Positions 1 to 64,000 of a DNA stretch of 64,000 nucleotides are shown here, piece after piece. Origin of the DNA: Desulfobacca sp. 4484_104 (GTDB lineage Bacteria > Desulfobacterota > Desulfobaccia > Desulfobaccales > Desulfobaccaceae); assembly GCA_002049795.1 (NCBI GenBank), contig MUKC01000009.1:6721-70720 (forward strand). The letters run 5' to 3'. A model generated the notes under the pieces. It did not search any database and was not told the DNA's origin. It was given only the letters and a program-made list of their open reading frames with translations. How positions within the stretch are numbered: the stretch's first letter is position 1; the number at the start of each line of letters is the position of its first letter. Position numbers and translations under genes: made by a program.

Positions 1-1062
1 CTTGGTATGGAAACAGCCGGTCAGATTTCCCAAGGCTGGCATGATACATTGCACGTCAACGATAATGGCCTCTACCGCGCCAGTGATTACCGCCAGTTCC
101 TGCTGGAGGAAATTACCGGCAAGGGGAATACCATGCCGCATCAGCACCTCATTGCCGGTGCAGCATAAACCAACCACATTGATTCCTTTAGCCCCGAGCT
201 TAGTGGCCAGCGCCAACATTTCCGCATCCCGGGAAGCGGCGACGATCATTTCCGAGAGGGTCGGTTCGTGGCCATGCACAATAATATTCACTTCGTCGGC
301 CTTGAGCACTCCGAGATTGGCCAGGGACCGGGTGGGTTTGGGAGTGCCAAACAGCACATCCGAGATCTCGGTAGCGATCATCGAACCACCCCAGCCATCA
401 GCGATCGCGGCCCTAAGTCCCTGCAAGATCAGATTAACCGGGTCGTTGTCTACCCCGATATGCGTGCGGTGCATGATTTCGACGATTTCGCGGTCGACGC
501 CGCGGGGGTCAATCCCCAATTTTTGCCATAAGCCGACCCGTTTCTGGGGAGCCCGGCGGCTGAATTGAATCGGACCTTCCTGTTTGCCGAATTCGGCATA
601 AACCGCCCGGGCTAGAGCCAGGGCGGTCTCCTCTTTGCTCCGTCCCTCAGTGGAAATGTTATATTCCGCGGCCAGGGCCTGAAGTTTTTGCTCGTCTCTA
701 ATCTCGTAGCCGCCGCCCTTGCCCTCCGCGGTCAAAAGCATGGTATGGGCCAGGTCGCGGCCATGATCGGAATGGGCGGCGGCGCCGGCGGCGATCATGC
801 GGATCAGATTGCGGGCCACAATGATATCGGCGGTCGCGCCGCAAACCCCGCGCTTGGGTCCGGCATCCTCGAAAGGACTGATGCGACACGGTCCCATGTT
901 GCAGTTGCGGCAACACACCCCCAATTCCCCGAAACCGCATTCCGGCAACATGGCCTCATAACGGTCCCAGGCGGTCTCCAACCCCAATTCTTCCGCCCGC
1001 GCCAGCATCTGATGCACACTAGGGTCAATGCTCCGCTTTAAAATTTTGTCGCTAACAGCCAT
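1..1062 (-). CDS. cooS: Anaerobic Ni,Fe carbon monoxide dehydrogenase catalytic subunit, N-terminal 354 codons (3' end lies beyond window start)
   Basis: Absent from the ORF track because it has no stop in the window. Own minus-strand translation from ATG 1062-1060, with GGAGGAGG just upstream: MAVSDKILKRSIDPSVHQMLARAEELGLETAWDRYEAMLPECGFGELGVCCRNCNMGPCRI...VHGHEPTLSEMIV. The Cys pattern is typical of CooS/AcsA. The frame stays open to base 1. Confidence 0.85.
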   Translation of the reverse strand, partial: MAVSDKILKRSIDPSVHQMLARAEELGLETAWDRYEAMLPECGFGELGVCCRNCNMGPCRISPFEDAGPKRGVCGATADIIVARNLIRMIAAGAAAHSDHGRDLAHTMLLTAEGKGGGYEIRDEQKLQALAAEYNISTEGRSKEETALALARAVYAEFGKQEGPIQFSRRAPQKRVGLWQKLGIDPRGVDREIVEIMHRTHIGVDNDPVNLILQGLRAAIADGWGGSMIATEISDVLFGTPKPTRSLANLGVLKADEVNIIVHGHEPTLSEMIVAASRDAEMLALATKLGAKGINVVGLCCTGNEVLMRHGIPLAGNFLQQELAVITGAVEAIIVDVQCIMPALGNLTGCFHTK

Positions 1063-1081
1063 GGTAGTCCTCCTCCTCAGT

Positions 1082-1627
1082 TTAGCTGCACAGTTGTGGC
1101 TGACTCGCAAGAGCCTCTAGAAATTGTCTGGCTGCGGCCTGGCTGGCCCGATCAGCTTCCTGTCGGGGATAGCGCAGACTAAGGGCCTTGGTGGGACAGG
1201 CCGCTACGCAGGCCGGGCCATCCGGCCGATCAACACAAAGATCGCACTTAAACGCAGCCCTTTTCTCCTGCCCGGCCACGGTGGTGGTGGCGACGTGGAT
1301 GGCCCCGAAGGGGCAGACCATCATACACAGGCGACAGCCAATGCAGCGGGCCTGATCGACCGCGGTATAAGTTTCGGTCCGATAGGTGGCACCGGTGGGA
1401 CAGACCCGGACACAGGGAGCATCCTGACACTGGCGGCATTGCACCGGCAGCTTTACTCCCTCAACCTGGACCACACGATTGCGGCGGTGCAACCGTTCCT
1501 GGGCCAGCACCGCGCCAATGATACTCCCAGCCTGGGTATGCGCTGCGGCACAGGCCAACTCACAGGTGTGGCAACCTACACAGCGCTGGGGATCAACCAA
1601 CAGAAATGGACCTTCAAACTGCTCCAT
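1082..1627 (-). CDS. cooF: CODH-associated 4Fe-4S ferredoxin-type iron-sulfur protein
   Basis: 181 aa with four ferredoxin-type Cys clusters (CVGCHTCELAC, CRQCQDAPCVRVCP, CIGCRLCMMVCP, CDLC..CVAACP). It ends 19 nt upstream of the cooS start. Confidence 0.8.
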   Translation of the reverse strand: MEQFEGPFLLVDPQRCVGCHTCELACAAAHTQAGSIIGAVLAQERLHRRNRVVQVEGVKLPVQCRQCQDAPCVRVCPTGATYRTETYTAVDQARCIGCRLCMMVCPFGAIHVATTTVAGQEKRAAFKCDLCVDRPDGPACVAACPTKALSLRYPRQEADRASQAAARQFLEALASQPQLCS

Positions 1628-1940
1628 GTTTTACCATCGCCAGTTTTAAATCAGCCTGGCTCCATGACCATCTATCAGGGGGAACTGAGGTCTAAACGTC
1701 TTTGCGAAAGATTTTAGGGATTCAGGCCAGTTCTTGCCCTTTAACCCCCCCCTGGAGTTGTCTATTAGTAATATTTTTCACATAAATAACTGCTCTGTCA
1801 AATAGAAAATTTTGCGCGCTTATTCTGGTCGCAAATATTGCTAAGAACTTCACATATATATATCTCGGACAGTTTTTAACCGATGTTTTAAACATAAATT
1901 ATTCCAGATAAATAAAGTAGATGGAACATAAAAATATTAG

Positions 1941-1969
1941 TTGACAAAAATCTTTTTTCTCTTTATAAG
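1941..1969 (+). promoter_or_regulatory. Candidate sigma70-type promoter for fhs
   Basis: TTGACA (1941-1946), 17-nt spacer, TATAAG (1964-1969), inside the AT-rich 548-nt divergent cooF/fhs spacer. It implies an fhs leader of about 200 nt. Confidence 0.4.
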
Positions 1970-2175
1970 TGGGAGCAATGTGAAAAAAATAATGAACAGC
2001 GTTTTGAACCATATTGGGGTTGAGCGGCGGGAAAAAGAGTGTAAGGCAGATTCACGGTGACGATATTTTGATCGCTGGGGCGATTTCCTAAGGTTTAGAT
2101 ATTTAAGTTGATCATATAAACAGGGAAACTATTAAGCTCATATTTTAATTAACCTAATCAAAGGAGGCAGTTCTT

Positions 2176-3960
2176 ATGGCGAAGTATGATCCGGTAAAAA
2201 TGAAAGATTGGCAGATTGCCGAAATTGCCGAAGCGGAGATGATTCCCTTTGACGAGATGTGCGAAAAGCTCGAAATTCCCAAAGAGGAGCGCATCCCCTA
2301 TGGCCAAAAAATCGGTCGCGTCGACTACCTGAAATGTCTGGAGCGCTTGAAAGACAAACCCGACGGCAAGTACATCGAAGTCACCGCCATTACTCCCACT
2401 CCCCTGGGGGAAGGCAAATCTACCACTTCCATGGGCCTGATCGAGGGCTTGGGAAAACGGGGCGTCAACGTCGGCGGCTGCATCCGCCAACCCTCCGGCG
2501 GCCCCACCATGAACATCAAGGGCACCGCGGCCGGCGGCGGCATCTCGCTCTTGATCCCCATGACCGAGTTCTCCTTGGGCCTTACTGGCGACATCAACAA
2601 CATCATGAACGCCCACAATCTGGCCATGGTGGCCGCCACTTCCCGGTTGCAGCACGAGTTCAACTACAGCGATGAGCAGTTGGCCAAGCGGAACCTGAAA
2701 CGTCTGGACATCAATCCCAAGAATTTCGAAATGGGCTGGATCATGGACTTCTGCGCCCAGGCCCTGCGCAATATCACCATCGGCCGGGGCGGCAAGATGG
2801 ACGGCTTCTTAATGGATTCCAGATTCGGTATCGCGGTGTCCTCGGAAGTCATGGCCATCCTGTCAGTCTTCACCTCTTTGCCTGACCTCAAAGAACGGCT
2901 AAACAACATCGTGGTGTGCTATGACCGGGCGGGTAACCCGATCACTACCCGTGACCTGGAAGTGGGCAATGCCATGACCGCCTGGATGGTACCCTCCATC
3001 AATCCGACCCTGTGCCAGACGGTGGAGAAGCAGCCCTGCTTCGTGCACGCCGGTCCCTTTGCCAATATTGCCGTAGGACAGTCCTCTATCGTCGCCGACC
3101 AGATCGGGCTGAAGCTCTTCGATTATCATATCACTGAGTCCGGCTTCGGCGCCGACATCGGCTTTGAGAAGTTCTGGAATGTCAAGTGCCGGTTCAGCGG
3201 CCTCACCCCCCATGTCTCGGTGCTCACCACCACCATCCGGGGCCTGAAGCATCATGGGGTCAACGCTGGCGCTCTGCCGTGTCCGCCAGGCAAACCGATT
3301 CCCAAAGAATACTTTGAAGCCACTCCTGCCAACTTCAAATGGCTGGAAGACGGGGCGGAAAACATGGTGCATCACATCCGCACCATTAAAAAATCCGGGA
3401 TCAAACCGGTGGTGTGCATCAATGCTTTCCATTACGATTCCGATGAAGAGCATGCGCTGGTCCGCCGGCTGGCCGAAGCGGAAGGTGCCTATGTGGCGGT
3501 GTCCAAACACTGGCAGTTCGGCGGCGAAGGGGCTTTGGAATTTGCCGACGCCGTTATGGACGCTTGCAAAGAAAAGCCTGATTTTAAATTCCTTTATCCC
3601 AACGACATGCCGCTCCGGAAGCGGGTCGAAACCATCGCTAAGGAAGTGTATGGCGCCGATGGGGTGGATTTCGCTCCCGAAGCCGAAGCCAAAGCCAAGA
3701 AGTTTGAAGCGGATCCCAAGTATAACGAATACGCCACCATGATGGTGAAGACGCACCTGAGTCTTACCCATGATCCGACCGTCAAGGGTACGCCTAAAGG
3801 CTGGAGACTGCCGGTGCGCGACTTCTTGATCTATGGCGGCGCCAAATTCATCTGCCCGGTCTGCGGCGCCATCAGCCTGATGCCTGGTACTGGCTCCGAC
3901 CCGGCCTTCCGGCGGGTGGATGTGGATACCAAAACCGGAAAGGTTATCGGCCTGTTCTAA
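2176..3960 (+). CDS. fhs: Formate--tetrahydrofolate ligase
   Basis: 594 aa. It has the [12 protein letters not shown] nucleotide-binding loop and a family-typical C terminus ([15 protein letters not shown]). GGAGG lies 8 nt upstream of the ATG. Confidence 0.95.
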
Positions 3961-3975
3961 CTGCCAATTGATAAT

Positions 3976-3999
3976 CTCCAGGCCCGCCAGGGCCTGGAG
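3976..3999 (+). terminator. Intrinsic terminator-like hairpin after fhs
   Basis: Perfect 10-bp stem CTCCAGGCCC/GGGCCTGGAG with a GCCA loop, followed by CACTTTTATG. It starts 16 nt after the fhs stop. Confidence 0.5.
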
Positions 4000-4076
4000 C
4001 ACTTTTATGTAAACACAAGAATCAACTTGTTATTTTCACTTATTTATCAGGATAAACTAGACTTACCCTTAGAGTG

Positions 4077-4096
4077 CCGGGGACTTCGGTCCCCGG
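4077..4096 (+). other. Very stable GC-rich stem-loop with a UUCG tetraloop, function unknown
   Basis: CCGGGGAC-TTCG-GTCCCCGG, 8 Watson-Crick pairs. It lies in the 460-nt fhs-nfnA spacer. Confidence 0.5.
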
Positions 4097-4365
4097 TGTA
4101 CATTTCCCAGGGAAACCGGTTAGGCCAGCTCGGCCCGCGGCGGGCTACCAGAGATTACTTGCCTGGTTTAGATCTGCACCCAAGAAATGCCCCGGGGTTT
4201 CTTTATTTAGCTAATTTCCCTCCGAAAAGCTTATATTCTTCCTCGACTTTTATGAGGTGAGGGCCTTACTGCTTTCCGGATAGAAACTAGCTAAATAATC
4301 CGAGCTCAACAGGGTATAAGTGAGCCGAGCCAAATTAAGGAGTTGGTAACCACTGGGCAGTTGTC

Positions 4366-4400
4366 ACTAACAACTAAAACTAACAACCAAGATCCAAGAT
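4366..4400 (+). repeat. A/C-rich heptad-phased tract in the nfnA leader
   Basis: actaaca|actaaaa|ctaacaa|ccaagat|ccaagat, ending 14 nt before the GAAGGAGG ribosome-binding site of nfnA. Confidence 0.5.
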
Positions 4401-4430
4401 ATTTAGACCTCGAGAAGGAGGATGGTATTT

Positions 4431-5258
4431 ATGTTTGAGATAGTTGCCCGAGAAGAAATGGCCGAGGGCACCGTAGTCAGTAACTGGATCCGCGCCCCCA
4501 AAATTGCCCAAAAAGCCAGACCGGGACAGTTCGTGATCCTACGGGCCAATGACACTGGCGAACGTATCCCCCTGACCATGGCGGATACTGACCCAGATAA
4601 GGGTCTGATCAACATCATCTATCAGGTGGTCGGCAAGAGTACTGCCCTCTTTAAAACCCTTCAGGTCGGACAGGGCTTTCAGGATGTCATCGGTCCTTTG
4701 GGGCAGCCCACCCATGTTGAAAAGGTCGGCAAAGTGGTCTGCGTCGGCGGCGGCACCGGAGTGGCGGTGCTGCACCCCATTACCCGGGGTTTAAAACAGG
4801 CCGGCAATCATGTTTTTGCGGTGATCGGGGCCCGCAATAAAGACCTGCTGATCCTGGAAGACCGCATGCGGGATGCCTCCCATGAACTGTTTGTCTGTAC
4901 TGATGACGGCTCTTATGGACATCATGGCTTCGTCACCGATATGCTCAAAAAAATTCTGGATGAGAATAAAGACGTGGGCCTGGCGGTCTGTATCGGACCG
5001 GTGCCGATGATGAAATTCTGCTGCAAGATGACCAAAGAGTACAATGTCAAAACCCTGGTCAGCCTTAATCCGATCATGGTGGATGGCACCGGAATGTGTG
5101 GTTGCTGCCGGGTCACGGTGGGCGGCGAACGCAAGTTTGCGTGCGTCGACGGCCCCGAATTTGACGGCCACCAGGTGGATTTTGAGGAGCTCACGGCACG
5201 ACTGCAATCTTATCTGGAACAGGAAAAGCAGTCCTACGATATTTTTAAAGCCAAATAA
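4431..5258 (+). CDS. nfnA: NADH-dependent reduced ferredoxin:NADP oxidoreductase small subunit (sulfide dehydrogenase beta / FNR-like)
   Basis: It has an FAD/NAD-binding fold (GGGTGVAVLHP) and a C-terminal 2Fe-2S Cys cluster (DGTGMCGCCRV..FACVDGP). The track start at 4422 directly abuts AGGAGG, so the ATG at 4431 (9-nt spacing) is preferred. Confidence 0.8.
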   Translation: MFEIVAREEMAEGTVVSNWIRAPKIAQKARPGQFVILRANDTGERIPLTMADTDPDKGLINIIYQVVGKSTALFKTLQVGQGFQDVIGPLGQPTHVEKVGKVVCVGGGTGVAVLHPITRGLKQAGNHVFAVIGARNKDLLILEDRMRDASHELFVCTDDGSYGHHGFVTDMLKKILDENKDVGLAVCIGPVPMMKFCCKMTKEYNVKTLVSLNPIMVDGTGMCGCCRVTVGGERKFACVDGPEFDGHQVDFEELTARLQSYLEQEKQSYDIFKAK

Positions 5259-5331
5259 GGTTACAGCCACCGCACTGATGGGTATCAGTTTCGAGGGACC
5301 CAGAATCGCCAACGATAGATAAAATCTCTGG

Positions 5332-5359
5332 ACTGAAACTCGAAACTTAGAACTCCAAA
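5332..5359 (+). repeat. Heptad-phased tract in the nfnB leader
   Basis: actgaaa|ctcgaaa|cttagaa|ctccaaa. CTCGAAACT (5339-5347) is the reverse complement of AGTTTCGAG (5287-5295). It shares the 12-mer AAACTCGAAACT with the 49862-49896 tract. Confidence 0.5.
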
Positions 5360-5389
5360 CATGTAGAATTCCCAGGGAGGATAATCATA

Positions 5390-6814
5390 ATGGCGGAAGA
5401 AGAAAAACCCCAAAAGGAAAAAAAAGAGAAAATTCCCCGGCAAAAGATGCCGGAACAGGATCCCCAAGTCCGCCGGCGGAATTTTGATGAGGTTCCCTTA
5501 GGACTTAGCCCGGAGCTGGCCCAACTGGAGGCCAGTCGCTGTCTCCAATGCAAGGACCCCCGCTGCGTCAAAGGCTGCCCGGTGGAAGTCGATATTCCCG
5601 GGTTTATCAAATTAGTGGCTGACGGTGATTATGTCGGCGCGATTCGCAAGATCTGGGAAAAGAATGCCCTGCCTGCGGTCTGTGGCCGGGTCTGTCCTCA
5701 GGAAATCCAATGCGAGGGCATGTGCATTCTGGGCAAAAAAGGTGAGTCCGTGGGGATTGGCAACCTGGAAAGGTTTGCCGCGGATTACCAGCGCCTCTAC
5801 GGTAAACCGGTGCTGCCCCCCAAGGCGGACCCCACCGGTAAGAAAGTGGCCGTGGTGGGCGCCGGTCCCTCGGGGCTGACCGTGGCCGGCGACCTGATCC
5901 TCAAAGGCCATGACGTGACGGTCTATGAGGCCCTCCATGCTCCTGGTGGAGTGCTGGTGTACGGAATTCCTGAGTTCCGGCTGCCCAAAGAGATCGTCGC
6001 CTCAGAATGTAATTACCTGGAACGCCTGGGTGTCAAAATTATTACCAACGCGGTTATTGGCCGGATTGAAACCGTCGACGAACTGTTTGAGCAGGGTTTT
6101 GACGCGGTCTTCCTGGGGGTAGGGGCTGGGTTGCCGATGTTCCTCAATGTCCCGGGCGAAAACCTGATCGGCATCTATTCCGCCAACGAGTATCTCACCC
6201 GGGCCAACCTGATGAAGGCCTATGCCTTCCCGGAATATGATACGCCCATCGTGGTGGGGAAAAATGTGGTGGTCTTTGGGGCCGGAAACGTGGCGATGGA
6301 CTCGGCCCGGGTGGCCATGCGTTTAGGCGCCGATCGGGTGCGGATTGTCTATCGCCGCTCCAGGGCCGAGATGCCGGCCCGGGAAGCCGAGATTCATCAC
6401 GCCGAGGAGGAGGGCATCGAGTTCTTCCTGCTCACCGCGCCGACCAAATTCATCGGCGATGATAAAGGCCGGGTTACCGGGGTGGAATGCCTCAAGATGG
6501 AATTAGGAGAACCGGATGCCTCGGGCCGCCGTCGTCCCGTGCCGATTCCAGGGTCGGAATTTCAGCTGGAGTGTGACCTGGCAGTGATTTCGGTCGGGGC
6601 CGGTGCCAATCCGCTGCTGACCAAGACCACCCCAGGGCTGGCCCTCAATAAATGGGGCTATATCGTCGCTGATCCTAAGACCGGCAAAACCACCAAAAAG
6701 GCGGTTTGGGCCGGAGGCGATATCGTTACGGGTTCGGCTACGGTCATCCTGGCCATGGGTGCCGGACGCATCGCCGCCAACTCCATCCATGACTATCTAA
6801 CCATGGGTTGGTAA
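5390..6814 (+). CDS. nfnB: NfnB / glutamate-synthase-small-chain-like NADPH oxidoreductase (sulfide dehydrogenase alpha)
   Basis: 474 aa. N-terminal 4Fe-4S Cys motifs (CLQCKDPRCVKGCP; CGRVCPQEIQCEGMC) are followed by GAGPSGL and GAGNVAMD dinucleotide-binding motifs. Confidence 0.8.
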   Translation: MAEEEKPQKEKKEKIPRQKMPEQDPQVRRRNFDEVPLGLSPELAQLEASRCLQCKDPRCVKGCPVEVDIPGFIKLVADGDYVGAIRKIWEKNALPAVCGRVCPQEIQCEGMCILGKKGESVGIGNLERFAADYQRLYGKPVLPPKADPTGKKVAVVGAGPSGLTVAGDLILKGHDVTVYEALHAPGGVLVYGIPEFRLPKEIVASECNYLERLGVKIITNAVIGRIETVDELFEQGFDAVFLGVGAGLPMFLNVPGENLIGIYSANEYLTRANLMKAYAFPEYDTPIVVGKNVVVFGAGNVAMDSARVAMRLGADRVRIVYRRSRAEMPAREAEIHHAEEEGIEFFLLTAPTKFIGDDKGRVTGVECLKMELGEPDASGRRRPVPIPGSEFQLECDLAVISVGAGANPLLTKTTPGLALNKWGYIVADPKTGKTTKKAVWAGGDIVTGSATVILAMGAGRIAANSIHDYLTMGW

Positions 6815-6822
6815 GAATATTA

Positions 6823-6866
6823 AGGAGAGGCCAGACCGTCATTGTCGGGCTTTCCTGGCCTCTCCT
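6823..6866 (+). terminator. Hairpin after nfnB (no U-tract)
   Basis: AGGAGAGGCCAG (6823-6834) and CTGGCCTCTCCT (6855-6866) form a 12-bp inverted repeat with a 20-nt loop. Confidence 0.3.
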
Positions 6867-7070
6867 GGTCGGTCAAACATCTTAACCTCGCCCATCCGTT
6901 CCGGCCAGCAACTCCAGCTCTGCCCTTAACTGACAAATCGTTCTGACCGCCGTTATTAAGCTGCTGGTTCCCTCAGCGTCGATATCGGTGCCTTATCGGC
7001 CTTGCCAAGACTCGCTACCTGTGGTAAAAGAAATTAAGTTAAATTCGAAAATTATCTAACAGCCAAGAGC

Positions 7071-7676
7071 ATGGCCCGCCGAACTATCGTCGATCATTAC
7101 GCCCGCCAGGCCCGTCACCAACATTATGTGTCGCGGGCGGTCTATAAGCTCAAGGCCATTGATGAGAAATATCAGCTTTTCGGTCCGGGCCAGCAAATCC
7201 TCGATCTGGGCTGCAGCCCAGGTTCCTGGCTGCAATACCTGGGGCCGCGGGTGGGGCCGACCGGCCTGGTGGTAGGCATTGATCGCCAGCCCCTGGCAAT
7301 CAATATTGCGCCGCCGCTTTATTTTGTTCCAGGCGACCTGGAAGACCTGGACTTGAAGCAGGTCAAGTCCATCAGCCCGAATTTTGATGCGGTGTTGAGC
7401 GACATGGCCCCGGCCACCAGCGGTATCCGGGACGTGGACCATCAGCGCTCTATGCATCTGGCCAGCCTGGCCTGGCGGTGGGCGCAAGAATTACTGCGGC
7501 CGGGAGGGCATTTTCTGGTCAAGGTCTTTGAAGGCCCGGATTTTCCGGAGTTGGTTAAAGAGGTGCGGCCCCAGTTCAGCCGCACCCATATCGTCAAACC
7601 CGCTGCCTCCCGCTCCGAAAGCCGGGAGATTTACCTGTTGGGTTGGCGTCGGCAGACCGGCACACTTTCTATATGA
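7071..7676 (+). CDS. rlmE: 23S rRNA (uridine2552-2'-O)-methyltransferase
   Basis: 201 aa. It has the FtsJ/RlmE N terminus RSRAVYKL.ID and the SAM motif ILDLGCSPGSW. Confidence 0.9.
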   Translation: MARRTIVDHYARQARHQHYVSRAVYKLKAIDEKYQLFGPGQQILDLGCSPGSWLQYLGPRVGPTGLVVGIDRQPLAINIAPPLYFVPGDLEDLDLKQVKSISPNFDAVLSDMAPATSGIRDVDHQRSMHLASLAWRWAQELLRPGGHFLVKVFEGPDFPELVKEVRPQFSRTHIVKPAASRSESREIYLLGWRRQTGTLSI

Positions 7677-7916
7677 CAGCTGAACAGAAAAGTAAGAGAA
7701 TTTAAGTCATTATCGAAACAGGCGGATAGCCAGGATTCTGAATCTCTGGTTTCGTTCTGGAAAAGGGATCCGGAGGTGAACAATTCGCCCCAGGAATTGG
7801 AATTAATTAGCCGCCAAGGGGCTGTGCAGAACCTCCTGCAAAGGTCTTCTGGGGGAAAGCGATTTACTAGTATCGAGACAGTCAAAATATTGGCTGAATA
7901 TAGCAATAGTTTCTAG

Positions 7917-8291
7917 ATGACAGAATCCTTTCCGGCTAATTCTCGCGCAGCGATTTTGGGGTTTCATTTTGCCGATCGCCTCAAGGCAGGGTTCATCCTG
8001 GCTTCCCAGCTTCTGGAGGTGGCAATCCACCTGCCGGAACCGGAGGCCGCGGGGGCCCGCCAGCTTTATCAGGTTTATCTGCGCGCCTTGGAGCAAGAGA
8101 TGTCCTTATGCCAGTCGGTGATTAAGGACCCTGAACTATTACGGGTCCAAACCGTCCTCAGTGGTCTGGCCGGGAGGGTGGCGGACGGGCAACTAAAGGA
8201 CGTCCAAGCCTATCTGACCTGGATGATTACCATTATCACCACCTATGCCCAACGGTCCATGGCCTACCTGCAACAGCAACAGCTCCTGTAA
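7917..8291 (+). CDS. Hypothetical helical protein
   Basis: 124-aa ORF on the same strand as its neighbours. No motif recognised. Confidence 0.35.
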   Translation: MTESFPANSRAAILGFHFADRLKAGFILASQLLEVAIHLPEPEAAGARQLYQVYLRALEQEMSLCQSVIKDPELLRVQTVLSGLAGRVADGQLKDVQAYLTWMITIITTYAQRSMAYLQQQQLL

Positions 8292-8358
8292 TAGGGGCAG
8301 GTCCTTAAAAGAACTAATGATTATTGTCAAAATCCATTGAAAGGAGGGCAGCGGCGAG

Positions 8359-9108
8359 ATGTCAGGACATTCGAAGTGGAGCACGATCAAACGGAAGAAG
8401 GGCGCCCAAGACGCCAAGCGGGGGAAGATCTTTAGCAAACTTATCAAGGAAATTACTGTGGCGGCCCGTTTAGGGGGTGGCGATCCGGGCGGCAACCCCC
8501 GGTTGCGGGCTGCGGTAGAGGCCGCCAAGGCCGAGAACATGCCCAAAGATAATATCGATCGGGCCATCAAGAAAGGCACCGGCGAACTGGAGGGCAGTGC
8601 CTACGAGGAGGTTATCTATGAAGGCTACGGGCCGGCCGGGGTGGCCCTGTTAGTCGAAAGTTTAACCGATAATAAGAACCGCACGGTTTCCGATGTCCGT
8701 TATCTGCTCAGTAAATATGGAGGGAGCATGGGCGAGGCCGGATGCGTGGCCTGGATGTTTGATAAAAAAGGGGTCATCGTCTTTGATAAGGCTGCGGTGG
8801 ACGAAGACGAACTGCTGGAGGCGGCCCTGGAGGCCGGGGCCGATGATCTTGTGGTCGGCGAAAGCGAATTCGAGGTGCTTACCGAGGCCACCAATTTCGA
8901 GGCGGTCAGAAAGGCCCTGGAAGATAAAGGATTTACATATGTGCTGGCCGAAGTCCAGATGCATCCCAAAAGCACAGTGCGCATCGAAGAGCAAAAAGCC
9001 GCCGAGCAGGTGTTAAAGCTCCTGGAAATGCTGGAAGATCACGACGACGTGCAACACGTCTTTGCTAATTTTGATATTCCGGACCAAATCATCGAGGCCT
9101 TGGAGTGA
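8359..9108 (+). CDS. yebC: YebC/PmpR family DNA-binding transcriptional regulator
   Basis: [28 protein letters not shown]... is the hallmark N terminus. AGGAGGG lies upstream. Confidence 0.9.
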
Positions 9109-9608
9109 GTCTGATCGTGCTGGGAGTTGATCCGGGCTCTAGGGTTACCGGTTACGGTCTGGTCGGCGAGCGCCAAGAATGTTTATATCATCTAGACAGC
9201 GGCCAGATCAATTTACCGGGTCGCCTGCCGCAGAGTCAGCGTTTGCTGCGGATCTATCAGCGACTGACGGAATTGCTGGAGCTGCAGCCGCCCGGAGCGC
9301 TGGCCGTGGAAGAGGTGTTTTTGGCCCGTAATGTGCAAAGCGCCCTGAAGCTGGGGCAGGTGCGGGGGGTGGTAATGTTGGCGGCGGCGCAGGCCGGGGT
9401 GCCGGTCTTTGAATATTCGCCGCTGGTGCTTAAAAAGGCGGTGGTGGGCTACGGCCAGGCCAGCAAGGACCAGGTCAAGATGATGGTAGAGCAACTTTTA
9501 GGGCAGACGGTGACCAACCATAACGCTGCCGACGCCCTGGCCTTGAGCATCTGCCATCTGTTTCATGACCGGCAACAGCGCCTCATCAGCGATCAGAGTC
9601 CGGTATGA
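9105..9608 (+). CDS. ruvC: Crossover junction endodeoxyribonuclease RuvC
   Basis: It begins [15 protein letters not shown]. There is a 4-nt overlap with yebC. Confidence 0.9.
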
Positions 9609-10198
9609 TTGCCCTGCTGGAAGGAGAATTAGCCTCAAAAGGTTCAGCTCAGGTGATCATCAAGGTCGCGGGAGTGGGCTATCAGGTCTTTATCCCGCTT
9701 TCCACCTTTTATGGCCTGCCCGAGCCGCCGGCTTTAGTTACCCTGCAGATTCATACCTATATGCATGCCGAGGCCCTACAATTATTTGGCTTTCAGACCC
9801 TGGAAGAGAAACAGATTTTCCTCAACTTATTGACCATCCCTCGGGTCGGCCCTCGTACGGCCCTAAATATTTTATCGGGCTTCAACCCCCAGGAACTATC
9901 GGAAGTGCTGGCCCGCGGCGATGTCAAGCGGATGGCCAGTATTCCCGGCGTGGGCCGCCGCTCGGCCGAGCGCATCCTGTTGGAACTAAAAGATAAGCTT
10001 CATCCGGCGCGGCCGCCCTTGCCGCGGGCCGTGCTGCCGCCCCAGGAACGTCTGTTTCAGGATGCTTTATCCGCCCTAGTCAATCTGGGTTATTCCAAAA
10101 ACATTGCCGAAAAGGCCTTAAACGAGGTCCAGGCCCAAGGGGCTGCCCTGACCCTGGAAGAGCTGTTGCGCCAGGGCCTGAAGCGCCTGGCCCCTTGA
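9605..10198 (+). CDS. ruvA: Holliday junction branch migration complex subunit RuvA
   Basis: MIALLEGEL...VGYQVFIP OB-fold start and HhH motifs (IPGVGRRSAERI). There is a 4-nt overlap with ruvC. Confidence 0.9.
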   Translation: MIALLEGELASKGSAQVIIKVAGVGYQVFIPLSTFYGLPEPPALVTLQIHTYMHAEALQLFGFQTLEEKQIFLNLLTIPRVGPRTALNILSGFNPQELSEVLARGDVKRMASIPGVGRRSAERILLELKDKLHPARPPLPRAVLPPQERLFQDALSALVNLGYSKNIAEKALNEVQAQGAALTLEELLRQGLKRLAP

Positions 10199-10289
10199 TA
10201 CCTTGTGATATTTGCGCTCAACTGGAAATCTCAAGTTCCTTTTTGGGGTTGACCGCGACGCAGGCTGACCATGCTTGCCGACCAGGTAG

Positions 10290-11447
10290 TTAGCGTTTCG
10301 GAAAGGATTCCAGGATTTTCTTTACATCCACCGGGATATAGGTGCGGCTGTGACTGGGGCACACCGAAAGCCGCAGAGTATTTAAGTCACAAACCGCGGA
10401 ATAGACCGTATCTTCCCAGACCTGGGCATCGAGCAGGATATCTTCCAGGTCGGCGATTGAGAGTTTGGGTTTGTTTCCAGCCAGGTGGAGGATTCGGTAG
10501 TAACGCCGCCGGGAGCTATCATCGGGCGGTTGGGCAATGGGCCGCAGCGCCGGGGTGATGAGATGATTAGTGCTAATCAATAAATTATATTGGGGTCGGC
10601 GACTGGACCAATGCTGCAGTCCCAGTTCCAGTAAGAGCAGCCGGTGCTCCGGGGCGCTGGCTAACAAAACGTTCCAGGCGTGGAAACGGGGCCATTGGGT
10701 AATCAGACGCTGTAGACGGGTAAGTTTCTCGGCTTCGGCCAGGGCCTGACGCAAGCGAGGTAAAATAAACTGGCCGTTGGTCGGCAAAGGTTCCTCGCTG
10801 AAGCTGCTATTCAGGGCTATTCCCAGCCTGGCCTGATTAAGGCCCATGGTAGGGAGAGGGATGCCGGGCAGGGTCAGGGCGACATAGGGAATACTGCCCG
10901 GCGGGCCATAGGCCAAAAGGATTACCGGCGTGCCCTGCAGATGGGGCCAATCAAGATTGTGGGCGATCAGTTCGTGGCCATTTGAGGACCGGACGGCTTC
11001 CACTGCCAGGGACGTACAGGCCGGATAAAGGATGGCTTCGGCAAAGAAATTGAGGAGATAAATATCTTCCAGTCCGACCCCGGCTCCCTGGGCTATCCCT
11101 TGAAGTTCGGCTACCAGGCTGGAGGGCAGGCGGGCCAGGCCGCCCTGCAGGTAGCGCTGCATCTCGGCCCGGAGGGCTTGCGGGTTCGGGCCTAAGAACT
11201 TTTTTTCCAATACTTGGTGGACCAAGCGCTGAATCTCGACGCCAAACAGCTTCCCATGGATGCGTCCGGATTCGGTTGGACCTCCCCACAGCATCAACAC
11301 CGGCAACTCATAGATCTGAAAAAACCGGTAGTTTGGCTCGTTACCCTGAACTGGCCGGGCCTGAGTACAGGTGATCAGGGTCGCCATTATCAGACTTAGA
11401 ACCAGGTAACGTGACTTCCTGAGCAATATAGCGATTTTCCGGATCAT
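10290..11447 (-). CDS. Peptidase C45 / acyl-CoA:6-APA acyltransferase-like Ntn-hydrolase family protein, probable lipoprotein
   Basis: 385 aa. It has a lipobox-like LITC after a hydrophobic N terminus, and PACTSLAV...HNLDW resembles the C45 nucleophile Cys and NxDW motif. Confidence 0.5.
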   Translation of the reverse strand: MIRKIAILLRKSRYLVLSLIMATLITCTQARPVQGNEPNYRFFQIYELPVLMLWGGPTESGRIHGKLFGVEIQRLVHQVLEKKFLGPNPQALRAEMQRYLQGGLARLPSSLVAELQGIAQGAGVGLEDIYLLNFFAEAILYPACTSLAVEAVRSSNGHELIAHNLDWPHLQGTPVILLAYGPPGSIPYVALTLPGIPLPTMGLNQARLGIALNSSFSEEPLPTNGQFILPRLRQALAEAEKLTRLQRLITQWPRFHAWNVLLASAPEHRLLLLELGLQHWSSRRPQYNLLISTNHLITPALRPIAQPPDDSSRRRYYRILHLAGNKPKLSIADLEDILLDAQVWEDTVYSAVCDLNTLRLSVCPSHSRTYIPVDVKKILESFPKR

Positions 11448-11457
11448 GATTAGTTTC

Positions 11458-12606
11458 TCAGGTGACTTTGGTGTTTCCGGAAGCAGGCGTCTCTACGGGC
11501 AGAAAAAGTCCAAAGGTGGCGCCCAGTCCTGGCAAATTTTCCAGAAATATGTTACCCCGGTGTTCCCACAGGATACGCTCGGCAATGGTTAAATCCATGC
11601 CAATCTTAGCGGGATTAGTGCTGAAAAAGGGATTAAAGATAAACGGCTGATCTTCAGAGCGGATGCCGCCGCCGGTATCTATGACTTCAATCATCAGCCA
11701 GTGGTTGCCTAAGCCGGTGCGCAAGGTCAAAGTGCCACCGTGGGGCATGGCTTCCAAGGCGTTGCGCATCAGGCTGGCCAAGGCCCGACTGATCAGGCGT
11801 CGATCTAGCCGGTGTTGATAATCCAATGGCAAGTTATTTTCAAAAATCAGCCTGACTCCCTGGCTTCGAGCTAACTCCGCAAAAGGCTCGACGGCCTCGG
11901 TCACCACTTCGACGACTTCCTCGGGCAGAAACACCGGTTCGGGTAAGTCACAGAACTCTTGGACCTTTTCCACCAATTTTTCCAAACGCTTGGTGCTGTC
12001 GAGGATCTGCTGGAGATATGATTGCCATTGCTCATCGCTGGGCAGCTTGCGGGCCAGGCGGTGGGCAAAACCACCTATAGTCATTACCGGATTGCGCAAT
12101 TCATGAGCCACTCCCTGGGAAATGCGGGTTAAAGTCATGAGGCGCAAATTGTAAAGACGTCTCATTTCTTCCCCCAGTTTCCGTTCCTGCTCCCGTAGGG
12201 CGCAAAGCTCTGACTGATCGTGAATCAACACCGTTGCGGCCAGCACCTGGCCGGGGTGATCCGGGTCTTCAAGATAGGAGGTAATGAGGAGCAAATGTCT
12301 CTGATTCCCGTCGGGACAGAGGTAAGGAACTTCTTTATAGGCCCGCACCTCCCGGTTCTGGGCAATATCTAGAATAGCCTGATTGAAATCGTCATTTTGA
12401 GGGTATTGCAGCAAGATTTCACCCCAACTTTTATCCTGGACTTCGTGGCGGGCAAATCCCAGGATCCGTTCCGCGGCCGGGTTAAGGTAAATAATTACCC
12501 CTTCCGGACCAATCAGCAGTAATCCCTCTTGCAGACCCTCGAAAATATTACTGGCTACTAATTGCCGGGACCGTTCATCCATCGTGGTTTTTCTCCGTTC
12601 AGGCAA
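11458..12606 (-). CDS. Soluble PAS-domain sensor histidine kinase (no adjacent response regulator)
   Basis: It has a PAS region (GLLLIGPEGVIIYLNPAAERILG), an H-box GVAHELRNP, and HATPase N/G boxes (MRNALEAM, DTGGGI, GLGATF). Confidence 0.8.
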   Translation of the reverse strand: MPERRKTTMDERSRQLVASNIFEGLQEGLLLIGPEGVIIYLNPAAERILGFARHEVQDKSWGEILLQYPQNDDFNQAILDIAQNREVRAYKEVPYLCPDGNQRHLLLITSYLEDPDHPGQVLAATVLIHDQSELCALREQERKLGEEMRRLYNLRLMTLTRISQGVAHELRNPVMTIGGFAHRLARKLPSDEQWQSYLQQILDSTKRLEKLVEKVQEFCDLPEPVFLPEEVVEVVTEAVEPFAELARSQGVRLIFENNLPLDYQHRLDRRLISRALASLMRNALEAMPHGGTLTLRTGLGNHWLMIEVIDTGGGIRSEDQPFIFNPFFSTNPAKIGMDLTIAERILWEHRGNIFLENLPGLGATFGLFLPVETPASGNTKVT

Positions 12607-12660
12607 TTCTTATCACCTTCCCAGGTTAAACAAATTTGATAATGCCGATAGCCGTCAGGC

Positions 12661-13347
12661 TCATGAGCTTGGAGGCCTGACCGCCGAAAAGACTTTATTA
12701 GCAATATAAGGCGTAAAGATCCCGGCCTGAGCGATCAGGAAGGTGGAAAAGGGTCCCAGTTCGGGAACTTCCTGAGTCCGGGCAAACCAATAAGTGGCCG
12801 GGATCAGGATGGCGAAAATCCCGGTAATGATGGCAAACAGGCCAATAAAGGCAATCACCCGGCTGGAACTACTGGCAAATTTGTATCTGACTTCATAGAT
12901 CGGCTCTTGGGTTCCGGTTTTAAAGATCGGCTGGTTATTGGCGTCCCGAAGCAGGATTTTTTCTTCCAGATGCTCGGAGAGGGCTTCACCCAGTTTCCAT
13001 CCTGGATCTTTGCGTAAGGAACGGGCCAGCCAGATCAGGATGATCGCAAAAAACATTATCGGAAACCAGGCCATGACGATATAGAGCCAATTACCCGCAG
13101 GGGGTTCGGTTAAGGTCAAGCCTGCCTGGCCGATTTCCCGGCCCCTGCTCTTAATCGTTATTTCCCCGGATTTTGCCGGACTGGGTACGGTGACCACAAT
13201 GGTGCGTCCATCGGGACTGACGACCCGGGCCTTGGCGACTTCTTGCTTATCCTTACCCACCAGAAAGATAACTTCATTATTACTGGCCTGAAGATCAAAG
13301 GTTCGATCCTGGTTGCTGGTTACTACCAGCAGGCCGCCCGCCGGCAC
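12661..13347 (-). CDS. Hypothetical membrane protein with an N-terminal beta-rich (IPT/TIG-like) segment and about 3 TM helices
   Basis: 228-aa ORF from a GTG start. The start is uncertain because a strong SD plus ATG lies at 13393 in another frame (see findings). Confidence 0.45.
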   Translation of the reverse strand: MPAGGLLVVTSNQDRTFDLQASNNEVIFLVGKDKQEVAKARVVSPDGRTIVVTVPSPAKSGEITIKSRGREIGQAGLTLTEPPAGNWLYIVMAWFPIMFFAIILIWLARSLRKDPGWKLGEALSEHLEEKILLRDANNQPIFKTGTQEPIYEVRYKFASSSSRVIAFIGLFAIITGIFAILIPATYWFARTQEVPELGPFSTFLIAQAGIFTPYIANKVFSAVRPPSS

Positions 13348-13578
13348 CTGGGCCGGTAGCAGAGTTTAAAATAAGCAATCTTGTCAGGCTCATGCTTCCT
13401 CCTCGGGAAGAGTCCACAAGACTCTTAATTTATGTGGTTCCAAAGGTAGGTTTAAAAAACTCGAAAAAGGCTGGACAACTAGCCGTTAGTATATGCATGG
13501 GCCTCGTGGTTGTCCAGTAGATAATTAAACGGCCTAAGCCCTTTCCAAAAGGAAATATTGAGTGTATAATCGGGGGCT

Positions 13579-15756
13579 ATGAGCTCATCGTTAGAGGCAT
13601 TTTTCCATCCCCGGGCGGTGGCGGTTATCGGCGCCTCGCGTGATTCCGAGAAGATCGGCTATGCCTTGGTTGATAATCTCCAACATTGTGGTTTCAAGGG
13701 GCAGATTTATCCGATCAATCCTAAATCGCCGGAGATTCTGGGCCTCAAATCCTATGCCTCGATAAATGATGTGCCGGATGAGGTAGATTTGGCGGTGATC
13801 GCCATCCCGGCTTCCCAGGTCGTCGCGGTGTTGGCAGAATGCGGCCAAAAAGGGGTGCCGGGGGTTATCGTTATCACCGCCGGTTTTGGCGAAATCGGTG
13901 GCGAAGGACGGAAAAATGAGCGCTTGCTGGTGGAAACTGCTCGCCAATATACTCTGCGCCTGCTCGGTCCCAACTGCATGGGCATCATCGACACCATCAT
14001 TCCCCTGAATGCCTCGTTTGCCGGGGGCATGCCGCTTCCCGGCCACATCGCCTTTATGAGTCAGAGCGGTGCGTTGGCCCAAGCCGTATTGGATTGGGCC
14101 TGTGCCGAAGGCATTGGCTTCTCCCGCTTTGTCAGCCTGGGCAATAAGGCCGATCTGACCGAAATCGATTTTATCCGGGCCTGGGGCGAGGATCCGCACT
14201 CCAAGGTCATTCTGGCCTATCTGGAAGATATCCGTGATGGCGCCGAATTTATGGCTCTTTGCCGCCAGGTGACGCGGCAGCAGGGCACCCCGATCATTGC
14301 GATTAAGAGTGGCACCACCGCCGCCGGCACCCGGGCGGTGTCGTCGCATACCGGCTCCTTGGCGGGATCAGAGCAGGCTTACGACACCGCCTTTAAACAG
14401 GCTGGGGTAATTCATGCCGCGTCCGTAGAGCGACTCTTTGATTATTCCCTGGCCTTTGCTTATCAGCCGCTTGTCGCTGGCAACCGCCTGGCCATTCTCA
14501 CCAATGCCGGCGGTCCTGGCATCCTGGCTACGGATGCCGCGGAACGGGCCGGCTTGCAGGTCGCCAATCTGGCCGCGGCGACCATCAATCGGCTCCGCGC
14601 ACTTATTCCGGATATCGCCAGTGCCCTGAACCCTATCGACGTGCGCGGCGATGCCTTTGAAGATAGTTACGATATGGCCTTGCGCCTGGCCCTGGCCGAT
14701 GCCAACGTGGACAGTGTAGTGGTTATCCTGACCCCACAAAAACTTACCCGGGTGGAAGAAACCGCTCAGGTCGTGGCCCGGGTGGTGGCGGAGATGAACC
14801 GCGCTGAAAAGGAGTCGCCCACTTCTAACCAATCGCCCGCGGCGGTTTCGATTGATTTACCCCTGACTCCGAAACCGGTGCTGGCCTGTTTCATGGGGGA
14901 GGCGCATGTCAAAGCGGGCATCAGCATATTGCAAGAACACGGCATTCCTAATTATGCCTTTCCCGAGCGCGCCATCGAAGCCTTGCAGGCTATGTGGCAG
15001 TATCGACAATGGCTGGAGCGGCCCTTGGTCCAGCCGCCGCGGTTTGCCTTTGATGACGACCGCCTGCGGCAGATTTTTGCCCAAGTGCGCAATGATGGTC
15101 GGGTGGCGCTGGCCGAAACTGAAAGCCATGATATCGCTGCGGCCATCGGACTCAAGGTTCCGAAGGCCGAACTGGCCCGTAATCGGGAAGAGGCGGTAGC
15201 CCTGGCCCGATTAATCGGCTACCCGGTGGTGTTCAAAGTTGCCTCGCCGGAAATTTTACATAAATCCGACCTGGGCGGCGTCCGGGTCGGCATCAACAAT
15301 GACCTCGAGGCCCGAGGTGCCTTTGATTTGATTACGGCGCGGGCCCATCGTTTTGCGCCCGGCGCTCAGGTGTGGGGAGCGACGATTCAGGAAATGGTGA
15401 CCCCTGGCCGCGAAGTGATTATCGGCATGAGTCGCGACCCGCAATTCGGGCCGCTATTGATGTTTGGCCTGGGCGGCATCTATGTCGAAGTGCTAAAAGA
15501 CGTGGTATTTCGCATTGCGCCGATCAGCGAAGCCGAAGCCCAGGCGATGATCAACGAAATTCACAGCGCCCCCCTGTTGCGCGGCGTGCGGGGAGAACAG
15601 CCCCCAGATAGAGACGCAATCTGCCAGGCCTTGCTGCGGGTATCGCAACTGGTCCACGAATTCCCGGAGATTGTCGAACTCGATATCAATCCCCTGGTGG
15701 TCCATGAACAGGGCGCGGTGGCGGTGGATGTGCGAATGGTGATCACCCCGGAGTAG
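13579..15756 (+). CDS. ADP-forming acetyl-CoA synthetase family protein (fused alpha-beta, NDP-forming acyl-CoA ligase), paralog 1
   Basis: 725 aa. It has a CoA-binding start (AVIGASRDSEKIGY), LLGPNCMG, the phospho-His loop SSHTGSLAG and a C-terminal ATP-grasp (VVFKVASPEILHKSDLGGV). Confidence 0.85.
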   Translation: MSSSLEAFFHPRAVAVIGASRDSEKIGYALVDNLQHCGFKGQIYPINPKSPEILGLKSYASINDVPDEVDLAVIAIPASQVVAVLAECGQKGVPGVIVITAGFGEIGGEGRKNERLLVETARQYTLRLLGPNCMGIIDTIIPLNASFAGGMPLPGHIAFMSQSGALAQAVLDWACAEGIGFSRFVSLGNKADLTEIDFIRAWGEDPHSKVILAYLEDIRDGAEFMALCRQVTRQQGTPIIAIKSGTTAAGTRAVSSHTGSLAGSEQAYDTAFKQAGVIHAASVERLFDYSLAFAYQPLVAGNRLAILTNAGGPGILATDAAERAGLQVANLAAATINRLRALIPDIASALNPIDVRGDAFEDSYDMALRLALADANVDSVVVILTPQKLTRVEETAQVVARVVAEMNRAEKESPTSNQSPAAVSIDLPLTPKPVLACFMGEAHVKAGISILQEHGIPNYAFPERAIEALQAMWQYRQWLERPLVQPPRFAFDDDRLRQIFAQVRNDGRVALAETESHDIAAAIGLKVPKAELARNREEAVALARLIGYPVVFKVASPEILHKSDLGGVRVGINNDLEARGAFDLITARAHRFAPGAQVWGATIQEMVTPGREVIIGMSRDPQFGPLLMFGLGGIYVEVLKDVVFRIAPISEAEAQAMINEIHSAPLLRGVRGEQPPDRDAICQALLRVSQLVHEFPEIVELDINPLVVHEQGAVAVDVRMVITPE

Positions 15757-15816
15757 CAAACGTCAACCTTAACCGCAGGCCAGCAACTGAGTCCTGGCCA
15801 TCAATCGGAGATAACC

Positions 15817-16887
15817 ATGCATGCCCTTTACCTGACCTCCACTGCGGTGGCTATTGGCAAAACCGCCCTAAGCTACGGGCTGGCGACCCGTCTTAAACAG
15901 GATGGATTGCGGGTGGGGTATTTTCAACCCCTGGTGGTGGCGGATCGGGGGGTCAGCGGCGAGGCCCTTCGTAAGGACGCCAGTTTTATGCGTACCGCCC
16001 TTGATCTTGCCGAACCTTTGGAGCTATTAGCGCCGGTGGTCCTCGATGCCGCGGCCCTGGAAGAGGCCCTGGCCGGTAAACCCAATAACTACGCGGAGCA
16101 AATTGAACGGGCCTTCGTCCAGGTGGGGCAGGATAAAGATCTATTGCTGATTGAAGGTGCCGGGACCCTGACCGAGGGCTTGCTTCTTGATCTACCGCCC
16201 CAGGCCCTGGCTGCCCGACTCAATGCCCAGGTCCTGGTGCTGATAAAATATACTGATGAACTAGCGCTCAATGACTTGCTGGCTGCCAAGGTCCAGTTCG
16301 GTGCCAGTTTTTTAGGGTCGGTGATCAACGAGGTGCCGCCGGCCCAGCGGGAATTTGTGGAGCATTCCGTAATACCCTTTTTGGATAGCCGTCGGCTAAA
16401 GGTCTATGCCGCCTTGCCGCAGGAACGCTTGCTGATAGCCCTGACCGTCAATGAAATTGCCGAGTTTTTGGGGGCTGAGGTGTTGAATTCTGCCGACCAC
16501 GGTGAGGATTTGGTGGAAAATTTCCTGGTCGGGGCCATGAGTGTAGACGCGGCCCTGTCGTATTTCCGCCGCCAGCCCCGCAAGGCGGTGATTACCGGCG
16601 GCGACCGCGCCGATATTCAGTTGGCCGCGCTCGAGACTTCGACCCGTTGTATCATCCTCACCGGTCACATCCAACCCAGTCCGGTAATTTTAAGCCGGGC
16701 CGAAGAACTGGGTGTGCCTTTGCTTCTCGCCCGGCCCGACACCCTGAGCGTGGTCGAAATCTTGGAACAATATTTCGGGCGGATGCCGTTCCAGCAACCG
16801 CACAAAATGGCCTGCATTCAACAATTATTAAGCCAATATTTTGATTTTGAACGGTTTTACGCCGATCTTCACATCCAGATAAAATAG
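15817..16887 (+). CDS. Stand-alone Pta N-terminal-like protein (P-loop-like/BioD-like plus DRTGG domain), no phosphotransacetylase catalytic domain
   Basis: 356 aa, collinear with the regulatory N-terminal third of long Pta proteins. The DRTGG-like core is AVITGGDRADIQLAALE..CIILTG. Confidence 0.7.
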   Translation: MHALYLTSTAVAIGKTALSYGLATRLKQDGLRVGYFQPLVVADRGVSGEALRKDASFMRTALDLAEPLELLAPVVLDAAALEEALAGKPNNYAEQIERAFVQVGQDKDLLLIEGAGTLTEGLLLDLPPQALAARLNAQVLVLIKYTDELALNDLLAAKVQFGASFLGSVINEVPPAQREFVEHSVIPFLDSRRLKVYAALPQERLLIALTVNEIAEFLGAEVLNSADHGEDLVENFLVGAMSVDAALSYFRRQPRKAVITGGDRADIQLAALETSTRCIILTGHIQPSPVILSRAEELGVPLLLARPDTLSVVEILEQYFGRMPFQQPHKMACIQQLLSQYFDFERFYADLHIQIK

Positions 16888-16895
16888 ACCCTGCT

Positions 16896-17645
16896 TTACT
16901 TCTCTTTCTTCAATTGGTCCGCTACGGATTTGATGGCCGCTTGAACCTTCTCCGGGTCTCCCAGATAGTAATGCCGGCTGGGAGTCAGATCGTCATTCAG
17001 CTCATATACCAAAGGAATACCGGTAGGGATATTGAGGCCGACGATTTCCTCATCGGGCACCTGGTCCAGGTATTTGACCAGGGCCCGGAGGCTGTTGCCA
17101 TGCGCGGCGATGATTACCCGTTGGCCGCTTTTTACCGCCGGGGCGATGGTTTCGTGCCAGTAAGGCAAAAAGCGGGCCACCACGTCTTTCAGACACTCGG
17201 TCAGAGGTAGTTCAGCGGCGGGCACCTGAGCATAACGCGGGTCTTTGCCGGGATAATAAGGATCATCGACGCTGAGCGGCGGCGGCGGGACATCATAACT
17301 GCGCCGCCAGATCTGGACCTGCTCCATGCCGTGTTTTGCCACCGTCTCGGTCTTGTTAAGACCCTGTAAGCCGCCATAATGACGCTCATTCAAGCGCCAG
17401 CTATGGCGGATCGGAATCCACATCAGGTCCATCTCCTCCAGGGCCAGCCACAGGGTCTTGATGGCCCGTTTGAGGACCGAAGTAAAAGCGATATCAAAGA
17501 CCAAGCCTTCCCGCGCCAGAACCTGGCCGGACTCGATGGCCTCGGCGGTCCCCTTTTCGGAGAGGCCGACGTCAATCCAGCCGGTGAAGCGGTTCTCTTT
17601 GTTCCAGACGCTTTCGCCATGGCGAAGCAAAACCAGCTTTTTCAT
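16896..17645 (-). CDS. gpmA: 2,3-bisphosphoglycerate-dependent phosphoglycerate mutase
   Basis: [18 protein letters not shown] catalytic-His motif. 249 aa. Confidence 0.95.
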
Positions 17646-17788
17646 TAAGAATAATACTCCTCTTTATCTGAAATGCCATAAGTTTAGCGGTATCTGAGCA
17701 TGGTCTTGGACCACCGCGAGCTGTCATCCTGGCATGCGTTGGCAAGGAACCGAAAGCGAAGGAAAACGTGGTAAGCTTATTAACTTTC

Positions 17789-17863
17789 TGGAGGCGGCAT
17801 CCGGATTCGAACCGGAGAATAACGGTTTTGCAGACCGCTGCCTTGCCACTTGGCTATGCCGCC
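17789..17863 (-). tRNA. tRNA-Cys (GCA)
   Basis: Minus strand: GGCGGCATAGCCAAGTGGCAAGGCAGCGGTCTGCAAAACCGT...GGTTCGAATCCGGATGCCGCCTCCA. It has a 7-bp acceptor stem, a CU-GCA-AA anticodon loop, a TPsiC GGTTCGAATCC and an encoded CCA. Confidence 0.9.
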
Positions 17864-17872
17864 CAAAAAAAA

Positions 17873-17947
<75 letters not shown>

Positions 17948-17956
17948 TCTATTTTC

Positions 17957-17986
17957 TATTTATCCTTGTCGGGCCAGGTTTGTCAA
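17957..17986 (-). promoter_or_regulatory. Candidate promoter for the tRNA-Gly/tRNA-Cys pair
   Basis: Minus strand: TTGACA (17986-17981), 18-nt spacer, TAAATA (17962-17957), about 10 nt upstream of the tRNA-Gly 5' end. Confidence 0.45.
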
Positions 17987-18048
17987 GAGTAAATCAACCC
18001 CCTGATGAAAAACTTGCTCGTCAAAACATGACGATATAGAAATATCCC

Positions 18049-20631
18049 TTATGGATCTACCGGATTTCCCGATGCCGTTCCCGGTCCACAGCTGCTGAAC
18101 AGCCCCAGTTGCCCGGCACCCGGGGCCGCGGCGCGGCGCCGCGGCCGGGCCAGACGGGGGAAGCCCAACTGATCCAGGGTCCCGGCCTCGATATTTTCCA
18201 GCACCTCCTGGGCCCGGTCAATCACCCCCTCCGGCACTCCGGCCAGGCGGGCCACCTGGATGCCGTAACTCTTATTGGCTGCCCCCGGTCGTAAGTGGTG
18301 CAGGAAGACGATTTGGCCATCACCTTCCACCACTGCGACATGTAAATTCTGCACCCGGGATTTGAGGCGGCTTAAGGCGGTCAATTCATGATAATGGGTG
18401 GCAAACAGGGTCATTACTCCTACCCCGGCAAAATCGTGCAGATGTTCGGCCACGGCCCAGGCCAGTGCTAAGCCATCGAAGGTGCTGGTGCCGCGGCCAA
18501 TCTCGTCCAGGATGACCAGGCTGCGGGGCGTGGCCTGGTGCAAAATGTTGGCGGTTTCGTGCATTTCTACCAAAAAAGTGCTCTGCCCGCGGCCAATATC
18601 GTCCACCGCTCCTACGCGGGTGAAGATGCGATCTACCACCCCCAGCACCGCGTCCGCGGCAGGGACAAAACTCCCTACCTGAGCCAGCAGGCTGATCAGG
18701 GCAACCTGACGCAGGATAGTCGATTTACCGGCCATGTTGGGACCGGTAATGATCAGCACCTGGGCCTGCCCATCGAGCACAATGTCATTAGGAATAAAGG
18801 CCCCGGTAGGCAGATGTCGTTCAATAACCGGATGTCGGCCCTGGCGGATGCTTAAGCCCGGCGTCTCTTGCAGCCGCGGGCAGGTATATTGATACTGACT
18901 GGCCATCTCGGCCAGGGCGGCCAGGACATCCAGGGTGGCCACCGCCTCCGCCACTGTCTTCAAACGCCCGGACTCGGCCCCGACCCGATGCCGGACTTCT
19001 TTAAAAAGTTGCATTTCCAGTTGTCCCCGGGCCTCCTCCGCGCCCAAGACCCGGGTTTCGTAGTCCTTTAGATCCGCAGTAATAAAGCGTTCGGCGTTGA
19101 CCAGGGTCTGCTTGCGGATATAATCCGCGGGCACCAGATGCAGGTTGGCCCGCGATACCTCCAGATAATAGCCGAATACCTTATTATAACGAACCTTGAG
19201 GGAATTGATGCCGGTGCGTTGCCGTTCCTGGGCTTCCAGGCGGGCAATCCAGTCCTTGCCCTGGCGACTGAGGGCCAGCAATTCATCCAATTCCGGGTGA
19301 TAGCCTTCCCGGATAATGCCGCCGTCTTTGATGGCTAACGGCGGGTCGGCCACCAGGGCCTGATAAAGCAACTGATAGATATCCTGCAGGTCCTCCAGTT
19401 GCGCCTGGGTGGCGGCCAGCAAGGCAGGCAAATCGCCGGTTAAGATGGCCTTTAGCGCTGGCAACAAGGCCAAAGAATTTTTCAGAGCCACCAGGTCGCG
19501 GGGCGTGGCCTGCTCCAAGGCAACCCGCGCGGTCAGGCGCTCCAGATCGGCCATGCCTTTTAACGCCTGCCGCCATTGCTGCCGTAAGCTGCTATTTTTC
19601 TTGAAAAACCCTACGGCGTCAAGTCTGGCCTGAATGTCGTCGATCTTACGCAAGGGGTAGCGCAGCCAGTGGGCCAGCTTGCGGCCGCCCATGGCGGTCA
19701 AGGTCGCGTCCAACAGATCGAGCAGGGAACCCTGGCGGCTGCGGGTCCGGGAGGTCTCAAAGATTTCCAGGTTGCGCAGGGTGGCCTCATCCAGGCCTAA
19801 ATAATCATCAAGGGCTTCGGGGATAAGGCGGATAATATGCCGCGGCGTGGTATTCTGGGTCTCTTCCAGATAGTAGAGCGTGGCCCCGGCGGCCATCAGC
19901 CCCAGGGTATAATCGGCCATTCCAAAGCCATCCAAGAACAGCGTGCCCAATTGCCGGGTCAGTCTTTGAGTGGCAGCTTTAATTTCAAAGGCCTCGGCGC
20001 TCAGATAACGAATACTGGGACTTTGCGGCCCTTCAGGCAGATAACTATTCAGGTCTTCGGCCTCCAGAAAATCCGGCAGCAACAGTTCCACCGGCCGCCG
20101 CTTTCCGAGTTCCTCCCACAAGAGCTGTCGATCCCGCCCCTCGGCAACCCGAAAGTCGCCGGTGGAAAGGTCTAAGTAGGCCAGGCCCCAGGATTTCTGG
20201 TTCCAGGTAACCGCGGCCAGATAGTTGGCCTCGCAGGCCGCCAGGTTAGCGGGGTCAACAATCACCCCCCGGGTCAGGATGCGGGTGACCTGGCGTCGCA
20301 CCAGCCCCTTGGCCTGGCGCGGATCCTCCACCTGTTCACAGATGACTACCCGAAAACCCTGATCCAACAGGCGGGAGATATAGCCTTCAGCGGCGTGGCA
20401 GGGAAACCCGGCCATGGGGATGGGCTCTTCCTCGGCCCGGCTGCGGCTGGTCAGGGCGATATTCAGGGCCTGGGCTACCTGACGGGCATCATCAAAGAAC
20501 ACTTCAAAAAAGTCGCCCATCTGGAACAACAGCAGCGCATCCTGGTGCTGGCTCTTGACCTCCAGATACTGGCGCAGCATGGGGGTGATTTTCTCAGACG
20601 GCCCTTCCGACATAAATACATTATATCGCAA
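18049..20631 (-). CDS. mutS: DNA mismatch repair protein MutS
   Basis: TPMLRQYLEVK N terminus and Walker A GPNMAGKST. 860 aa. The start may be the Met at 20613. Confidence 0.95.
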   Translation of the reverse strand: MRYNVFMSEGPSEKITPMLRQYLEVKSQHQDALLLFQMGDFFEVFFDDARQVAQALNIALTSRSRAEEEPIPMAGFPCHAAEGYISRLLDQGFRVVICEQVEDPRQAKGLVRRQVTRILTRGVIVDPANLAACEANYLAAVTWNQKSWGLAYLDLSTGDFRVAEGRDRQLLWEELGKRRPVELLLPDFLEAEDLNSYLPEGPQSPSIRYLSAEAFEIKAATQRLTRQLGTLFLDGFGMADYTLGLMAAGATLYYLEETQNTTPRHIIRLIPEALDDYLGLDEATLRNLEIFETSRTRSRQGSLLDLLDATLTAMGGRKLAHWLRYPLRKIDDIQARLDAVGFFKKNSSLRQQWRQALKGMADLERLTARVALEQATPRDLVALKNSLALLPALKAILTGDLPALLAATQAQLEDLQDIYQLLYQALVADPPLAIKDGGIIREGYHPELDELLALSRQGKDWIARLEAQERQRTGINSLKVRYNKVFGYYLEVSRANLHLVPADYIRKQTLVNAERFITADLKDYETRVLGAEEARGQLEMQLFKEVRHRVGAESGRLKTVAEAVATLDVLAALAEMASQYQYTCPRLQETPGLSIRQGRHPVIERHLPTGAFIPNDIVLDGQAQVLIITGPNMAGKSTILRQVALISLLAQVGSFVPAADAVLGVVDRIFTRVGAVDDIGRGQSTFLVEMHETANILHQATPRSLVILDEIGRGTSTFDGLALAWAVAEHLHDFAGVGVMTLFATHYHELTALSRLKSRVQNLHVAVVEGDGQIVFLHHLRPGAANKSYGIQVARLAGVPEGVIDRAQEVLENIEAGTLDQLGFPRLARPRRRAAAPGAGQLGLFSSCGPGTASGNPVDP

Positions 20632-20738
20632 AATGGCCGGGGACGGGAAAGGTCTTTCTCACATTACTTCGTTGCCAAGTACAACTTGGACACGAGGTTA
20701 AAAAACTGAGTTTAACGATCGTAACAAATAAGGGGGCA

Positions 20739-20761
20739 GGGGGCCGCGACCTCTGGCCCCC
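20739..20761 (-). terminator. Hairpin downstream of alaS
   Basis: GGGGGCC / GGCCCCC 7-bp stem with a 9-nt loop. On the minus strand it is followed by CCCCTTATTTGTT. Confidence 0.4.
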
Positions 20762-20778
20762 TCTCCCGAAAATCAAGC

Positions 20779-23418
20779 TTAACGCCCTTTCCGGGCGATG
20801 ATGTCGTAGGCCTGCTCTAAGGCGACGGGGACCTTGTCCTTGTCGGGGCCGCCGGCCTGGGCCATGTCGGGGCGGCCGCCGCCGCTGCCGCCGACCACTG
20901 CGGCCAGTTCTTTGATGATCTGATTGGCATTAAAGCGCGGGGTCAGGTCTTTGCTGACCACGGCGATCAGCATGGCCTTGTCCGCGGCTTGGCTCCCGAG
21001 CACAATGATGCCGCTCTTTAAGCGGTCTTTGAGTTTATCGGCGTAATCCCGCAGGCCCTTGGGGTCGGTCACTTCCACCTCCAGGGCCAGGACCGGGATG
21101 CCGTCCACCGGGCGGACCTGATCGAGCAAGTCGCCCGTGCGAGCCGCGGCCAGTTTGCCCTGCAAGGCCTCGATCTGCCGCTCCAAATCCTTCTGGTGCT
21201 GCATGAGCTTGTCGAGCCGGGCGACGATCTCGCCCCGCCCCACTTTGAGCCGCTGGGCTACGGCCTGCAGTTCCTGGCTTTCCTGTTGCACCAGTTTTAG
21301 GGCGGCGCTGCCGCAGACCGCCTCAATGCGGCGGATGCCGGTGGCGACGCTCGATTCGGCGACGATCTTGATCAGCCCCACTTCGCCGGTGCGGTTCACA
21401 TGGGTACCGCCGCACAGTTCCTGGCTCAGCTCGGGGATGGCCACCAGGCGCACCGTATCCCCATATTTCTCTTCAAACAGGGCCATGACCCCGCTCATCA
21501 GGGCCTCGGCCATGGGCACCAGGGAAACGCTGACCGGCAGGTCTTCCTGGACCTGCTGATTGAGGTCGAGCTCAATTTGGGCCAACTCTTCGGCGCTCAA
21601 CCCGGAAAAGTGTGTAAAATCAAAGCGCAAGCGCTCCGGGGTGACCAGCGACCCGGCCTGTTTGACGTGTTCGCCCAGACGGCGGCGCAGCACCGCATGC
21701 AACATGTGGGTGGCGGTATGGTGGCGGGCAATCTGCTGGCGCCGGGCCGCGTCCACCTCGAGATGGACCGGATCGCCGACCCGGACCCGGCCGGCCTCAA
21801 TCCGGCCCTGATGGAGGAACAGATCATTGGGCAATTTCTGGGTATTGGTTACGGTAATCTTTAGGCCTGGTGCGGTGATCAAGCCAGTATCCCCGACCTG
21901 GCCGCCGGATTCGCCATAAAACGGCGTGGCTTCGGTAACAATTTCCACCTGGTCGTCCGCCTGAGCCTCGGTTACGGCCTTCTCCCCCCGGATAATCGCC
22001 ACCACCGGGGATTCGGCGGCCAGTTGGCCATAACCCACAAATTGGGTGGCGGGCAACTGTGCTAACTCGCGGTAGCTCGGCGGAATTTCCTCGGGCAGGC
22101 CGCCTTTCCAGGCCTGGCGGGAGGCCTCGCGCTGGCGTTTCATATGGTCCTGGAAACCTTCCAGGTCCAATTCCACCCCCTGCTCCTGGACCACGTCCAT
22201 GACCAGGTCGAGCGGGAAGCCATAGGTATCGTAGAGCTTGAAAATGACCTCGCCGGGCAGGACCTGAGCGCCCTGGGCCCGGACCGTGTCCAGGTTCTCG
22301 GTCAAGAGTTTAAGGCCGTGGTCAAGGGTTTCGGCAAAGCGTTCCTCTTCGTTGTTGACCACCTGATCAATGAACGGCTGGGCGCTGGTGAGTTCGGGAT
22401 AATGCGGCCCCATCAGGTCGATGACCCGATGGCCGACCGGGGCCAGGAAGGGTTCCCGGAAACCCAAAAGGCGGCCAAAGCGCACCGCCCGGCGCAGAAT
22501 GCGACGCAGCACATAACCCCGGCCCTCGTTGCTGGGCAGCACCCCGTCAGCGATCAGAAATGTAATGGCCCGACAGTGATCGGCGATCACCCGGAAGGCA
22601 ACATTACGGGCCTTATCCTGACCATACGGGAGGCCCGCCAGGTCTTCAATGCGGGCAATGATGGGCCGGATCAGGTCGGTGTCGAAGTTGCTTTGCACCC
22701 CCTGAATCACGGCGCTGAGCCGCTCCAGGCCCATGCCAGTGTCGATGCTGGGTTTGGGCAAGGGGGTCAGCTGGCCGGTCTCATCCCGGTTGAACTGCAT
22801 AAACACCAGATTCCAAATCTCCAGATAGCGGTCGCAGTCGCAGCGGCCAATCCCGCAATCGGGGCCGCAGGCCAAGGCCTCGCCCTGGTCGATGATGACC
22901 TCGGAGCACGGCCCGCAGGGGCCGGTATCTCCCATGGCCCAGAAATTATCTTTCTCCCCTAAAGGCACGATGCGGTCCTGGGGCAAGCCTATGAGCCGGT
23001 GCCAGAGGTCGGCGGCCTCCTCGTCCTGATAATAGACCGTGACCCAGAGCTTGTCCGGCGGCAGTTGAAAATGCTGGGTCAACAACTCCCAGGCCATTTC
23101 AATGGCCCCTTCCTTGAAGTAGTCGCCAAAGGAGAAGTTCCCCAACATTTCAAAAAAAGTATGGTGTCGGGCTGTCTTGCCGACGTTTTCCAGGTCATTG
23201 TGTTTGCCCCCGGCGCGGACGCATTTCTGGGAACTGGCGGCGCGGCGGTAGGGACGGCTCTCCTCCCCTAAAAAGACCCGCTTAAATTGCACCATCCCGG
23301 CATTGGTAAACAGCAGGGTAGGGTCATCCGCCGGGATCAGGGGCGAGCTGGGCACCCGGGTATGGCCCTGGGATTCAAAATAAGCCAGGAATTTTTCACG
23401 AATCTCTTGCCCGGTCAT
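20779..23418 (-). CDS. alaS: Alanine--tRNA ligase
   Basis: 879 aa. It begins [25 protein letters not shown] and has class II motifs, an editing HxxxH (HHTATHMLH) and a C-terminal DHHA1 domain. Confidence 0.97.
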
Positions 23419-24506
23419 GACGTTTCCTCCGTCTCAGGGATGGGCGGGGGTGCTTGCTTGCGGCCCAGCCGGTAAGTTTCCCGGATCTGGTCTTCGAGCT
23501 GGCCCATCAGGTCAGGGTGGTCGCGCAGATAAAGTTTGGCATTCTCCCGCCCCTGGCCGATACGCTCCTCGGCAAAACTGTACCAGGCGCCGCTTTTTTT
23601 GATGATTTCCAGGTTGGTCGCCAGATCCAGAATATCACCCTCTTTGGAAATGCCCTGGCCGAAGATGACGTCAAATTCGGCTTCGCGAAAGGGCGGGGAC
23701 AGTTTGTTCTTGACCACCCGCACCTTTGTGCGGTTGCCGATAATCTCATGCCCATCCTTGATAGGCGTGCCTTTGCGAATATCCAGGCGTTGGGAGGCGT
23801 AGAATTTTAAGGCATTGCCGCCGGCGGTAGTCTCCGGGTTGCCGAATAATTGGCCGATTTTTATGCGGATCTGGTTGATGAATATTACTGACGTAAGGGA
23901 TTTGCTGATCGCCGCGGTGAGTTTGCGTAAGGCCTGCGACATCAGCCGGGCCTGGGAGCCCATCTGGGGGTCACCCATATCGCCTTCAATCTCGGAGCGC
24001 GGCACCAAGGCCGCCACGGAATCGACCACCGCGATATCCAGGGCGTTGGAGCGCACCAGAATCTCGGCGATTTCCAGGGCCTGTTCACCGGTATCGGGTT
24101 GGGAAATGAGCAGATCCTCGGGCTTCACCCCCAAGCGGCGGGCATAGTTCAGGTCCAGGGCATGTTCGGCGTCGATAAAGGCGGCCAAACCGCCCTCCCG
24201 CTGGGCCTCGGCAATGATGTGCAGGGCCAGGGTGGTCTTTCCGGAGGACTCCGGCCCAAAGATCTCCACTACCCGACCCCGGGGGATGCCGCCGATGCCC
24301 AGGGCCAGGTCCAGCGATAGCGCCCCGGTAGAGATCACCGCGATGTCGGCCAGTTTTTCTTCCGCCCCCAGGCGCATGATGGAGCCGCGGCCGTATTGCC
24401 TCTCGATCTGGCCCAGGGCCTGCTCCAGGGCCTTGGCTTTATCCGGGGATGATGTGGTGGTCATATAATAGTCCTCTAATGTTGGAGTTAGTTTCAGTAG
24501 GGCCAA
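23415..24506 (-). CDS. recA: Recombinase RecA
   Basis: Walker [10 protein letters not shown] and IFINQIR. The likely start is the ATG at 24464 ([25 protein letters not shown]). The stop overlaps the alaS ATG (ATGA). Confidence 0.97.
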
Positions 24507-24594
24507 AATTTTTCGGCTAAAGGCAAACTTACCTGTTTTTTTCTGAATAATATACCACTATTTTTTTTGTAGTTTGGCCGCTGGTAAACCAAGT

Positions 24595-25179
24595 TCATTT
24601 CCTCTGGGTCTGGGTTTCTGTGCCCAAGGGCAGGATTTGCAAAGGCGTATAGATTGCCCCTTGGGGGGTCAAGGTGCTGCGAAATAAGATTAAGTTGCTG
24701 ACCCGAAACACCGGAAAGGTGGGTGAGATCAAGGTTTCGAACATCTGACTCAACTTTTCCCGGTGGCGGGGCGACCGCACCCGGCCCAGGGTCAGATGGG
24801 GATTGAATCTGCGGTTCTCGGGGAGATATCCCAGGGTCGCAAAGGCCTGCTCCAGACCATAGTATAGTTGGCTCAAGACCTCGGTCTGGCCGCGGATGCC
24901 CAGCCAGATGACCCGTGGGCTTTTAATGCTGGGAAAGGCCCCGGCACCGGCCACTTGCAGGTCAAAAGGCGGAAACTGGCGGGCTACCGCGGCGGTAGCG
25001 GCGCCGATGGTCTGGACCTCGGACTCTTTAACGTTGCCGAAGAATTTCAGGGTCAGATGAATGTTGCCTACCGGCACCCAGCGCACGTCGGCATTGCTTT
25101 GTTTCAGTTGTTTCTGGACCTGGGTCAAGCCTTTCTGGTGACTGCCAGGCAAATCAATGGCCAGAAAGGTGCGAATCAT
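24595..25179 (-). CDS. thpR: RNA 2',3'-cyclic phosphodiesterase (2H phosphoesterase, LigT/ThpR)
   Basis: Two HxT/S motifs are present (HLTLKF and HLTLGR). 194 aa. Confidence 0.85.
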   Translation of the reverse strand: MIRTFLAIDLPGSHQKGLTQVQKQLKQSNADVRWVPVGNIHLTLKFFGNVKESEVQTIGAATAAVARQFPPFDLQVAGAGAFPSIKSPRVIWLGIRGQTEVLSQLYYGLEQAFATLGYLPENRRFNPHLTLGRVRSPRHREKLSQMFETLISPTFPVFRVSNLILFRSTLTPQGAIYTPLQILPLGTETQTQRK

Positions 25180-26419
25180 GCTGTAACTCCCGTCGCAGCC
25201 AATCGAGGGCGGTCTGGGCGGTCAAGGTTTTGATCTGCTCCCGGTTGCCATGGAACAGGCAGTGCCGGGTCTGAACCTGATCTGGCAAACCCAGGCCGAT
25301 ATAAACCGTACCGACCGGCTTTTCGGGGCTACCCCCGCTTGGCCCGGCAATCCCGGTCACCGCCAAGGCCACCGGGGTGTGAAACAGCTCTTTAACTCCC
25401 AGGGCCATGGCCCGGGCGGTTTCCGCGCTCACCGCGCCATAGTGGTCCAGGGTTTCCGGGGGGACCTGAAGCAGTTCCATTTTGGCCTGATTGCTGTAGG
25501 TTACCACGCCGCCCATGAAATAATCCGAGGCCCCCGGTACATTGGTAAGCCGGTGACTGATCAGGCCGCCGCTGCAGGACTCGGCTACCGCCAGGGTGAG
25601 ACGCTGGGCGCGCAGTTTTTTACCCACCAGTTCTTCCAGGGTAACGGCATCAGTCCCCAACAGGGCATCTCCAGCGGCTTCAGCCAAATCTTGGGTCAGT
25701 CGGTCTAAGGTGGCCTCTAGAACCCGCGGTTCGGGTCCGCGTATGGTCAGGCACAGATGGTTTTCCGGGAAATTAGGGTATAAGCCGACGCTAACCATTG
25801 GATTATCTTTGCAAATCTTATCGAGCAGGACCTCTAATTGGGTTTCGGTCAGGCCAAACATTCTTAAGGTCCGTTGACAGACACTCTGTCCGCCCGAGGC
25901 CAGACTAAGCAGGGGAGGCAGGACAAAGAGGTCGAACAACATCTGCATCTGCTCCGGCACCCCGGGTAAAAAGTAGAGCCAGGTATTCCCATATTTTAAG
26001 GAAAACCCGCAGGCGGTCCCGCCTGGATCCAAAATTACCGCGCCTTCCGGTACCAGGGCCAGGCGGCCATAACGCTCTTCCCAAGGCAAGCCCCGCACCT
26101 TGAGGCAATCCTTAATGCGCTGCAGCAGGTAATCATCCAGACGTAAGGGGAGATTTAAGGTTTGGGCCGCGGCGGCGACGGTAATGTCATCTTCGGTTGG
26201 CCCCAGCCCGCCGGTAATAATAATAAATTGCGAGCGTTGCAACGCCTGGTGTAGAGTCTCCTGAAACAGGGCCACCTCATCCCCCAGGATAGTGATGCAT
26301 TGCAGTACCAGACCGGCATCATGGAGCCGGGCCGCGGCGTAGGGGGAGTTGGTATCGGTGACTCGACCACTGATTAACTCAGTGCCGGTGGCAATAATTT
26401 CTCCGTGCATGCTTATCAA
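25154..26419 (-). CDS. cinA: Competence/damage-inducible protein CinA (MoCF-binding plus PncC-type NMN amidohydrolase domains)
   Basis: GEIIATGTELISGRVTDTNS N terminus and the C-terminal CinA domain AESCSGG. Confidence 0.9.
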   Translation of the reverse strand: MISMHGEIIATGTELISGRVTDTNSPYAAARLHDAGLVLQCITILGDEVALFQETLHQALQRSQFIIITGGLGPTEDDITVAAAAQTLNLPLRLDDYLLQRIKDCLKVRGLPWEERYGRLALVPEGAVILDPGGTACGFSLKYGNTWLYFLPGVPEQMQMLFDLFVLPPLLSLASGGQSVCQRTLRMFGLTETQLEVLLDKICKDNPMVSVGLYPNFPENHLCLTIRGPEPRVLEATLDRLTQDLAEAAGDALLGTDAVTLEELVGKKLRAQRLTLAVAESCSGGLISHRLTNVPGASDYFMGGVVTYSNQAKMELLQVPPETLDHYGAVSAETARAMALGVKELFHTPVALAVTGIAGPSGGSPEKPVGTVYIGLGLPDQVQTRHCLFHGNREQIKTLTAQTALDWLRRELQHDSHLSGH

Positions 26420-26853
26420 ATTAATTTCAGGAGCCGCGCCAACAGCGCTAGCACGATCCAGGCATAGATTCCGGCCAGGACATCATCCAGCACTATCCCG
26501 ACGCCGCCCTTAACTTGGGAATTAATAAGATCAATAGGAAAGGGCTTCCAAATATCCATTACTCGGAACAACAGCAGGCCCCCCAGCATCCAGCCCCAGT
26601 GACGGGGACAGCCTGCCAGGGTGATTAACAGTCCGACTACCTCATCGATGACAATGGCCGGGGCATCACTCTGACCCAGGTAGAATTCGGCCCGCCCGGC
26701 CACCCAGATACTCAAGATCAGCACACCTCCCAGCACTAACCCATATTTGATCGGGGGCAATCCGGCCAGGAACCACCACAAGGGCAGCGCGGCCACCGAA
26801 CCACAGGTGCCGGGCATTAAGGGAAGATAACCCATTCCCCCTACTGTAGCCAA
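26416..26853 (-). CDS. pgpA: Phosphatidylglycerophosphatase A
   Basis: GYLPLMPGTCGS and FRVMDIWKPFPI motifs. The track start is TTG, and the exact start is uncertain. Confidence 0.85.
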   Translation of the reverse strand: MATVGGMGYLPLMPGTCGSVAALPLWWFLAGLPPIKYGLVLGGVLILSIWVAGRAEFYLGQSDAPAIVIDEVVGLLITLAGCPRHWGWMLGGLLLFRVMDIWKPFPIDLINSQVKGGVGIVLDDVLAGIYAWIVLALLARLLKLI

Positions 26854-27029
26854 CCCCAGGATAAGCTTCCTGGTTGATCCTGTCAGCCCTGCCCAGATGG
26901 CCCTGCTAATCGCCCTATCTCCTAATTAACACTTTAAAAATACCTGGATTAACTAAAACTGTCAAGCTTGCGCCCGGTTCCCGGTAAGGTTCCTGATATC
27001 GGTCTGGGACCTGTCTAACTTAAGCGGGA

Positions 27030-27812
27030 TCAGAGCCGCAAGCCTTCCAGGATCTGGGAATGCAGCAGGCCATTGCTGGCCATGACGTTGGGAGCGGTGA
27101 TCTGGAAGGGGTTGCCGCTAAAGGTGGACAGTTGACCCCCGGCTTCGGTAACCACTAACGCCGCGGCCGCGGTGTCCCAGGGCTTTAAATTTTCCTCCCA
27201 GAACCCATCAAAACGACCGGCTGCCAGGTAGCACAGGTCCAGGGCCGCGGATCCGGCCCGCCGCACCCCCTGGGCCCGGGCTACGATCTGACCGAAGCGG
27301 CGCAGGGTCTCATCGAGGCGCTGTCGGACGTCGTAAGGAAAGCCGGTGGCCAACAGCGCCTTGTTCATTTCGGCAATATCCGATACCCGGATGGGTTGGC
27401 CGCTCAGCCAGGCCCCTTGACCGGCCCGGGCTTCAAAAAGCTCTTCCCGCAGCGGATCGTAAACCACGCCATACTGGAGCACGCCCTCCTGTTCAAAGGC
27501 AATCGACACCGCAAACATCGGGAAGCCATGGGCAAAATTTACGGTGCCGTCCAAGGGGTCGATAATCCACCAAGGCCCCGGTCTTGAGGTTAGGGTTCTG
27601 GGGGTAGCCTGCTCTTCGGCCATAATCTGATGGTCGGAAAAGTGTTTCCGGATTTCGCGGATAATCAGTTCCTGACTTTGCAAATCGCTTTGAGTGACCG
27701 GATCGATGACCCCTTTATATGAGATCTGCTTGGGTTGAAAATAACCCTGGCGTAAAAGCTGGCCGGCCGCCAACGCCGCCTGGCGACCCACCTGCTGAAC
27801 TTTATTGAGCAT
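27030..27812 (-). CDS. suhB: Inositol monophosphatase family protein
   Basis: WIIDPLDGTVNFAHG metal-binding motif and WDTAAA. 260 aa. Confidence 0.85.
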   Translation of the reverse strand: MLNKVQQVGRQAALAAGQLLRQGYFQPKQISYKGVIDPVTQSDLQSQELIIREIRKHFSDHQIMAEEQATPRTLTSRPGPWWIIDPLDGTVNFAHGFPMFAVSIAFEQEGVLQYGVVYDPLREELFEARAGQGAWLSGQPIRVSDIAEMNKALLATGFPYDVRQRLDETLRRFGQIVARAQGVRRAGSAALDLCYLAAGRFDGFWEENLKPWDTAAAALVVTEAGGQLSTFSGNPFQITAPNVMASNGLLHSQILEGLRL

Positions 27813-27829
27813 TTACAGGCTCCATGAGA

Positions 27830-28707
27830 TTACTTGGTTAAGTTGAATGCCGGTTTCACTTCGCCTACGACATTTTTTAGATGATTTTTGATTGACGGGT
27901 GATGATAATTGGCCAGGGCGGCGGCCGCGGTTGGGGTCAGGACGCTCAGTTGGTTAAGGACTTCGATGGCGGTGGGGTTGAGACCCCGGGGCTGGCCATC
28001 CGAAATTTTGATTCCTACCCCCAGCCCGGAATCGAGCAGGGCCATGGCATAGCCGCCTTCGGCGCCAGTTTTGGCAAAGACCTTGCCGGGTAAAGCCTGC
28101 ATAATATCGGTGCAAAGACGGCCGTCTCCGGCAACCAGGCGGGGATGGGTCAGACTGGCTTGCATCAGAGTCCATCGATGGCCACGGTAATCTGCTCCCG
28201 GGGTACGCCGGTCACCTGGGCAATGGTATCCAGCACCAGTTGTTGGACCGGGTGCTGGGGGTCGGGATAATTATCCACCGGCCAGCCGTGATGGACACAA
28301 AGGGCCAGCATGGCCACATGTTTGCCGGCACAATTGTTGTGCATGGGAGTGGGCTTTAATCCGGCCTGGGCCAGAGCCTGGGCCGTAGGCCGGTGGGAGG
28401 GAGGGTGAATACCGCATTTTAAATGGTCGACGCTCAGACCTAGCCGATCCAGGACTTTTTGCACCAGGGCGACATGAAAGTCCTGGCCGCTCAAAGAGCC
28501 GCACATAATGGCCAACTCCTCGGGACCAAAGTCAAAGGCCGCAGCGGCGCCAGTCAGCAGCACCGGCAAGGCCTGGATCGGTTTGGCGATCGAACGCAGG
28601 CAGACCCACAGCTCCGGGTCTCCCAGATGATATACCAAGCGGCCGGAACCATCAACGTCAAGGCTTGAGCCGGAATAATTTCCTCGTAGGTTTGATAGTG
28701 ACGCCAA
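27830..28707 (-). pseudogene. Degraded L-asparaginase II-family (PF06089-like) gene: 5'-truncated, internally deleted and frameshifted
   Basis: It is split into two ORFs (28707-28165 and 28165-27830) in different frames. Family motifs are present (SIAKPIQALP, HNNCAGKH, HPRLVAGDGR, KTGAEGGY). The join reads ..AIDGL*/MQASLTHPRLVAG, so the DGC(S) Cys and about 40 residues usually between these motifs are missing. Confidence 0.55.
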
Positions 28708-29489
28708 AGCAGGCGAATGGCCCGAACGGCCAAGGGCAAGGGTAACAAAGCGGCAAACAGCAGGTCCGGCAACCAGTAAACCTCTACCAAAATTAGTAGA
28801 AAGATAAAGGGACCCAACATCAGCCCGGCGTAAACCCAGCGGGAGGCCGCCAAGCCGAGCTGCGCCACCAGATGGTACTTGCCCACCTCTCGGTCGGCCT
28901 CAAAATCCGGGAACTGGTTGATCCAGATGACCGCGGCAATCAAAAACCCGAAGGGGACGCCGGCCATGAAGGCTACAGTCTTCAATTTGCCCACCATAAC
29001 ATAATAGGTCCCCCAAGTGATCAACGGTCCGAACACCAGGAAGATGTCCAACTCTCCCAAACCCCGGCTCATTAATTGCAACGGCTGCGCCGAATAATAG
29101 TAGCCGCCCAGCAATCCCAACAGCCCTAAAACGGCTACCAGCGGGCGGCCCAGGTAGATTAAGGTCAAGCCCGCGGCAATGGCCAGCCCGAAGAAAGACA
29201 GAGCCATGATTTTAATAGTGCCGGCTGAAAACTGTTGGTTTTGGATAACCCGGCTGCCGCCGCTGAACGGGGTTATTTTAAGATTGAGCGGATCACTGCC
29301 CTGGGCGTCGAAATAGTCGTTGATCAGGTTGGCCCCCAAATGTAAAGAGCCCACCCCCAGCAGGGTCAGCCCCAGCATGAGCAGGTCGCCGGTCTTTTCG
29401 GCCCAGTAAGCCAAGGCGCCCCCGGCCAACACTGGCATCAGGGAGCCGGTCAGAAACGGCAATCGCAAAGCTTGCACATAGCTATTCAT
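28554..29489 (-). CDS. menA: UbiA-family prenyltransferase, MenA-like (1,4-dihydroxy-2-naphthoate polyprenyltransferase)
   Basis: NDYFD Asp-rich motif and multiple TM helices. The start at 29489 (MNSYVQALRLPF) has GGAAGGAGA upstream. The last ~35 codons (..WETRSCGSACVRSPNRSRPCRCC) overlap the asparaginase-like ORF out of frame and look like read-through. Confidence 0.7.
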   Translation of the reverse strand: MNSYVQALRLPFLTGSLMPVLAGGALAYWAEKTGDLLMLGLTLLGVGSLHLGANLINDYFDAQGSDPLNLKITPFSGGSRVIQNQQFSAGTIKIMALSFFGLAIAAGLTLIYLGRPLVAVLGLLGLLGGYYYSAQPLQLMSRGLGELDIFLVFGPLITWGTYYVMVGKLKTVAFMAGVPFGFLIAAVIWINQFPDFEADREVGKYHLVAQLGLAASRWVYAGLMLGPFIFLLILVEVYWLPDLLFAALLPLPLAVRAIRLLWRHYQTYEEIIPAQALTLMVPAAWYIIWETRSCGSACVRSPNRSRPCRCC

Positions 29490-29682
29490 CGGCTTCTCCT
29501 TCCGCAAGGTGATTATAAGAGGAATCAGCCAAGGCGTCAACGCCTGACGCTGACAAGGGCCTTAAAATTAACTAATGATAGATTGGCAGGGCTGGATATG
29601 ATAATTTAATTTCTGAAATCCAGATAAATTTAAGGATAGTATTATTACCCCGAAGTATAAGAGTGAATGCTGCTAATTAGTG

Positions 29683-29829
29683 CCCATCCGGAAAACTCAG
29701 GTTTTCTCTCTCCCTCGAGGGAGAGGGCTAGGGTGAGGGTGGTTAAGGTTTGGAAATCGATACTATTTACCCCTCACCCTAACCCTCTCCCCGCCGGCGG
29801 GGCGAGGGAATTATGGAGTTTTCGGATGG
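29683..29829. repeat. Nested GC-rich palindromic element (REP/MITE-like), full-length copy
   Basis: Outer arms are CCATCCGGAAAACTC (29684-29698) and GAGTTTTCGGATGG (29816-29829). Inner arms are GGAGAGGGCTAGGGTGAGGGTGG and CCCCTCACCCTAACCCTCTCC. There are perfect palindromes at 29708-29725 and 29789-29802. Confidence 0.7.
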
Positions 29830-29878
29830 AAAATAATAAGGATATATCCGTCCTTTATTGTTAGTCCAAAGGAGGAAA

Positions 29879-31969
29879 ATGGTGCGTGCCTTGTTCTCGC
29901 CCCAATCGGTGGCCTTGATCGGAGTGCCGCGGCAGACCGGCGTGGGAGCCTATAATGGTCTGGAAATGCTGTTGCGTTATGGTTATCAGGGGAAAATCTT
30001 TGTGGTTCATCCCAAGGCTACCGAAATTCTGGGTTATCCGGCCTATCCGCGGCTCCTGGAGGTGCCCGAGGTCCCGGAATTAGCGGTCATTGCCGTGGGT
30101 CGGGACCGGGTCTTAGCGGTCCTGCAAGACTGTCTGGTCCACGGCATCCGGTGGATTATCGTTATCTCGCAAGGTTTTGCCGATGCTGATGATCAGGGCC
30201 AGACATTGCAGGCTCAACTGGTAAGTGAGGCCCGGCGTTATGGGGCCCGGATCCTGGGGCCCAATACCATGGGCAGCATGAACGCCTTTGCCGGGTTTAC
30301 CACGGCCTTCGTGGATCGGCCCCGCGACCCCGATCCGCCGCGGGTCACGCTGGTGGCTCAGAGTGGCGCGCCCCAGGTCGGGTCCGAGTCCTTTGTCGGC
30401 CCCCTGGGCAAGGGCATTGACCTGGGCAACGCCGCTGATCTGGGATTCGTTGAGCTGTTGGAATATTTGGAACATGACCCCGAAACCGAGCTGATCGTGT
30501 TGCATATGGAGGGCTTAGTCGAGGGCCGGAGGTTTCTAGAAGTGGCTTCCCGCCTTACCAGGCGCAAACCGATTATCGTCTTTAAAACCGGCCGCAGTGA
30601 AGCCGGGGCGCAGGCTGCGCTGTCGCATACCGGCTCGCTGGTAGGTGAGGACGCGGTATTTAGCGCCGCCTTTGCCCGAGCCGGTCTGGTCCGAGTTTTT
30701 AGTGCCACCGAGCTGTTGGATACGGTCCAGGCCTTCCGTAAACTTCCGCCGTTAAAAGGCCCCCGGCTGGGGGTAGCGACAGCCAGTGGTGCCTTGGGCA
30801 TCATGGCGGTAGATGCCCTGAGCCAGGAGGGGCTTAGCCTGGGACGGTTAAACAAGACCACCCGTAAAATGTTGGAAGATAAAGGTCCTTACTGGCACCG
30901 GCTGCACAATCCGGTAGATTTGTGGCCCATCGGCATGGTCAGCGGCGATTTTATCGGCTGTGTCGAAACCGCGCTCAGCGGCTTTCTGGCTGACCCGGAA
31001 ATTGACGGTGCAGTGGGCCTGTTACCGGCTCTGGCCTCGCCTTTGCACCAGGACCTGTTGACCACGCCCAAGATGATCAATCGCCTGGGCCCGGAGCGGG
31101 TCGCCAAACCCCTGGTGCTGTCGATCTATGGCGATCACCGGGAGCAGACCTGCCGGGATTTAGAGCCGGTGCCGGGAGTAGCCTGCTATCCTAGCGTCGA
31201 GCGGGCTATGGCGGCCTTAGGCCAGCTTTACCGTTATCACTCGGCCCTCAATGCCAGCCCGGAGACGCTATTCCAGGAAAAAGTAGCCGCCACTCCTGAC
31301 CCGCCACCGCGTCCCACCGCGGCGCCGGTGCTGTTGGGCCAGGCCGCGCTGGATTTTCTGGCCGCGTTTGACATTCCCATCCTCGACGGTCAGTTGGCCC
31401 AGAGTGAATCGGAAGCAGTGGATATTGCCGAAACTTATAGCTACCCGGTGGTTCTCAAGGTAGTGTCGCCCCAGTGGCTCCATAAATCTGATCTGGGCGG
31501 GGTGCTGCTCAATCTTTCCGGTCCGGACCAGGTGCGCCGCGGGTTTCAGCGCTTGCAAGCCGCGGTCGATTGCCATACCCCTGGGGCTACTCTGGAGGGT
31601 ATTCTGGTGCAGAAGCAGCTCAAGGGCAAAGAGTTATTATTAGGTATCAAGCAAGATGCCACCTTTGGCCCGGTAGTAGTCTGCGGTTTGGGCGGCATTT
31701 ATACCGAGGTTTTGCAGGATGTGGCCCAGAACCTGGCACCGGTTACCATCGCCCAGGCGCAGGCCCTGCTGGTCAGCTTAAGGGCCTATCCGCTGCTCTT
31801 AGGCGTACGCGGCGAGCCGCCGGTGGCCCTGGAGGAACTGGCCCAGGTCATTGCCAAACTGTCGGAACTGGCGCTGAGCGTGACCGACCTAAAGGAACTG
31901 GATGTCAATCCCTTAATCGCCACCCCGGAAGGCTGCTGGGCGGTAGATGCGCGCCTGGTCTGGCAGTAG
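29879..31969 (+). CDS. ADP-forming acetyl-CoA synthetase family protein, paralog 2
   Basis: It has the same architecture as 13579-15756: VALIGVPRQTG, ILGPNTMG, LSHTGSLVG, and the ATP-grasp VVLKVVSPQWLHKSDLGGV. The start at 29879 has AAAGGAGGA upstream. Confidence 0.85.
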   Translation: MVRALFSPQSVALIGVPRQTGVGAYNGLEMLLRYGYQGKIFVVHPKATEILGYPAYPRLLEVPEVPELAVIAVGRDRVLAVLQDCLVHGIRWIIVISQGFADADDQGQTLQAQLVSEARRYGARILGPNTMGSMNAFAGFTTAFVDRPRDPDPPRVTLVAQSGAPQVGSESFVGPLGKGIDLGNAADLGFVELLEYLEHDPETELIVLHMEGLVEGRRFLEVASRLTRRKPIIVFKTGRSEAGAQAALSHTGSLVGEDAVFSAAFARAGLVRVFSATELLDTVQAFRKLPPLKGPRLGVATASGALGIMAVDALSQEGLSLGRLNKTTRKMLEDKGPYWHRLHNPVDLWPIGMVSGDFIGCVETALSGFLADPEIDGAVGLLPALASPLHQDLLTTPKMINRLGPERVAKPLVLSIYGDHREQTCRDLEPVPGVACYPSVERAMAALGQLYRYHSALNASPETLFQEKVAATPDPPPRPTAAPVLLGQAALDFLAAFDIPILDGQLAQSESEAVDIAETYSYPVVLKVVSPQWLHKSDLGGVLLNLSGPDQVRRGFQRLQAAVDCHTPGATLEGILVQKQLKGKELLLGIKQDATFGPVVVCGLGGIYTEVLQDVAQNLAPVTIAQAQALLVSLRAYPLLLGVRGEPPVALEELAQVIAKLSELALSVTDLKELDVNPLIATPEGCWAVDARLVWQ

Positions 31970-32526
31970 AGCAATGAATTGCTGAACTTGGGCTCAGAGT
32001 CTGCGCCGCGAGTGTAAGGGCGGGGTTACCTCGTGCCTACCTAAATAAAAAAATATGGGTCAGTTTAAATGCCCAGACTATTGATCGGAAATAAGCCGCT
32101 CGATCAACTTTTCCACCAGCAACAGGCTGGATTCCAGGTCCAGGTAAGCCCCGATCTGGGTATCAAACAGCATCTGCGCCTGCGCTTCAAAGATATTTAA
32201 TGATTAAGTGCGGCTTGCCGTTTTCTGCGCCATAGGTCGCTCCTAATCCCGGAGCCAGGGCGGCAAAATTCAGCGGTGCCACCTTGTCGGGCAAGGCCTC
32301 GGCAGCAATTGCCACCGATTCCCGCCGTCGGCCCACGCCGACCTGTTGTTGATTTCTTATGGTGGGCGCCAGCTTTCGGGCCTGGGCCGATAAGTGGTGG
32401 CATTTTTTTTAATCCTCGCCTTCTTTGATCACTGCGGTGGCAAAGGCCAGACAGGACTTATACCAAGTTCTTATTCAAATGCAACAAACTCATGGCTTAA
32501 TACATTGATTAAATTAAGTATTTCAA

Positions 32527-32561
32527 CAGAAAACAGAAAACTGAAAACTGAAAACGGTATT
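32527..32561 (-). repeat. GTTTTCN heptad array, copy A (reads GAAAAC on the plus strand)
   Basis: Plus strand: cagaaaa|cagaaaa|ctgaaaa|ctgaaaa|cggtatt. About 88 percent identical, including the flanking GTATT, to the reverse complement of 58321-58356. It lies about 85 nt downstream of the usp stop on the sense strand. Confidence 0.65.
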
Positions 32562-32644
32562 ATACCCGCAATCCCCACAATTATTCTGGGGCAGGACTTT
32601 GTAAATATCAAGTACCGATAGTGCCATAGTGTGGCGACCCCAGG

Positions 32645-33487
32645 TTAATGATTGCAGATCAGAAAGGCCAGCGGCAGATCGTGAAGAATATTTTCCGTAG
32701 TCGTCCCTAAAAAAATGTCTTTCAGGCGATGGTGACCCTGCGCTCCCAGAGCGATCAGGCCGAATTGTTGCTGGCGGTTCAACTCCAGAATGACCGTCTC
32801 GGGTTTTCCATCCCGGTCCTCCAGGCTGACCTTGAGCCCATAAGGCTGAAGGTAGGTTTGGGCTTCTTGCAAGCGACCGGCGTTGGTCTCGGGATTGCCC
32901 ACCGACAGGATGGTGAGCGCCGCGCCGGTCAGAGCCGCTAATCGAGCCACCTGTCGCAACCCATAGTTGGCCGCGGGACTGCCATCATAAGCCAACAGAT
33001 AAGGACCGTCCAACAGCGAGGCCGCCTCTGCCGCAGGTAGCAACACCGGCGCCCAAGATTTTTTCAGGACCCGGCGGGTAGTATCGCTTAACCGCCACCG
33101 TGCCGATTCTGGGGCGCGGATGCCTCGACCCATGACCAACAGATCGGCTGTGCGTGCTGCCCTCACCATCTGCTCCACTACATCCCCCCGGACTACTTCC
33201 AGCCCCGTAGTCTCGCTGACCAACCGAGAGAACAAGACGGCCACGCGTTTGGCGGTCTGCTCCTGTTCGGCCTCAATCTCGGCGACCAGCGCCGAATCCA
33301 GCAGCGGCGGCGCTTCTGCTCCCATCTCCAGCCCGGTCGGCCAGGCGACCATATCGGGGCCGATTAACCTTTTTACCAATAGCCCCCGGACCCGACCAGT
33401 GCTTAAACCAGCCAAGGAGACCGCCAATTGCAGACTCGGCTCGGTTTCGGTCCCGCCATCACAACACACCAGGATATTTTTGAACAT
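32645..33487 (-). CDS. Tandem-domain universal stress protein family protein
   Basis: 280 aa with two Usp-like halves (MFKNILVCCDGG..., ..LLVMGRG..; ..LIALGAQGHHRLKDIFLGTTTENIL). Confidence 0.75.
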   Translation of the reverse strand: MFKNILVCCDGGTETEPSLQLAVSLAGLSTGRVRGLLVKRLIGPDMVAWPTGLEMGAEAPPLLDSALVAEIEAEQEQTAKRVAVLFSRLVSETTGLEVVRGDVVEQMVRAARTADLLVMGRGIRAPESARWRLSDTTRRVLKKSWAPVLLPAAEAASLLDGPYLLAYDGSPAANYGLRQVARLAALTGAALTILSVGNPETNAGRLQEAQTYLQPYGLKVSLEDRDGKPETVILELNRQQQFGLIALGAQGHHRLKDIFLGTTTENILHDLPLAFLICNH

Positions 33488-33581
33488 ACTCGCTCCCCTA
33501 ATGGCCGCCCTGCCAGCCTGAGTTGGAACTGGTTAGCTCTGAGGATAACCACATGACCTGATGGTAATCTGGAAAATGGGC

Positions 33582-33610
33582 TTGACAGATGCCGGTAATT
33601 TCCCTAAATT
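33582..33610 (+). promoter_or_regulatory. Candidate promoter for tRNA-Glu
   Basis: TTGACA (33582-33587), 17-nt spacer, TAAATT (33605-33610), 11 nt before the tRNA 5' end. Confidence 0.5.
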
Positions 33611-33621
33611 TAAATGTATGT

Positions 33622-33697
33622 GGTCCCATCGTCTAGTGGCCTAGGATACTGCCCTCTCACGGCAGAGACACGGGTTCGAGTCCCGTTGGGACTACCA
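33622..33697 (+). tRNA. tRNA-Glu (CUC)
   Basis: GGTCCCATCGTCTAGTGGCCTAGGATACTGCCCTCTCACGGCAG...GGGTTCGAGTCCCGTTGGGACTACCA. It has a CT-CTC-AC anticodon loop, a Glu-type D arm and an encoded CCA. Confidence 0.85.
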
Positions 33698-33765
33698 TTT
33701 AACTCCCCCACGAAACCTATATCATCAATATCAAAACTAGTCAATTTAGCCTAGGAGCGTAGGTA

Positions 33766-33873
33766 CGACCACCAACATAATCCCGGCGGGGAGCCAGATT
33801 AGATTTGGCAAGCAAAAAACGACCACCAACATAATCCCGGCGGGGAGCCAGATTAGATTTGGCAAGCAAAAAA
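33766..33873 (+). repeat. Perfect 2 x 54-nt tandem direct repeat
   Basis: The unit CGACCACCAACATAATCCCGGCGGGGAGCCAGATTAGATTTGGCAAGCAAAAAA occurs at 33766-33819 and 33820-33873 with 100 percent identity. Confidence 0.9.
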
Positions 33874-33912
33874 TTAGGGCAGGCAAAGCCCACCCTAATT
33901 TTATGTTTTTTT
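33873..33912. terminator. Bidirectional intrinsic terminator between tRNA-Glu and ispA-dxs
   Basis: The stem ATTAGGG (33873-33879) / CCCTAAT (33893-33899) is flanked by an A-run upstream and TTTTATGTTTTTTT downstream, so there is a U-tract on either strand. Confidence 0.65.
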
Positions 33913-36655
33913 ATCCCCCGAGACGATCCCGCCAAGCAAAAAGGGGACCAGATGAATACCGCTTAAAATTTTGTTCTAAAATTGTTAAGGCGCTGGTCAG
34001 GATGCCCTCGGCATCGAGGCCGTATTTATGGCGCAGGATTTTGGGGGTGCCATGTTCTACGAAGGTATCGGGGATGGCCAGCCGTTTGACCGGAATGCCA
34101 TAGAGGCCGTGATCGGCAAAGAGCTCCAGGACCGCGCTGCCGAACCCGCCCAGTATGACGTTTTCTTCTACGGTCAGCACCCGGCCATGGCGGGCCGCCA
34201 GATTGAGCAACAGGGTCTGATCTAGGGGTTTGACAAATCTGACATTGACCACGGTAGCCGAATATTTCCGGGCTTGCAGTTCCCGCGCCACATTCAAGGC
34301 CGGATGCACCGAAGCGCCCACGGCCAGGATCAGCAGATCGTCACCCTCGGTTAAGACCTCGGCCTGCCCCAGGGGGATTTTCTGTAAGGTGGGGGACAGC
34401 GGCACGCCCACCCCACTACCGCGGGGATAGCGCATGGCAATCGGGCCCTGGTGATGGAGCGCGGTATAGAGCAGATGGCGCAGTTCGTCCTCATCTTTGG
34501 GGGCCATGACCACCATATTGGGCAGATGCCGGAGATAAGACAGGTCAAACAGCCCCTGGTGGGTCTCCCCGTCTTCGCCGACCACGCCGCCGCGATCCAG
34601 GGCAAAAACTACCGGCAGGTTCTGCAAACAGACATCATGGAGCAGTTGGTCGTAGGCCCGCTGCAAGAAGGTCGAATAAATCGCCACCACCGGCCGCAGA
34701 CCTTCGACGGCCAGACCCGCAGCGAAAGTAACCGCGTGCTGCTCACAGATGCCGACGTCAAAAAAGCGATCGGGATAGTGGAGGCGGAAGTTGACCAGCC
34801 CGGTGCCATCCGGCATGGCTGCGGTAATGGCGACGACGCGCTTGTCCCCGGCAGCCAGTTTTACCAGGGTATCGCCGAACAACTCGGTATAGCTGGGGAC
34901 CTGACTGACGCTCTTTTGGGGTTCACCGGTTTCCAGGTCAAAGCACCCCAGCCCATGGAAGCTGGTCGGATCGCATTCCGCGGGTTGATAACCCTTGCCC
35001 TTGGTGGTCAGGACGTGGACCAGCACCGGGCCACTTAAGTTTTTGACATTATTTAGGGTTTCAATCAAATGGTCTATGCGGTGACCCTGAACCGGTCCCA
35101 GGTAGGTAAATTTCAGGGCCTCAAAGAGCATGCCCGGGGTTAAAAAGGATTTAAGTGATTCCTCGCTTTTGCGGGCCAGGGTTACCAATTCTTCGCCGAT
35201 GCCGGGGACCGAGCGCAAAAAGCCTTCAAGCTGCTTTTTCATATAAACCATGATCTTGCCGGTCAGCTTCCGGCTCAGGTAGGATGATAAGGCCCCGACA
35301 TTAGGGGAGATCGACATCTCGTTGTCATTTAGGATGACAATCAGGTTTTTATTAAGATCGCCGGCATTGTTGAGGCCCTCGAAGGCCAGGCCGGCGGTCA
35401 TAGCGCCATCGCCGATTACTGCTACCACGCGCCGCCGTTCGCGCTTCAGGCACTTGCCGGTAGCCACACCCAGGGCGGCCGAGATCGAGGTGGAACTGTG
35501 GCCGGTATCAAAGGTATCATAGGGGCTTTCCGCCCGTTTGGGGAAGCCGCTAAGACCGCCAAACTGGCGTAAGGTGTGGAATCTAGATTGACGCCCGGTG
35601 AGGAGTTTATGGGCATAGGCCTGGTGGCCGACGTCCCAGACGATTTTATCCCTGGGGGTGTCAAAGACGTAATGCAAGGCAATAGTTAATTCAATGACTC
35701 CCAGGCTGGGAGCCAGGTGGCCTCCAGTTTTGGAGACGGTATCAATGATCTGGGTCCGAAGCTCCGCCGCCAGTTGCGGCAGTTGTTCCAGGGTTAGCTT
35801 TTTAAGATCCCGGGGACTGCTGATGGTGGGTAACAGTCGCATTACGGCCTGGCTGACCAACTGCCGGGCCTGCTGGCGGGCCGTCTCCACACCCAGGATG
35901 CCGGGATAGGTAGCTTTTTGTCGGAGCAGGTCCATACCTGGAGACTTGCCCATTTCCGCGGCCTGACCTTCAACATCCAGCAGATCATCAGTGATCTGGA
36001 AGGCCAGACCGAAGCATTGGCCATAGCGGGTAAGATGCGCTACCGCCTTCGGACTCCCGCCCCCTAACAAGGCCCCGGATCGGACCGCAGCAGTAAGTAA
36101 GGCCCCGGTTTTAAGGCTGTGGATGGCCTCTATCTGGGGTAGCCCCAAGCTTTGGCCTTCGGCCAACAGATCCGCCATCTGACCACCGACCATCCCCCGT
36201 GAGCCCGCGGCCTGGGCGATCAGATTGATTACCTCCAGAACCACCGCGTTACAGTCCGGCAAACCGTGGTCTACCTGGCTCATAAGCGCAAAGGCCTCGG
36301 TCAGCAAACCATCTCCGGCTAAAATAGCCGTGGCCTCATCGAACTTTTTATGACAGGTAGGTTGCCCGCGGCGCAGATCATCGTCATCCATGGCCGGTAG
36401 ATCATCATGGATCAAAGAATAGGTATGAATCATCTCCAGGGCACAGGCCACCGGCAGGGCCTCGGAAACATTCCCGCCGACTGCTTCGGCGGCGGCCAGG
36501 CAAAGTATAGGCCGCAGCCTTTTGCCCCCGGCCATCAGGCTGTAGCGCATGGCCACAATCACCCTGGCCCCTTGACCCTGAACCGGGGGCAGATATTTTT
36601 CCAGAGCCTGATCAATCAGGGCCTTGCGCTCGGCCAGATAAGTTTTCAGCTCCAT
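33911..36655 (-). CDS. dxs: Fused farnesyl-diphosphate synthase (IspA, aa 1-271) / 1-deoxy-D-xylulose-5-phosphate synthase (Dxs, aa 272-914)
   Basis: The IspA part has [17 protein letters not shown] and FQITDDLLD. From codon 272 (35842-35840) there is a normal Dxs N terminus ([40 protein letters not shown]). It is a single uninterrupted frame of 914 codons. Confidence 0.85.
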
Positions 36656-36667
36656 CCGCTCTCCAGA

Positions 36668-36934
36668 TTAATCCTCGGTATTTTCGGCAGGAGCGACAAA
36701 GGGCTGAGTAACCAACCGTCCCTCTTCATCCCGGAGCAGAATCTCGACCTTTTTTTCCACTTCATCTAATTTATGGGTACAGAACCGGATCAGTCGCATA
36801 CCTTCTTCAAAAATCTGGAGGGCCTGTTCTAACGGCAGATCACCGCTTTCCAATTGCTGGATCAGGTTTTCAAGTCTTTTTAAGGCCTCCTCGAAGTTTT
36901 CATACTTCACATGTTTTCGGCTTGTGGTGGTCAT
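36668..36934 (-). CDS. xseB: Exodeoxyribonuclease VII small subunit
   Basis: 88 aa. FEEALKRLENLIQQLESGDLPLEQAL is typical of XseB. It lies between xseA and ispA, as in the classical operon. Confidence 0.9.
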   Translation of the reverse strand: MTTTSRKHVKYENFEEALKRLENLIQQLESGDLPLEQALQIFEEGMRLIRFCTHKLDEVEKKVEILLRDEEGRLVTQPFVAPAENTED

Positions 36935-38334
36935 CGGTTTAATTTTTTATTAATTTTCTGAATCTCGCAGTCCATGCTGCCACGGGCCACCCGGACCCGC
37001 AGGGCGGCGCCGACCTGGACCCGTTGGACGTCGCGCACGACTTCCTGACCCGGTAAAGTAGTGGCGATGGCATAGCCCCGGTCTAAGATCGCCTGAGGAT
37101 TCAAGGCTTGCAGCCGTTCCTGAGAATGCTGCAGTTGTAGCCGCTGACGGGCCAGCCGGGTTTCCAGGCAGCGGCGCAATCGGGCGGCCTGCTGTTCCAC
37201 CAACTGCCGTCCCGAGATTGCGGCCCGCCGCGGACTCATCAACCGCAGGTTGGCGCGGGCCAATTGGAGACGATGCTGCCGGTCGCGCAGCCGGGCCTGC
37301 CACGCCCTTTGGAACTGTTCCAGACGGTCATCCATCCTAAGACGCAGATCCGCTAACCGGCGCCGGGGGTCGGGGAGCCGTTGGCTGAGATAGCACAGCC
37401 GTTCCCGGCGTCCCTGAACCAGGGCCTGAAAGCGGCGCTGAAGGGTGGTAGCCAGGCGTTGTAAGGTGAGAACTAATTCTTCTTTGCGCTGTACCACCAG
37501 TTCGGCCGCGGCCGAAGGCGTAGGGGCCCGGACATCAGCGACCAGATCGGCGATGGTAAAATCGATTTCATGGCCGATGGCCGAGATTACCGGAACCCGG
37601 GAACGGAAAATGGCTCGAGCCACGGCTTCTTCATTAAAGGCCCAAAGATCTTCTAAGGAACCACCGCCCCGGGCCAGCACCAGGACATCGAGGTCGGAAA
37701 AGGTATTTAACAGGTCCAGGGCCTGGACGATTTCGGCCGCGGCCCCGGCTCCTTGCACCTTGACCGGACAGATCAACACTTCCAAATTCGGAAAGCGCCG
37801 GTTCAGGATCTGCAAGAAATCCCGGATGGCCGCTCCGCTCGGAGAGGTAACCACGGCCAAGCGTCGCGGCAAAAAGGGCAGGGGCTGCTTATGAACCGGG
37901 TCGAACAGCCCCTCTGCGGCCAGTCGCCGTTTTAGTTCTTCAAAGGCCTGGGCCAAGGCGCCGATTCCCAACGGCTCCAGGTAATCTATCAATAATTGGT
38001 ATTCGCCCCGCGCTTCATAGACGCTGATCCGGCCCCGACAGACTACTTGGCGACCAGCGCTGGGTTTATGACGCAGGTATTGCTGATTGCCGCGAAATAG
38101 TACTGCCCGTAATTGGCTCGCTTCGTCTTTTAGGGTAAAATAATAGTGACCGGAGGCTGGTTGGCGGAGATTAGAAATCTCTCCGCTGACCCAAACCCGT
38201 GGGAAGTTAGTTTCCAAGCGGCTTTTGATCTGCTGGGTCAGACCACTTACCGTATAGATCTGTGGATATTCTTCGGCCATAACGAGATTCGCTAGTAAAT
38301 ATCTTACCATACCACAGTCAATAACTCCCGGCAA
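36931..38334 (-). CDS. xseA: Exodeoxyribonuclease VII large subunit
   Basis: OB-fold N terminus (YTVSGLTQQIKSRLE..VWVSGEISN) and a long Arg/Leu-rich coiled C-terminal half. The probable start is the Met at 38280. Confidence 0.9.
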   Translation of the reverse strand: MPGVIDCGMVRYLLANLVMAEEYPQIYTVSGLTQQIKSRLETNFPRVWVSGEISNLRQPASGHYYFTLKDEASQLRAVLFRGNQQYLRHKPSAGRQVVCRGRISVYEARGEYQLLIDYLEPLGIGALAQAFEELKRRLAAEGLFDPVHKQPLPFLPRRLAVVTSPSGAAIRDFLQILNRRFPNLEVLICPVKVQGAGAAAEIVQALDLLNTFSDLDVLVLARGGGSLEDLWAFNEEAVARAIFRSRVPVISAIGHEIDFTIADLVADVRAPTPSAAAELVVQRKEELVLTLQRLATTLQRRFQALVQGRRERLCYLSQRLPDPRRRLADLRLRMDDRLEQFQRAWQARLRDRQHRLQLARANLRLMSPRRAAISGRQLVEQQAARLRRCLETRLARQRLQLQHSQERLQALNPQAILDRGYAIATTLPGQEVVRDVQRVQVGAALRVRVARGSMDCEIQKINKKLNR

Positions 38335-38467
38335 TCAATTTTCCAGACCGCAGGGACTGGTCAGCAAAACCGACTCTAAAACAGCCGTCTCTTACCGAGG
38401 GAAATAACCTTGCACTTTTTGTGAAGCTATGCTAACATCTTATATATGCAAAAGAAGGAGTGACAAA

Positions 38468-38959
38468 ATGTTTGAGACAGGGGACTTGGCCGTATATCCG
38501 GCACATGGAGTGGGGGTGATAGAATCCATAGAAGATAAAGAGATCTCGGGCAATAGCCAAAAATTCTATATAATGCGAATCCTAGAAAACAACATGATCA
38601 TTATGATCCCTACCCAAAATGCTCAAGCCGTTGGTTTACGGGGCATTATCGATCCTCAAGCTGTAGCCCGAATCTATGAAATTCTCGGAACTCGGAAGCG
38701 GTTGGTGGAACATCAGACCTGGAACCGTCGTTATCGGGATTATATGGAAAAGATTAAAACCGGGTCGCTGTTTCAGGTGGCCGAGGTACTACGGGACCTT
38801 TCACTCCTAAAATCAGATAAGGATCTGTCTTTTGGCGAGCGCAAGATGTTAGATACCGCCAAGAACCTGCTAATAAAAGAGCTTTCTATTGCCAGAAAAA
38901 AAGAAGAAATCGAGATTGAAGCGGATATCCAGAAACTTCTCGATATTTCAGAAAGTTAA
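38468..38959 (+). CDS. carD: CarD/CdnL family RNA-polymerase-binding transcription factor
   Basis: MFETGDLAVYPAHGVGVIESIE..FYIMRI is a Tudor-like CarD N terminus. AAGGAG lies 8 nt upstream of the ATG at 38468. Confidence 0.85.
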   Translation: MFETGDLAVYPAHGVGVIESIEDKEISGNSQKFYIMRILENNMIIMIPTQNAQAVGLRGIIDPQAVARIYEILGTRKRLVEHQTWNRRYRDYMEKIKTGSLFQVAEVLRDLSLLKSDKDLSFGERKMLDTAKNLLIKELSIARKKEEIEIEADIQKLLDISES

Positions 38960-39173
38960 TTTTATTTCGTAGATATTCCTATCCGCGCCCAGGCAATAAT
39001 TAGTGCAGTTGAACGGGCCGATTTCCTTTCTCACAGTTGACTAAGCATAGTCGTGATAATTAAAGCTCTGTTGACGCCTGGGTGCGGGCGGCGCTGGGTT
39101 AGTGAATAATATCGTTGTTCTTTCAAACAAAGCTCCCCCCGAATGGTTAACCCGGAGATGAGGTGAATTTAAA

Positions 39174-40202
39174 GTGGGTTACAAAATTGTGGTCGGGGTG
39201 GTGTTGGGGACTATCTGTTCCGTCAGCGGCTATCTGATCGGCAGCCAGATACCTCGGTATAGCCACCTGGGATGGACCAGTTGGGTCGGAGCCCTGGCTG
39301 GTCTGTTGATTGCCCTGCTCACCTTACAGTTAGAGCAGATAATCAAACGGGTGCCATTAAAGATTATTCTGGGGGGTACCTTGGGGCTGTTTATTGGTTT
39401 GGGCATCGCCAAGCTCGCCAGTTATCCGTTTGAACAATATCTCGGTCAATCCTTCCTGCAAATTCCCATCTACATTTCCTTTTCCGCGATTTTCGGCTAT
39501 ATCGGTCTGGTGCTGGGGGGCAAAAAGATGGCCGAGGTGACAACCCCGCTCTTTTTGGAAGAAAATAAAAGTTTGCGCTTCCAACCCAAAATTTTAGACA
39601 CCAGTGTCATCATCGATGGACGGATCGCCGATATCTGTGAGACCGGCTTTATTGAAGGTACCTTTATTGTGCCTAAGTTTGTGTTGGAAGAGTTGCAATA
39701 TATCGCGGATTCCGCCGATAATTTAAAGAGGAGCCGCGGCCGTCGGGGTCTGGATATCCTGAAACGCATCCAGAAGAATAGCCGGGTACGGGTGGAATTC
39801 ACCGATGACGGGGTTTCTAAGGCCACGGTTGATTCAAAACTCATCGAACTTGCACTTAAGACCCACGCCAAGATTCTCACCAACGATTTTAATCTCAACA
39901 AAGTTGCGGACTTACAAGGCATCGAGGTTTTGAATATCAACCAGTTGGCCAATGCCCTGAAACCCGCGGTGCTGCCCGGAGAGATCTTACATGTCCATAT
40001 CATCCGGGAGGGCAAATCCCAAGGCCAGGGAGTGGCCTATATGGATGACGGCACCATGGTAGTTATCGAAAATGCCCGACGTTATATCGGCAAGCAGGTT
40101 GATGTCTCAGTCACCAGTGTTCTTCAGACTACCGCAGGACGGATGATTTTTACCGAAATCAAAGATAGTAATAATCTCTCGGCCGCGTACCACTCTAAAT
40201 GA
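39174..40202 (+). CDS. Membrane-anchored PIN plus TRAM domain protein (YacL-like)
   Basis: It has N-terminal TM helices, a PIN core (ILDTSVIIDGRI..) and a C-terminal TRAM (GEILHVHIIREGKSQGQGVAYMDDGTMVVIE). GTG start. Confidence 0.8.
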   Translation: MGYKIVVGVVLGTICSVSGYLIGSQIPRYSHLGWTSWVGALAGLLIALLTLQLEQIIKRVPLKIILGGTLGLFIGLGIAKLASYPFEQYLGQSFLQIPIYISFSAIFGYIGLVLGGKKMAEVTTPLFLEENKSLRFQPKILDTSVIIDGRIADICETGFIEGTFIVPKFVLEELQYIADSADNLKRSRGRRGLDILKRIQKNSRVRVEFTDDGVSKATVDSKLIELALKTHAKILTNDFNLNKVADLQGIEVLNINQLANALKPAVLPGEILHVHIIREGKSQGQGVAYMDDGTMVVIENARRYIGKQVDVSVTSVLQTTAGRMIFTEIKDSNNLSAAYHSK

Positions 40203-41167
40203 CCCATATTGCCCTGACAGTCGAGACTGTGGAGCAGGGTCTCCGTCTGGACCAGGTTCTGAGTCGTCGCTTAAGCCACATTTCCCGGGCTCGCATCCAG
40301 AGATGGATAAAGACCGGTCTGGTCTTGGTAAACCAGGGAGGCCGGGCCGCTGATTATCGGGTGCAAGCCGGGGATCAACTGCTAGTGACCCCGCCGGAAC
40401 CGGAGACCTGGTCGCTGACTCCAGAACCTATTCCGTTGGCGGTAATATATGAGGACGAACATCTGTTGGTCATCAATAAGCCACCGGGGTTGGTGGTCCA
40501 TCCCGGAGCCGGACATCGAACCGGGACTTTGGTGCAGGCCTTATTGCACCATTGCTCGGACTTGGCCGAGGTCGGTGATGTGAAGCGACCGGGGCTGGTA
40601 CACCGCCTGGATAAAGAGACCAGCGGCCTGTTGGTAGTGGCTAAGACCGATGTGGCCCATCAGTCTTTAGTAAACCAATTTAAACAACGTTTGTTGTCCA
40701 AGATCTATCTGGCCCTGGTGTGGGGGCACCTGACGGAACCACAGGGTGAGATTGTCCAGGCTATCGGGAGGCATCCACGAGAACGTCAAAAGATGTCCGT
40801 CCATGGCCGCCGCGGTCGGGAAGCTTATACCTCCTGGCGCCGGTTGCGGCAGTACCCGGGGCCGCTGACCCTGTTGGAATTAGAACTACATACCGGCCGC
40901 ACCCATCAGATTCGGGTGCATCTGGCCGCTCTGGGTCATCCGGTGGTCGGGGATCAGACTTATGGGGGTGGGGCGCGGCGTCTGTCCGCGCTACCCACGG
41001 AGCTTCTGGGGCTTAAGACCCTGGTGCCGCGCCAATTGTTGCATGCCTGGAAATTATCTCTGCGCCATCCGCGGACGGCCGAAATTTTAAGTTTTGAGGC
41101 TGACTTGCCGACTGATTTTCAGGCAGTATTAGATTTCTTGAAACCGCGGGCGGCATGCTCAAGATAG
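40199..41167 (+). CDS. rluD: RluA-family 23S rRNA pseudouridine synthase (RluD-like)
   Basis: N-terminal S4 domain and the catalytic motif GLVHRLDKETSGLLVVAK. Confidence 0.9.
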   Translation: MTHIALTVETVEQGLRLDQVLSRRLSHISRARIQRWIKTGLVLVNQGGRAADYRVQAGDQLLVTPPEPETWSLTPEPIPLAVIYEDEHLLVINKPPGLVVHPGAGHRTGTLVQALLHHCSDLAEVGDVKRPGLVHRLDKETSGLLVVAKTDVAHQSLVNQFKQRLLSKIYLALVWGHLTEPQGEIVQAIGRHPRERQKMSVHGRRGREAYTSWRRLRQYPGPLTLLELELHTGRTHQIRVHLAALGHPVVGDQTYGGGARRLSALPTELLGLKTLVPRQLLHAWKLSLRHPRTAEILSFEADLPTDFQAVLDFLKPRAACSR

Positions 41168-41769
41168 CCCTGAGCGGAGGCGTAGCCTCGGGCAAAAGCA
41201 CGGTGGCCAAGTATTTTCGTGACTTGGGCGTGGCGGTAATTGATGCCGATGAATTGGCTCGGCAGGTAGTGGCCCCCGGGCAACCTGCTAACCAGGCGAT
41301 TCGCCAAGCCTTTGGTCCAGAGTTTTTTGACCCCGACGGCACCCTCAACCGGGAAAAATTGGGGCAGCGAGTATTTACCCATCCATCGGCCCGGCGACGT
41401 CTGAACGAGTTGACCCACCCCTGGATCGCTCAAGCCCTGCATCAGCGACTCCGCCAGTTCGAGGCCCAGGGGGAGCCGGTGGTGGTGGTAGAAGTGCCGT
41501 TGCTCTTTGAATTGGGGCTGGAGTCGGCCTATGATTTGGTGATCGTGGTCGATGTCGACCGTGACACCCAGATTCGCCGCCTCCGGTCAAGGGACCGGCG
41601 GAACTACACTCAGATTGAGAGTATGCTCCAGGCCCAAGCCCCCTTGGCGGAGAAAGTCCGGCGAGCGGATTACGTGATTGATAATCGCGGTACTCTTGAG
41701 GAAACGCACCAAAAGGTTAAAAATATTTTAGAAAAAGTTAAATCGATTATGCTTGACAAAAATTTATAA
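41155..41769 (+). CDS. coaE: Dephospho-CoA kinase
   Basis: MLKIALSGGVASGKSTV P-loop. 204 aa. Confidence 0.9.
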   Translation: MLKIALSGGVASGKSTVAKYFRDLGVAVIDADELARQVVAPGQPANQAIRQAFGPEFFDPDGTLNREKLGQRVFTHPSARRRLNELTHPWIAQALHQRLRQFEAQGEPVVVVEVPLLFELGLESAYDLVIVVDVDRDTQIRRLRSRDRRNYTQIESMLQAQAPLAEKVRRADYVIDNRGTLEETHQKVKNILEKVKSIMLDKNL

Positions 41770-42291
41770 AACGTTTACGGTGCCAGATAACCTCTCCTTA
41801 AGAGAATTTTATGTCTATCCGAATGAAGTAATTAAGTTGTCGCACAAGCCCTATTCCCCATAAGTTTTCATGATGTATTCCAAAGAAGCAGGCGATCAGC
41901 CACACTCAACCCCCAAATTCCATGGCCTTCAGTCGATGATTACCTAAGTTCGTTGACCCTAAAGTTGAAATCTTACCGAGGTTTCGCCCGACGCCAGCGG
42001 GTCAAAAAAATGCTGGCCCCCAAATTAATAACTACAGCCCACCCCTGCGTAAAACGGGGCCGGGCCCTGTAGAAAAAATTTATCTTTAAAAAATGACTAA
42101 AGACTCACGGCAACCAAGATCGGCTGGCGGCGACGACGTCGGCTACCAAGGGCTGGGAAGTTTGAACCGCTGGCGGTTATCCCGAATCCCTAATTCTAAT
42201 AAGATTATCGCGGGATCGCCAACCATTAGCCAATGCTTTGCCGTTAGATTGCCATGAAAGAGAAGAGAATATGTTACCAGATGAGGATGTT

Positions 42292-43539
42292 ATGAACCTT
42301 GCAGCCTTAAAAAACAAGAAAATTGGGGAGTTAGCCAGTCTGGCGCGGGAGTTTCACGTAGAGGGCGCCGCGGCTATGCGCAAACAGGAGCTAATCTTTG
42401 CCATTCTCCAGGCCCAGACGGAGAAGAACGGCTACATTTATGGCGAGGGAGTCCTGGAAATCCTGCCGGATGGCTTTGGTTTCTTGCGCTCGCCGGGATA
42501 CAACTATCTGCCGGGGCCTGATGATATCTATGTTTCCCCCTCTCAGATCCGACGTTTCAATCTATGTACTGGCGATACCGTATCGGGCCAGGTCCGTCCC
42601 CCGAAGGATGGCGAGCGTTACTTTGCCCTGCTGAAAGTAGAGTCGGTAAATTTTGAAGACCCGGAGATGTCCCGGGAAAAGATCCTGTTTGACAATCTCA
42701 CCCCGCTGTACCCCAATAAATCCCTGCGGCTGGAAACTGACCCGGATAACTATTCGGCCCGCATCATGGATCTGATGACCCCCATCGGCAAAGGTCAACG
42801 AGGACTGATCGTGGCCGCCCCGCGCACCGGCAAGACCATGCTGTTACAGAATATCGCCAACAGCATTGTCCGCAATCACCCCAGGGTCATCCTGATCGTC
42901 CTGTTGATCGATGAACGGCCTGAAGAAGTGACCGATATGCAACGTTCGGTAAAGGCTGAGGTGGTCAGCTCCACCTTTGATGAACAGGCGCAGCGTCACG
43001 TCCAGGTCGCGGAGATGGTCTTGGAAAAGGCCAAACGGCTGGTGGAGCATAAACGCGATGTAGTTATTTTACTCGATTCCATCACCCGGCTGGCCCGGGC
43101 TTACAATACCGTGGTCCCGCCCAGCGGCAAGATCCTCTCCGGGGGGGTGGATTCCAACGCCTTGCACAAACCCAAGCGCTTTTTTGGCGCGGCCCGGAAC
43201 ATCGAAGAGGGCGGCAGTCTGACCATTATTGCCACTGCCCTGATTGATACTGGCAGCCGGATGGATGAGGTGATTTTCGAGGAATTTAAAGGTACCGGGA
43301 ATATGGAAATCCTGCTGGAGCGCAAGCTTACCGAAAAACGCATATTCCCGTCGATTGATATCAATCGTTCCGGAACCCGCAAAGAAGAATTACTGGTGCC
43401 CCCGGAAGATTTAAATCGCATCTGGATTTTGCGAAAGCTGTTGGCTCCTCTGAGTCCGATCGATAGTATGGAATTCCTGCTGGAAAAGATGCGCGGCACT
43501 AAAAGTAACGCCGAATTTTTAGCTTCGATGAGCCGTTAA
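42292..43539 (+). CDS. rho: Transcription termination factor Rho
   Basis: [29 protein letters not shown] terminus, Walker A PRTGKT, and RNA-binding GFGFLR. The track ORF starts at TTG 42238. The ATG at 42292 gives the canonical N terminus and has GAGGA upstream. Confidence 0.95.
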
Positions 43540-43781
43540 TCTCGTCCCCCGCCATCACCAGAGGCCAAGCTGACCCAAGCTTCATCCGCTTTAGTCTCGA
43601 GATCTTCGAAGGCAAAGACAACTTACCAGTTTCCACCCCCAACCCTGCATGGTTAGGGCGAGGCTGTATATGGCGCCCGGAATCATTTATGGGTAAGCAA
43701 CGGATATAACTTATAAATATTGTGGGGTGACCCTTACCCGGAGCAGTTCTCTTACTCCTTTAGGGGAGTGGGGGAGTAAAA

Positions 43782-44009
43782 TTATTTATGTCCCAGACCT
43801 TCCCAGATTTTAAAGGCCATGTTAAGCGTTAAATTGCTAACTCTTAAACCGCGGATTAAGCGATTCATCAGTTGGTGGGTAATACCACACTTTTCCGCCA
43901 GCGACGCCTGAGTTTCACCTTCTTGAAGTGCAGCTTCAACCCCGGCCAGAATTTTTTTGAGGACGCTTTCAACCCCAGTATGAGCAGATCTTTTAGTTAT
44001 ATTTATCAG
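43782..44009 (-). CDS. Small XRE/Cro-like helix-turn-helix ORF with no canonical start codon (possible remnant)
   Basis: Own translation: ..KRSAHTGVESVLKKILAGVEAALQEGETQASLAEKCGITHQLMNRLIRGLRVSNLTLNMAFKIWEGLGHK*. There is no in-frame ATG/GTG/TTG upstream of the HTH, and the frame opens after a TAA with CTG at 44009. It is not in the ORF track. Confidence 0.35.
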   Translation of the reverse strand: MINITKRSAHTGVESVLKKILAGVEAALQEGETQASLAEKCGITHQLMNRLIRGLRVSNLTLNMAFKIWEGLGHK

Positions 44010-44260
44010 TTAATAATTATTATTTTCTATCAGATATTTTAAGTTAAATCTTAATGTTTTAAATGTCAATAACCGGCAGGCGCTTTTTTTAATGATTATT
44101 TTGGCAAAAAATTCCACCAATAATGATTATTGCTAGTGGCCTGGAGAAATTTTCCTCGCTAAAAATATTGCTTGCCAAGGGGTGGTGGGTTCAGGTAATT
44201 ATATCCGGGTAAAATCTTGCTTTTTCCTGAAATTAATTATTACATTTTAGAAGGATAAGT

Positions 44261-45199
44261 ATGCCACCGAAACTGATCGTGGTGACCGGCGGGGTCGGAT
44301 TTATCGGCTCACATGTGGTGGATTTATTATTAGACCAGGGGCATCAGGTCCTGGTGGTCGATGATCTATCCACCGGCTCCCTAAATAACCATAATTCCCA
44401 GGCCGAGTTCCATCAATTAGACATTCGAAGTGCCGAGGCGCATGAATTGATTCTCCAGCGCCGCCCCGCGGTCATTTGCCATCTGGCGGCCCAGGTCAGT
44501 GTGCGGAATTCGGTGGCTGATCCGGCCCATGATGCCTCCATCAATATCTTGGGGACCTTGAACCTGCTTGAGGCGGCCATCACGGCCGGTGTGGAGAAAT
44601 TTCTGTTTGCCTCCACCGGCGGGGCAATTTATGGTGAACAGGATTATTTTCCGGCCGACGAGGCCCATCCGCCGCGGCCGGTCTGCCCTTACGGGGTTGC
44701 CAAGCTGGCCGTAGAGCGCTACTTGTACTATTATCAGCAGGAATATGGGCTTAATTATGTAGCCCTGCGTTACGCCAATGTTTATGGCCCCCGACAGGAT
44801 CCATATGGTGAAGCTGGAGTAGTAGCCATCTTCACCGAGAAGATGCTTCACGGGGAACAGGCAGTGATCAATGGCGATGGTCTCCAGACCCGGGATTTTG
44901 TCTTCGTCAAAGACGTGGCCCGGGCTAACCTCCTGGCCCTTAACGGCGATATCCAGGGAGAAATCAATATCGGCACCGGGCGCGAGACCGATATCAATAC
45001 CTTGTTTAACTATCTCAAGGAACTTACCGGCGCAACCCTGGCAGAGTATCATGGCCCGCCCAAATCCGGGGAGCAACGGCGCAGTGTGATCGATTTTGGC
45101 AGGGCCAAGAGGCAATTGGGTTGGGAACCCCAGACGTCCTTAACGGACGGTCTGACTGCGACAGTAGAATATTTTCGCCAGCGTTGTGCCCCCTACTAA
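44261..45199 (+). CDS. galE: NAD-dependent epimerase/dehydratase, UDP-glucose 4-epimerase-like
   Basis: GGVGFIGSH Rossmann motif and the YGVAK (YxxxK) catalytic motif. 312 aa. Confidence 0.75.
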   Translation: MPPKLIVVTGGVGFIGSHVVDLLLDQGHQVLVVDDLSTGSLNNHNSQAEFHQLDIRSAEAHELILQRRPAVICHLAAQVSVRNSVADPAHDASINILGTLNLLEAAITAGVEKFLFASTGGAIYGEQDYFPADEAHPPRPVCPYGVAKLAVERYLYYYQQEYGLNYVALRYANVYGPRQDPYGEAGVVAIFTEKMLHGEQAVINGDGLQTRDFVFVKDVARANLLALNGDIQGEINIGTGRETDINTLFNYLKELTGATLAEYHGPPKSGEQRRSVIDFGRAKRQLGWEPQTSLTDGLTATVEYFRQRCAPY

Positions 45200-45201
45200 C
45201 T

Positions 45202-45279
45202 AGTGTCCATCCGGAAAGCCATGGTTTCCCTCCACTCTGGAGGGGTGTTGTCTAGACCGGGGGAGTTTCCGCTGGTGGT
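45202..45279. repeat. Short copy of the palindromic element family
   Basis: AGTGTCCATCCGGAAAGCCATGGTTTCCCTCCACTCTGGAGGG.. matches the first 16 nt of the 29679 copy at 15/16 positions and keeps both local hairpins. It ends ..CCGGGGGAGTTTCCGCTGGTGG and begins 3 nt after the galE stop. Confidence 0.6.
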
Positions 45280-45370
45280 TAATTTGGCGGGGGGGGGGTT
45301 AACTTACCAACTGGACGACCGAAGTTGGCAAATCTGCTTTACTGCCACTTGGGATGTGGACCATCGGGAA

Positions 45371-47242
45371 TTAGTCAAGCACCTCATGGCAGTGGCGCAA
45401 TTTGGCCATCTCCTCCTCCTTGAGGAGAACCTGACGCCCGTGGACCATCAGTTCTACTATCGGAATCAGATTCTTGGCAGTAAACAGGTTGGGAAGCAAC
45501 ACATAGTCCGCCCCGGCCTTATACAGGTTCAGAGCTTGCTTGGCCGAACCCGCGGTGACGATAATTTTGGCGTGGGGGCAGAGCGTTTTGATCTGGTTAA
45601 TGATTCGTAGATTATCAGTACCGACCAATAATTCGTCCGGTACGCTGGAGATCACCACCTTGGCTCCTTCAATCCCGGCGTGGTGCAAGGTCTGGAGATT
45701 ACTGATATCTCCGTAAATCACTTTGACTCCTCGCTTTTTTAACCTTCTAAAGACCCGGGGATTAAAGTCGATTACTACCATCCGCTCCTTGATTTCCTGA
45801 TCTGACTGCTCGATCTCTTCCATAAAGGCACTGGCAATCCGGAAAAAGCCTAACATAGCGATTTCTTTGTCGGGTGTGGTGAACTTTTCGTCGGCCGCAC
45901 CGCCGATATCCTTAACGCCGATTCTGTTCAAGAGTTTACTAAGGAAGTCCTGCAATTGCTGATTAAATTTAATCATGTAAGTGGAAGTAATCGAGGTGAT
46001 GACAAAGACAAAAATGATGATGGTCTGAATGTCCGGGGAGATTTGCTGATTCTGTAACCCCAACACGGTGATAACCAGCGCAAATTCGCTGAGCTGGGAC
46101 AGGTTGATCGAAGTCAGCAGGCTGACCCGGCTGCCGTTTTTGAGCAGATAGAGAATGGGAAATATAGTAAGGAACCGGGTTGCCACTAAAAATAAGGCGC
46201 CGGTCCCGGCTACCAGCACGAAGCCGAGATTATTAGCCGGATTCGGAATTTCCATCCCTAAGGCTACAAAAAACAAGGTGATGAAAAAATCGCGGATACT
46301 AACGATTTTGGCAATGATATCTAAGTTATAGGGAAAGGTCGACATCGCCATGCCGGCAATCAGGGCCCCCATGGCCCGGGAGAGGCCGAGAAAATCAGCC
46401 AATCCGCAGATCAGAAAGCACCACCCCAAAGAGGCCACTAAGACTAATTCCGGCAACTTGGCAATTTTTTTGAAGATATAGCCTAGCAAATATTTGCTGA
46501 GCAACAGGCTGGTCACGACAAGCAGGGCGGCTTCACCGAAATCTATCAAGATCTGGAGAATTTGGGGGTTGTCCAAGGAAGGTGCCAGGCTCAGGATGAC
46601 GATGGCCCACAGGTCCTGGAAGATCAGCACGCCGATAGTCAGTCGCCCGGCCAGGGTATCCAGTTCAAATTTTTCATAAAGCAGTTTGACTACGATAGTC
46701 GTGCTACTTAACGCCAGACAGACAGCCAGGTAGAGGAGATCATATTCCCCGCCGAGTACCTTGACGCCGAAAATTTCGTATTCATATGGTGCCCCGACAG
46801 TAAAGCCCAGCAACAGGAAAAAGCCAAAGCCCAGGGCAGCACACAGGATGAATTGCAAAACGCCGGTAGTGATCAGTGATTTGCCGGCTTCTTTGAGCTT
46901 TTTGAGGTTGAGCTCCAACCCGATCATGAATAATAACAGGATCAGGCCGATTTCGGCGATAATCCGGATGTCGGTTTTGCTTGCCACCCAGCCGAAGCCG
47001 AACTGCGGACCGATCACCGCTCCCGCGGAAATATAGGCCAGAATCAGAGGCTGTTTGGTCAAAGAGGCCAGAAAGGCCAGAACCGTCGCCACTAAGATAC
47101 TGATGCCGATGCTGTTTAATAGGGCATGGTCTTCGGCCGCATGACCCGCAATTGCAACCTCGGGAAACACCAGGATCGCCAGCAATGACAGTAAAATCAA
47201 AGAAATAGCCGGACTAAGGCGCTCTAACTCTAGATAACGCAA
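45371..47242 (-). CDS. Monovalent cation:proton antiporter-2 (Kef-type) with C-terminal RCK/TrkA-N-like domain
   Basis: 623 aa with about 12 TM helices and a C-terminal VVIDFNPRVFRRLKKRGVKVIYGDISN Rossmann-like segment. TTG start in the track. Confidence 0.8.
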   Translation of the reverse strand: MRYLELERLSPAISLILLSLLAILVFPEVAIAGHAAEDHALLNSIGISILVATVLAFLASLTKQPLILAYISAGAVIGPQFGFGWVASKTDIRIIAEIGLILLLFMIGLELNLKKLKEAGKSLITTGVLQFILCAALGFGFFLLLGFTVGAPYEYEIFGVKVLGGEYDLLYLAVCLALSSTTIVVKLLYEKFELDTLAGRLTIGVLIFQDLWAIVILSLAPSLDNPQILQILIDFGEAALLVVTSLLLSKYLLGYIFKKIAKLPELVLVASLGWCFLICGLADFLGLSRAMGALIAGMAMSTFPYNLDIIAKIVSIRDFFITLFFVALGMEIPNPANNLGFVLVAGTGALFLVATRFLTIFPILYLLKNGSRVSLLTSINLSQLSEFALVITVLGLQNQQISPDIQTIIIFVFVITSITSTYMIKFNQQLQDFLSKLLNRIGVKDIGGAADEKFTTPDKEIAMLGFFRIASAFMEEIEQSDQEIKERMVVIDFNPRVFRRLKKRGVKVIYGDISNLQTLHHAGIEGAKVVISSVPDELLVGTDNLRIINQIKTLCPHAKIIVTAGSAKQALNLYKAGADYVLLPNLFTAKNLIPIVELMVHGRQVLLKEEEMAKLRHCHEVLD

Positions 47243-47364
47243 GATACCTTCACAGCTGGAACAGTTAGGTCAGCACAACTATAAGATTATTAAGCTGACA
47301 GAGTAAAATAATGAAAACGGGTTTAGGTCGGTTTACCTAAACCCTGAATAAGTTATTTAATTAT

Positions 47365-47452
47365 TGGTGCCGGAGGCGAGACTCGAACTCGCACAGGCAT
47401 AAAGCCCGGGGGATTTTGAGTCCCCTGCGTCTACCCATTCCACCACTCCGGC
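47365..47452 (-). tRNA. tRNA-Leu (CAA)
   Basis: Minus strand: GCCGGAGTGGTGGAATGGGTAGACGCAGGGGACTCAAAATCCCC + long variable arm + GAGTTCGAGTCTCGCCTCCGGCACCA. It has a CT-CAA-AA anticodon loop. 88 nt. Confidence 0.9.
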
Positions 47453-47540
47453 AGCCGATAAAATACATCTTCTTTTCTATTATATGATTTTATAAATTCT
47501 CCGCTCCGGTTTGGCAAGAATTTTTGTTTACCAAGTTGAC

Positions 47541-49856
47541 TTATCGGCGACGCCAAACCGGGCCCTGGGGAGTATCAATCACTTCAATGCCCTGTTCGGC
47601 CAGTTCCTGACGGAGTTGATCGGCCTGGGGCCAATCCCGTTGGCGCCGGGCGGCCTCGCGGGCCTGGATTTTAGCGTCGATAGCTGCATCTTGGGCCGTC
47701 TCCGGGAAATTCATGACCCCCAACACCCCATCCAGTTCCTGGAACCGGCCCATGATGGTCTGAGCACCATCCTGGTCGAGACGGTTATGGTCAATCAGCC
47801 CGTGAACCTTATTCAGAAAGCCAAAGATCACCGCCAAGGCCTGAGAAATGTTTAGGTCATCATCCAGGGCCGCGTTAAAATCCTTCTTCAATTTAAACAG
47901 GAGCTGATCCAGGTCCGGGAACCCCCGCCCGGCCGGGAGGTGGCCCAAACGGTCCAGGAAGAAGTCGAGGCGACGGCGGGCCCGCGCCGCGGCGTGGAGG
48001 GCGTCGAGACTGAGCTGGAGGGGCTTGCGATAGTGCGTCGTCATCAGGAAATAACGTATATCCTCCCCCTGAAAGCCCTGCTCCAGAAGTTCCCGCACCG
48101 TACTTAGTTCCTGCCCTTCCTGCAGTTTGCGGCCATCCGAGAGTAGTCGTTCGCTGTGCAGCCAGTGCCGCACCAGCGGTTTGCCAGTGGCGGCGGTACA
48201 GATGGCGGTGACGTTATCATGGTGGGGAAAGATCTGTTCCAAGCCGCCGGTATAGATATCAATGGTATCTCCCAGGTGTTTCAAGGCGATCGCCGCACAT
48301 TCCAGGTGCCAGCCGGGACGGACGTTGCCCCACGCGGTGGCAAAATAAAGGCCGCGTTTCAATTCCCCCAGTTTGGCCCTTTTGAGCAGGGTGAAATCCC
48401 GCGGGTTGTCCTTTTCATACTCGTCCAGATCTACGGTTTTACCGACGCGGATCTTACTCAGATCAATTCGGGAGAGTTTGCCATATTCCTTAAAGCGCGA
48501 AATATCGAAATAAACCGAGCGCAGTTTTTCATAGGCGTAACCGCGATCCATCAACCGGCGGGTCAGGGCCAACATATCATTAATATGCTCAGTAGCCCGC
48601 GCATAGGCCGTAGCTGGCTTTAATCTCAAGGCCGCGAGATCCTTAAATAATTCTTGGGCATAATGCTGGGTGAATTCCGTTAACGGCTTTCCGGCCGCAG
48701 CCGCCCCCTGAATGGTTTTATCGTCCAAATCAATCAGGTTTACCACCTGGCGGATGGCCCAGCCCTGGTATTCCAGGTAACGCCGCAGTAAATCTACCAT
48801 GATCAAGCGCCGCGCCCCCATCAGGGAAAGGTGAGCATTCATAGTGGGGCCATCCGTGTAGACGGTTACTTCTCCCGGCTTCAGGGGAATAAAGGCCTCT
48901 TTCTGACGGCTCAGGGTATTGTAGAAACGCAGCGTCGGCTTTTCTTGCTCGGCAAATAAGGGCGTCGAGAGATAGCGTTCCCCGCCGTCGGGGCAGATGG
49001 CGACAATCAGTCCTTCTTCCTGTTCCTGAGCGAGTTGCAAAGCAATAGCCACCGCCGCCCCTGAGCTCAGGCCCAAAAACATCCCTTCTTCGCGGGCCAG
49101 GCGGCGAGTAGTCGCAAAGGCTACTTCATCCTCAATATTGATGATGGCATCGGCCTGGGTTTTATCAAAAATGCCGGGTTTATAGGATTCCTTCATATTT
49201 TTGAGGCCCTGCAAGCCGTGGCCTAAATAAGGCTCCACCCCGATGATCTTTATCTCCGGGTTCAGCTCTTTCAATCGCCGATAAATGCCCATCAAGGTCC
49301 CGGTCGTCCCCATGGTAATCACTACCGTGGTGACCTGACCTTCGGTCTGCTCCCAGATTTCCTGGGCCGTGCCATAATAGTGCGCCAAGGGGTTGCTGGG
49401 ATTGTTGAACTGATCGGGCAGATAATATTTTTCGGGGTGTTCCCGGACCAGACTATAGACCTTTTCAATAGCGCCGTCAGTGCCTAAAGCCGCCGGAGTT
49501 AAAAGTATTTCCGCTCCCAGGGCCTTAAGGATGAGACGGCGCTCCTGGCTGGCCGATTCCGACATGGCCAGCACCAGGGGGTATCCTTTGACGGCACAGA
49601 CCAGAGCCAGGCCGATGCCGGTATTACCGCTGGTCGCCTCAATAACCGTCTTGCCGGGACTCAATTCCCCCCGGGCCTCGGCATCGTTGATCATGCTCCA
49701 GGCGACCCGATCTTTGATTGACCCGCCAGGGTTGAAACATTCGAGCTTGAGGTAGACTTCCACCCGGGGGTTGGGATTAAGGCGGTTGAGACGGACTAGC
49801 GGGGTGTGGCCGATTAACTCTAACAGGTTATTATAACAGTGGCGCATAAAGGCCAA
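47541..49856 (-). CDS. Fusion protein: CysM/CysK-like PLP cysteine synthase (aa 1-~300) plus cysteinyl-tRNA-synthetase-like domain with degenerate HIGH/KMSKS (aa ~307-771)
   Basis: The N-terminal part has GGSIKDR (PLP Lys), TSGNTG, GTTGT and LSSGAA. The C-terminal part is collinear with CysRS (LRFYNTLSRQKEAF..., GWHLECAAI, FPHHDN, DDDLN, ..DWPQADQLRQELAEQGIEVIDTPQGPVWRRR), but reads DGPTMNAHLSLMG in place of CGxTxYDxxHIGH and RKLQEG in place of KMSKS. The likely start is the ATG at 49847. Confidence 0.8.
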   Translation of the reverse strand: MAFMRHCYNNLLELIGHTPLVRLNRLNPNPRVEVYLKLECFNPGGSIKDRVAWSMINDAEARGELSPGKTVIEATSGNTGIGLALVCAVKGYPLVLAMSESASQERRLILKALGAEILLTPAALGTDGAIEKVYSLVREHPEKYYLPDQFNNPSNPLAHYYGTAQEIWEQTEGQVTTVVITMGTTGTLMGIYRRLKELNPEIKIIGVEPYLGHGLQGLKNMKESYKPGIFDKTQADAIINIEDEVAFATTRRLAREEGMFLGLSSGAAVAIALQLAQEQEEGLIVAICPDGGERYLSTPLFAEQEKPTLRFYNTLSRQKEAFIPLKPGEVTVYTDGPTMNAHLSLMGARRLIMVDLLRRYLEYQGWAIRQVVNLIDLDDKTIQGAAAAGKPLTEFTQHYAQELFKDLAALRLKPATAYARATEHINDMLALTRRLMDRGYAYEKLRSVYFDISRFKEYGKLSRIDLSKIRVGKTVDLDEYEKDNPRDFTLLKRAKLGELKRGLYFATAWGNVRPGWHLECAAIALKHLGDTIDIYTGGLEQIFPHHDNVTAICTAATGKPLVRHWLHSERLLSDGRKLQEGQELSTVRELLEQGFQGEDIRYFLMTTHYRKPLQLSLDALHAAARARRRLDFFLDRLGHLPAGRGFPDLDQLLFKLKKDFNAALDDDLNISQALAVIFGFLNKVHGLIDHNRLDQDGAQTIMGRFQELDGVLGVMNFPETAQDAAIDAKIQAREAARRQRDWPQADQLRQELAEQGIEVIDTPQGPVWRRR

Positions 49857-49861
49857 TTCCT

Positions 49862-49896
49862 GGATTTCTTAGTTTCGAGTTTTTAGTTGCTGGTTT
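49862..49896 (-). repeat. A/C-rich heptad-phased tract in the leader of the cysM-cysS-like gene
   Basis: Minus strand: aaaccag|caactaa|aaactcg|aaactaa|gaaatcc, ending just before AGGA and the start codon. It shares AAACTCGAAACT with 5336-5347. Confidence 0.5.
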
Positions 49897-50008
49897 TATG
49901 AGATACCCTTAATCAATAATTTGCCAGAGAAAGCGCGGCAACTAGTGGTTGTGGTGCTTGCCAACTCTGGCTAAAACCGCTGGTTGGCCTCAGACACCCA
50001 AATTATGC

Positions 50009-50245
50009 TTAGCACAAAGTGCCAGCCAGGTGCTGATTAACCAATTGGACCACGGAAAGGGTAAAGAGTCGTTGCGCTTCGGGATTGTCATCCAGGGCCT
50101 GCAGTAGGCGGTGCATTAGCGCAATGATTATAGTCCCTGCTTCCTGGGGGTTGATTCCTTCTTCATTAAAACGTGCCAAGATCTCGTTGACCAAAGGGCG
50201 GACTCGTTCCGCCAGCTCAATTTCCGAAGATTGTTCCACATCCAT
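50009..50245 (-). CDS. Hypothetical small acidic helical protein
   Basis: 78-aa ORF with protein-like composition. No motif recognised. Confidence 0.4.
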   Translation of the reverse strand: MDVEQSSEIELAERVRPLVNEILARFNEEGINPQEAGTIIIALMHRLLQALDDNPEAQRLFTLSVVQLVNQHLAGTLC

Positions 50246-50395
50246 GATTTATTCCTTTACCTGTCTGACATGATTTAATCCGGCCACCTTAAGCACCGAG
50301 ATTACCCCGCGGTTGACAAGGGACGCTGCTCGATAAATGTAAATTATCATTTTAGCGAGAAAATTACCATAGGATATTGATAATTGCAAATCAGG

Positions 50396-50424
50396 TTGGC
50401 AACCACTGACGGCTCAAGTATAAT
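50396..50424 (+). promoter_or_regulatory. Candidate strong sigma70 promoter upstream of the rmlA-like gene
   Basis: TTGGCA (50396-50401), 17-nt spacer, consensus TATAAT (50419-50424). It implies a leader of about 220 nt. Confidence 0.5.
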
Positions 50425-50522
50425 ACCAATATAGTATCATCAATCAATCCGATCCAGATTCATTGCCTTTAAGGGGTTAAAGCGCGGTCTAGGTGCTGTT
50501 GAACCTTGAAGTTGCAAAAAAA

Positions 50523-50598
50523 AGTTTTCCCTATGCTTCCATACAGTGGAAACCCATGTCTCTGGTCTATACTCTCACCCGGGGCGGGGGAGTTTCCG
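50523..50598. repeat. Possible partial copy of the palindromic element family
   Basis: GTTTTCCCT...CTCTCACCCGGGGCGGGGGAGTTTCCG. The 13-mer GGGGGAGTTTCCG (50586-50598) is identical to 45259-45271. Confidence 0.35.
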
Positions 50599-50650
50599 AA
50601 AGATTTCTACCTAAACAACCACAGCGGTTAACCACAGGAGCACAGAAGCA

Positions 50651-51715
50651 ATGAAAGGACTGATACTTAGTGGTGGCAAAGGGACTCGTTTGCGTCCCCT
50701 GACCTATACGGCGGCTAAACAACTGGTCCCGGTCGCCAATAAAGCCATCCTGTTCTATGTGATTGAAAATCTGATCCATGCCGGGATCCAGGATTTGGGG
50801 ATCATTATTTCTCCGGAGACCGGGGTCTTGGTCCAAGAGGCTATCGGCAACGGTACCCGCTGGGGGGTCAATGTTAGTTATATCGTTCAATCCGAACCGG
50901 CGGGGTTGGCTCACGCAGTCAGCACCGCCCGTGAGTTTTTGGGGGATGAACCCTTTGTGATGTACCTGGGAGATAACCTGATCGGCAGCCGGATCAATGG
51001 CTTGATTGAAACCTTTAGTCAGAGTCAGGTGGATGCCTTGATTCTGCTCAAAGAGGTCCAGAATCCCTGTCAATTTGGCATTGCTGAGGTAGATGCCCAG
51101 GGCTGTCTGGTCCGGTTGGTAGAGAAACCCCAGAATCCTACCTCTAACTTGGCCCTGGTCGGGGTCTATATTTTCTCACCGGTGATCCATGAAGCCATTG
51201 CGGGGTTGACCCCTTCCTGGCGGGGAGAACTGGAAATCACCGATGCCATCCAAAGATTACTGGAGTCAGGCCGGGCGGTGACCAGCTACCGACTCGATGC
51301 GTGGTGGCTGGATACCGGGAAAAAAGACGACCTGTTAACCGCCAATACCATTGTTCTGGACGAATGGGCGCGGCGAGATCTGCAAGGGGAGATCGATGAT
51401 CAGAGCCAGATCAGCGGTCGGGTCAGCATCGCTCCCGGTTCCCGGATCATCAATTCGACGCTGCGCGGTCCGATTGTGATCGGCGCTAATTGCCTGATTA
51501 AGGACAGCTTCATCGGCCCCTTTACCAGCATCGGAGATCACTCCCGGATAGAGAGTTCGGCGATTGAACATTCGGTGATTCTCAATGAGGTGCACATCCA
51601 ACAGATTGACCGCTTGGAAGACAGTCTTATCGGTAAAAATGCCCGGTTGGCTCGCCATGAACAGCATCGCTGTTTACGGCTGATGATTAGCGATGATTCC
51701 GTGGTAGAATTTTAA
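50651..51715 (+). CDS. Glucose-1-phosphate thymidylyl/nucleotidyltransferase, long form with C-terminal left-handed beta-helix
   Basis: MKGLILSGGKGTRLRPLTYTAAKQL signature and a C-terminal hexapeptide-repeat region. 354 aa. Confidence 0.85.
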   Translation: MKGLILSGGKGTRLRPLTYTAAKQLVPVANKAILFYVIENLIHAGIQDLGIIISPETGVLVQEAIGNGTRWGVNVSYIVQSEPAGLAHAVSTAREFLGDEPFVMYLGDNLIGSRINGLIETFSQSQVDALILLKEVQNPCQFGIAEVDAQGCLVRLVEKPQNPTSNLALVGVYIFSPVIHEAIAGLTPSWRGELEITDAIQRLLESGRAVTSYRLDAWWLDTGKKDDLLTANTIVLDEWARRDLQGEIDDQSQISGRVSIAPGSRIINSTLRGPIVIGANCLIKDSFIGPFTSIGDHSRIESSAIEHSVILNEVHIQQIDRLEDSLIGKNARLARHEQHRCLRLMISDDSVVEF

Positions 51716-51777
51716 CATTATTATCTATCCGAGATCTGATAGCCCGGCGTTAAACTTACCGGCTTCGATTAATAAGG

Positions 51778-51975
51778 ATGAGCCCGGAGGTACTAATGGA
51801 CAAAGTAGAAGATCTTGTTGCCCGTCGAGAAGACCAGCGCATCCCCCACCAAACCTTACTTGAAGAAGAAGGTCTGTCAGCGAAACCTCAGATGGCACGT
51901 TTAAAGGCTGAGAACCTTGCCATACGTCAGGAAAACCAATTTTTGCAGGAAAAATTGGCCAGTTGTCAGGAATAA
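51778..51975 (+). CDS. Hypothetical coiled-coil protein; the frame continues past an in-frame TAA to 52104
   Basis: 65 aa ending ..QFLQEKLASCQE*. The next 42 in-frame codons (CRQLEQEQAYVEQLFNKYQKLIKELGNLL...) continue the heptad-like character. Confidence 0.4.
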   Translation: MSPEVLMDKVEDLVARREDQRIPHQTLLEEEGLSAKPQMARLKAENLAIRQENQFLQEKLASCQE

Positions 51976-52340
51976 TGCCGTCAACTGGAACAAGAACAAG
52001 CCTACGTCGAGCAACTTTTTAACAAATATCAAAAGCTTATTAAAGAGTTGGGTAATCTTTTGACCTCCTTTTCACCCTCCTCTGCTTCTGACCTGCCTGA
52101 CTAAAGCCAAACTCAGGGTAATGTACAGATTTTTGAACGTGATGTGCGAATAAGCAAACAAAGTTAAGGCCGTACTCCATCTTTAGCTCCCAATAAGCCT
52201 TGATTATTCAAGCCGATCTGGGTCTGGTTTAATTGGTATACGAATTGCATTAATAAAAGGCAAAAAAGTAAGAGAATAAAATAATGTGCAAAAAGCTGAA
52301 TAAATTCCAGGGATCTAAGATAACCAAAAGAAGTGATGAC

Positions 52341-52619
52341 ATGCCTTACGTGGCAGGCCGCTTCGATGTCCAAGCAGTCCAACTTCAGATTAACAAGGCA
52401 AGAGAACTGATGGATAAGGGCTACCCGCGGGAGGCATTGATCCAGTATCTGCAAGCCTTGGAGTATTCTTTGCATGAGCTTAGAACCAATCTGTGCGCAA
52501 TTCAAGAAATCTTGGGCCGGCTACAATATCTCCGTAAGGTTCAAGCCCGGCGCCCCAGGGTAAGCCGTATATGGGAAGAATTATATTTTGATCGATCCCC
52601 CAACCCTCCGTTGAATTAA
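52341..52619 (+). CDS. Hypothetical protein
   Basis: MPYVAGRFDVQAVQLQINKARELMDKGYPREALIQYLQALEYSL... is helical and protein-like. The overlapping minus-strand ORF 52164-52505 looks less protein-like. Confidence 0.35.
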   Translation: MPYVAGRFDVQAVQLQINKARELMDKGYPREALIQYLQALEYSLHELRTNLCAIQEILGRLQYLRKVQARRPRVSRIWEELYFDRSPNPPLN

Positions 52620-52720
52620 CTTCCAACCACAATCAATCCTTAATGCGGGGGCCAGATTTTTTGGCCCCTCCCTCCTTCTAGAGCGATTGATTTGCTCCCC
52701 GGGCAGGATAAATTTAATGT

Positions 52721-53233
52721 ATGTCGGTTCATCTCATCATAGACGGTTACAACCTTATTCGCCAATCTCCAGAGTTGCTGGCTTTTGAGGCCCAGGATCT
52801 GCAATCCGGGCGACAGGCCTTGCTGCAGAAACTGGCAGCTTATCGTCAGGTCCGGCCTCATCCTATCACGGTGGTTTTCGATGGCTGGAAGTCCGGGGAG
52901 TTGACCGAGGATCGGGACCGCTATCAAGGCATCCTGATCATCTATTCCCGCCGGGGTGAACCGGCCGATGAGGTAATTAAACGCTTGGCAGTGCGCGAAG
53001 GGATGCGCGCCCTGGTAGTGTCCTCGGATCGGGAAATTCTTGAATACGTTGAACAACATGGCTCTACGGCCATATCCGTCCCCGAATTTGAGTCCCGTTT
53101 ACACCTGGTCGTGGACGGCTACGACGACCTTAATGATGAGGAAGTCGCCATCCGACATACCCGGAAAAAAGGCCCGGCCCATCGCGCCCCCAAAAAGCAA
53201 CGGCGACAGCGGCAAAGGCTGAGGAAAATTTAA
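52721..53233 (+). CDS. NYN-domain protein, YacP/Rae1-like ribonuclease family
   Basis: LIIDGYNLIR start, VVFDG, VVSSDREI and a basic C-terminal tail. 170 aa. Confidence 0.75.
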   Translation: MSVHLIIDGYNLIRQSPELLAFEAQDLQSGRQALLQKLAAYRQVRPHPITVVFDGWKSGELTEDRDRYQGILIIYSRRGEPADEVIKRLAVREGMRALVVSSDREILEYVEQHGSTAISVPEFESRLHLVVDGYDDLNDEEVAIRHTRKKGPAHRAPKKQRRQRQRLRKI

Positions 53234-53291
53234 GGTTCTTTTAAGAATCCGCTTATCCACCACTTCTGCAGTTTTGCTTTAAGACCTCTAT

Positions 53292-54638
53292 TCAGCTAAT
53301 TTTTTTGTCTAATTGCAGGTGAAGCATGATATTGAGAAGGGCTGTATCCATGGGGGCTAAGCCTTCCCGGCAGAGCTTGACCAAATGACGGATGGTGGCT
53401 TCGGCGGTTGCACCGATGAACCCCTCCTGGGCTCTGACTACCGTGCCCGCCAGAGCCAGGAGTGCGTTTCTGACCGCCGCCATTACCGCGCCGCTGACTT
53501 TCAGGGCGCAGCCGGTTTTGGCGCCGTCACAGATGATCGTGGCCACGGTGGCGAGATGATTGGTAATGCCCCCGCCGATCTGCTCGACGGTGCCGCTCCG
53601 GAGGTAGGTCACGCCCGCCGCTACGCCGGCCCCGCCGGCTACACTGCTGCTGCACAGGGCGCTTAAACGGCCTATCCGGGCGGTGATATAACAGGCCACC
53701 AGATAGCTTAAAGTTACGGCGCGGAGCAGCCGCGGGCGGTCGCCATCCCCGGTAAAATTGCTCGCCGCAACCAGCGGCAGGCTGGCGGCCAGTCCCAGGT
53801 TGCCGCTCCCGGCCAGGGTCATCGCCGGCAGCGTAATCCCAGCCATCCGGGCGTCAATGGCCGCGGCGGTCAGGATTCCGGCCTCAACTGCCAGATCTCG
53901 ATGGATGACTCCCTGGTGTACCAGGCGCTCCAGGGCCTGGCCCACCCCCAGGCCCGGACCGTGTTCCCGGCCATATGCGGCCAACACCTGGTTCATCTCA
54001 ATGCCTTGCTGGATATAAGCCAGGTCATCCGGGTCCAGTCCGTCCAGCAGGCCCACCATCTCATCCAGCGATAGGGAAATCAGCCAGCGCTCCAGTTCCG
54101 CAATGCTCTGATCCGGCTCTGCTGCCCGGCGCAGCAGGGGATGGTTTTCTTGGGACTGGCCATCTAGAGTAAGGGAAACAATATGATCGTGCTGGCCAGT
54201 GATGGTCGCGGCGGCTTTATGGCGTGCAGCGCAAATCACGGTTTGGACATAAAGTCCCACCTGCCCCTCTAAGATGGCTGTCGAGACTTTACCTGTAGTT
54301 AATAACTGTTGGGCCTGTTCTAGGACCGCGGCGTCCACCGTACTAAAAACCTGGAGCTTGAGGTTAGGATCACCGGCTACGGCTCCGAGTGCGGCGGCCA
54401 AACCGATGCCGCCGGCCCCAGCCGTCCCCGGAATAATGACCCCCATGGCGTTTTTGTAAAGATTAGGGTCCATCGTGACTTTAATGCTATCAAAGTCCTT
54501 GCTGGGTAAAAGCGCGGCTGCAGCTGCAGCACTAAGACCGATGGCCGCGGGGTCGGTGCAGCCCAACCCTGGTTCAGTTTCCAATTGGATCAGGGCCTGG
54601 GCTCGATCATGCAACAGGGTTTTGATAGCAAAACTCAC
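53292..54638 (-). CDS. cyuA: L-cysteine desulfidase family protein (UPF0597/YhaM-CyuA-like)
   Basis: GCTDPAAIG, DARMAGITLPAMTLAGSGNLG and ICDGAKTGCALKV motifs as in YhaM. GTG start. 448 aa. Confidence 0.75.
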   Translation of the reverse strand: MSFAIKTLLHDRAQALIQLETEPGLGCTDPAAIGLSAAAAAALLPSKDFDSIKVTMDPNLYKNAMGVIIPGTAGAGGIGLAAALGAVAGDPNLKLQVFSTVDAAVLEQAQQLLTTGKVSTAILEGQVGLYVQTVICAARHKAAATITGQHDHIVSLTLDGQSQENHPLLRRAAEPDQSIAELERWLISLSLDEMVGLLDGLDPDDLAYIQQGIEMNQVLAAYGREHGPGLGVGQALERLVHQGVIHRDLAVEAGILTAAAIDARMAGITLPAMTLAGSGNLGLAASLPLVAASNFTGDGDRPRLLRAVTLSYLVACYITARIGRLSALCSSSVAGGAGVAAGVTYLRSGTVEQIGGGITNHLATVATIICDGAKTGCALKVSGAVMAAVRNALLALAGTVVRAQEGFIGATAEATIRHLVKLCREGLAPMDTALLNIMLHLQLDKKIS

Positions 54639-54828
54639 ACATGATTTTTCGATTTGAAAAAAAGTTGGTGGCTAACATTATCATAAACCCTAAGAAGGCA
54701 TGGTTGAAAGACTTTTCGAAAAATTAGACTGCAATATGGCCCCTGCTTAAGGCTCAAAATTGCTTCCCTGGCCTGATTTAGCCGATCTGAGCCGGAAAAT
54801 CTGTTTATAATGGATAAGTATTTATTTT

Positions 54829-54855
54829 AACTTGCAACTTGCAACTTGCAACTTA
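54829..54855 (+). repeat. AACTTGC heptamer tandem repeat (3.9 units) in the cyuA / archease-rtcB divergent spacer
   Basis: aacttgc aacttgc aacttgc aactta. Each unit contains a TTGCAA -35-like hexamer, and TATATT follows 16-17 nt after the penultimate one. Confidence 0.8.
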
Positions 54856-54955
54856 ACTCTTATATTTAATTAAGGTTGCATCATACCAGGAGATCTGTCA
54901 AATTTAAGATAAAGTTAACCAATTTTTAACCACACCGCTCGCCGGAACGAGGTTC

Positions 54956-55408
54956 ATGCTGATAGTTAATAACTCTGATCCTCACAAATCCAAATCGGGT
55001 TATCGTCTGATAGCTCATAGCGCGGATTTGGGCTTCCGACTGTATGGCGAGAGTCTGGCTGATATTTTTGTCAATGCTGCCCACGCCTTGTACGGGGTCA
55101 TGACCGATCGCCGTAAAATCCGGGGCTTAGAGTGCCGAGAGGTAGTGGTTGAGGCCCCCGATGTGGGAGACCTGCTGGTAGAGTGGCTCAATCAGTTATT
55201 ATATCTTTTTGATGCTACCGGCTTTCTGGGACGAGACATAGAGGTTCAGGAGATCACTTCTCAGCGGCTTCAGGCCAGGCTGCGGGGGGAACCTTTAGAT
55301 GAGGAACGCCATCAACTCAACACCGGCATTAAGGCGGCAACCTATCATAACCTGGAGTTCAAGGAGACCGCCGACGGTTGGCAGGCTAAAATTATTCTCG
55401 ATATTTAG
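54956..55408 (+). CDS. Archease (RtcB activator)
   Basis: YRLIAHSADLGFRLYGESLADIF..IKAATYHNLEF is archease-like. It lies directly upstream of rtcB. Confidence 0.8.
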   Translation: MLIVNNSDPHKSKSGYRLIAHSADLGFRLYGESLADIFVNAAHALYGVMTDRRKIRGLECREVVVEAPDVGDLLVEWLNQLLYLFDATGFLGRDIEVQEITSQRLQARLRGEPLDEERHQLNTGIKAATYHNLEFKETADGWQAKIILDI

Positions 55409-55444
55409 ATAAGTTGACTTAAGCACAGCTGCGTTTAATAAATT

Positions 55445-56902
55445 ATGAAGTCAAAACCAGCCGATATTCAGTTGCGCCGCCTGGATGACTACCGCTGGGA
55501 AGTCCCTCAGACCGGTAAGATGCGGACTCGCGGGTTAATTTACGCCACCCGGGACATGTTGCCGGATATACGTTCAGACCAGAGCATCCAGCAGGTGGCC
55601 AATGTCGCGACCCTGCCGGGTATCGAAGGCGCGTCCATGGCCATGCCGGATATCCATTGGGGCTATGGCTTCCCGATCGGCGGGGTAGCGGCTTTTAATC
55701 TGACTGAGGGTGTGATTTCTCCTGGCGGTGTGGGCTATGATATCAATTGCGGCGTTCGGTTGTTGCGTTCCAATCTGTCGCGGCCGGAGGCTGAACCGAT
55801 CCTGGAAGATTTAGTCAATGCCTTATTCCGTAATATTCCTTCCGGCTTAGGCTCGCGCCGCAAGGATTTAAAGCTGACGACCCCGATGTTGCGGCAGGTA
55901 TTGCGCCTGGGTGCAGCTTGGGCCGTGAAAAACGGCTTTGGCACTGCTGACGACCTGTTACATATTGAAGCCGGGGGTCAGATTCCGGGAGCCGATGCCG
56001 ACCTGGTCTCTGATAAAGCCCTGGACCGGGGGCATGATCAGTTGGGCACCCTGGGCTCCGGCAACCATTTTGTGGAAGTGGGGTATGTTCAAGAAATTTT
56101 TGATGAAGCCATAGCCCATGCCTTTGGACTGTTTCCCCAGCAAATTACGGTAATCATCCATACCGGTTCCAGGGGACTGGGACACCAAGTTTGTGATGAT
56201 TATATTAAGATTATGATGAAAGCCGCTGCCAAATATAACATTGAATTAGCGGATCGACAACTCTGTTGTGCCCCGATTACGTCGCCAGAAGGTGAGCAAT
56301 ACCTGGCGGCAATGGCCGCGGCAGCTAATTTTGCCTTTGCCAATCGGCAGTTGATCACGCATTGGGTGCGGGAATCCTTTGAACAGGTGTGGCCGGCCGG
56401 TCCCCGGGCCCTGGGTCTGGAACTGATCTATGATGTCGCCCATAATATGGCCAAAATTGAAACTCATACGATTAACCAAGTAACCCAAAAGGTCTGCGTG
56501 CATCGCAAAGGAGCGACCCGGGCCTTTGCGCCGCACCACCCCGAGGTTCCGGAGGCCTATCGGGAGGTCGGTCAACCGGTGCTGATTCCCGGCGATATGG
56601 GACGGTATTCGTACGTTCTGGTAGGGACTCCGCAAGCCATGGTAGAGACCTTTGGCAGCACTTGCCATGGGGCCGGTCGCCTTCTCAGCCGCCATCAGGC
56701 CCTAAAGGCCGCTAAAGGCCGGTCGATCCTCCAGGAATTGGCTGCCAAAGGCATCGTGGTGCGAGGCGCCAGTCGCGGCACCATTGCCGAAGAAATACCG
56801 GAGGCCTATAAAGATGTGGATAATGTGGTGGAGGTGGTCGAGGGGGCCGGGATCAGTCGCAAAGTGGCCAAACTCCATCCCCTGGGAGTAATTAAGGGCT
56901 AG
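55445..56902 (+). CDS. rtcB: RNA-splicing ligase RtcB
   Basis: GYDINCGVRLL, GSGNHF, HTGSRGLGHQV and STCHGAGR motifs. 485 aa. Confidence 0.93.
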   Translation: MKSKPADIQLRRLDDYRWEVPQTGKMRTRGLIYATRDMLPDIRSDQSIQQVANVATLPGIEGASMAMPDIHWGYGFPIGGVAAFNLTEGVISPGGVGYDINCGVRLLRSNLSRPEAEPILEDLVNALFRNIPSGLGSRRKDLKLTTPMLRQVLRLGAAWAVKNGFGTADDLLHIEAGGQIPGADADLVSDKALDRGHDQLGTLGSGNHFVEVGYVQEIFDEAIAHAFGLFPQQITVIIHTGSRGLGHQVCDDYIKIMMKAAAKYNIELADRQLCCAPITSPEGEQYLAAMAAAANFAFANRQLITHWVRESFEQVWPAGPRALGLELIYDVAHNMAKIETHTINQVTQKVCVHRKGATRAFAPHHPEVPEAYREVGQPVLIPGDMGRYSYVLVGTPQAMVETFGSTCHGAGRLLSRHQALKAAKGRSILQELAAKGIVVRGASRGTIAEEIPEAYKDVDNVVEVVEGAGISRKVAKLHPLGVIKG

Positions 56903-56982
56903 GGAAATGTCATGTTTTTCCTTGACAATTCTAATATTCCCAGTTTAACTTATGAGATTAATCTTTTAATTGGCAGGCTTGC

Positions 56983-58320
56983 ATGTTCGATCGCTTATCC
57001 GATAAATTAGCCCAGGTTTTCAAAAAACTCAAGGGGCATGGTAAGCTTACTGAAGTTAATATTCAGGCGGCCTTGCGCGAAGTCCGTCTGGCGCTGTTAG
57101 AAGCCGACGTCAATTACAAGGTGGCCAAGGCCTTTATTGATCGGGTGCACGAGCGGGCTGTGGGGCAGGAAGTCATGGCCTCCCTGACTCCGGGTCAGCA
57201 AATGATCAAGATTGTCCACGAGGAGCTGATCGGGTTGTTGGGAGGCGAGACACCGCGCCTGAATCTGGGCGGCAAGCCGCCGGTAGCCCTGATGCTGGTC
57301 GGCCTGCAGGGTTCCGGCAAGACCACCACCGCGGCCAAGCTGGCTCTGAAACTAAAGAAACAGGGCCGTCAGCCTTTTTTGGTCCCGGCCGATATTTACC
57401 GCCCCGCGGCCGTCGATCAGCTTCAGAAGCTGGGGAGCGAGATCGCGGTCGAAACTTACCAAATACCTCCTGGGCAACAACCGGTAGAGATCGCCGATGC
57501 GGCCATGGAACAGGCCTATACCCAGGGCTATGATACCGTGCTGCTGGATACCGCCGGTCGGCTGCATATCGATGCGTCGCTGATGGCCGAGCTCAGGGCC
57601 ATTAAAGATAAGGTGGCTCCCCAAGAGATCCTGCTGGTGGCGGATGCCATGACCGGTCAGGACGCGGTGCAGGTGGCCCAAAAATTCCACGAACTGTTAA
57701 ACCTCACCGGGGTCATCCTGACCAAGATTGAAGGGGATGCCCGCGGCGGCGCGGCTTTATCCATGCGGGCCGTGATCGATCGCCCGATCAAATTTCTGGG
57801 AGTGGGAGAGAAGCTCGACGCCCTCGAGGTTTTCCATCCCGATCGCCTGGCCTCCCGTATTCTGGGCATGGGTGATGTCCTGACCCTGATCGAAAAGGCT
57901 CAAGAGGCTTTTGATACCGAACAGGCCCAGGAACTGGAGCACAAGCTCCGCAAAGAGACATTTACCCTGGATGACTTTCGGGATCAGTTAAAACAGGTCC
58001 GTAAAATGGGCAACCTGGAACAATTAGTCAACATGATCCCGGGACTGAGCCGGGTCAAAGGTCTGAAAGGCATGCAGCCGGACGAAGGGGAACTGGTCAG
58101 GATTGAGGCAATCATTAATTCCATGACTCCCCAGGAGCGGGGCCAGCATCAGATCATTGACGGCAGTCGACGACGGCGCATCGCCCAGGGGAGCGGCACC
58201 ACCGTACAAGATGTCAATCGCCTGCTGAAAAATTTTGCCATGACCCAGAAGATGATGAAAAAAATGGTCCAGGCCGGGAAAAAGGGCGGCAAACGTCGGG
58301 GTATGCCCTTTGGCTTTTGA
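56983..58320 (+). CDS. ffh: Signal recognition particle protein Ffh
   Basis: MFDRLSDKLAQVFKKLKG start, GLQGSGKTTT, DTAGR, TKIEGDARGGAALS and a Met-rich M domain. Confidence 0.97.
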   Translation: MFDRLSDKLAQVFKKLKGHGKLTEVNIQAALREVRLALLEADVNYKVAKAFIDRVHERAVGQEVMASLTPGQQMIKIVHEELIGLLGGETPRLNLGGKPPVALMLVGLQGSGKTTTAAKLALKLKKQGRQPFLVPADIYRPAAVDQLQKLGSEIAVETYQIPPGQQPVEIADAAMEQAYTQGYDTVLLDTAGRLHIDASLMAELRAIKDKVAPQEILLVADAMTGQDAVQVAQKFHELLNLTGVILTKIEGDARGGAALSMRAVIDRPIKFLGVGEKLDALEVFHPDRLASRILGMGDVLTLIEKAQEAFDTEQAQELEHKLRKETFTLDDFRDQLKQVRKMGNLEQLVNMIPGLSRVKGLKGMQPDEGELVRIEAIINSMTPQERGQHQIIDGSRRRRIAQGSGTTVQDVNRLLKNFAMTQKMMKKMVQAGKKGGKRRGMPFGF

Positions 58321-58356
58321 AATACGGTTTTCGGTTTCCTGTTTTCTGTTTTCTGG
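58321..58356 (+). repeat. GTTTTCN heptad array, copy B, immediately after the ffh stop
   Basis: aatac|cggtttt|cggtttc|ctgtttt|ctgtttt|ctgg. It is homologous to the reverse complement of 32527-32561 and complementary to 58524-58535. Confidence 0.7.
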
Positions 58357-58505
58357 AAAAGAAGTTTTAATAACCATGAGCTAAAAACCTATGCCTGTAA
58401 CTTAGGTTCGCCTTAAATTTAGGCATTTTTAACCAATTTTAGTCTTAGGCCATTAAGCTTACCCCAAATCTTAGGTTATGATATTTCGCCAGAACAAGGT
58501 TAGTA

Positions 58506-58544
58506 CAAAGAAACAAGAAACAAGAAACAGAAAACTCTGAAAAA
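58506..58544 (+). repeat. GAAAC(A) heptad array in the rpsP leader
   Basis: caaagaaa|caagaaa|caagaaa|cagaaaa|ctctgaaaaa, abutting the GGGAGA ribosome-binding site of rpsP. It is in inverted orientation relative to 58321-58356. Confidence 0.7.
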
Positions 58545-58562
58545 GGGAGAAAATATAATTCA

Positions 58563-58832
58563 ATGGCGTTGAAAATCCGTCTTACCCGCCACGGGGCTAA
58601 GAAAAGACCGTTTTACCGGATTGTGGTGGCCAATAATGAGGCGCCGCGGGATGGCCGGTTTATCGAGATTATTGGCACCTACGATCCTAACCAGGATCCG
58701 GCCCAGGTTACGGTGCAAGCCGAGCCGTTGGCCCAATGGCTGGGCCGCGGGGCCCGGCCGACCAAAACTGTGGCCAGTCTCCTGAAAAAACACGGTTTAA
58801 CTCCGGCTGCGGCCGCCAAACCCAATACCTAA
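58563..58832 (+). CDS. rpsP: 30S ribosomal protein S16
   Basis: [23 protein letters not shown] is the canonical S16 N terminus. Confidence 0.97.
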
Positions 58833-59041
58833 GAGTAGAGGAGGCCATAACTTTTTTTCAAACCCAGGGTGGCAGTTCTGATGATAAGCCCTGAGATGAA
58901 CCTAAAATTAGGTGTGGCATGATCAGCCTGCCAGGGAGGGCTAATCCTAGGTGGCCAGGTGCGGTGCGTGACTGACACTGCAACCAGGGCCGACCGGGCC
59001 AACCTGTTTTCCAATGTTATCCGCTAACGGAGGTCCGTAAG

Positions 59042-59272
59042 ATGAAAGAGTTGATCAGATACATCGCCCAGTCGCTAGTGGATCATCCCGAACAAGTGGA
59101 AGTTACCGAGATTGAAGGAGAGCAGACCTCGGTGATCGAGCTCAAGGTGGCGAAAGAAGATTTAGGAAAGGTCATTGGCAAACAGGGACGGACCGCCCGG
59201 GCCATGCGCACCATTTTGAGCGCTGCCTCCACCAAAATCCGCAAACGGGCAGTGTTGGAAATCATCGAATAA
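59042..59272 (+). CDS. KH-domain RNA-binding protein (YlqC/KhpA-like, UPF0109)
   Basis: 76 aa with the [17 protein letters not shown] GxxG KH motif. It occupies the conserved position between rpsP and rimM. Confidence 0.9.
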
Positions 59273-59274
59273 TT

Positions 59275-59793
59275 ATGCCAGCTTTAGCCCCCAAGATCAT
59301 CCTGGGGCGAGTAGTCGGTGCCCATGGTATCCGGGGCGAGCTTAAGGTATGGGCCGAGGCCGAGGGGGCTGAGACTTTTTTACAGATCGGGGAAGTAGAG
59401 TTGGCCGGCCGCGGCTATCAGGTTGCCGGGGCCCGGCCGCATAAGCGCTACCTGCTCCTCAGTCTGGCCGGGATCTGCAGCCGGAACCAGGCCGAGGCCT
59501 TGATCGGCCAAGAGGTGTGGGGAGCAGCTGAGTTGTTGCCGCCCTTGCCGGAAGGCGAGTATTACTGGGATGAGATTCTGGGGTTGGCCGTTTATCGGAT
59601 GGATACCGGGGCCTATTTGGGCCGGGTGACCGAGATTATCCCCACCGCGGCCCATGACGTCTATGTGGTCCGGGAGGGCGACCGGGAATATCTGATTCCG
59701 GCCAGAGTCGAGGTGATTCAAGAGATCTGCCTGGAACAGGGCTGGATGAATATCGACCCAAATGTTGGGGTGCTGGAAACGCGTGCAGTTTGA
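59275..59793 (+). CDS. rimM: 16S rRNA processing protein RimM
   Basis: LGRVVGAHGIRGELKV start and a PRC-barrel C terminus. 172 aa. Confidence 0.9.
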   Translation: MPALAPKIILGRVVGAHGIRGELKVWAEAEGAETFLQIGEVELAGRGYQVAGARPHKRYLLLSLAGICSRNQAEALIGQEVWGAAELLPPLPEGEYYWDEILGLAVYRMDTGAYLGRVTEIIPTAAHDVYVVREGDREYLIPARVEVIQEICLEQGWMNIDPNVGVLETRAV

Positions 59794-60538
59794 CATCCTG
59801 ACCTTGTTCCCCGAGTTTTTTGATTCACCTCTGAATCAGAGTATGTTGAAGCGGGCCCAGAACCAGGGGATAGTCCGGTTCCGGGTCATTAATTTGCGCG
59901 ATTTTGCTCTGGATCGCCACCAGGTCACCGATGATCGGCCGTTTGGCGGCGGGCCGGGCATGGTGCTGAAAATTGAGCCCCTGGCCCGGGCAATCACCTG
60001 GGTCCGAGATCAAGATGACGGGGTCTGGGTTATTCTCCTCAGTCCCCAGGGTAGGTTGTTTACCCAATCAGGGGCCGCGGCGCTGGCCCGGCAACGGCAT
60101 GTGCTGCTGGTCTGTGGCCACTATGAAGGGGTGGACGACCGGGTCCGCTATTATATTGATGAGGAAATTTCTATTGGGGATTATATTCTAACCGGGGGCG
60201 AGAGCCCGGCCTTGGTGGTCATCGATGCGGTGACCAGATTACTGCCCGGCAGTTTGGGGGACGCCGAATCCGCCGAGGAGGAGTCCTTTCAAGACAGCCT
60301 GCTGGAATATCCCCATTATACCCGGCCCCAACTCTTCAACGGGCATGCGGTGCCCGAGGTCCTGCTTTCTGGAAACCACCAGCGCATTGCCCGCTGGCGC
60401 CGACAACAGGCCCTGCGGCGCACCTGGCAACGGCGGTCGGATTTACTGGACCGCGCCTCCCTGACCCCGGAAGACCAGGACTTTGTGGCCAATTTGGCCA
60501 GGGAGTCGGAAGCCGGGACAGAACCTAAAGATAAATGA
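59762..60538 (+). CDS. trmD: tRNA (guanine37-N1)-methyltransferase
   Basis: [21 protein letters not shown] and [10 protein letters not shown] motifs. The true start is probably GTG 59783 ([11 protein letters not shown]). Confidence 0.93.
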
Positions 60539-60545
60539 GGAAAAC

Positions 60546-60893
60546 ATGGAACGGATTGATCTCCTGGAAAAGGAGCAGATGCGGCTGGACTTGCCCGATT
60601 TTCGCCCCGGCGATACCGTCGAGGTGCATGTCCGGATCGTCGAGGGCGACAAAGAGCGCATCCAGATCTTTAAAGGCATGGTCCTGCGCAAACGCGGCAG
60701 CAATACCGGGGCCAGTTTCACGGTACGCAAAATTTCCTATGGCGTGGGAGTAGAGCGCACATTTCCGCTGCATTCCCCCAGTATTGATAGTATCAAAGTG
60801 CTCAGTCGAGGCCGGGTGCGACGCGGCCGGCTCTATTACTTCCGGGATCGTTATGGTAAGGCCGCCCGGGTCAAGGAGAAGCGAGTCGGTTAA
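60546..60893 (+). CDS. rplS: 50S ribosomal protein L19
   Basis: From the ATG at 60546: [55 protein letters not shown] lies upstream. Confidence 0.95.
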
Positions 60894-61557
60894 GCGTGGA
60901 GCGGCACCCGGAAGCAAGAAGCGGCCTTTAGCTGATCAGACCGTTGATGATCCCGAAGTCTGGTGGCGGGCTCAGGGTTTGGTACGGCTGGTCGGGGTAG
61001 ATGAAGTCGGGCGTGGACCCCTGGCTGGGCCGGTGGTCGCGGCCGCGGTCATACTGCCCCCTCAGGTCGAGCTTGACGGCTTGACCGATTCCAAGCGTTT
61101 GAGTCCGGACCGGCGGGAACTTTTCGATCACCAGATCCGCCGACAGGCGCTAGCTTACGCCATTCAAGCCGTTGCCGTGTTCGAGATTGACCGGCAGGGG
61201 ATTATGGCCGCTTCCCTCCAGGCTATGGCTCAAGCGGTGCAGGCTCTGCCTGGGGAGCCGGAAATGGTGCTGGTTGACGGCCCTTGGCGCTTGCCTTTAG
61301 ACTATCCCCAACAATCGGTGGTCCGGGGTGATGCCCGGTGTTTATCAATTGCCGCGGCTTCGGTGTTGGCCAAGGTCTATCGGGATCGCCAAATGATCGT
61401 CTATCACCGCAGATACCCGCAATATAACTTTGCACGCCATAAAGGCTATGGCACTGCTGAACATCGGGAAGCCATCCGCCGCTGGGGGCCATGTGCCTTA
61501 CACCGGCGGACCTTTCGCGGGGTGCGGGAATGGCTGAGAGAGGATGATGACCTTTAG
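60853..61557 (+). CDS. rnhB: Ribonuclease HII
   Basis: [28 protein letters not shown] and HKGYGT motifs. The start is uncertain: the track ORF begins at 60784 inside rplS, and Met 60853 is chosen. Confidence 0.85.
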
Positions 61558-61909
61558 CCGCCGCCTCTTGGGCCGGGCCGGAGAAGACCTGGCCACGGCT
61601 ACCTTAAAACGACAAGGCTATAAAATCCTGGAACGCAATTATACAACTCCCTTGGGCGAGATCGACCTCATTGCCCAGCATCAAGGGACCCTGGTGTTTG
61701 TCGAGATCAAAACCCGGCAGACTCAAACTTTCGGCACTGCTCAGGAAGCCGTCAATAGCCGCAAGCAGGCCCGGTTGTATCGTTTGGCAGAATATTACCT
61801 GAAACAACGGCGTCTGAGCTCCCGGCCCATGCGCTTCGATGTGGTCGCCATTTCAATCCAGGGACCAGACACCAGAGTAGAGATTATCCCCCACGCCTTT
61901 GGGGGATAG
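61544..61909 (+). CDS. yraN: YraN family (UPF0102) endonuclease-like protein
   Basis: GEDLATATLKRQGYKILERNY..GEIDLIA..LVFVEIKTR is a PD-(D/E)xK-like core. Confidence 0.88.
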   Translation: MMTFSRRLLGRAGEDLATATLKRQGYKILERNYTTPLGEIDLIAQHQGTLVFVEIKTRQTQTFGTAQEAVNSRKQARLYRLAEYYLKQRRLSSRPMRFDVVAISIQGPDTRVEIIPHAFGG

Positions 61910-61911
61910 AC

Positions 61912-62811
61912 ATGCGACGCCCGCCGGATAAGCCAGAAAAAATCAACGGGCCGGAAACCGGGGAACTGGAGACCCAGAGCTGTCTCTATGTGGTGGCGAC
62001 GCCGATCGGCAACCTAGAAGATATCACCCTGCGGGCCTTAAGAATTTTAACATCAGTGGACCTGATCGCAGCTGAGGATACCCGCCAGACCCGGAAATTG
62101 CTGACTCATTACCAGATTAATACGCCTCTGACCAGTTATCACGCTCATAACCGGGACACCCGGGGGAAAGAATTACTGGAACGCCTGCAGGCCGGGCAAA
62201 ATATTGCCCTGGTCAGCGATGCCGGGACGCCCGGCTTTTCGGATCCGGGGGCTGATTTGGTGGCCCAGGTCTGGGACGCGGGTCTGCGGGTGATTGCCAT
62301 TCCAGGGCCGGCGGCCGGGGTCGCGGCCCTATCGATCTCGGGCTTTAAAGGGGATGTCAGTTTTATCGGGTTTTTGCCCCGTAAGGGCAGTAAGCGGCGG
62401 GAATTATTGGCAAGTCTGGCCCGTGAAGCCAGAATCCTGCTGCTCTACGAATCGCCGCGGCGGCTGGTGGGTACGCTTACTGAAATCCAGGAAATTATGG
62501 GCGACCGGCAGATATTGGTAGCCCGAGAATTGACCAAATATTACGAACAATGCTGGCGTGGGGTGATCTCGGAGGTCTTGGCCCAGATCGGCGAGCAGGA
62601 AATTAAAGGCGAATGCACCCTGGTGCTCTCCCGGCCGACTGGGGTCGGTCCCCAGATCAAAGATCTGGCAGCTTATCTGCTGGCCGCGGCTCAGGAATCT
62701 CAAGATACTGGCCGCGACCTGAGTAGCCGCGTGGCCCAGGAATTGGGTCTGTCTCGCCGTCAGGTGTATCAGACCTATCTGGATTTAAAGGCCCAGAAGC
62801 GGTTGCCCTGA
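61912..62811 (+). CDS. rsmI: 16S rRNA (cytidine1402-2'-O)-methyltransferase
   Basis: LYVVATPIGNLEDITLRAL, AEDTR and SDAGTPGFSDPG motifs. It has an N-terminal extension of about 20 aa. Confidence 0.92.
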   Translation: MRRPPDKPEKINGPETGELETQSCLYVVATPIGNLEDITLRALRILTSVDLIAAEDTRQTRKLLTHYQINTPLTSYHAHNRDTRGKELLERLQAGQNIALVSDAGTPGFSDPGADLVAQVWDAGLRVIAIPGPAAGVAALSISGFKGDVSFIGFLPRKGSKRRELLASLAREARILLLYESPRRLVGTLTEIQEIMGDRQILVARELTKYYEQCWRGVISEVLAQIGEQEIKGECTLVLSRPTGVGPQIKDLAAYLLAAAQESQDTGRDLSSRVAQELGLSRRQVYQTYLDLKAQKRLP

Positions 62812-62886
62812 GCCGCTAGATGGTGAATCTAGTGTTAAGTTGTGGAACTCAGCGTTATACATATTCCCGTCAAATTTACCATCTTA

Positions 62887-62927
62887 GTCCCATCTCCACG
62901 TGGGGGAGTGGGTCAGGGTGAGGGGGA
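62887..62927. repeat. Half copy of the palindromic element family
   Basis: AGTCCCATCTCCACGTGGGGGAGTGGGTCAGGGTGAGGGGGATT aligns to AGTGCCCATCC..CTCGAGGGAGAGGGCTAGGGTGAGGGTGGTT of the 29679 copy. It lacks the first hairpin and the right arm. Confidence 0.5.
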
Positions 62928-63027
62928 TTTATTTGTCACTGATTTAAGCAATCAAGTAATAGGTTGTCGGCGGGTAAAAGCAACTAGCAGCGCTGATTAG
63001 GAAAAAGTATTTTTGACGATATCCAAC

Positions 63028-63321
63028 ATGACCGATATAGATGGTAATAATGCCGCTCACCAGGCAAAATTATTGGTCTGTAATCGATTGGGCTTGCATG
63101 CCCGGGCTGCGGCCCGGATCGCGTCCCTGGCTCAAGAGCATCAGGCCAAGATCATCTTAGAGAAAAACGGGCTCCAGGCTGATGCCAAAAGTATTTTAGA
63201 GATTCTCAGCCTGGGTTGCGGACCGGGGACTATGGTGCAGGTCCGGGTTCAAGGGCCTGAGGCCGGTGAAGCCCTACAGGCCTTGCAAGAATTATTTCGA
63301 TTGCGGTTTGGAGAATCTTGA
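63028..63321 (+). CDS. ptsH: Phosphocarrier protein HPr
   Basis: NRLGLHARAAARI contains the active-site His. About 97 aa from the ATG at 63028; the track start is TTG 63013. Confidence 0.88.
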   Translation: MTDIDGNNAAHQAKLLVCNRLGLHARAAARIASLAQEHQAKIILEKNGLQADAKSILEILSLGCGPGTMVQVRVQGPEAGEALQALQELFRLRFGES

Positions 63322-64000
63322 TGGCCCCAGAAGCCTGGCCGCAAAATAAGGTATTAAAGGGGATTGCCGCCTCCCCGGGGATTATCATTGCTCCGGCCCA
63401 CGTTTTGGCCGACCGCAATCGGGTTCAGGTCTTTTATCGTTATTTAGGCTCTCGCCACCAGGTGGCCGAGGAACAGGAACGTTTCCGGGAGGCCATTATC
63501 CGCACCCAGCAGGAATTAAGTCGCAGCAAAGAGGCGATTCCCGAGGATTTTCGGGAACATGCTTATATCGTCGATACGCATCTGTTGATTCTCCAGGATC
63601 GCCTGCTGTTGGATGAGACCCTGCGGCTCATTCAGGAAGAAACGATTAATGCTGAGTGGGCCTTAAAGCAAGCGGTTAAAGAGGCCCAGAAACTCTTCGG
63701 ACAGATCGCCGATTCTTATATCCGTAGCCGGGTCCAAGACATTGAAGATGTCAGCGAGCGGATTATGCGTCATCTGACTGGCACTAATCCTTCCAGTTTT
63801 ACCAATTTTAAGGAGCCGGTAATCATCGTTGCCCAGAACCTGTCGCCAGTAGATACTACCCAGATGTCCTTGGAACGGGTGCAGGGCTTTATTACCGAAA
63901 TGGGGGGGAAAACCTCGCATATCGCCATTATGGCCCAATCCCTGCGCATTCCGGCCGTGGTGGGGCTGGAAAACGCGGTCCGGGAAATTGATACCGGCTA
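63321..64000 (+). CDS. ptsI: Phosphoenolpyruvate-protein phosphotransferase (PTS enzyme I), N-terminal 226 codons (continues beyond window end)
   Basis: Not in the ORF track because it has no stop in the window. Own translation from ATG 63321, which overlaps the ptsH TGA: MAPEAWPQNKVLKGIAASPGIIIAPAHV...EMGGKTSHIAIMAQSLRIPAVVG (phospho-His loop). Confidence 0.88.
   Translation, partial: MAPEAWPQNKVLKGIAASPGIIIAPAHVLADRNRVQVFYRYLGSRHQVAEEQERFREAIIRTQQELSRSKEAIPEDFREHAYIVDTHLLILQDRLLLDETLRLIQEETINAEWALKQAVKEAQKLFGQIADSYIRSRVQDIEDVSERIMRHLTGTNPSSFTNFKEPVIIVAQNLSPVDTTQMSLERVQGFITEMGGKTSHIAIMAQSLRIPAVVGLENAVREIDTG

What the first reader, a model, noticed from the sequence alone, without database searches (positions are those of the whole stretch)
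47541..49856. Cysteine synthase fused to a catalytically degenerate cysteinyl-tRNA-synthetase body
This is one uninterrupted 771-codon ORF. Residues 1-~300 form a complete fold-type-II PLP cysteine synthase domain. It has the PLP lysine in GGSIKDR, the TSGNTG loop, GTTGT and LSSGAA. Its GHGLQGLKNMKESYKPGIFD segment resembles CysM/O-phosphoserine-sulfhydrylase-type enzymes more than CysK. Residues ~307-771 align collinearly with class I CysRS, from the first strand (LRFYNTLSRQKEAFIPL) to the extreme C terminus (DWPQADQLRQELAEQGIEVIDTPQGPVWRRR). The anticodon-binding region (DDDLNISQAL) is included. The adenylation signatures, however, are lost. The zinc Cys of CGxT is Asp (DGPT). HIGH reads SLMG (..NAHLSLMGAR). 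KMSKS reads KLQEG. The KIIK lysines read KTIQ. HHENE reads HHDNV. WHLEC is retained. The architecture therefore looks like an active sulfhydrylase tethered to a tRNA(Cys)-recognition scaffold that probably cannot form Cys-AMP. I know of no described function for this arrangement. There are three hypotheses: cysteine or persulfide formation on or next to tRNA(Cys), by analogy with SepCysS acting on Sep-tRNA(Cys); sensing of uncharged tRNA(Cys) to regulate cysteine synthesis; or a moonlighting pseudo-synthetase.
Basis: partly seen in the sequence, partly recalled or inferred. Interest (0 to 1): 0.75.

Follow-up and report, generated by a model that had tools for sequence, protein, structure and literature searches.

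The report
Cysteine synthase fused to dead CysRS
This gene joins an intact cysteine-making enzyme to a copy of the cysteine-tRNA-charging enzyme that has lost its catalytic motifs but kept its tRNA-reading end, and it belongs to a large, apparently undescribed family in sulfate-reducing bacteria that databases label as ordinary cysteine--tRNA ligase.

Summary
The ORF lies on the minus strand, 47541-49856. The likely start is the ATG at 49847, giving 768 aa. It encodes an intact CysM/CysK-type PLP domain joined by about 10 residues to a full-length CysRS-like body. In that body C28 is Asp, HIGH reads SLMG, T68 is Ile, E238 is Val and KMSKS reads KLQEG.

This is not an artefact or a decaying gene. 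All 120 closest homologues (Desulfobaccales) share the losses. dN/dS of the CysRS-like half is 0.11. All seven canonical invariant residues of the C-terminal anticodon-binding domain are kept.

The gene is not unique. Of 361 PALP-CysRS fusions collected, mostly from Desulfobacterota, 360 lack the second KMSKS lysine. They form one clade apart from canonical CysRS. Two contigs carry a fusion and a canonical cysS side by side.

In Desulfobaccales a conserved 78-99 aa three-helix gene always precedes the fusion.

My best reading is an active cysteine synthase tethered to a non-adenylating tRNA(Cys)-binding pseudo-synthetase. It probably couples cysteine synthesis to tRNA(Cys) status. The function is inferred, not shown. 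A canonical cysS in this genome could not be checked. I found no paper describing the fusion.

The parts
47541..49847 (-). Fusion gene: 768 aa plus stop. The mechanical ORF extends to the TTG at 49856. It is identical to database protein P0001 of Desulfobacca sp. 4484_104.
48987..49820 (-). PALP (fold-type II PLP) cysteine synthase domain, residues 13-290 (771-numbering). Motifs: PLP-Lys in GGSIKDR (49707-49727), Asn loop TSGNTG (49617-49634), GTTGT (49296-49310), LSSGAA (49053-49070). The family-invariant loop QGLKNMKESYKPGIF lies at 49167-49211.
48933..48986 (-). End of the PLP domain (ERYLSTPLF) and a short linker (AEQEKPT) leading into the first CysRS strand LRFYNTL (48912-48932).
47988..48890 (-). 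CysRS-like Rossmann/CP/SC-fold body (tRNA-synt_1e, residues 323-623) with degenerate sites: C28->D in YTDGPT (48843-48860); HIGH->SLMG (48810-48827); T68->I and KIIK->KTIQ (48708-48740); PGWHLEC kept (48297-48317); HHENE->HHDNV (48210-48230); KMSKS->KLQEG (48114-48128).
47712..47879 (-). DALR_2 helical-bundle domain, residues 660-715.
47550..47690 (-). CysS_C anticodon-binding alpha/beta domain, residues 723-769. All 7 canonical invariant residues (E. coli R423, A426, D436, R439, G446, D451, G455) are kept in the clade.
50009..50245 (-). Conserved 78-aa three-helix protein gene directly upstream on the same strand, with an AAGGA ribosome-binding site. It is present upstream of the fusion in every Desulfobaccales locus seen and absent from other fusion loci. 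It matches no known family.
47365..47452 (-). tRNA-Leu(CAA), 88 nt downstream of the fusion stop on the same strand. It is followed by the only strong terminator-like hairpin (47319-47344), so it may be co-transcribed. Seen in this genome only.
17789..17863 (-). tRNA-Cys(GCA) with U73, G15 and an encoded CCA. It is the presumed RNA ligand of the pseudo-synthetase. It lies 30 kb away and is not linked.
   Evidence: identity elements from PMC9976931

Best explanation
The gene encodes a real, selected two-domain protein.

N-terminal half: a catalytically competent CysM/CysK-type O-acetyl- or O-phospho-serine sulfhydrylase that acts on a free amino-acid substrate.

C-terminal half: a pseudo-cysteinyl-tRNA synthetase. 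It keeps the whole CysRS fold and, above all, the anticodon-binding domain. It has lost the class I ATP/adenylate machinery (HIGH, KMSKS) and, in this clade, part of the zinc/cysteine pocket. It therefore cannot make Cys-AMP or charge tRNA in the normal way.

Proposed mechanism (inferred): the pseudo-synthetase arm binds tRNA(Cys). In less decayed relatives, whose Zn pocket is intact, it may also bind cysteine. It passes this signal to the fused synthase, so that cysteine production follows the demand or charging state of tRNA(Cys). The logic is that of HisZ or the GCN2 HisRS-like domain. Such control would be useful in sulfidogenic bacteria, where sulfide is never limiting and free cysteine is toxic. 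The conserved small helical protein encoded just upstream is a likely partner or adaptor in Desulfobaccales. Housekeeping charging is done by a separate canonical CysRS.

What is shown: the architecture, the motif losses, their fixation across the clade, purifying selection, the retained anticodon-domain invariants, family membership, and co-occurrence with a canonical cysS in two related contigs.

What is inferred: tRNA binding, the regulatory coupling, the role of the small protein, and the presence of a canonical cysS in this genome.
For: - Domains and motifs.
- Losses fixed in 120/120 closest homologues: C28->D in 117 of 120; no HIGH histidine and no KMSKS in any.
- PLP Lys, TSGNTG, GT[TS]GT and the SSG serine are invariant in 126 fusions. 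This points to an active synthase acting on a free amino acid.
- Share of canonical invariant residues kept in the D28 clade: C-terminal anticodon domain 7 of 7 (100%), CP domain 77%, first Rossmann half 64%, SC-fold 51%.
- dN/dS between the window and L004: 0.041 for the PLP half and 0.106 for the CysRS-like half.
- AF2 mean pLDDT 89.3. Foldseek gives TM 0.83 to the CysRS chain of the CysRS-tRNA(Cys) complex 1u0b over 482 columns, and 0.95-0.96 to CysM 2bhs.
- Family context: of 361 fusions, only one (Nanoarchaeota) has an intact KMSKS. All fusions form a clade apart from canonical CysRS and share substitutions R168T, W184L, W194Y, G201V, S210A and Q241L.
- A fusion and a canonical cysS lie on one contig in L032 and in L093.
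- E. coli C28D abolishes translation activity (PMC5660078).
- The small upstream gene is conserved in all Desulfobaccales loci, and all 7 nucleotide differences to L004 are synonymous.
Against: - No experiment or docking shows tRNA binding. That the retained C-terminal residues contact the anticodon rests on my memory of the 1U0B structure.
- pTM is only 0.61, so the relative position of the two halves and any communication path are unknown.
- No allosteric regulation of a CysK/CysM enzyme by RNA is known.
- A canonical cysS (or SepRS/SepCysS) in Desulfobacca itself was not found, because the tools gave no access to the rest of the genome.
- The gene neighbourhood is not conserved apart from the small ORF, so it gives no pathway clue.
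- In part of the clade the Zn ligands are further eroded (C209->S, E238->V), so cysteine sensing by this arm is doubtful here.
Confidence: 0.35

Rival explanations
1. Relic scaffold. An ancestral bifunctional cysteine synthase/CysRS lost synthetase activity after a stand-alone CysRS took over. The dead half is now kept only because the synthase needs it for folding, dimer packing or stability, and it binds no RNA.
For: - Graded decay of motifs across the family, from KMSRS to KVDEQ to the complete loss seen here.
- The TIGR00435 score falls stepwise: 553 (canonical), 451, 416, 395, then 347 for the window protein.
- The CysRS-like half evolves about 2.5 times faster than the PLP half.
Against: - dN/dS of 0.11 is strong constraint for a mere scaffold.
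- The best-kept canonical residues are exactly those of the anticodon-binding domain, 7 of 7 at 100%, whereas the active-site region is remodelled.
- About 470 residues have been kept over a whole order and beyond.
Confidence: 0.2
2. tRNA-dependent chemistry. The arm holds an aminoacyl-tRNA(Cys) (Sep-, Ser- or Cys-tRNA). The PLP domain converts the esterified residue to Cys or Cys-persulfide, working like SepCysS, or makes Cys-SSH for loading on tRNA.
For: - The tRNA-recognition end is retained and ATP is not needed for such a reaction.
- There is precedent for PLP enzymes acting on Sep-tRNA(Cys) (PMC5424206, PMC8762117).
- CARS is reported to make Cys persulfide (PMC5660078).
Against: - The Asn loop TSGNTG, which clamps the free alpha-carboxylate in CysK/CysM, is invariant in 126 fusions. 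I take this to mean that an ester substrate should have reshaped it.
- SepCysS, SepSecS and SelA are fold-type I, whereas this domain is fold-type II.
- No SepRS was seen in the window or in any fetched locus. No dedicated SepRS search was possible (no query sequence); the evidence is the Pfam annotation of ten genes flanking the fusion and the precomputed Pfam marks on the loci.
- The papers on bacterial SepRS do not list Desulfobaccales.
- The CPERS lysines K76 and K269 are lost here, and K73 and K266 are lost in most of the clade.
- The Zn/thiolate pocket that would hold a Cys moiety is eroded in this clade.
Confidence: 0.1
3. Cysteine capture or hand-off without tRNA. The CysRS-like pocket binds the cysteine (or persulfide) just made by the PLP domain. 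It either feeds back on the synthase or passes the product to a partner, such as the small upstream protein or the canonical CysRS, keeping free cysteine low.
For: - In most of the wider family all four Zn ligands, T68 and W205 are kept although KMSKS is lost.
- The linker is short.
- A conserved partner gene exists in Desulfobaccales.
Against: - In the window's own clade C28 is Asp, T68 is Ile in 79% of members, C209 is Ser in about 20%, and E238 is Val in the window's subclade. The thiolate-Zn site is therefore unlikely to work here.
- This reading does not explain the perfect retention of the anticodon domain.
Confidence: 0.15
4. It is still the (or a) working cysteinyl-tRNA synthetase and uses non-canonical catalytic residues, as the database name 'cysteine--tRNA ligase' implies.
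For: - TIGR00435 scores 346.9, just above the cut-off of 340.
- NCBI and UniRef name several members cysteine--tRNA ligase.
- A canonical cysS in this genome was not demonstrated.
Against: - HIGH, KMSKS, C28, T68 and E238 are all replaced.
- E. coli C28D alone strongly attenuates translation activity.
- Related fusions coexist with a canonical cysS on the same contig.
- Newer NCBI annotations call members 'cysteine synthase'.
Confidence: 0.04
5. Artefact: two ordinary adjacent genes (cysM and cysS) joined by a frameshift or assembly error.
For: None found.
Against: - The same junction and length (about 765-790 aa) occur in more than 360 independently assembled sequences. These include three contigs of 3.3-4.2 Mb from cultured species, which I take to be complete genomes: D. 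acetoxidans CP002629, Desulfovibrio ferrophilus and Desulfofustis limnaeus.
- The motif losses are clade-wide.
Confidence: 0.01

Closest known systems
HisZ (HisRS-like regulatory subunit of ATP phosphoribosyltransferase). This comparison rests on established knowledge, not on a test here.
   Same: A synthetase paralogue that has lost aminoacylation and is physically coupled to the biosynthetic enzyme of the same amino acid.
   Different: HisZ is a separate subunit of a class II enzyme, lacks the anticodon-binding domain and senses histidine. Here the paralogue is class I, is covalently fused, keeps the anticodon domain, and no ligand has been shown.
HisRS-like domain of GCN2 kinase (established knowledge)
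   Same: A catalytically dead synthetase-like domain, fused to an effector enzyme, that reads the tRNA charging state.
   Different: GCN2 is eukaryotic, binds many uncharged tRNAs and controls a kinase. Here the effector would be a metabolic enzyme and the ligand a single tRNA species. This is a hypothesis only.
Canonical bacterial CysRS (E. coli 1li5/1u0b; TIGR00435)
   Same: Full collinear fold: Rossmann, CP, SC-fold, helical bundle and C-terminal anticodon domain. W205, H206, H234 and the anticodon-domain invariants are kept.
   Different: HIGH, KMSKS, C28, T68 and E238 are replaced. The family shares substitutions absent from canonical enzymes. The N terminus is fused to a PLP enzyme.
Less decayed CysM-CysRS fusions of other Desulfobacterota (Desulfobulbia, Desulfobacterales, Ca. 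Desulfofervidaceae), annotated 'cysteine--tRNA ligase'
   Same: Same architecture, junction and clade. The same invariant PLP-domain loop QGLKNMKESY.PGIF. The second KMSKS lysine is missing.
   Different: They keep C28, T68 and usually all four Zn ligands, and some keep the first HIGH histidine and read KMSRS. They lack the small upstream gene. In Desulfobacterales they sit in a surE-yhaM-tmk context.
MshC (Cys:GlcN-Ins ligase, a CysRS paralogue)
   Same: A CysRS-derived paralogue with a non-translational role.
   Different: MshC adenylates cysteine, keeps the class I motifs and lacks the tRNA anticodon domain. The window protein scores 160 against the MshC cut-off of 485.
CARS/CysRS as cysteine persulfide synthase (PMC5660078)
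   Same: Links CysRS, PLP and sulfur chemistry. The natural C28D matches the engineered mutant that separates the two activities.
   Different: That activity needs K73, K76, K266 and K269. K76 and K269 are lost here, and K73 and K266 are lost in most of the clade. Here the PLP sits in a genuine fold-type II domain.
SepRS-SepCysS(-SepCysE) tRNA-dependent cysteine synthesis
   Same: Couples cysteine formation to tRNA(Cys). It uses a small helical adaptor (SepCysE/SepCysSn).
   Different: Its enzymes are class II SepRS and a fold-type I PLP enzyme acting on Sep-tRNA. No SepRS was seen here. The small protein has no detectable similarity to anything known.

Membership tests
Cysteine synthase, CysK/CysM type (fold-type II PLP; TIGR01136) | Profile score above the curated cut-off | tested here: met
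   TIGR01136 cysKM scores 371.9 against a cut-off of 344.15. Pfam PALP E = 1.7e-73.
Cysteine synthase, CysK/CysM type (fold-type II PLP; TIGR01136) | PLP-binding lysine, Asn substrate loop (TSGNTG), Gly-rich phosphate loop, and the Ser facing the pyridine N | tested here: met
   GGSIKDR, TSGNTG, GTTGT and LSSGAA are present and invariant in 126 fusions.
Cysteine synthase, CysK/CysM type (fold-type II PLP; TIGR01136) | Fold | tested here: met
   AF2 model against CysM 2bhs: TM 0.95-0.96, rmsd 1.7 A.
CysM equivalog (TIGR01138 / PRK11761) | Equivalog score above the cut-off | tested here: not met
   371.5 against 394.2, and 339.4 against 413. The domain is CysM-like but not an equivalog.
CysM equivalog (TIGR01138 / PRK11761) | Substrate (O-acetylserine or O-phosphoserine) and sulfur donor | not testable with these tools
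   The conserved basic loop LKNM is suggestive only.
Canonical cysteinyl-tRNA synthetase (class I; TIGR00435) | HIGH motif | tested here: not met
   It reads SLMG. There is no His at position 37 in any of 120 homologues.
Canonical cysteinyl-tRNA synthetase (class I; TIGR00435) | KMSKS loop with the catalytic second lysine | tested here: not met
   It reads KLQEG. K269 is present in 1% of the clade and 3% of other fusions.
Canonical cysteinyl-tRNA synthetase (class I; TIGR00435) | Four zinc ligands (C28, C209, H234, E238) and T68 of the cysteine pocket | tested here: not met
   The positions read D, C, H, V, and T68 is Ile.
Canonical cysteinyl-tRNA synthetase (class I; TIGR00435) | C-terminal anticodon-binding domain | tested here: met
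   Pfam CysS_C E = 3.4e-7. All 7 canonical invariants are kept. TM 0.83 to the CysRS chain of the tRNA complex 1u0b.
Canonical cysteinyl-tRNA synthetase (class I; TIGR00435) | Equivalog profile score | tested here: inconclusive
   346.9 against a cut-off of 340. A canonical CysRS scores 553.5.
Canonical cysteinyl-tRNA synthetase (class I; TIGR00435) | Cys-AMP formation and tRNA(Cys) charging | not testable with these tools
   Needs biochemistry.
MshC | Profile score above the cut-off | tested here: not met
   160 against 485.1.
CARS-type cysteine persulfide synthase | PLP-binding lysines K73, K76, K266, K269 | tested here: not met
   KTIQ and KLQEG: K76->Q and K269->E. In the clade K73 is Arg in 93% and K266 is Pro in 67%.
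SepCysS-like tRNA-dependent cysteine synthase | Fold-type I PLP enzyme working with SepRS | tested here: not met
   The PLP domain is fold-type II. No SepRS was seen among the annotated flanking genes of the window or of the loci.
Pseudo-synthetase regulatory modules (HisZ / GCN2-type logic) | Synthetase homologue lacking catalytic motifs but under purifying selection | tested here: met
Pseudo-synthetase regulatory modules (HisZ / GCN2-type logic) | Physical coupling to an effector enzyme of the same amino-acid pathway | tested here: met
   Covalent fusion conserved in more than 360 sequences.
Pseudo-synthetase regulatory modules (HisZ / GCN2-type logic) | Ligand (tRNA or amino acid) binding that changes effector activity | not testable with these tools
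   Inference only.

The most novel reading that the evidence does not exclude
A tRNA-gated metabolic enzyme. The dead CysRS arm reads the abundance or charging state of tRNA(Cys) and switches the fused cysteine synthase, with the small three-helix protein acting as co-factor in Desulfobaccales. Cysteine supply would then be set directly by translational demand. This would be a bacterial, single-polypeptide counterpart of GCN2/HisZ logic. It would be widespread in Desulfobacterota and is currently hidden under the annotation 'cysteine--tRNA ligase'.
Probability: 0.25. Interest if true: 0.85.

Novelty: new variant of a known kind. Interest (0 to 1): 0.7.

Why it matters
Hundreds of genomes of sulfate reducers, sulfur disproportionators and cable-bacteria relatives carry this fusion. 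It is annotated either as their cysteine--tRNA ligase or as a plain cysteine synthase. If it cannot charge tRNA, those annotations and any metabolic or aaRS inventories built on them are wrong.

Biologically it would be the first class I pseudo-synthetase covalently joined to the enzyme that makes its own amino acid. That gives a directly testable case of how a tRNA-binding scaffold is re-used after catalysis is lost. It may also show how cysteine synthesis is restrained in organisms bathed in sulfide.

The graded series (KMSRS, then KVDEQ, then complete loss) is a natural experiment in stepwise decay of an aaRS active site, with the RNA-binding end preserved.

Tried and rejected
1. Frameshift or assembly artefact: rejected by conservation of the junction.

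2. Looked for a canonical cysS, SepRS or SepCysS in the same genome. This was not possible. The window has only the fusion. All three homologue searches and the genome scan returned fusions instead. Only two related contigs, L032 and L093, showed a canonical cysS next to a fusion.

3. Gene-neighbourhood clues: in Desulfobaccales nothing is conserved except the small ORF. In Desulfobacterales the context is housekeeping (surE, yhaM-like, tmk, and a 338-aa protein of unknown function), which is not informative.

4. Riboswitch or leader upstream: Rfam found only tRNAs.

5. Small upstream protein: no Pfam, NCBIfam, PDB sequence or Foldseek match. The single-sequence model is a three-helix bundle, pLDDT 77.

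6. Sulfur-carrier (CysO/ThiS-like) idea for the small protein: rejected. It has no GG terminus, no beta-grasp fold and no conserved Cys.

7. CPERS reading: rejected because the required lysines are lost.

8. MshC membership: rejected.

9. Literature: nine searches found no description of the fusion. Aravind's 2010 survey of class I aaRS-like proteins mentions MshC only.


Full report
**1. What is in the sequence**

The span 47541-49856 is one open reading frame of 771 codons on the minus strand. The plus-strand translation of the same span is broken by many stops.

The identical protein is on record as 768 aa from Desulfobacca sp. 4484_104 (P0001). The ATG at 49847 is preceded by AGGA at a 10-nt spacing, whereas the TTG at 49856 abuts that AGGA. 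The true start is therefore most likely 49847.

Pfam finds four domains:
- PALP, residues 13-290, E = 1.7e-73
- tRNA-synt_1e, residues 323-623, E = 2.3e-75
- DALR_2, residues 660-715
- CysS_C, residues 723-769

NCBIfam places the N-terminal half in the cysKM subfamily (371.9 bits, cut-off 344). It falls below the cysM equivalog cut-off. It scores the C-terminal half at 346.9 on the cysS equivalog model, barely above the cut-off of 340.

**2. The motifs**

Residue-by-residue alignment to E. coli CysRS (1li5) is collinear from L2 to the last residue. It gives C28->D, HIGH->SLMG, T68->I, KIIK->KTIQ, HHENE->HHDNV (E238->V) and KMSKS->KLQEG. W205, H206, C209 and H234 are kept (coordinates).

Alignment to E. 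coli CysM shows the PLP lysine, the TSGNTG loop, the GTTGT loop and the SSG serine.

**3. It is a selected gene, not decay or artefact**

The 120 best database hits are all full-length fusions at 63-100% identity. They come from Desulfobacca and Desulfobaccales, including the 3.28-Mb contig CP002629 of D. acetoxidans, which I take to be the complete genome.

Across these 120 sequences:
- position 28 is Asp in 117
- none has a histidine at HIGH position 37
- none has KMSKS
- G29, R42, D69, W205, H206, H234 and N237 are invariant

Between the window and a 95%-identical relative (L004), dN/dS is 0.041 for the PLP half and 0.106 for the CysRS-like half.

AlphaFold2 with a 126-sequence alignment gives mean pLDDT 89.3 and pTM 0.61. 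The model superposes on CysRS structures with TM 0.83-0.92, including the CysRS chain of the tRNA complex 1u0b over 482 columns. It superposes on CysM with TM 0.95-0.96.

**4. The fusion is a large family, and motif loss is its rule**

A search of 50%-identity cluster representatives turned up more distant fusions. Some had intact-looking motifs and others were decayed differently, for example in Desulfovibrio ferrophilus. Two further homologue searches and a scan of species-representative genomes returned only fusions. They came from Desulfobulbia, Desulfobacterales, Ca. Desulfofervidaceae, Thermosulfuriphilus and others.

I classified 512 full-length CysRS domains, of which 361 are fusions:

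| Motif state of the fusion | Number |
|---|---|
| KMSKS with the second lysine (a Nanoarchaeota MAG) | 1 |
| KMSRS-type | 59 |
| C28 kept, but the HIGH histidine and/or KMSKS lost (e.g. NLSHCR...KMSAE, HLGECR...KVDEQ) | 178 |
| C28->D branch, to which the window belongs | 123 |

This sample was gathered by similarity to the window protein and is not a census.

In a neighbour-joining tree all fusions, together with a group of stand-alone KMSRS proteins (Myxococcota-type), form one clade separate from canonical CysRS. The D28 branch is nested inside it. The family shares substitutions at positions that are invariant in canonical enzymes: R168T, W184L, W194Y, G201V, S210A and Q241L.

The cysS profile score falls stepwise: 553 for a canonical enzyme, then 451, 416 and 395 for less decayed fusions, then 347 for the window protein.

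**5. What is kept and what is lost**

I took positions at least 85% conserved in 76 canonical CysRS and measured how often the D28 clade keeps the canonical residue:

| Region | Canonical residue kept |
|---|---|
| C-terminal anticodon-binding domain (R423, A426, D436, R439, G446, D451, G455) | 100%, all 7 positions |
| CP domain | 77% |
| Second Rossmann half | 69% |
| First Rossmann half | 64% |
| SC-fold carrying KMSKS | 51% |

The PLP domain's catalytic residues, and a family-specific loop QGLKNMKESY.PGIF, are invariant in 126 fusions. That loop is the least confident part of the model, with pLDDT 52-67.

The invariant carboxylate-binding TSGNTG loop argues that the synthase acts on a free amino acid and not on an aminoacyl-tRNA ester. 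This step is inference from established CysK/CysM mechanism.

**6. Is there another CysRS?**

I could not read the rest of any Desulfobaccales genome. The window holds no second CysRS homologue.

In two related contigs a partly decayed fusion and a fully canonical cysS lie 6-7 kb apart:
- L032: fusion with KMSQA, canonical gene with HVGHAR/KMSKS scoring 553 bits
- L093: fusion with KMSWT plus a canonical gene

This shows that members of the family coexist with a housekeeping enzyme.

The window carries an ordinary tRNA-Cys with GCA, U73 and G15 (identity rules in PMC9976931). Since tRNA(Cys) must be charged, and the fusion lacks every adenylation signature, I infer a separate charging route. 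The engineered E. coli C28D mutant strongly attenuates translation activity (PMC5660078). This route was not shown for this genome.

**7. A conserved partner gene**

Directly upstream on the same strand lies a 78-aa ORF (50009-50245) with a good ribosome-binding site. A homologue of 89-99 aa, at 43-49% identity, sits in the same place in every Desulfobaccales locus examined, although all other neighbours differ. It is absent from the other 79 fusion loci of the genome scan (L005-L083) and from L003.

All seven nucleotide differences to L004 are synonymous or fall in the stop codon. The protein is predicted to be a three-helix bundle. It matches no Pfam, NCBIfam or PDB family.

A tRNA-Leu(CAA) and a strong terminator-like hairpin follow the fusion gene.

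**8. Interpretation**

Shown:
- an intact cysteine synthase covalently joined to a pseudo-CysRS that retains its anticodon-binding end
- a member of a wide, monophyletic, unreported family

Most likely mechanism (inferred, about 0.35): the arm binds tRNA(Cys) and couples synthase activity to tRNA(Cys) status, by analogy with HisZ and GCN2.

Rivals:
- a purely structural relic (0.2)
- cysteine capture or hand-off (0.15)
- chemistry on aminoacyl-tRNA (0.1)
- a still-active synthetase (0.04)
- an artefact (0.01)

**9. Novelty**

Nine full-text searches found no description of a cysteine synthase-CysRS fusion or of this pseudo-synthetase. Databases name members inconsistently as 'cysteine--tRNA ligase' or 'cysteine synthase'.

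Pseudo-synthetase paralogues tied to amino-acid metabolism are a known kind (HisZ, GCN2). This class I, fused, anticodon-domain-retaining form is a new variant.

Noticed in passing
window 50009-50245 (-): Conserved 78-aa three-helix protein gene immediately upstream of the fusion. It is specific to Desulfobaccales loci and matches no known family. All differences to a close relative are synonymous.
   Followed up: yes
window 47365-47452 (-) and 47319-47344 (-): tRNA-Leu(CAA) lies 88 nt after the fusion stop and is followed by a 10-bp GC-rich hairpin with a T-run. The small ORF, the fusion and the tRNA may form one transcript. This was not seen in other loci.
   Followed up: partly
window 17789-17947 (-): Tandem tRNA-Gly(GCC) and tRNA-Cys(GCA). 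The tRNA-Cys has the canonical identity set (GCA, U73, G15) and an encoded CCA.
   Followed up: partly
window 52721-53233 (+), 53292-54638 (-), 54956-56902 (+): Three nearby genes: a YacP-like NYN RNase gene (in Bacillus its homologue lies in the cysS operon; this is from my own knowledge); a 448-aa protein with a serine-dehydratase-alpha (SDH_alpha) domain and no NCBIfam match; and an archease-RtcB RNA ligase pair. No link to the fusion was established.
   Followed up: partly
L032:4037-5410 and 11866-13326; L093:1946-4249 and 10001-11461: Two contigs (a Thermodesulfobacteriota MAG and a JGI metagenome contig of 340 kb) carry a partly decayed fusion (KMSQA or KMSWT) and a fully canonical cysS 6-7 kb apart.
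   Followed up: yes
P0135 and relatives: Stand-alone 468-aa CysRS-like proteins; the few named members are labelled Polyangia or Deltaproteobacteria MAGs. They read H[IV]GLIR / HNENE / KMSRS and nest inside the fusion clade. They are possibly a fusion that lost its PLP domain, or a second paralogue family.
   Followed up: partly
L013+L016, L022+L047, L035+L051: Three Desulfobacterales-type MAGs each hold two separate fusion loci. These could be paralogues or strain mixtures in the bins.
   Followed up: no
e.g. L080:2597-3613, L058:8455-9096, L065:6632-7612, L050:7672-8439: In Desulfobacterales the fusion sits in a conserved surE - yhaM-like exoribonuclease - tmk - fusion - 338-aa unknown protein cluster. 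The 338-aa protein, seen in 49 loci, matches no Pfam, NCBIfam or PDB family.
   Followed up: partly
window 49167-49211 (-), residues 216-230: The PLP-domain loop QGLKNMKESY.PGIF is invariant across 126 fusions, yet it is the lowest-confidence segment of the AF2 model (pLDDT 52-67). It is a candidate contact or gating element.
   Followed up: partly
P0124: A Nanoarchaeota MAG encodes a 768-aa fusion with fully canonical HIGN/KMSKS and Zn ligands. It is the only fusion in the sample that looks like a truly bifunctional enzyme.
   Followed up: no
P0001, P0029, P0038, P0125, P0500: Public annotation of family members is inconsistent: 'cysteine--tRNA ligase' in some records and 'cysteine synthase' in others, for the same architecture.
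   Followed up: partly
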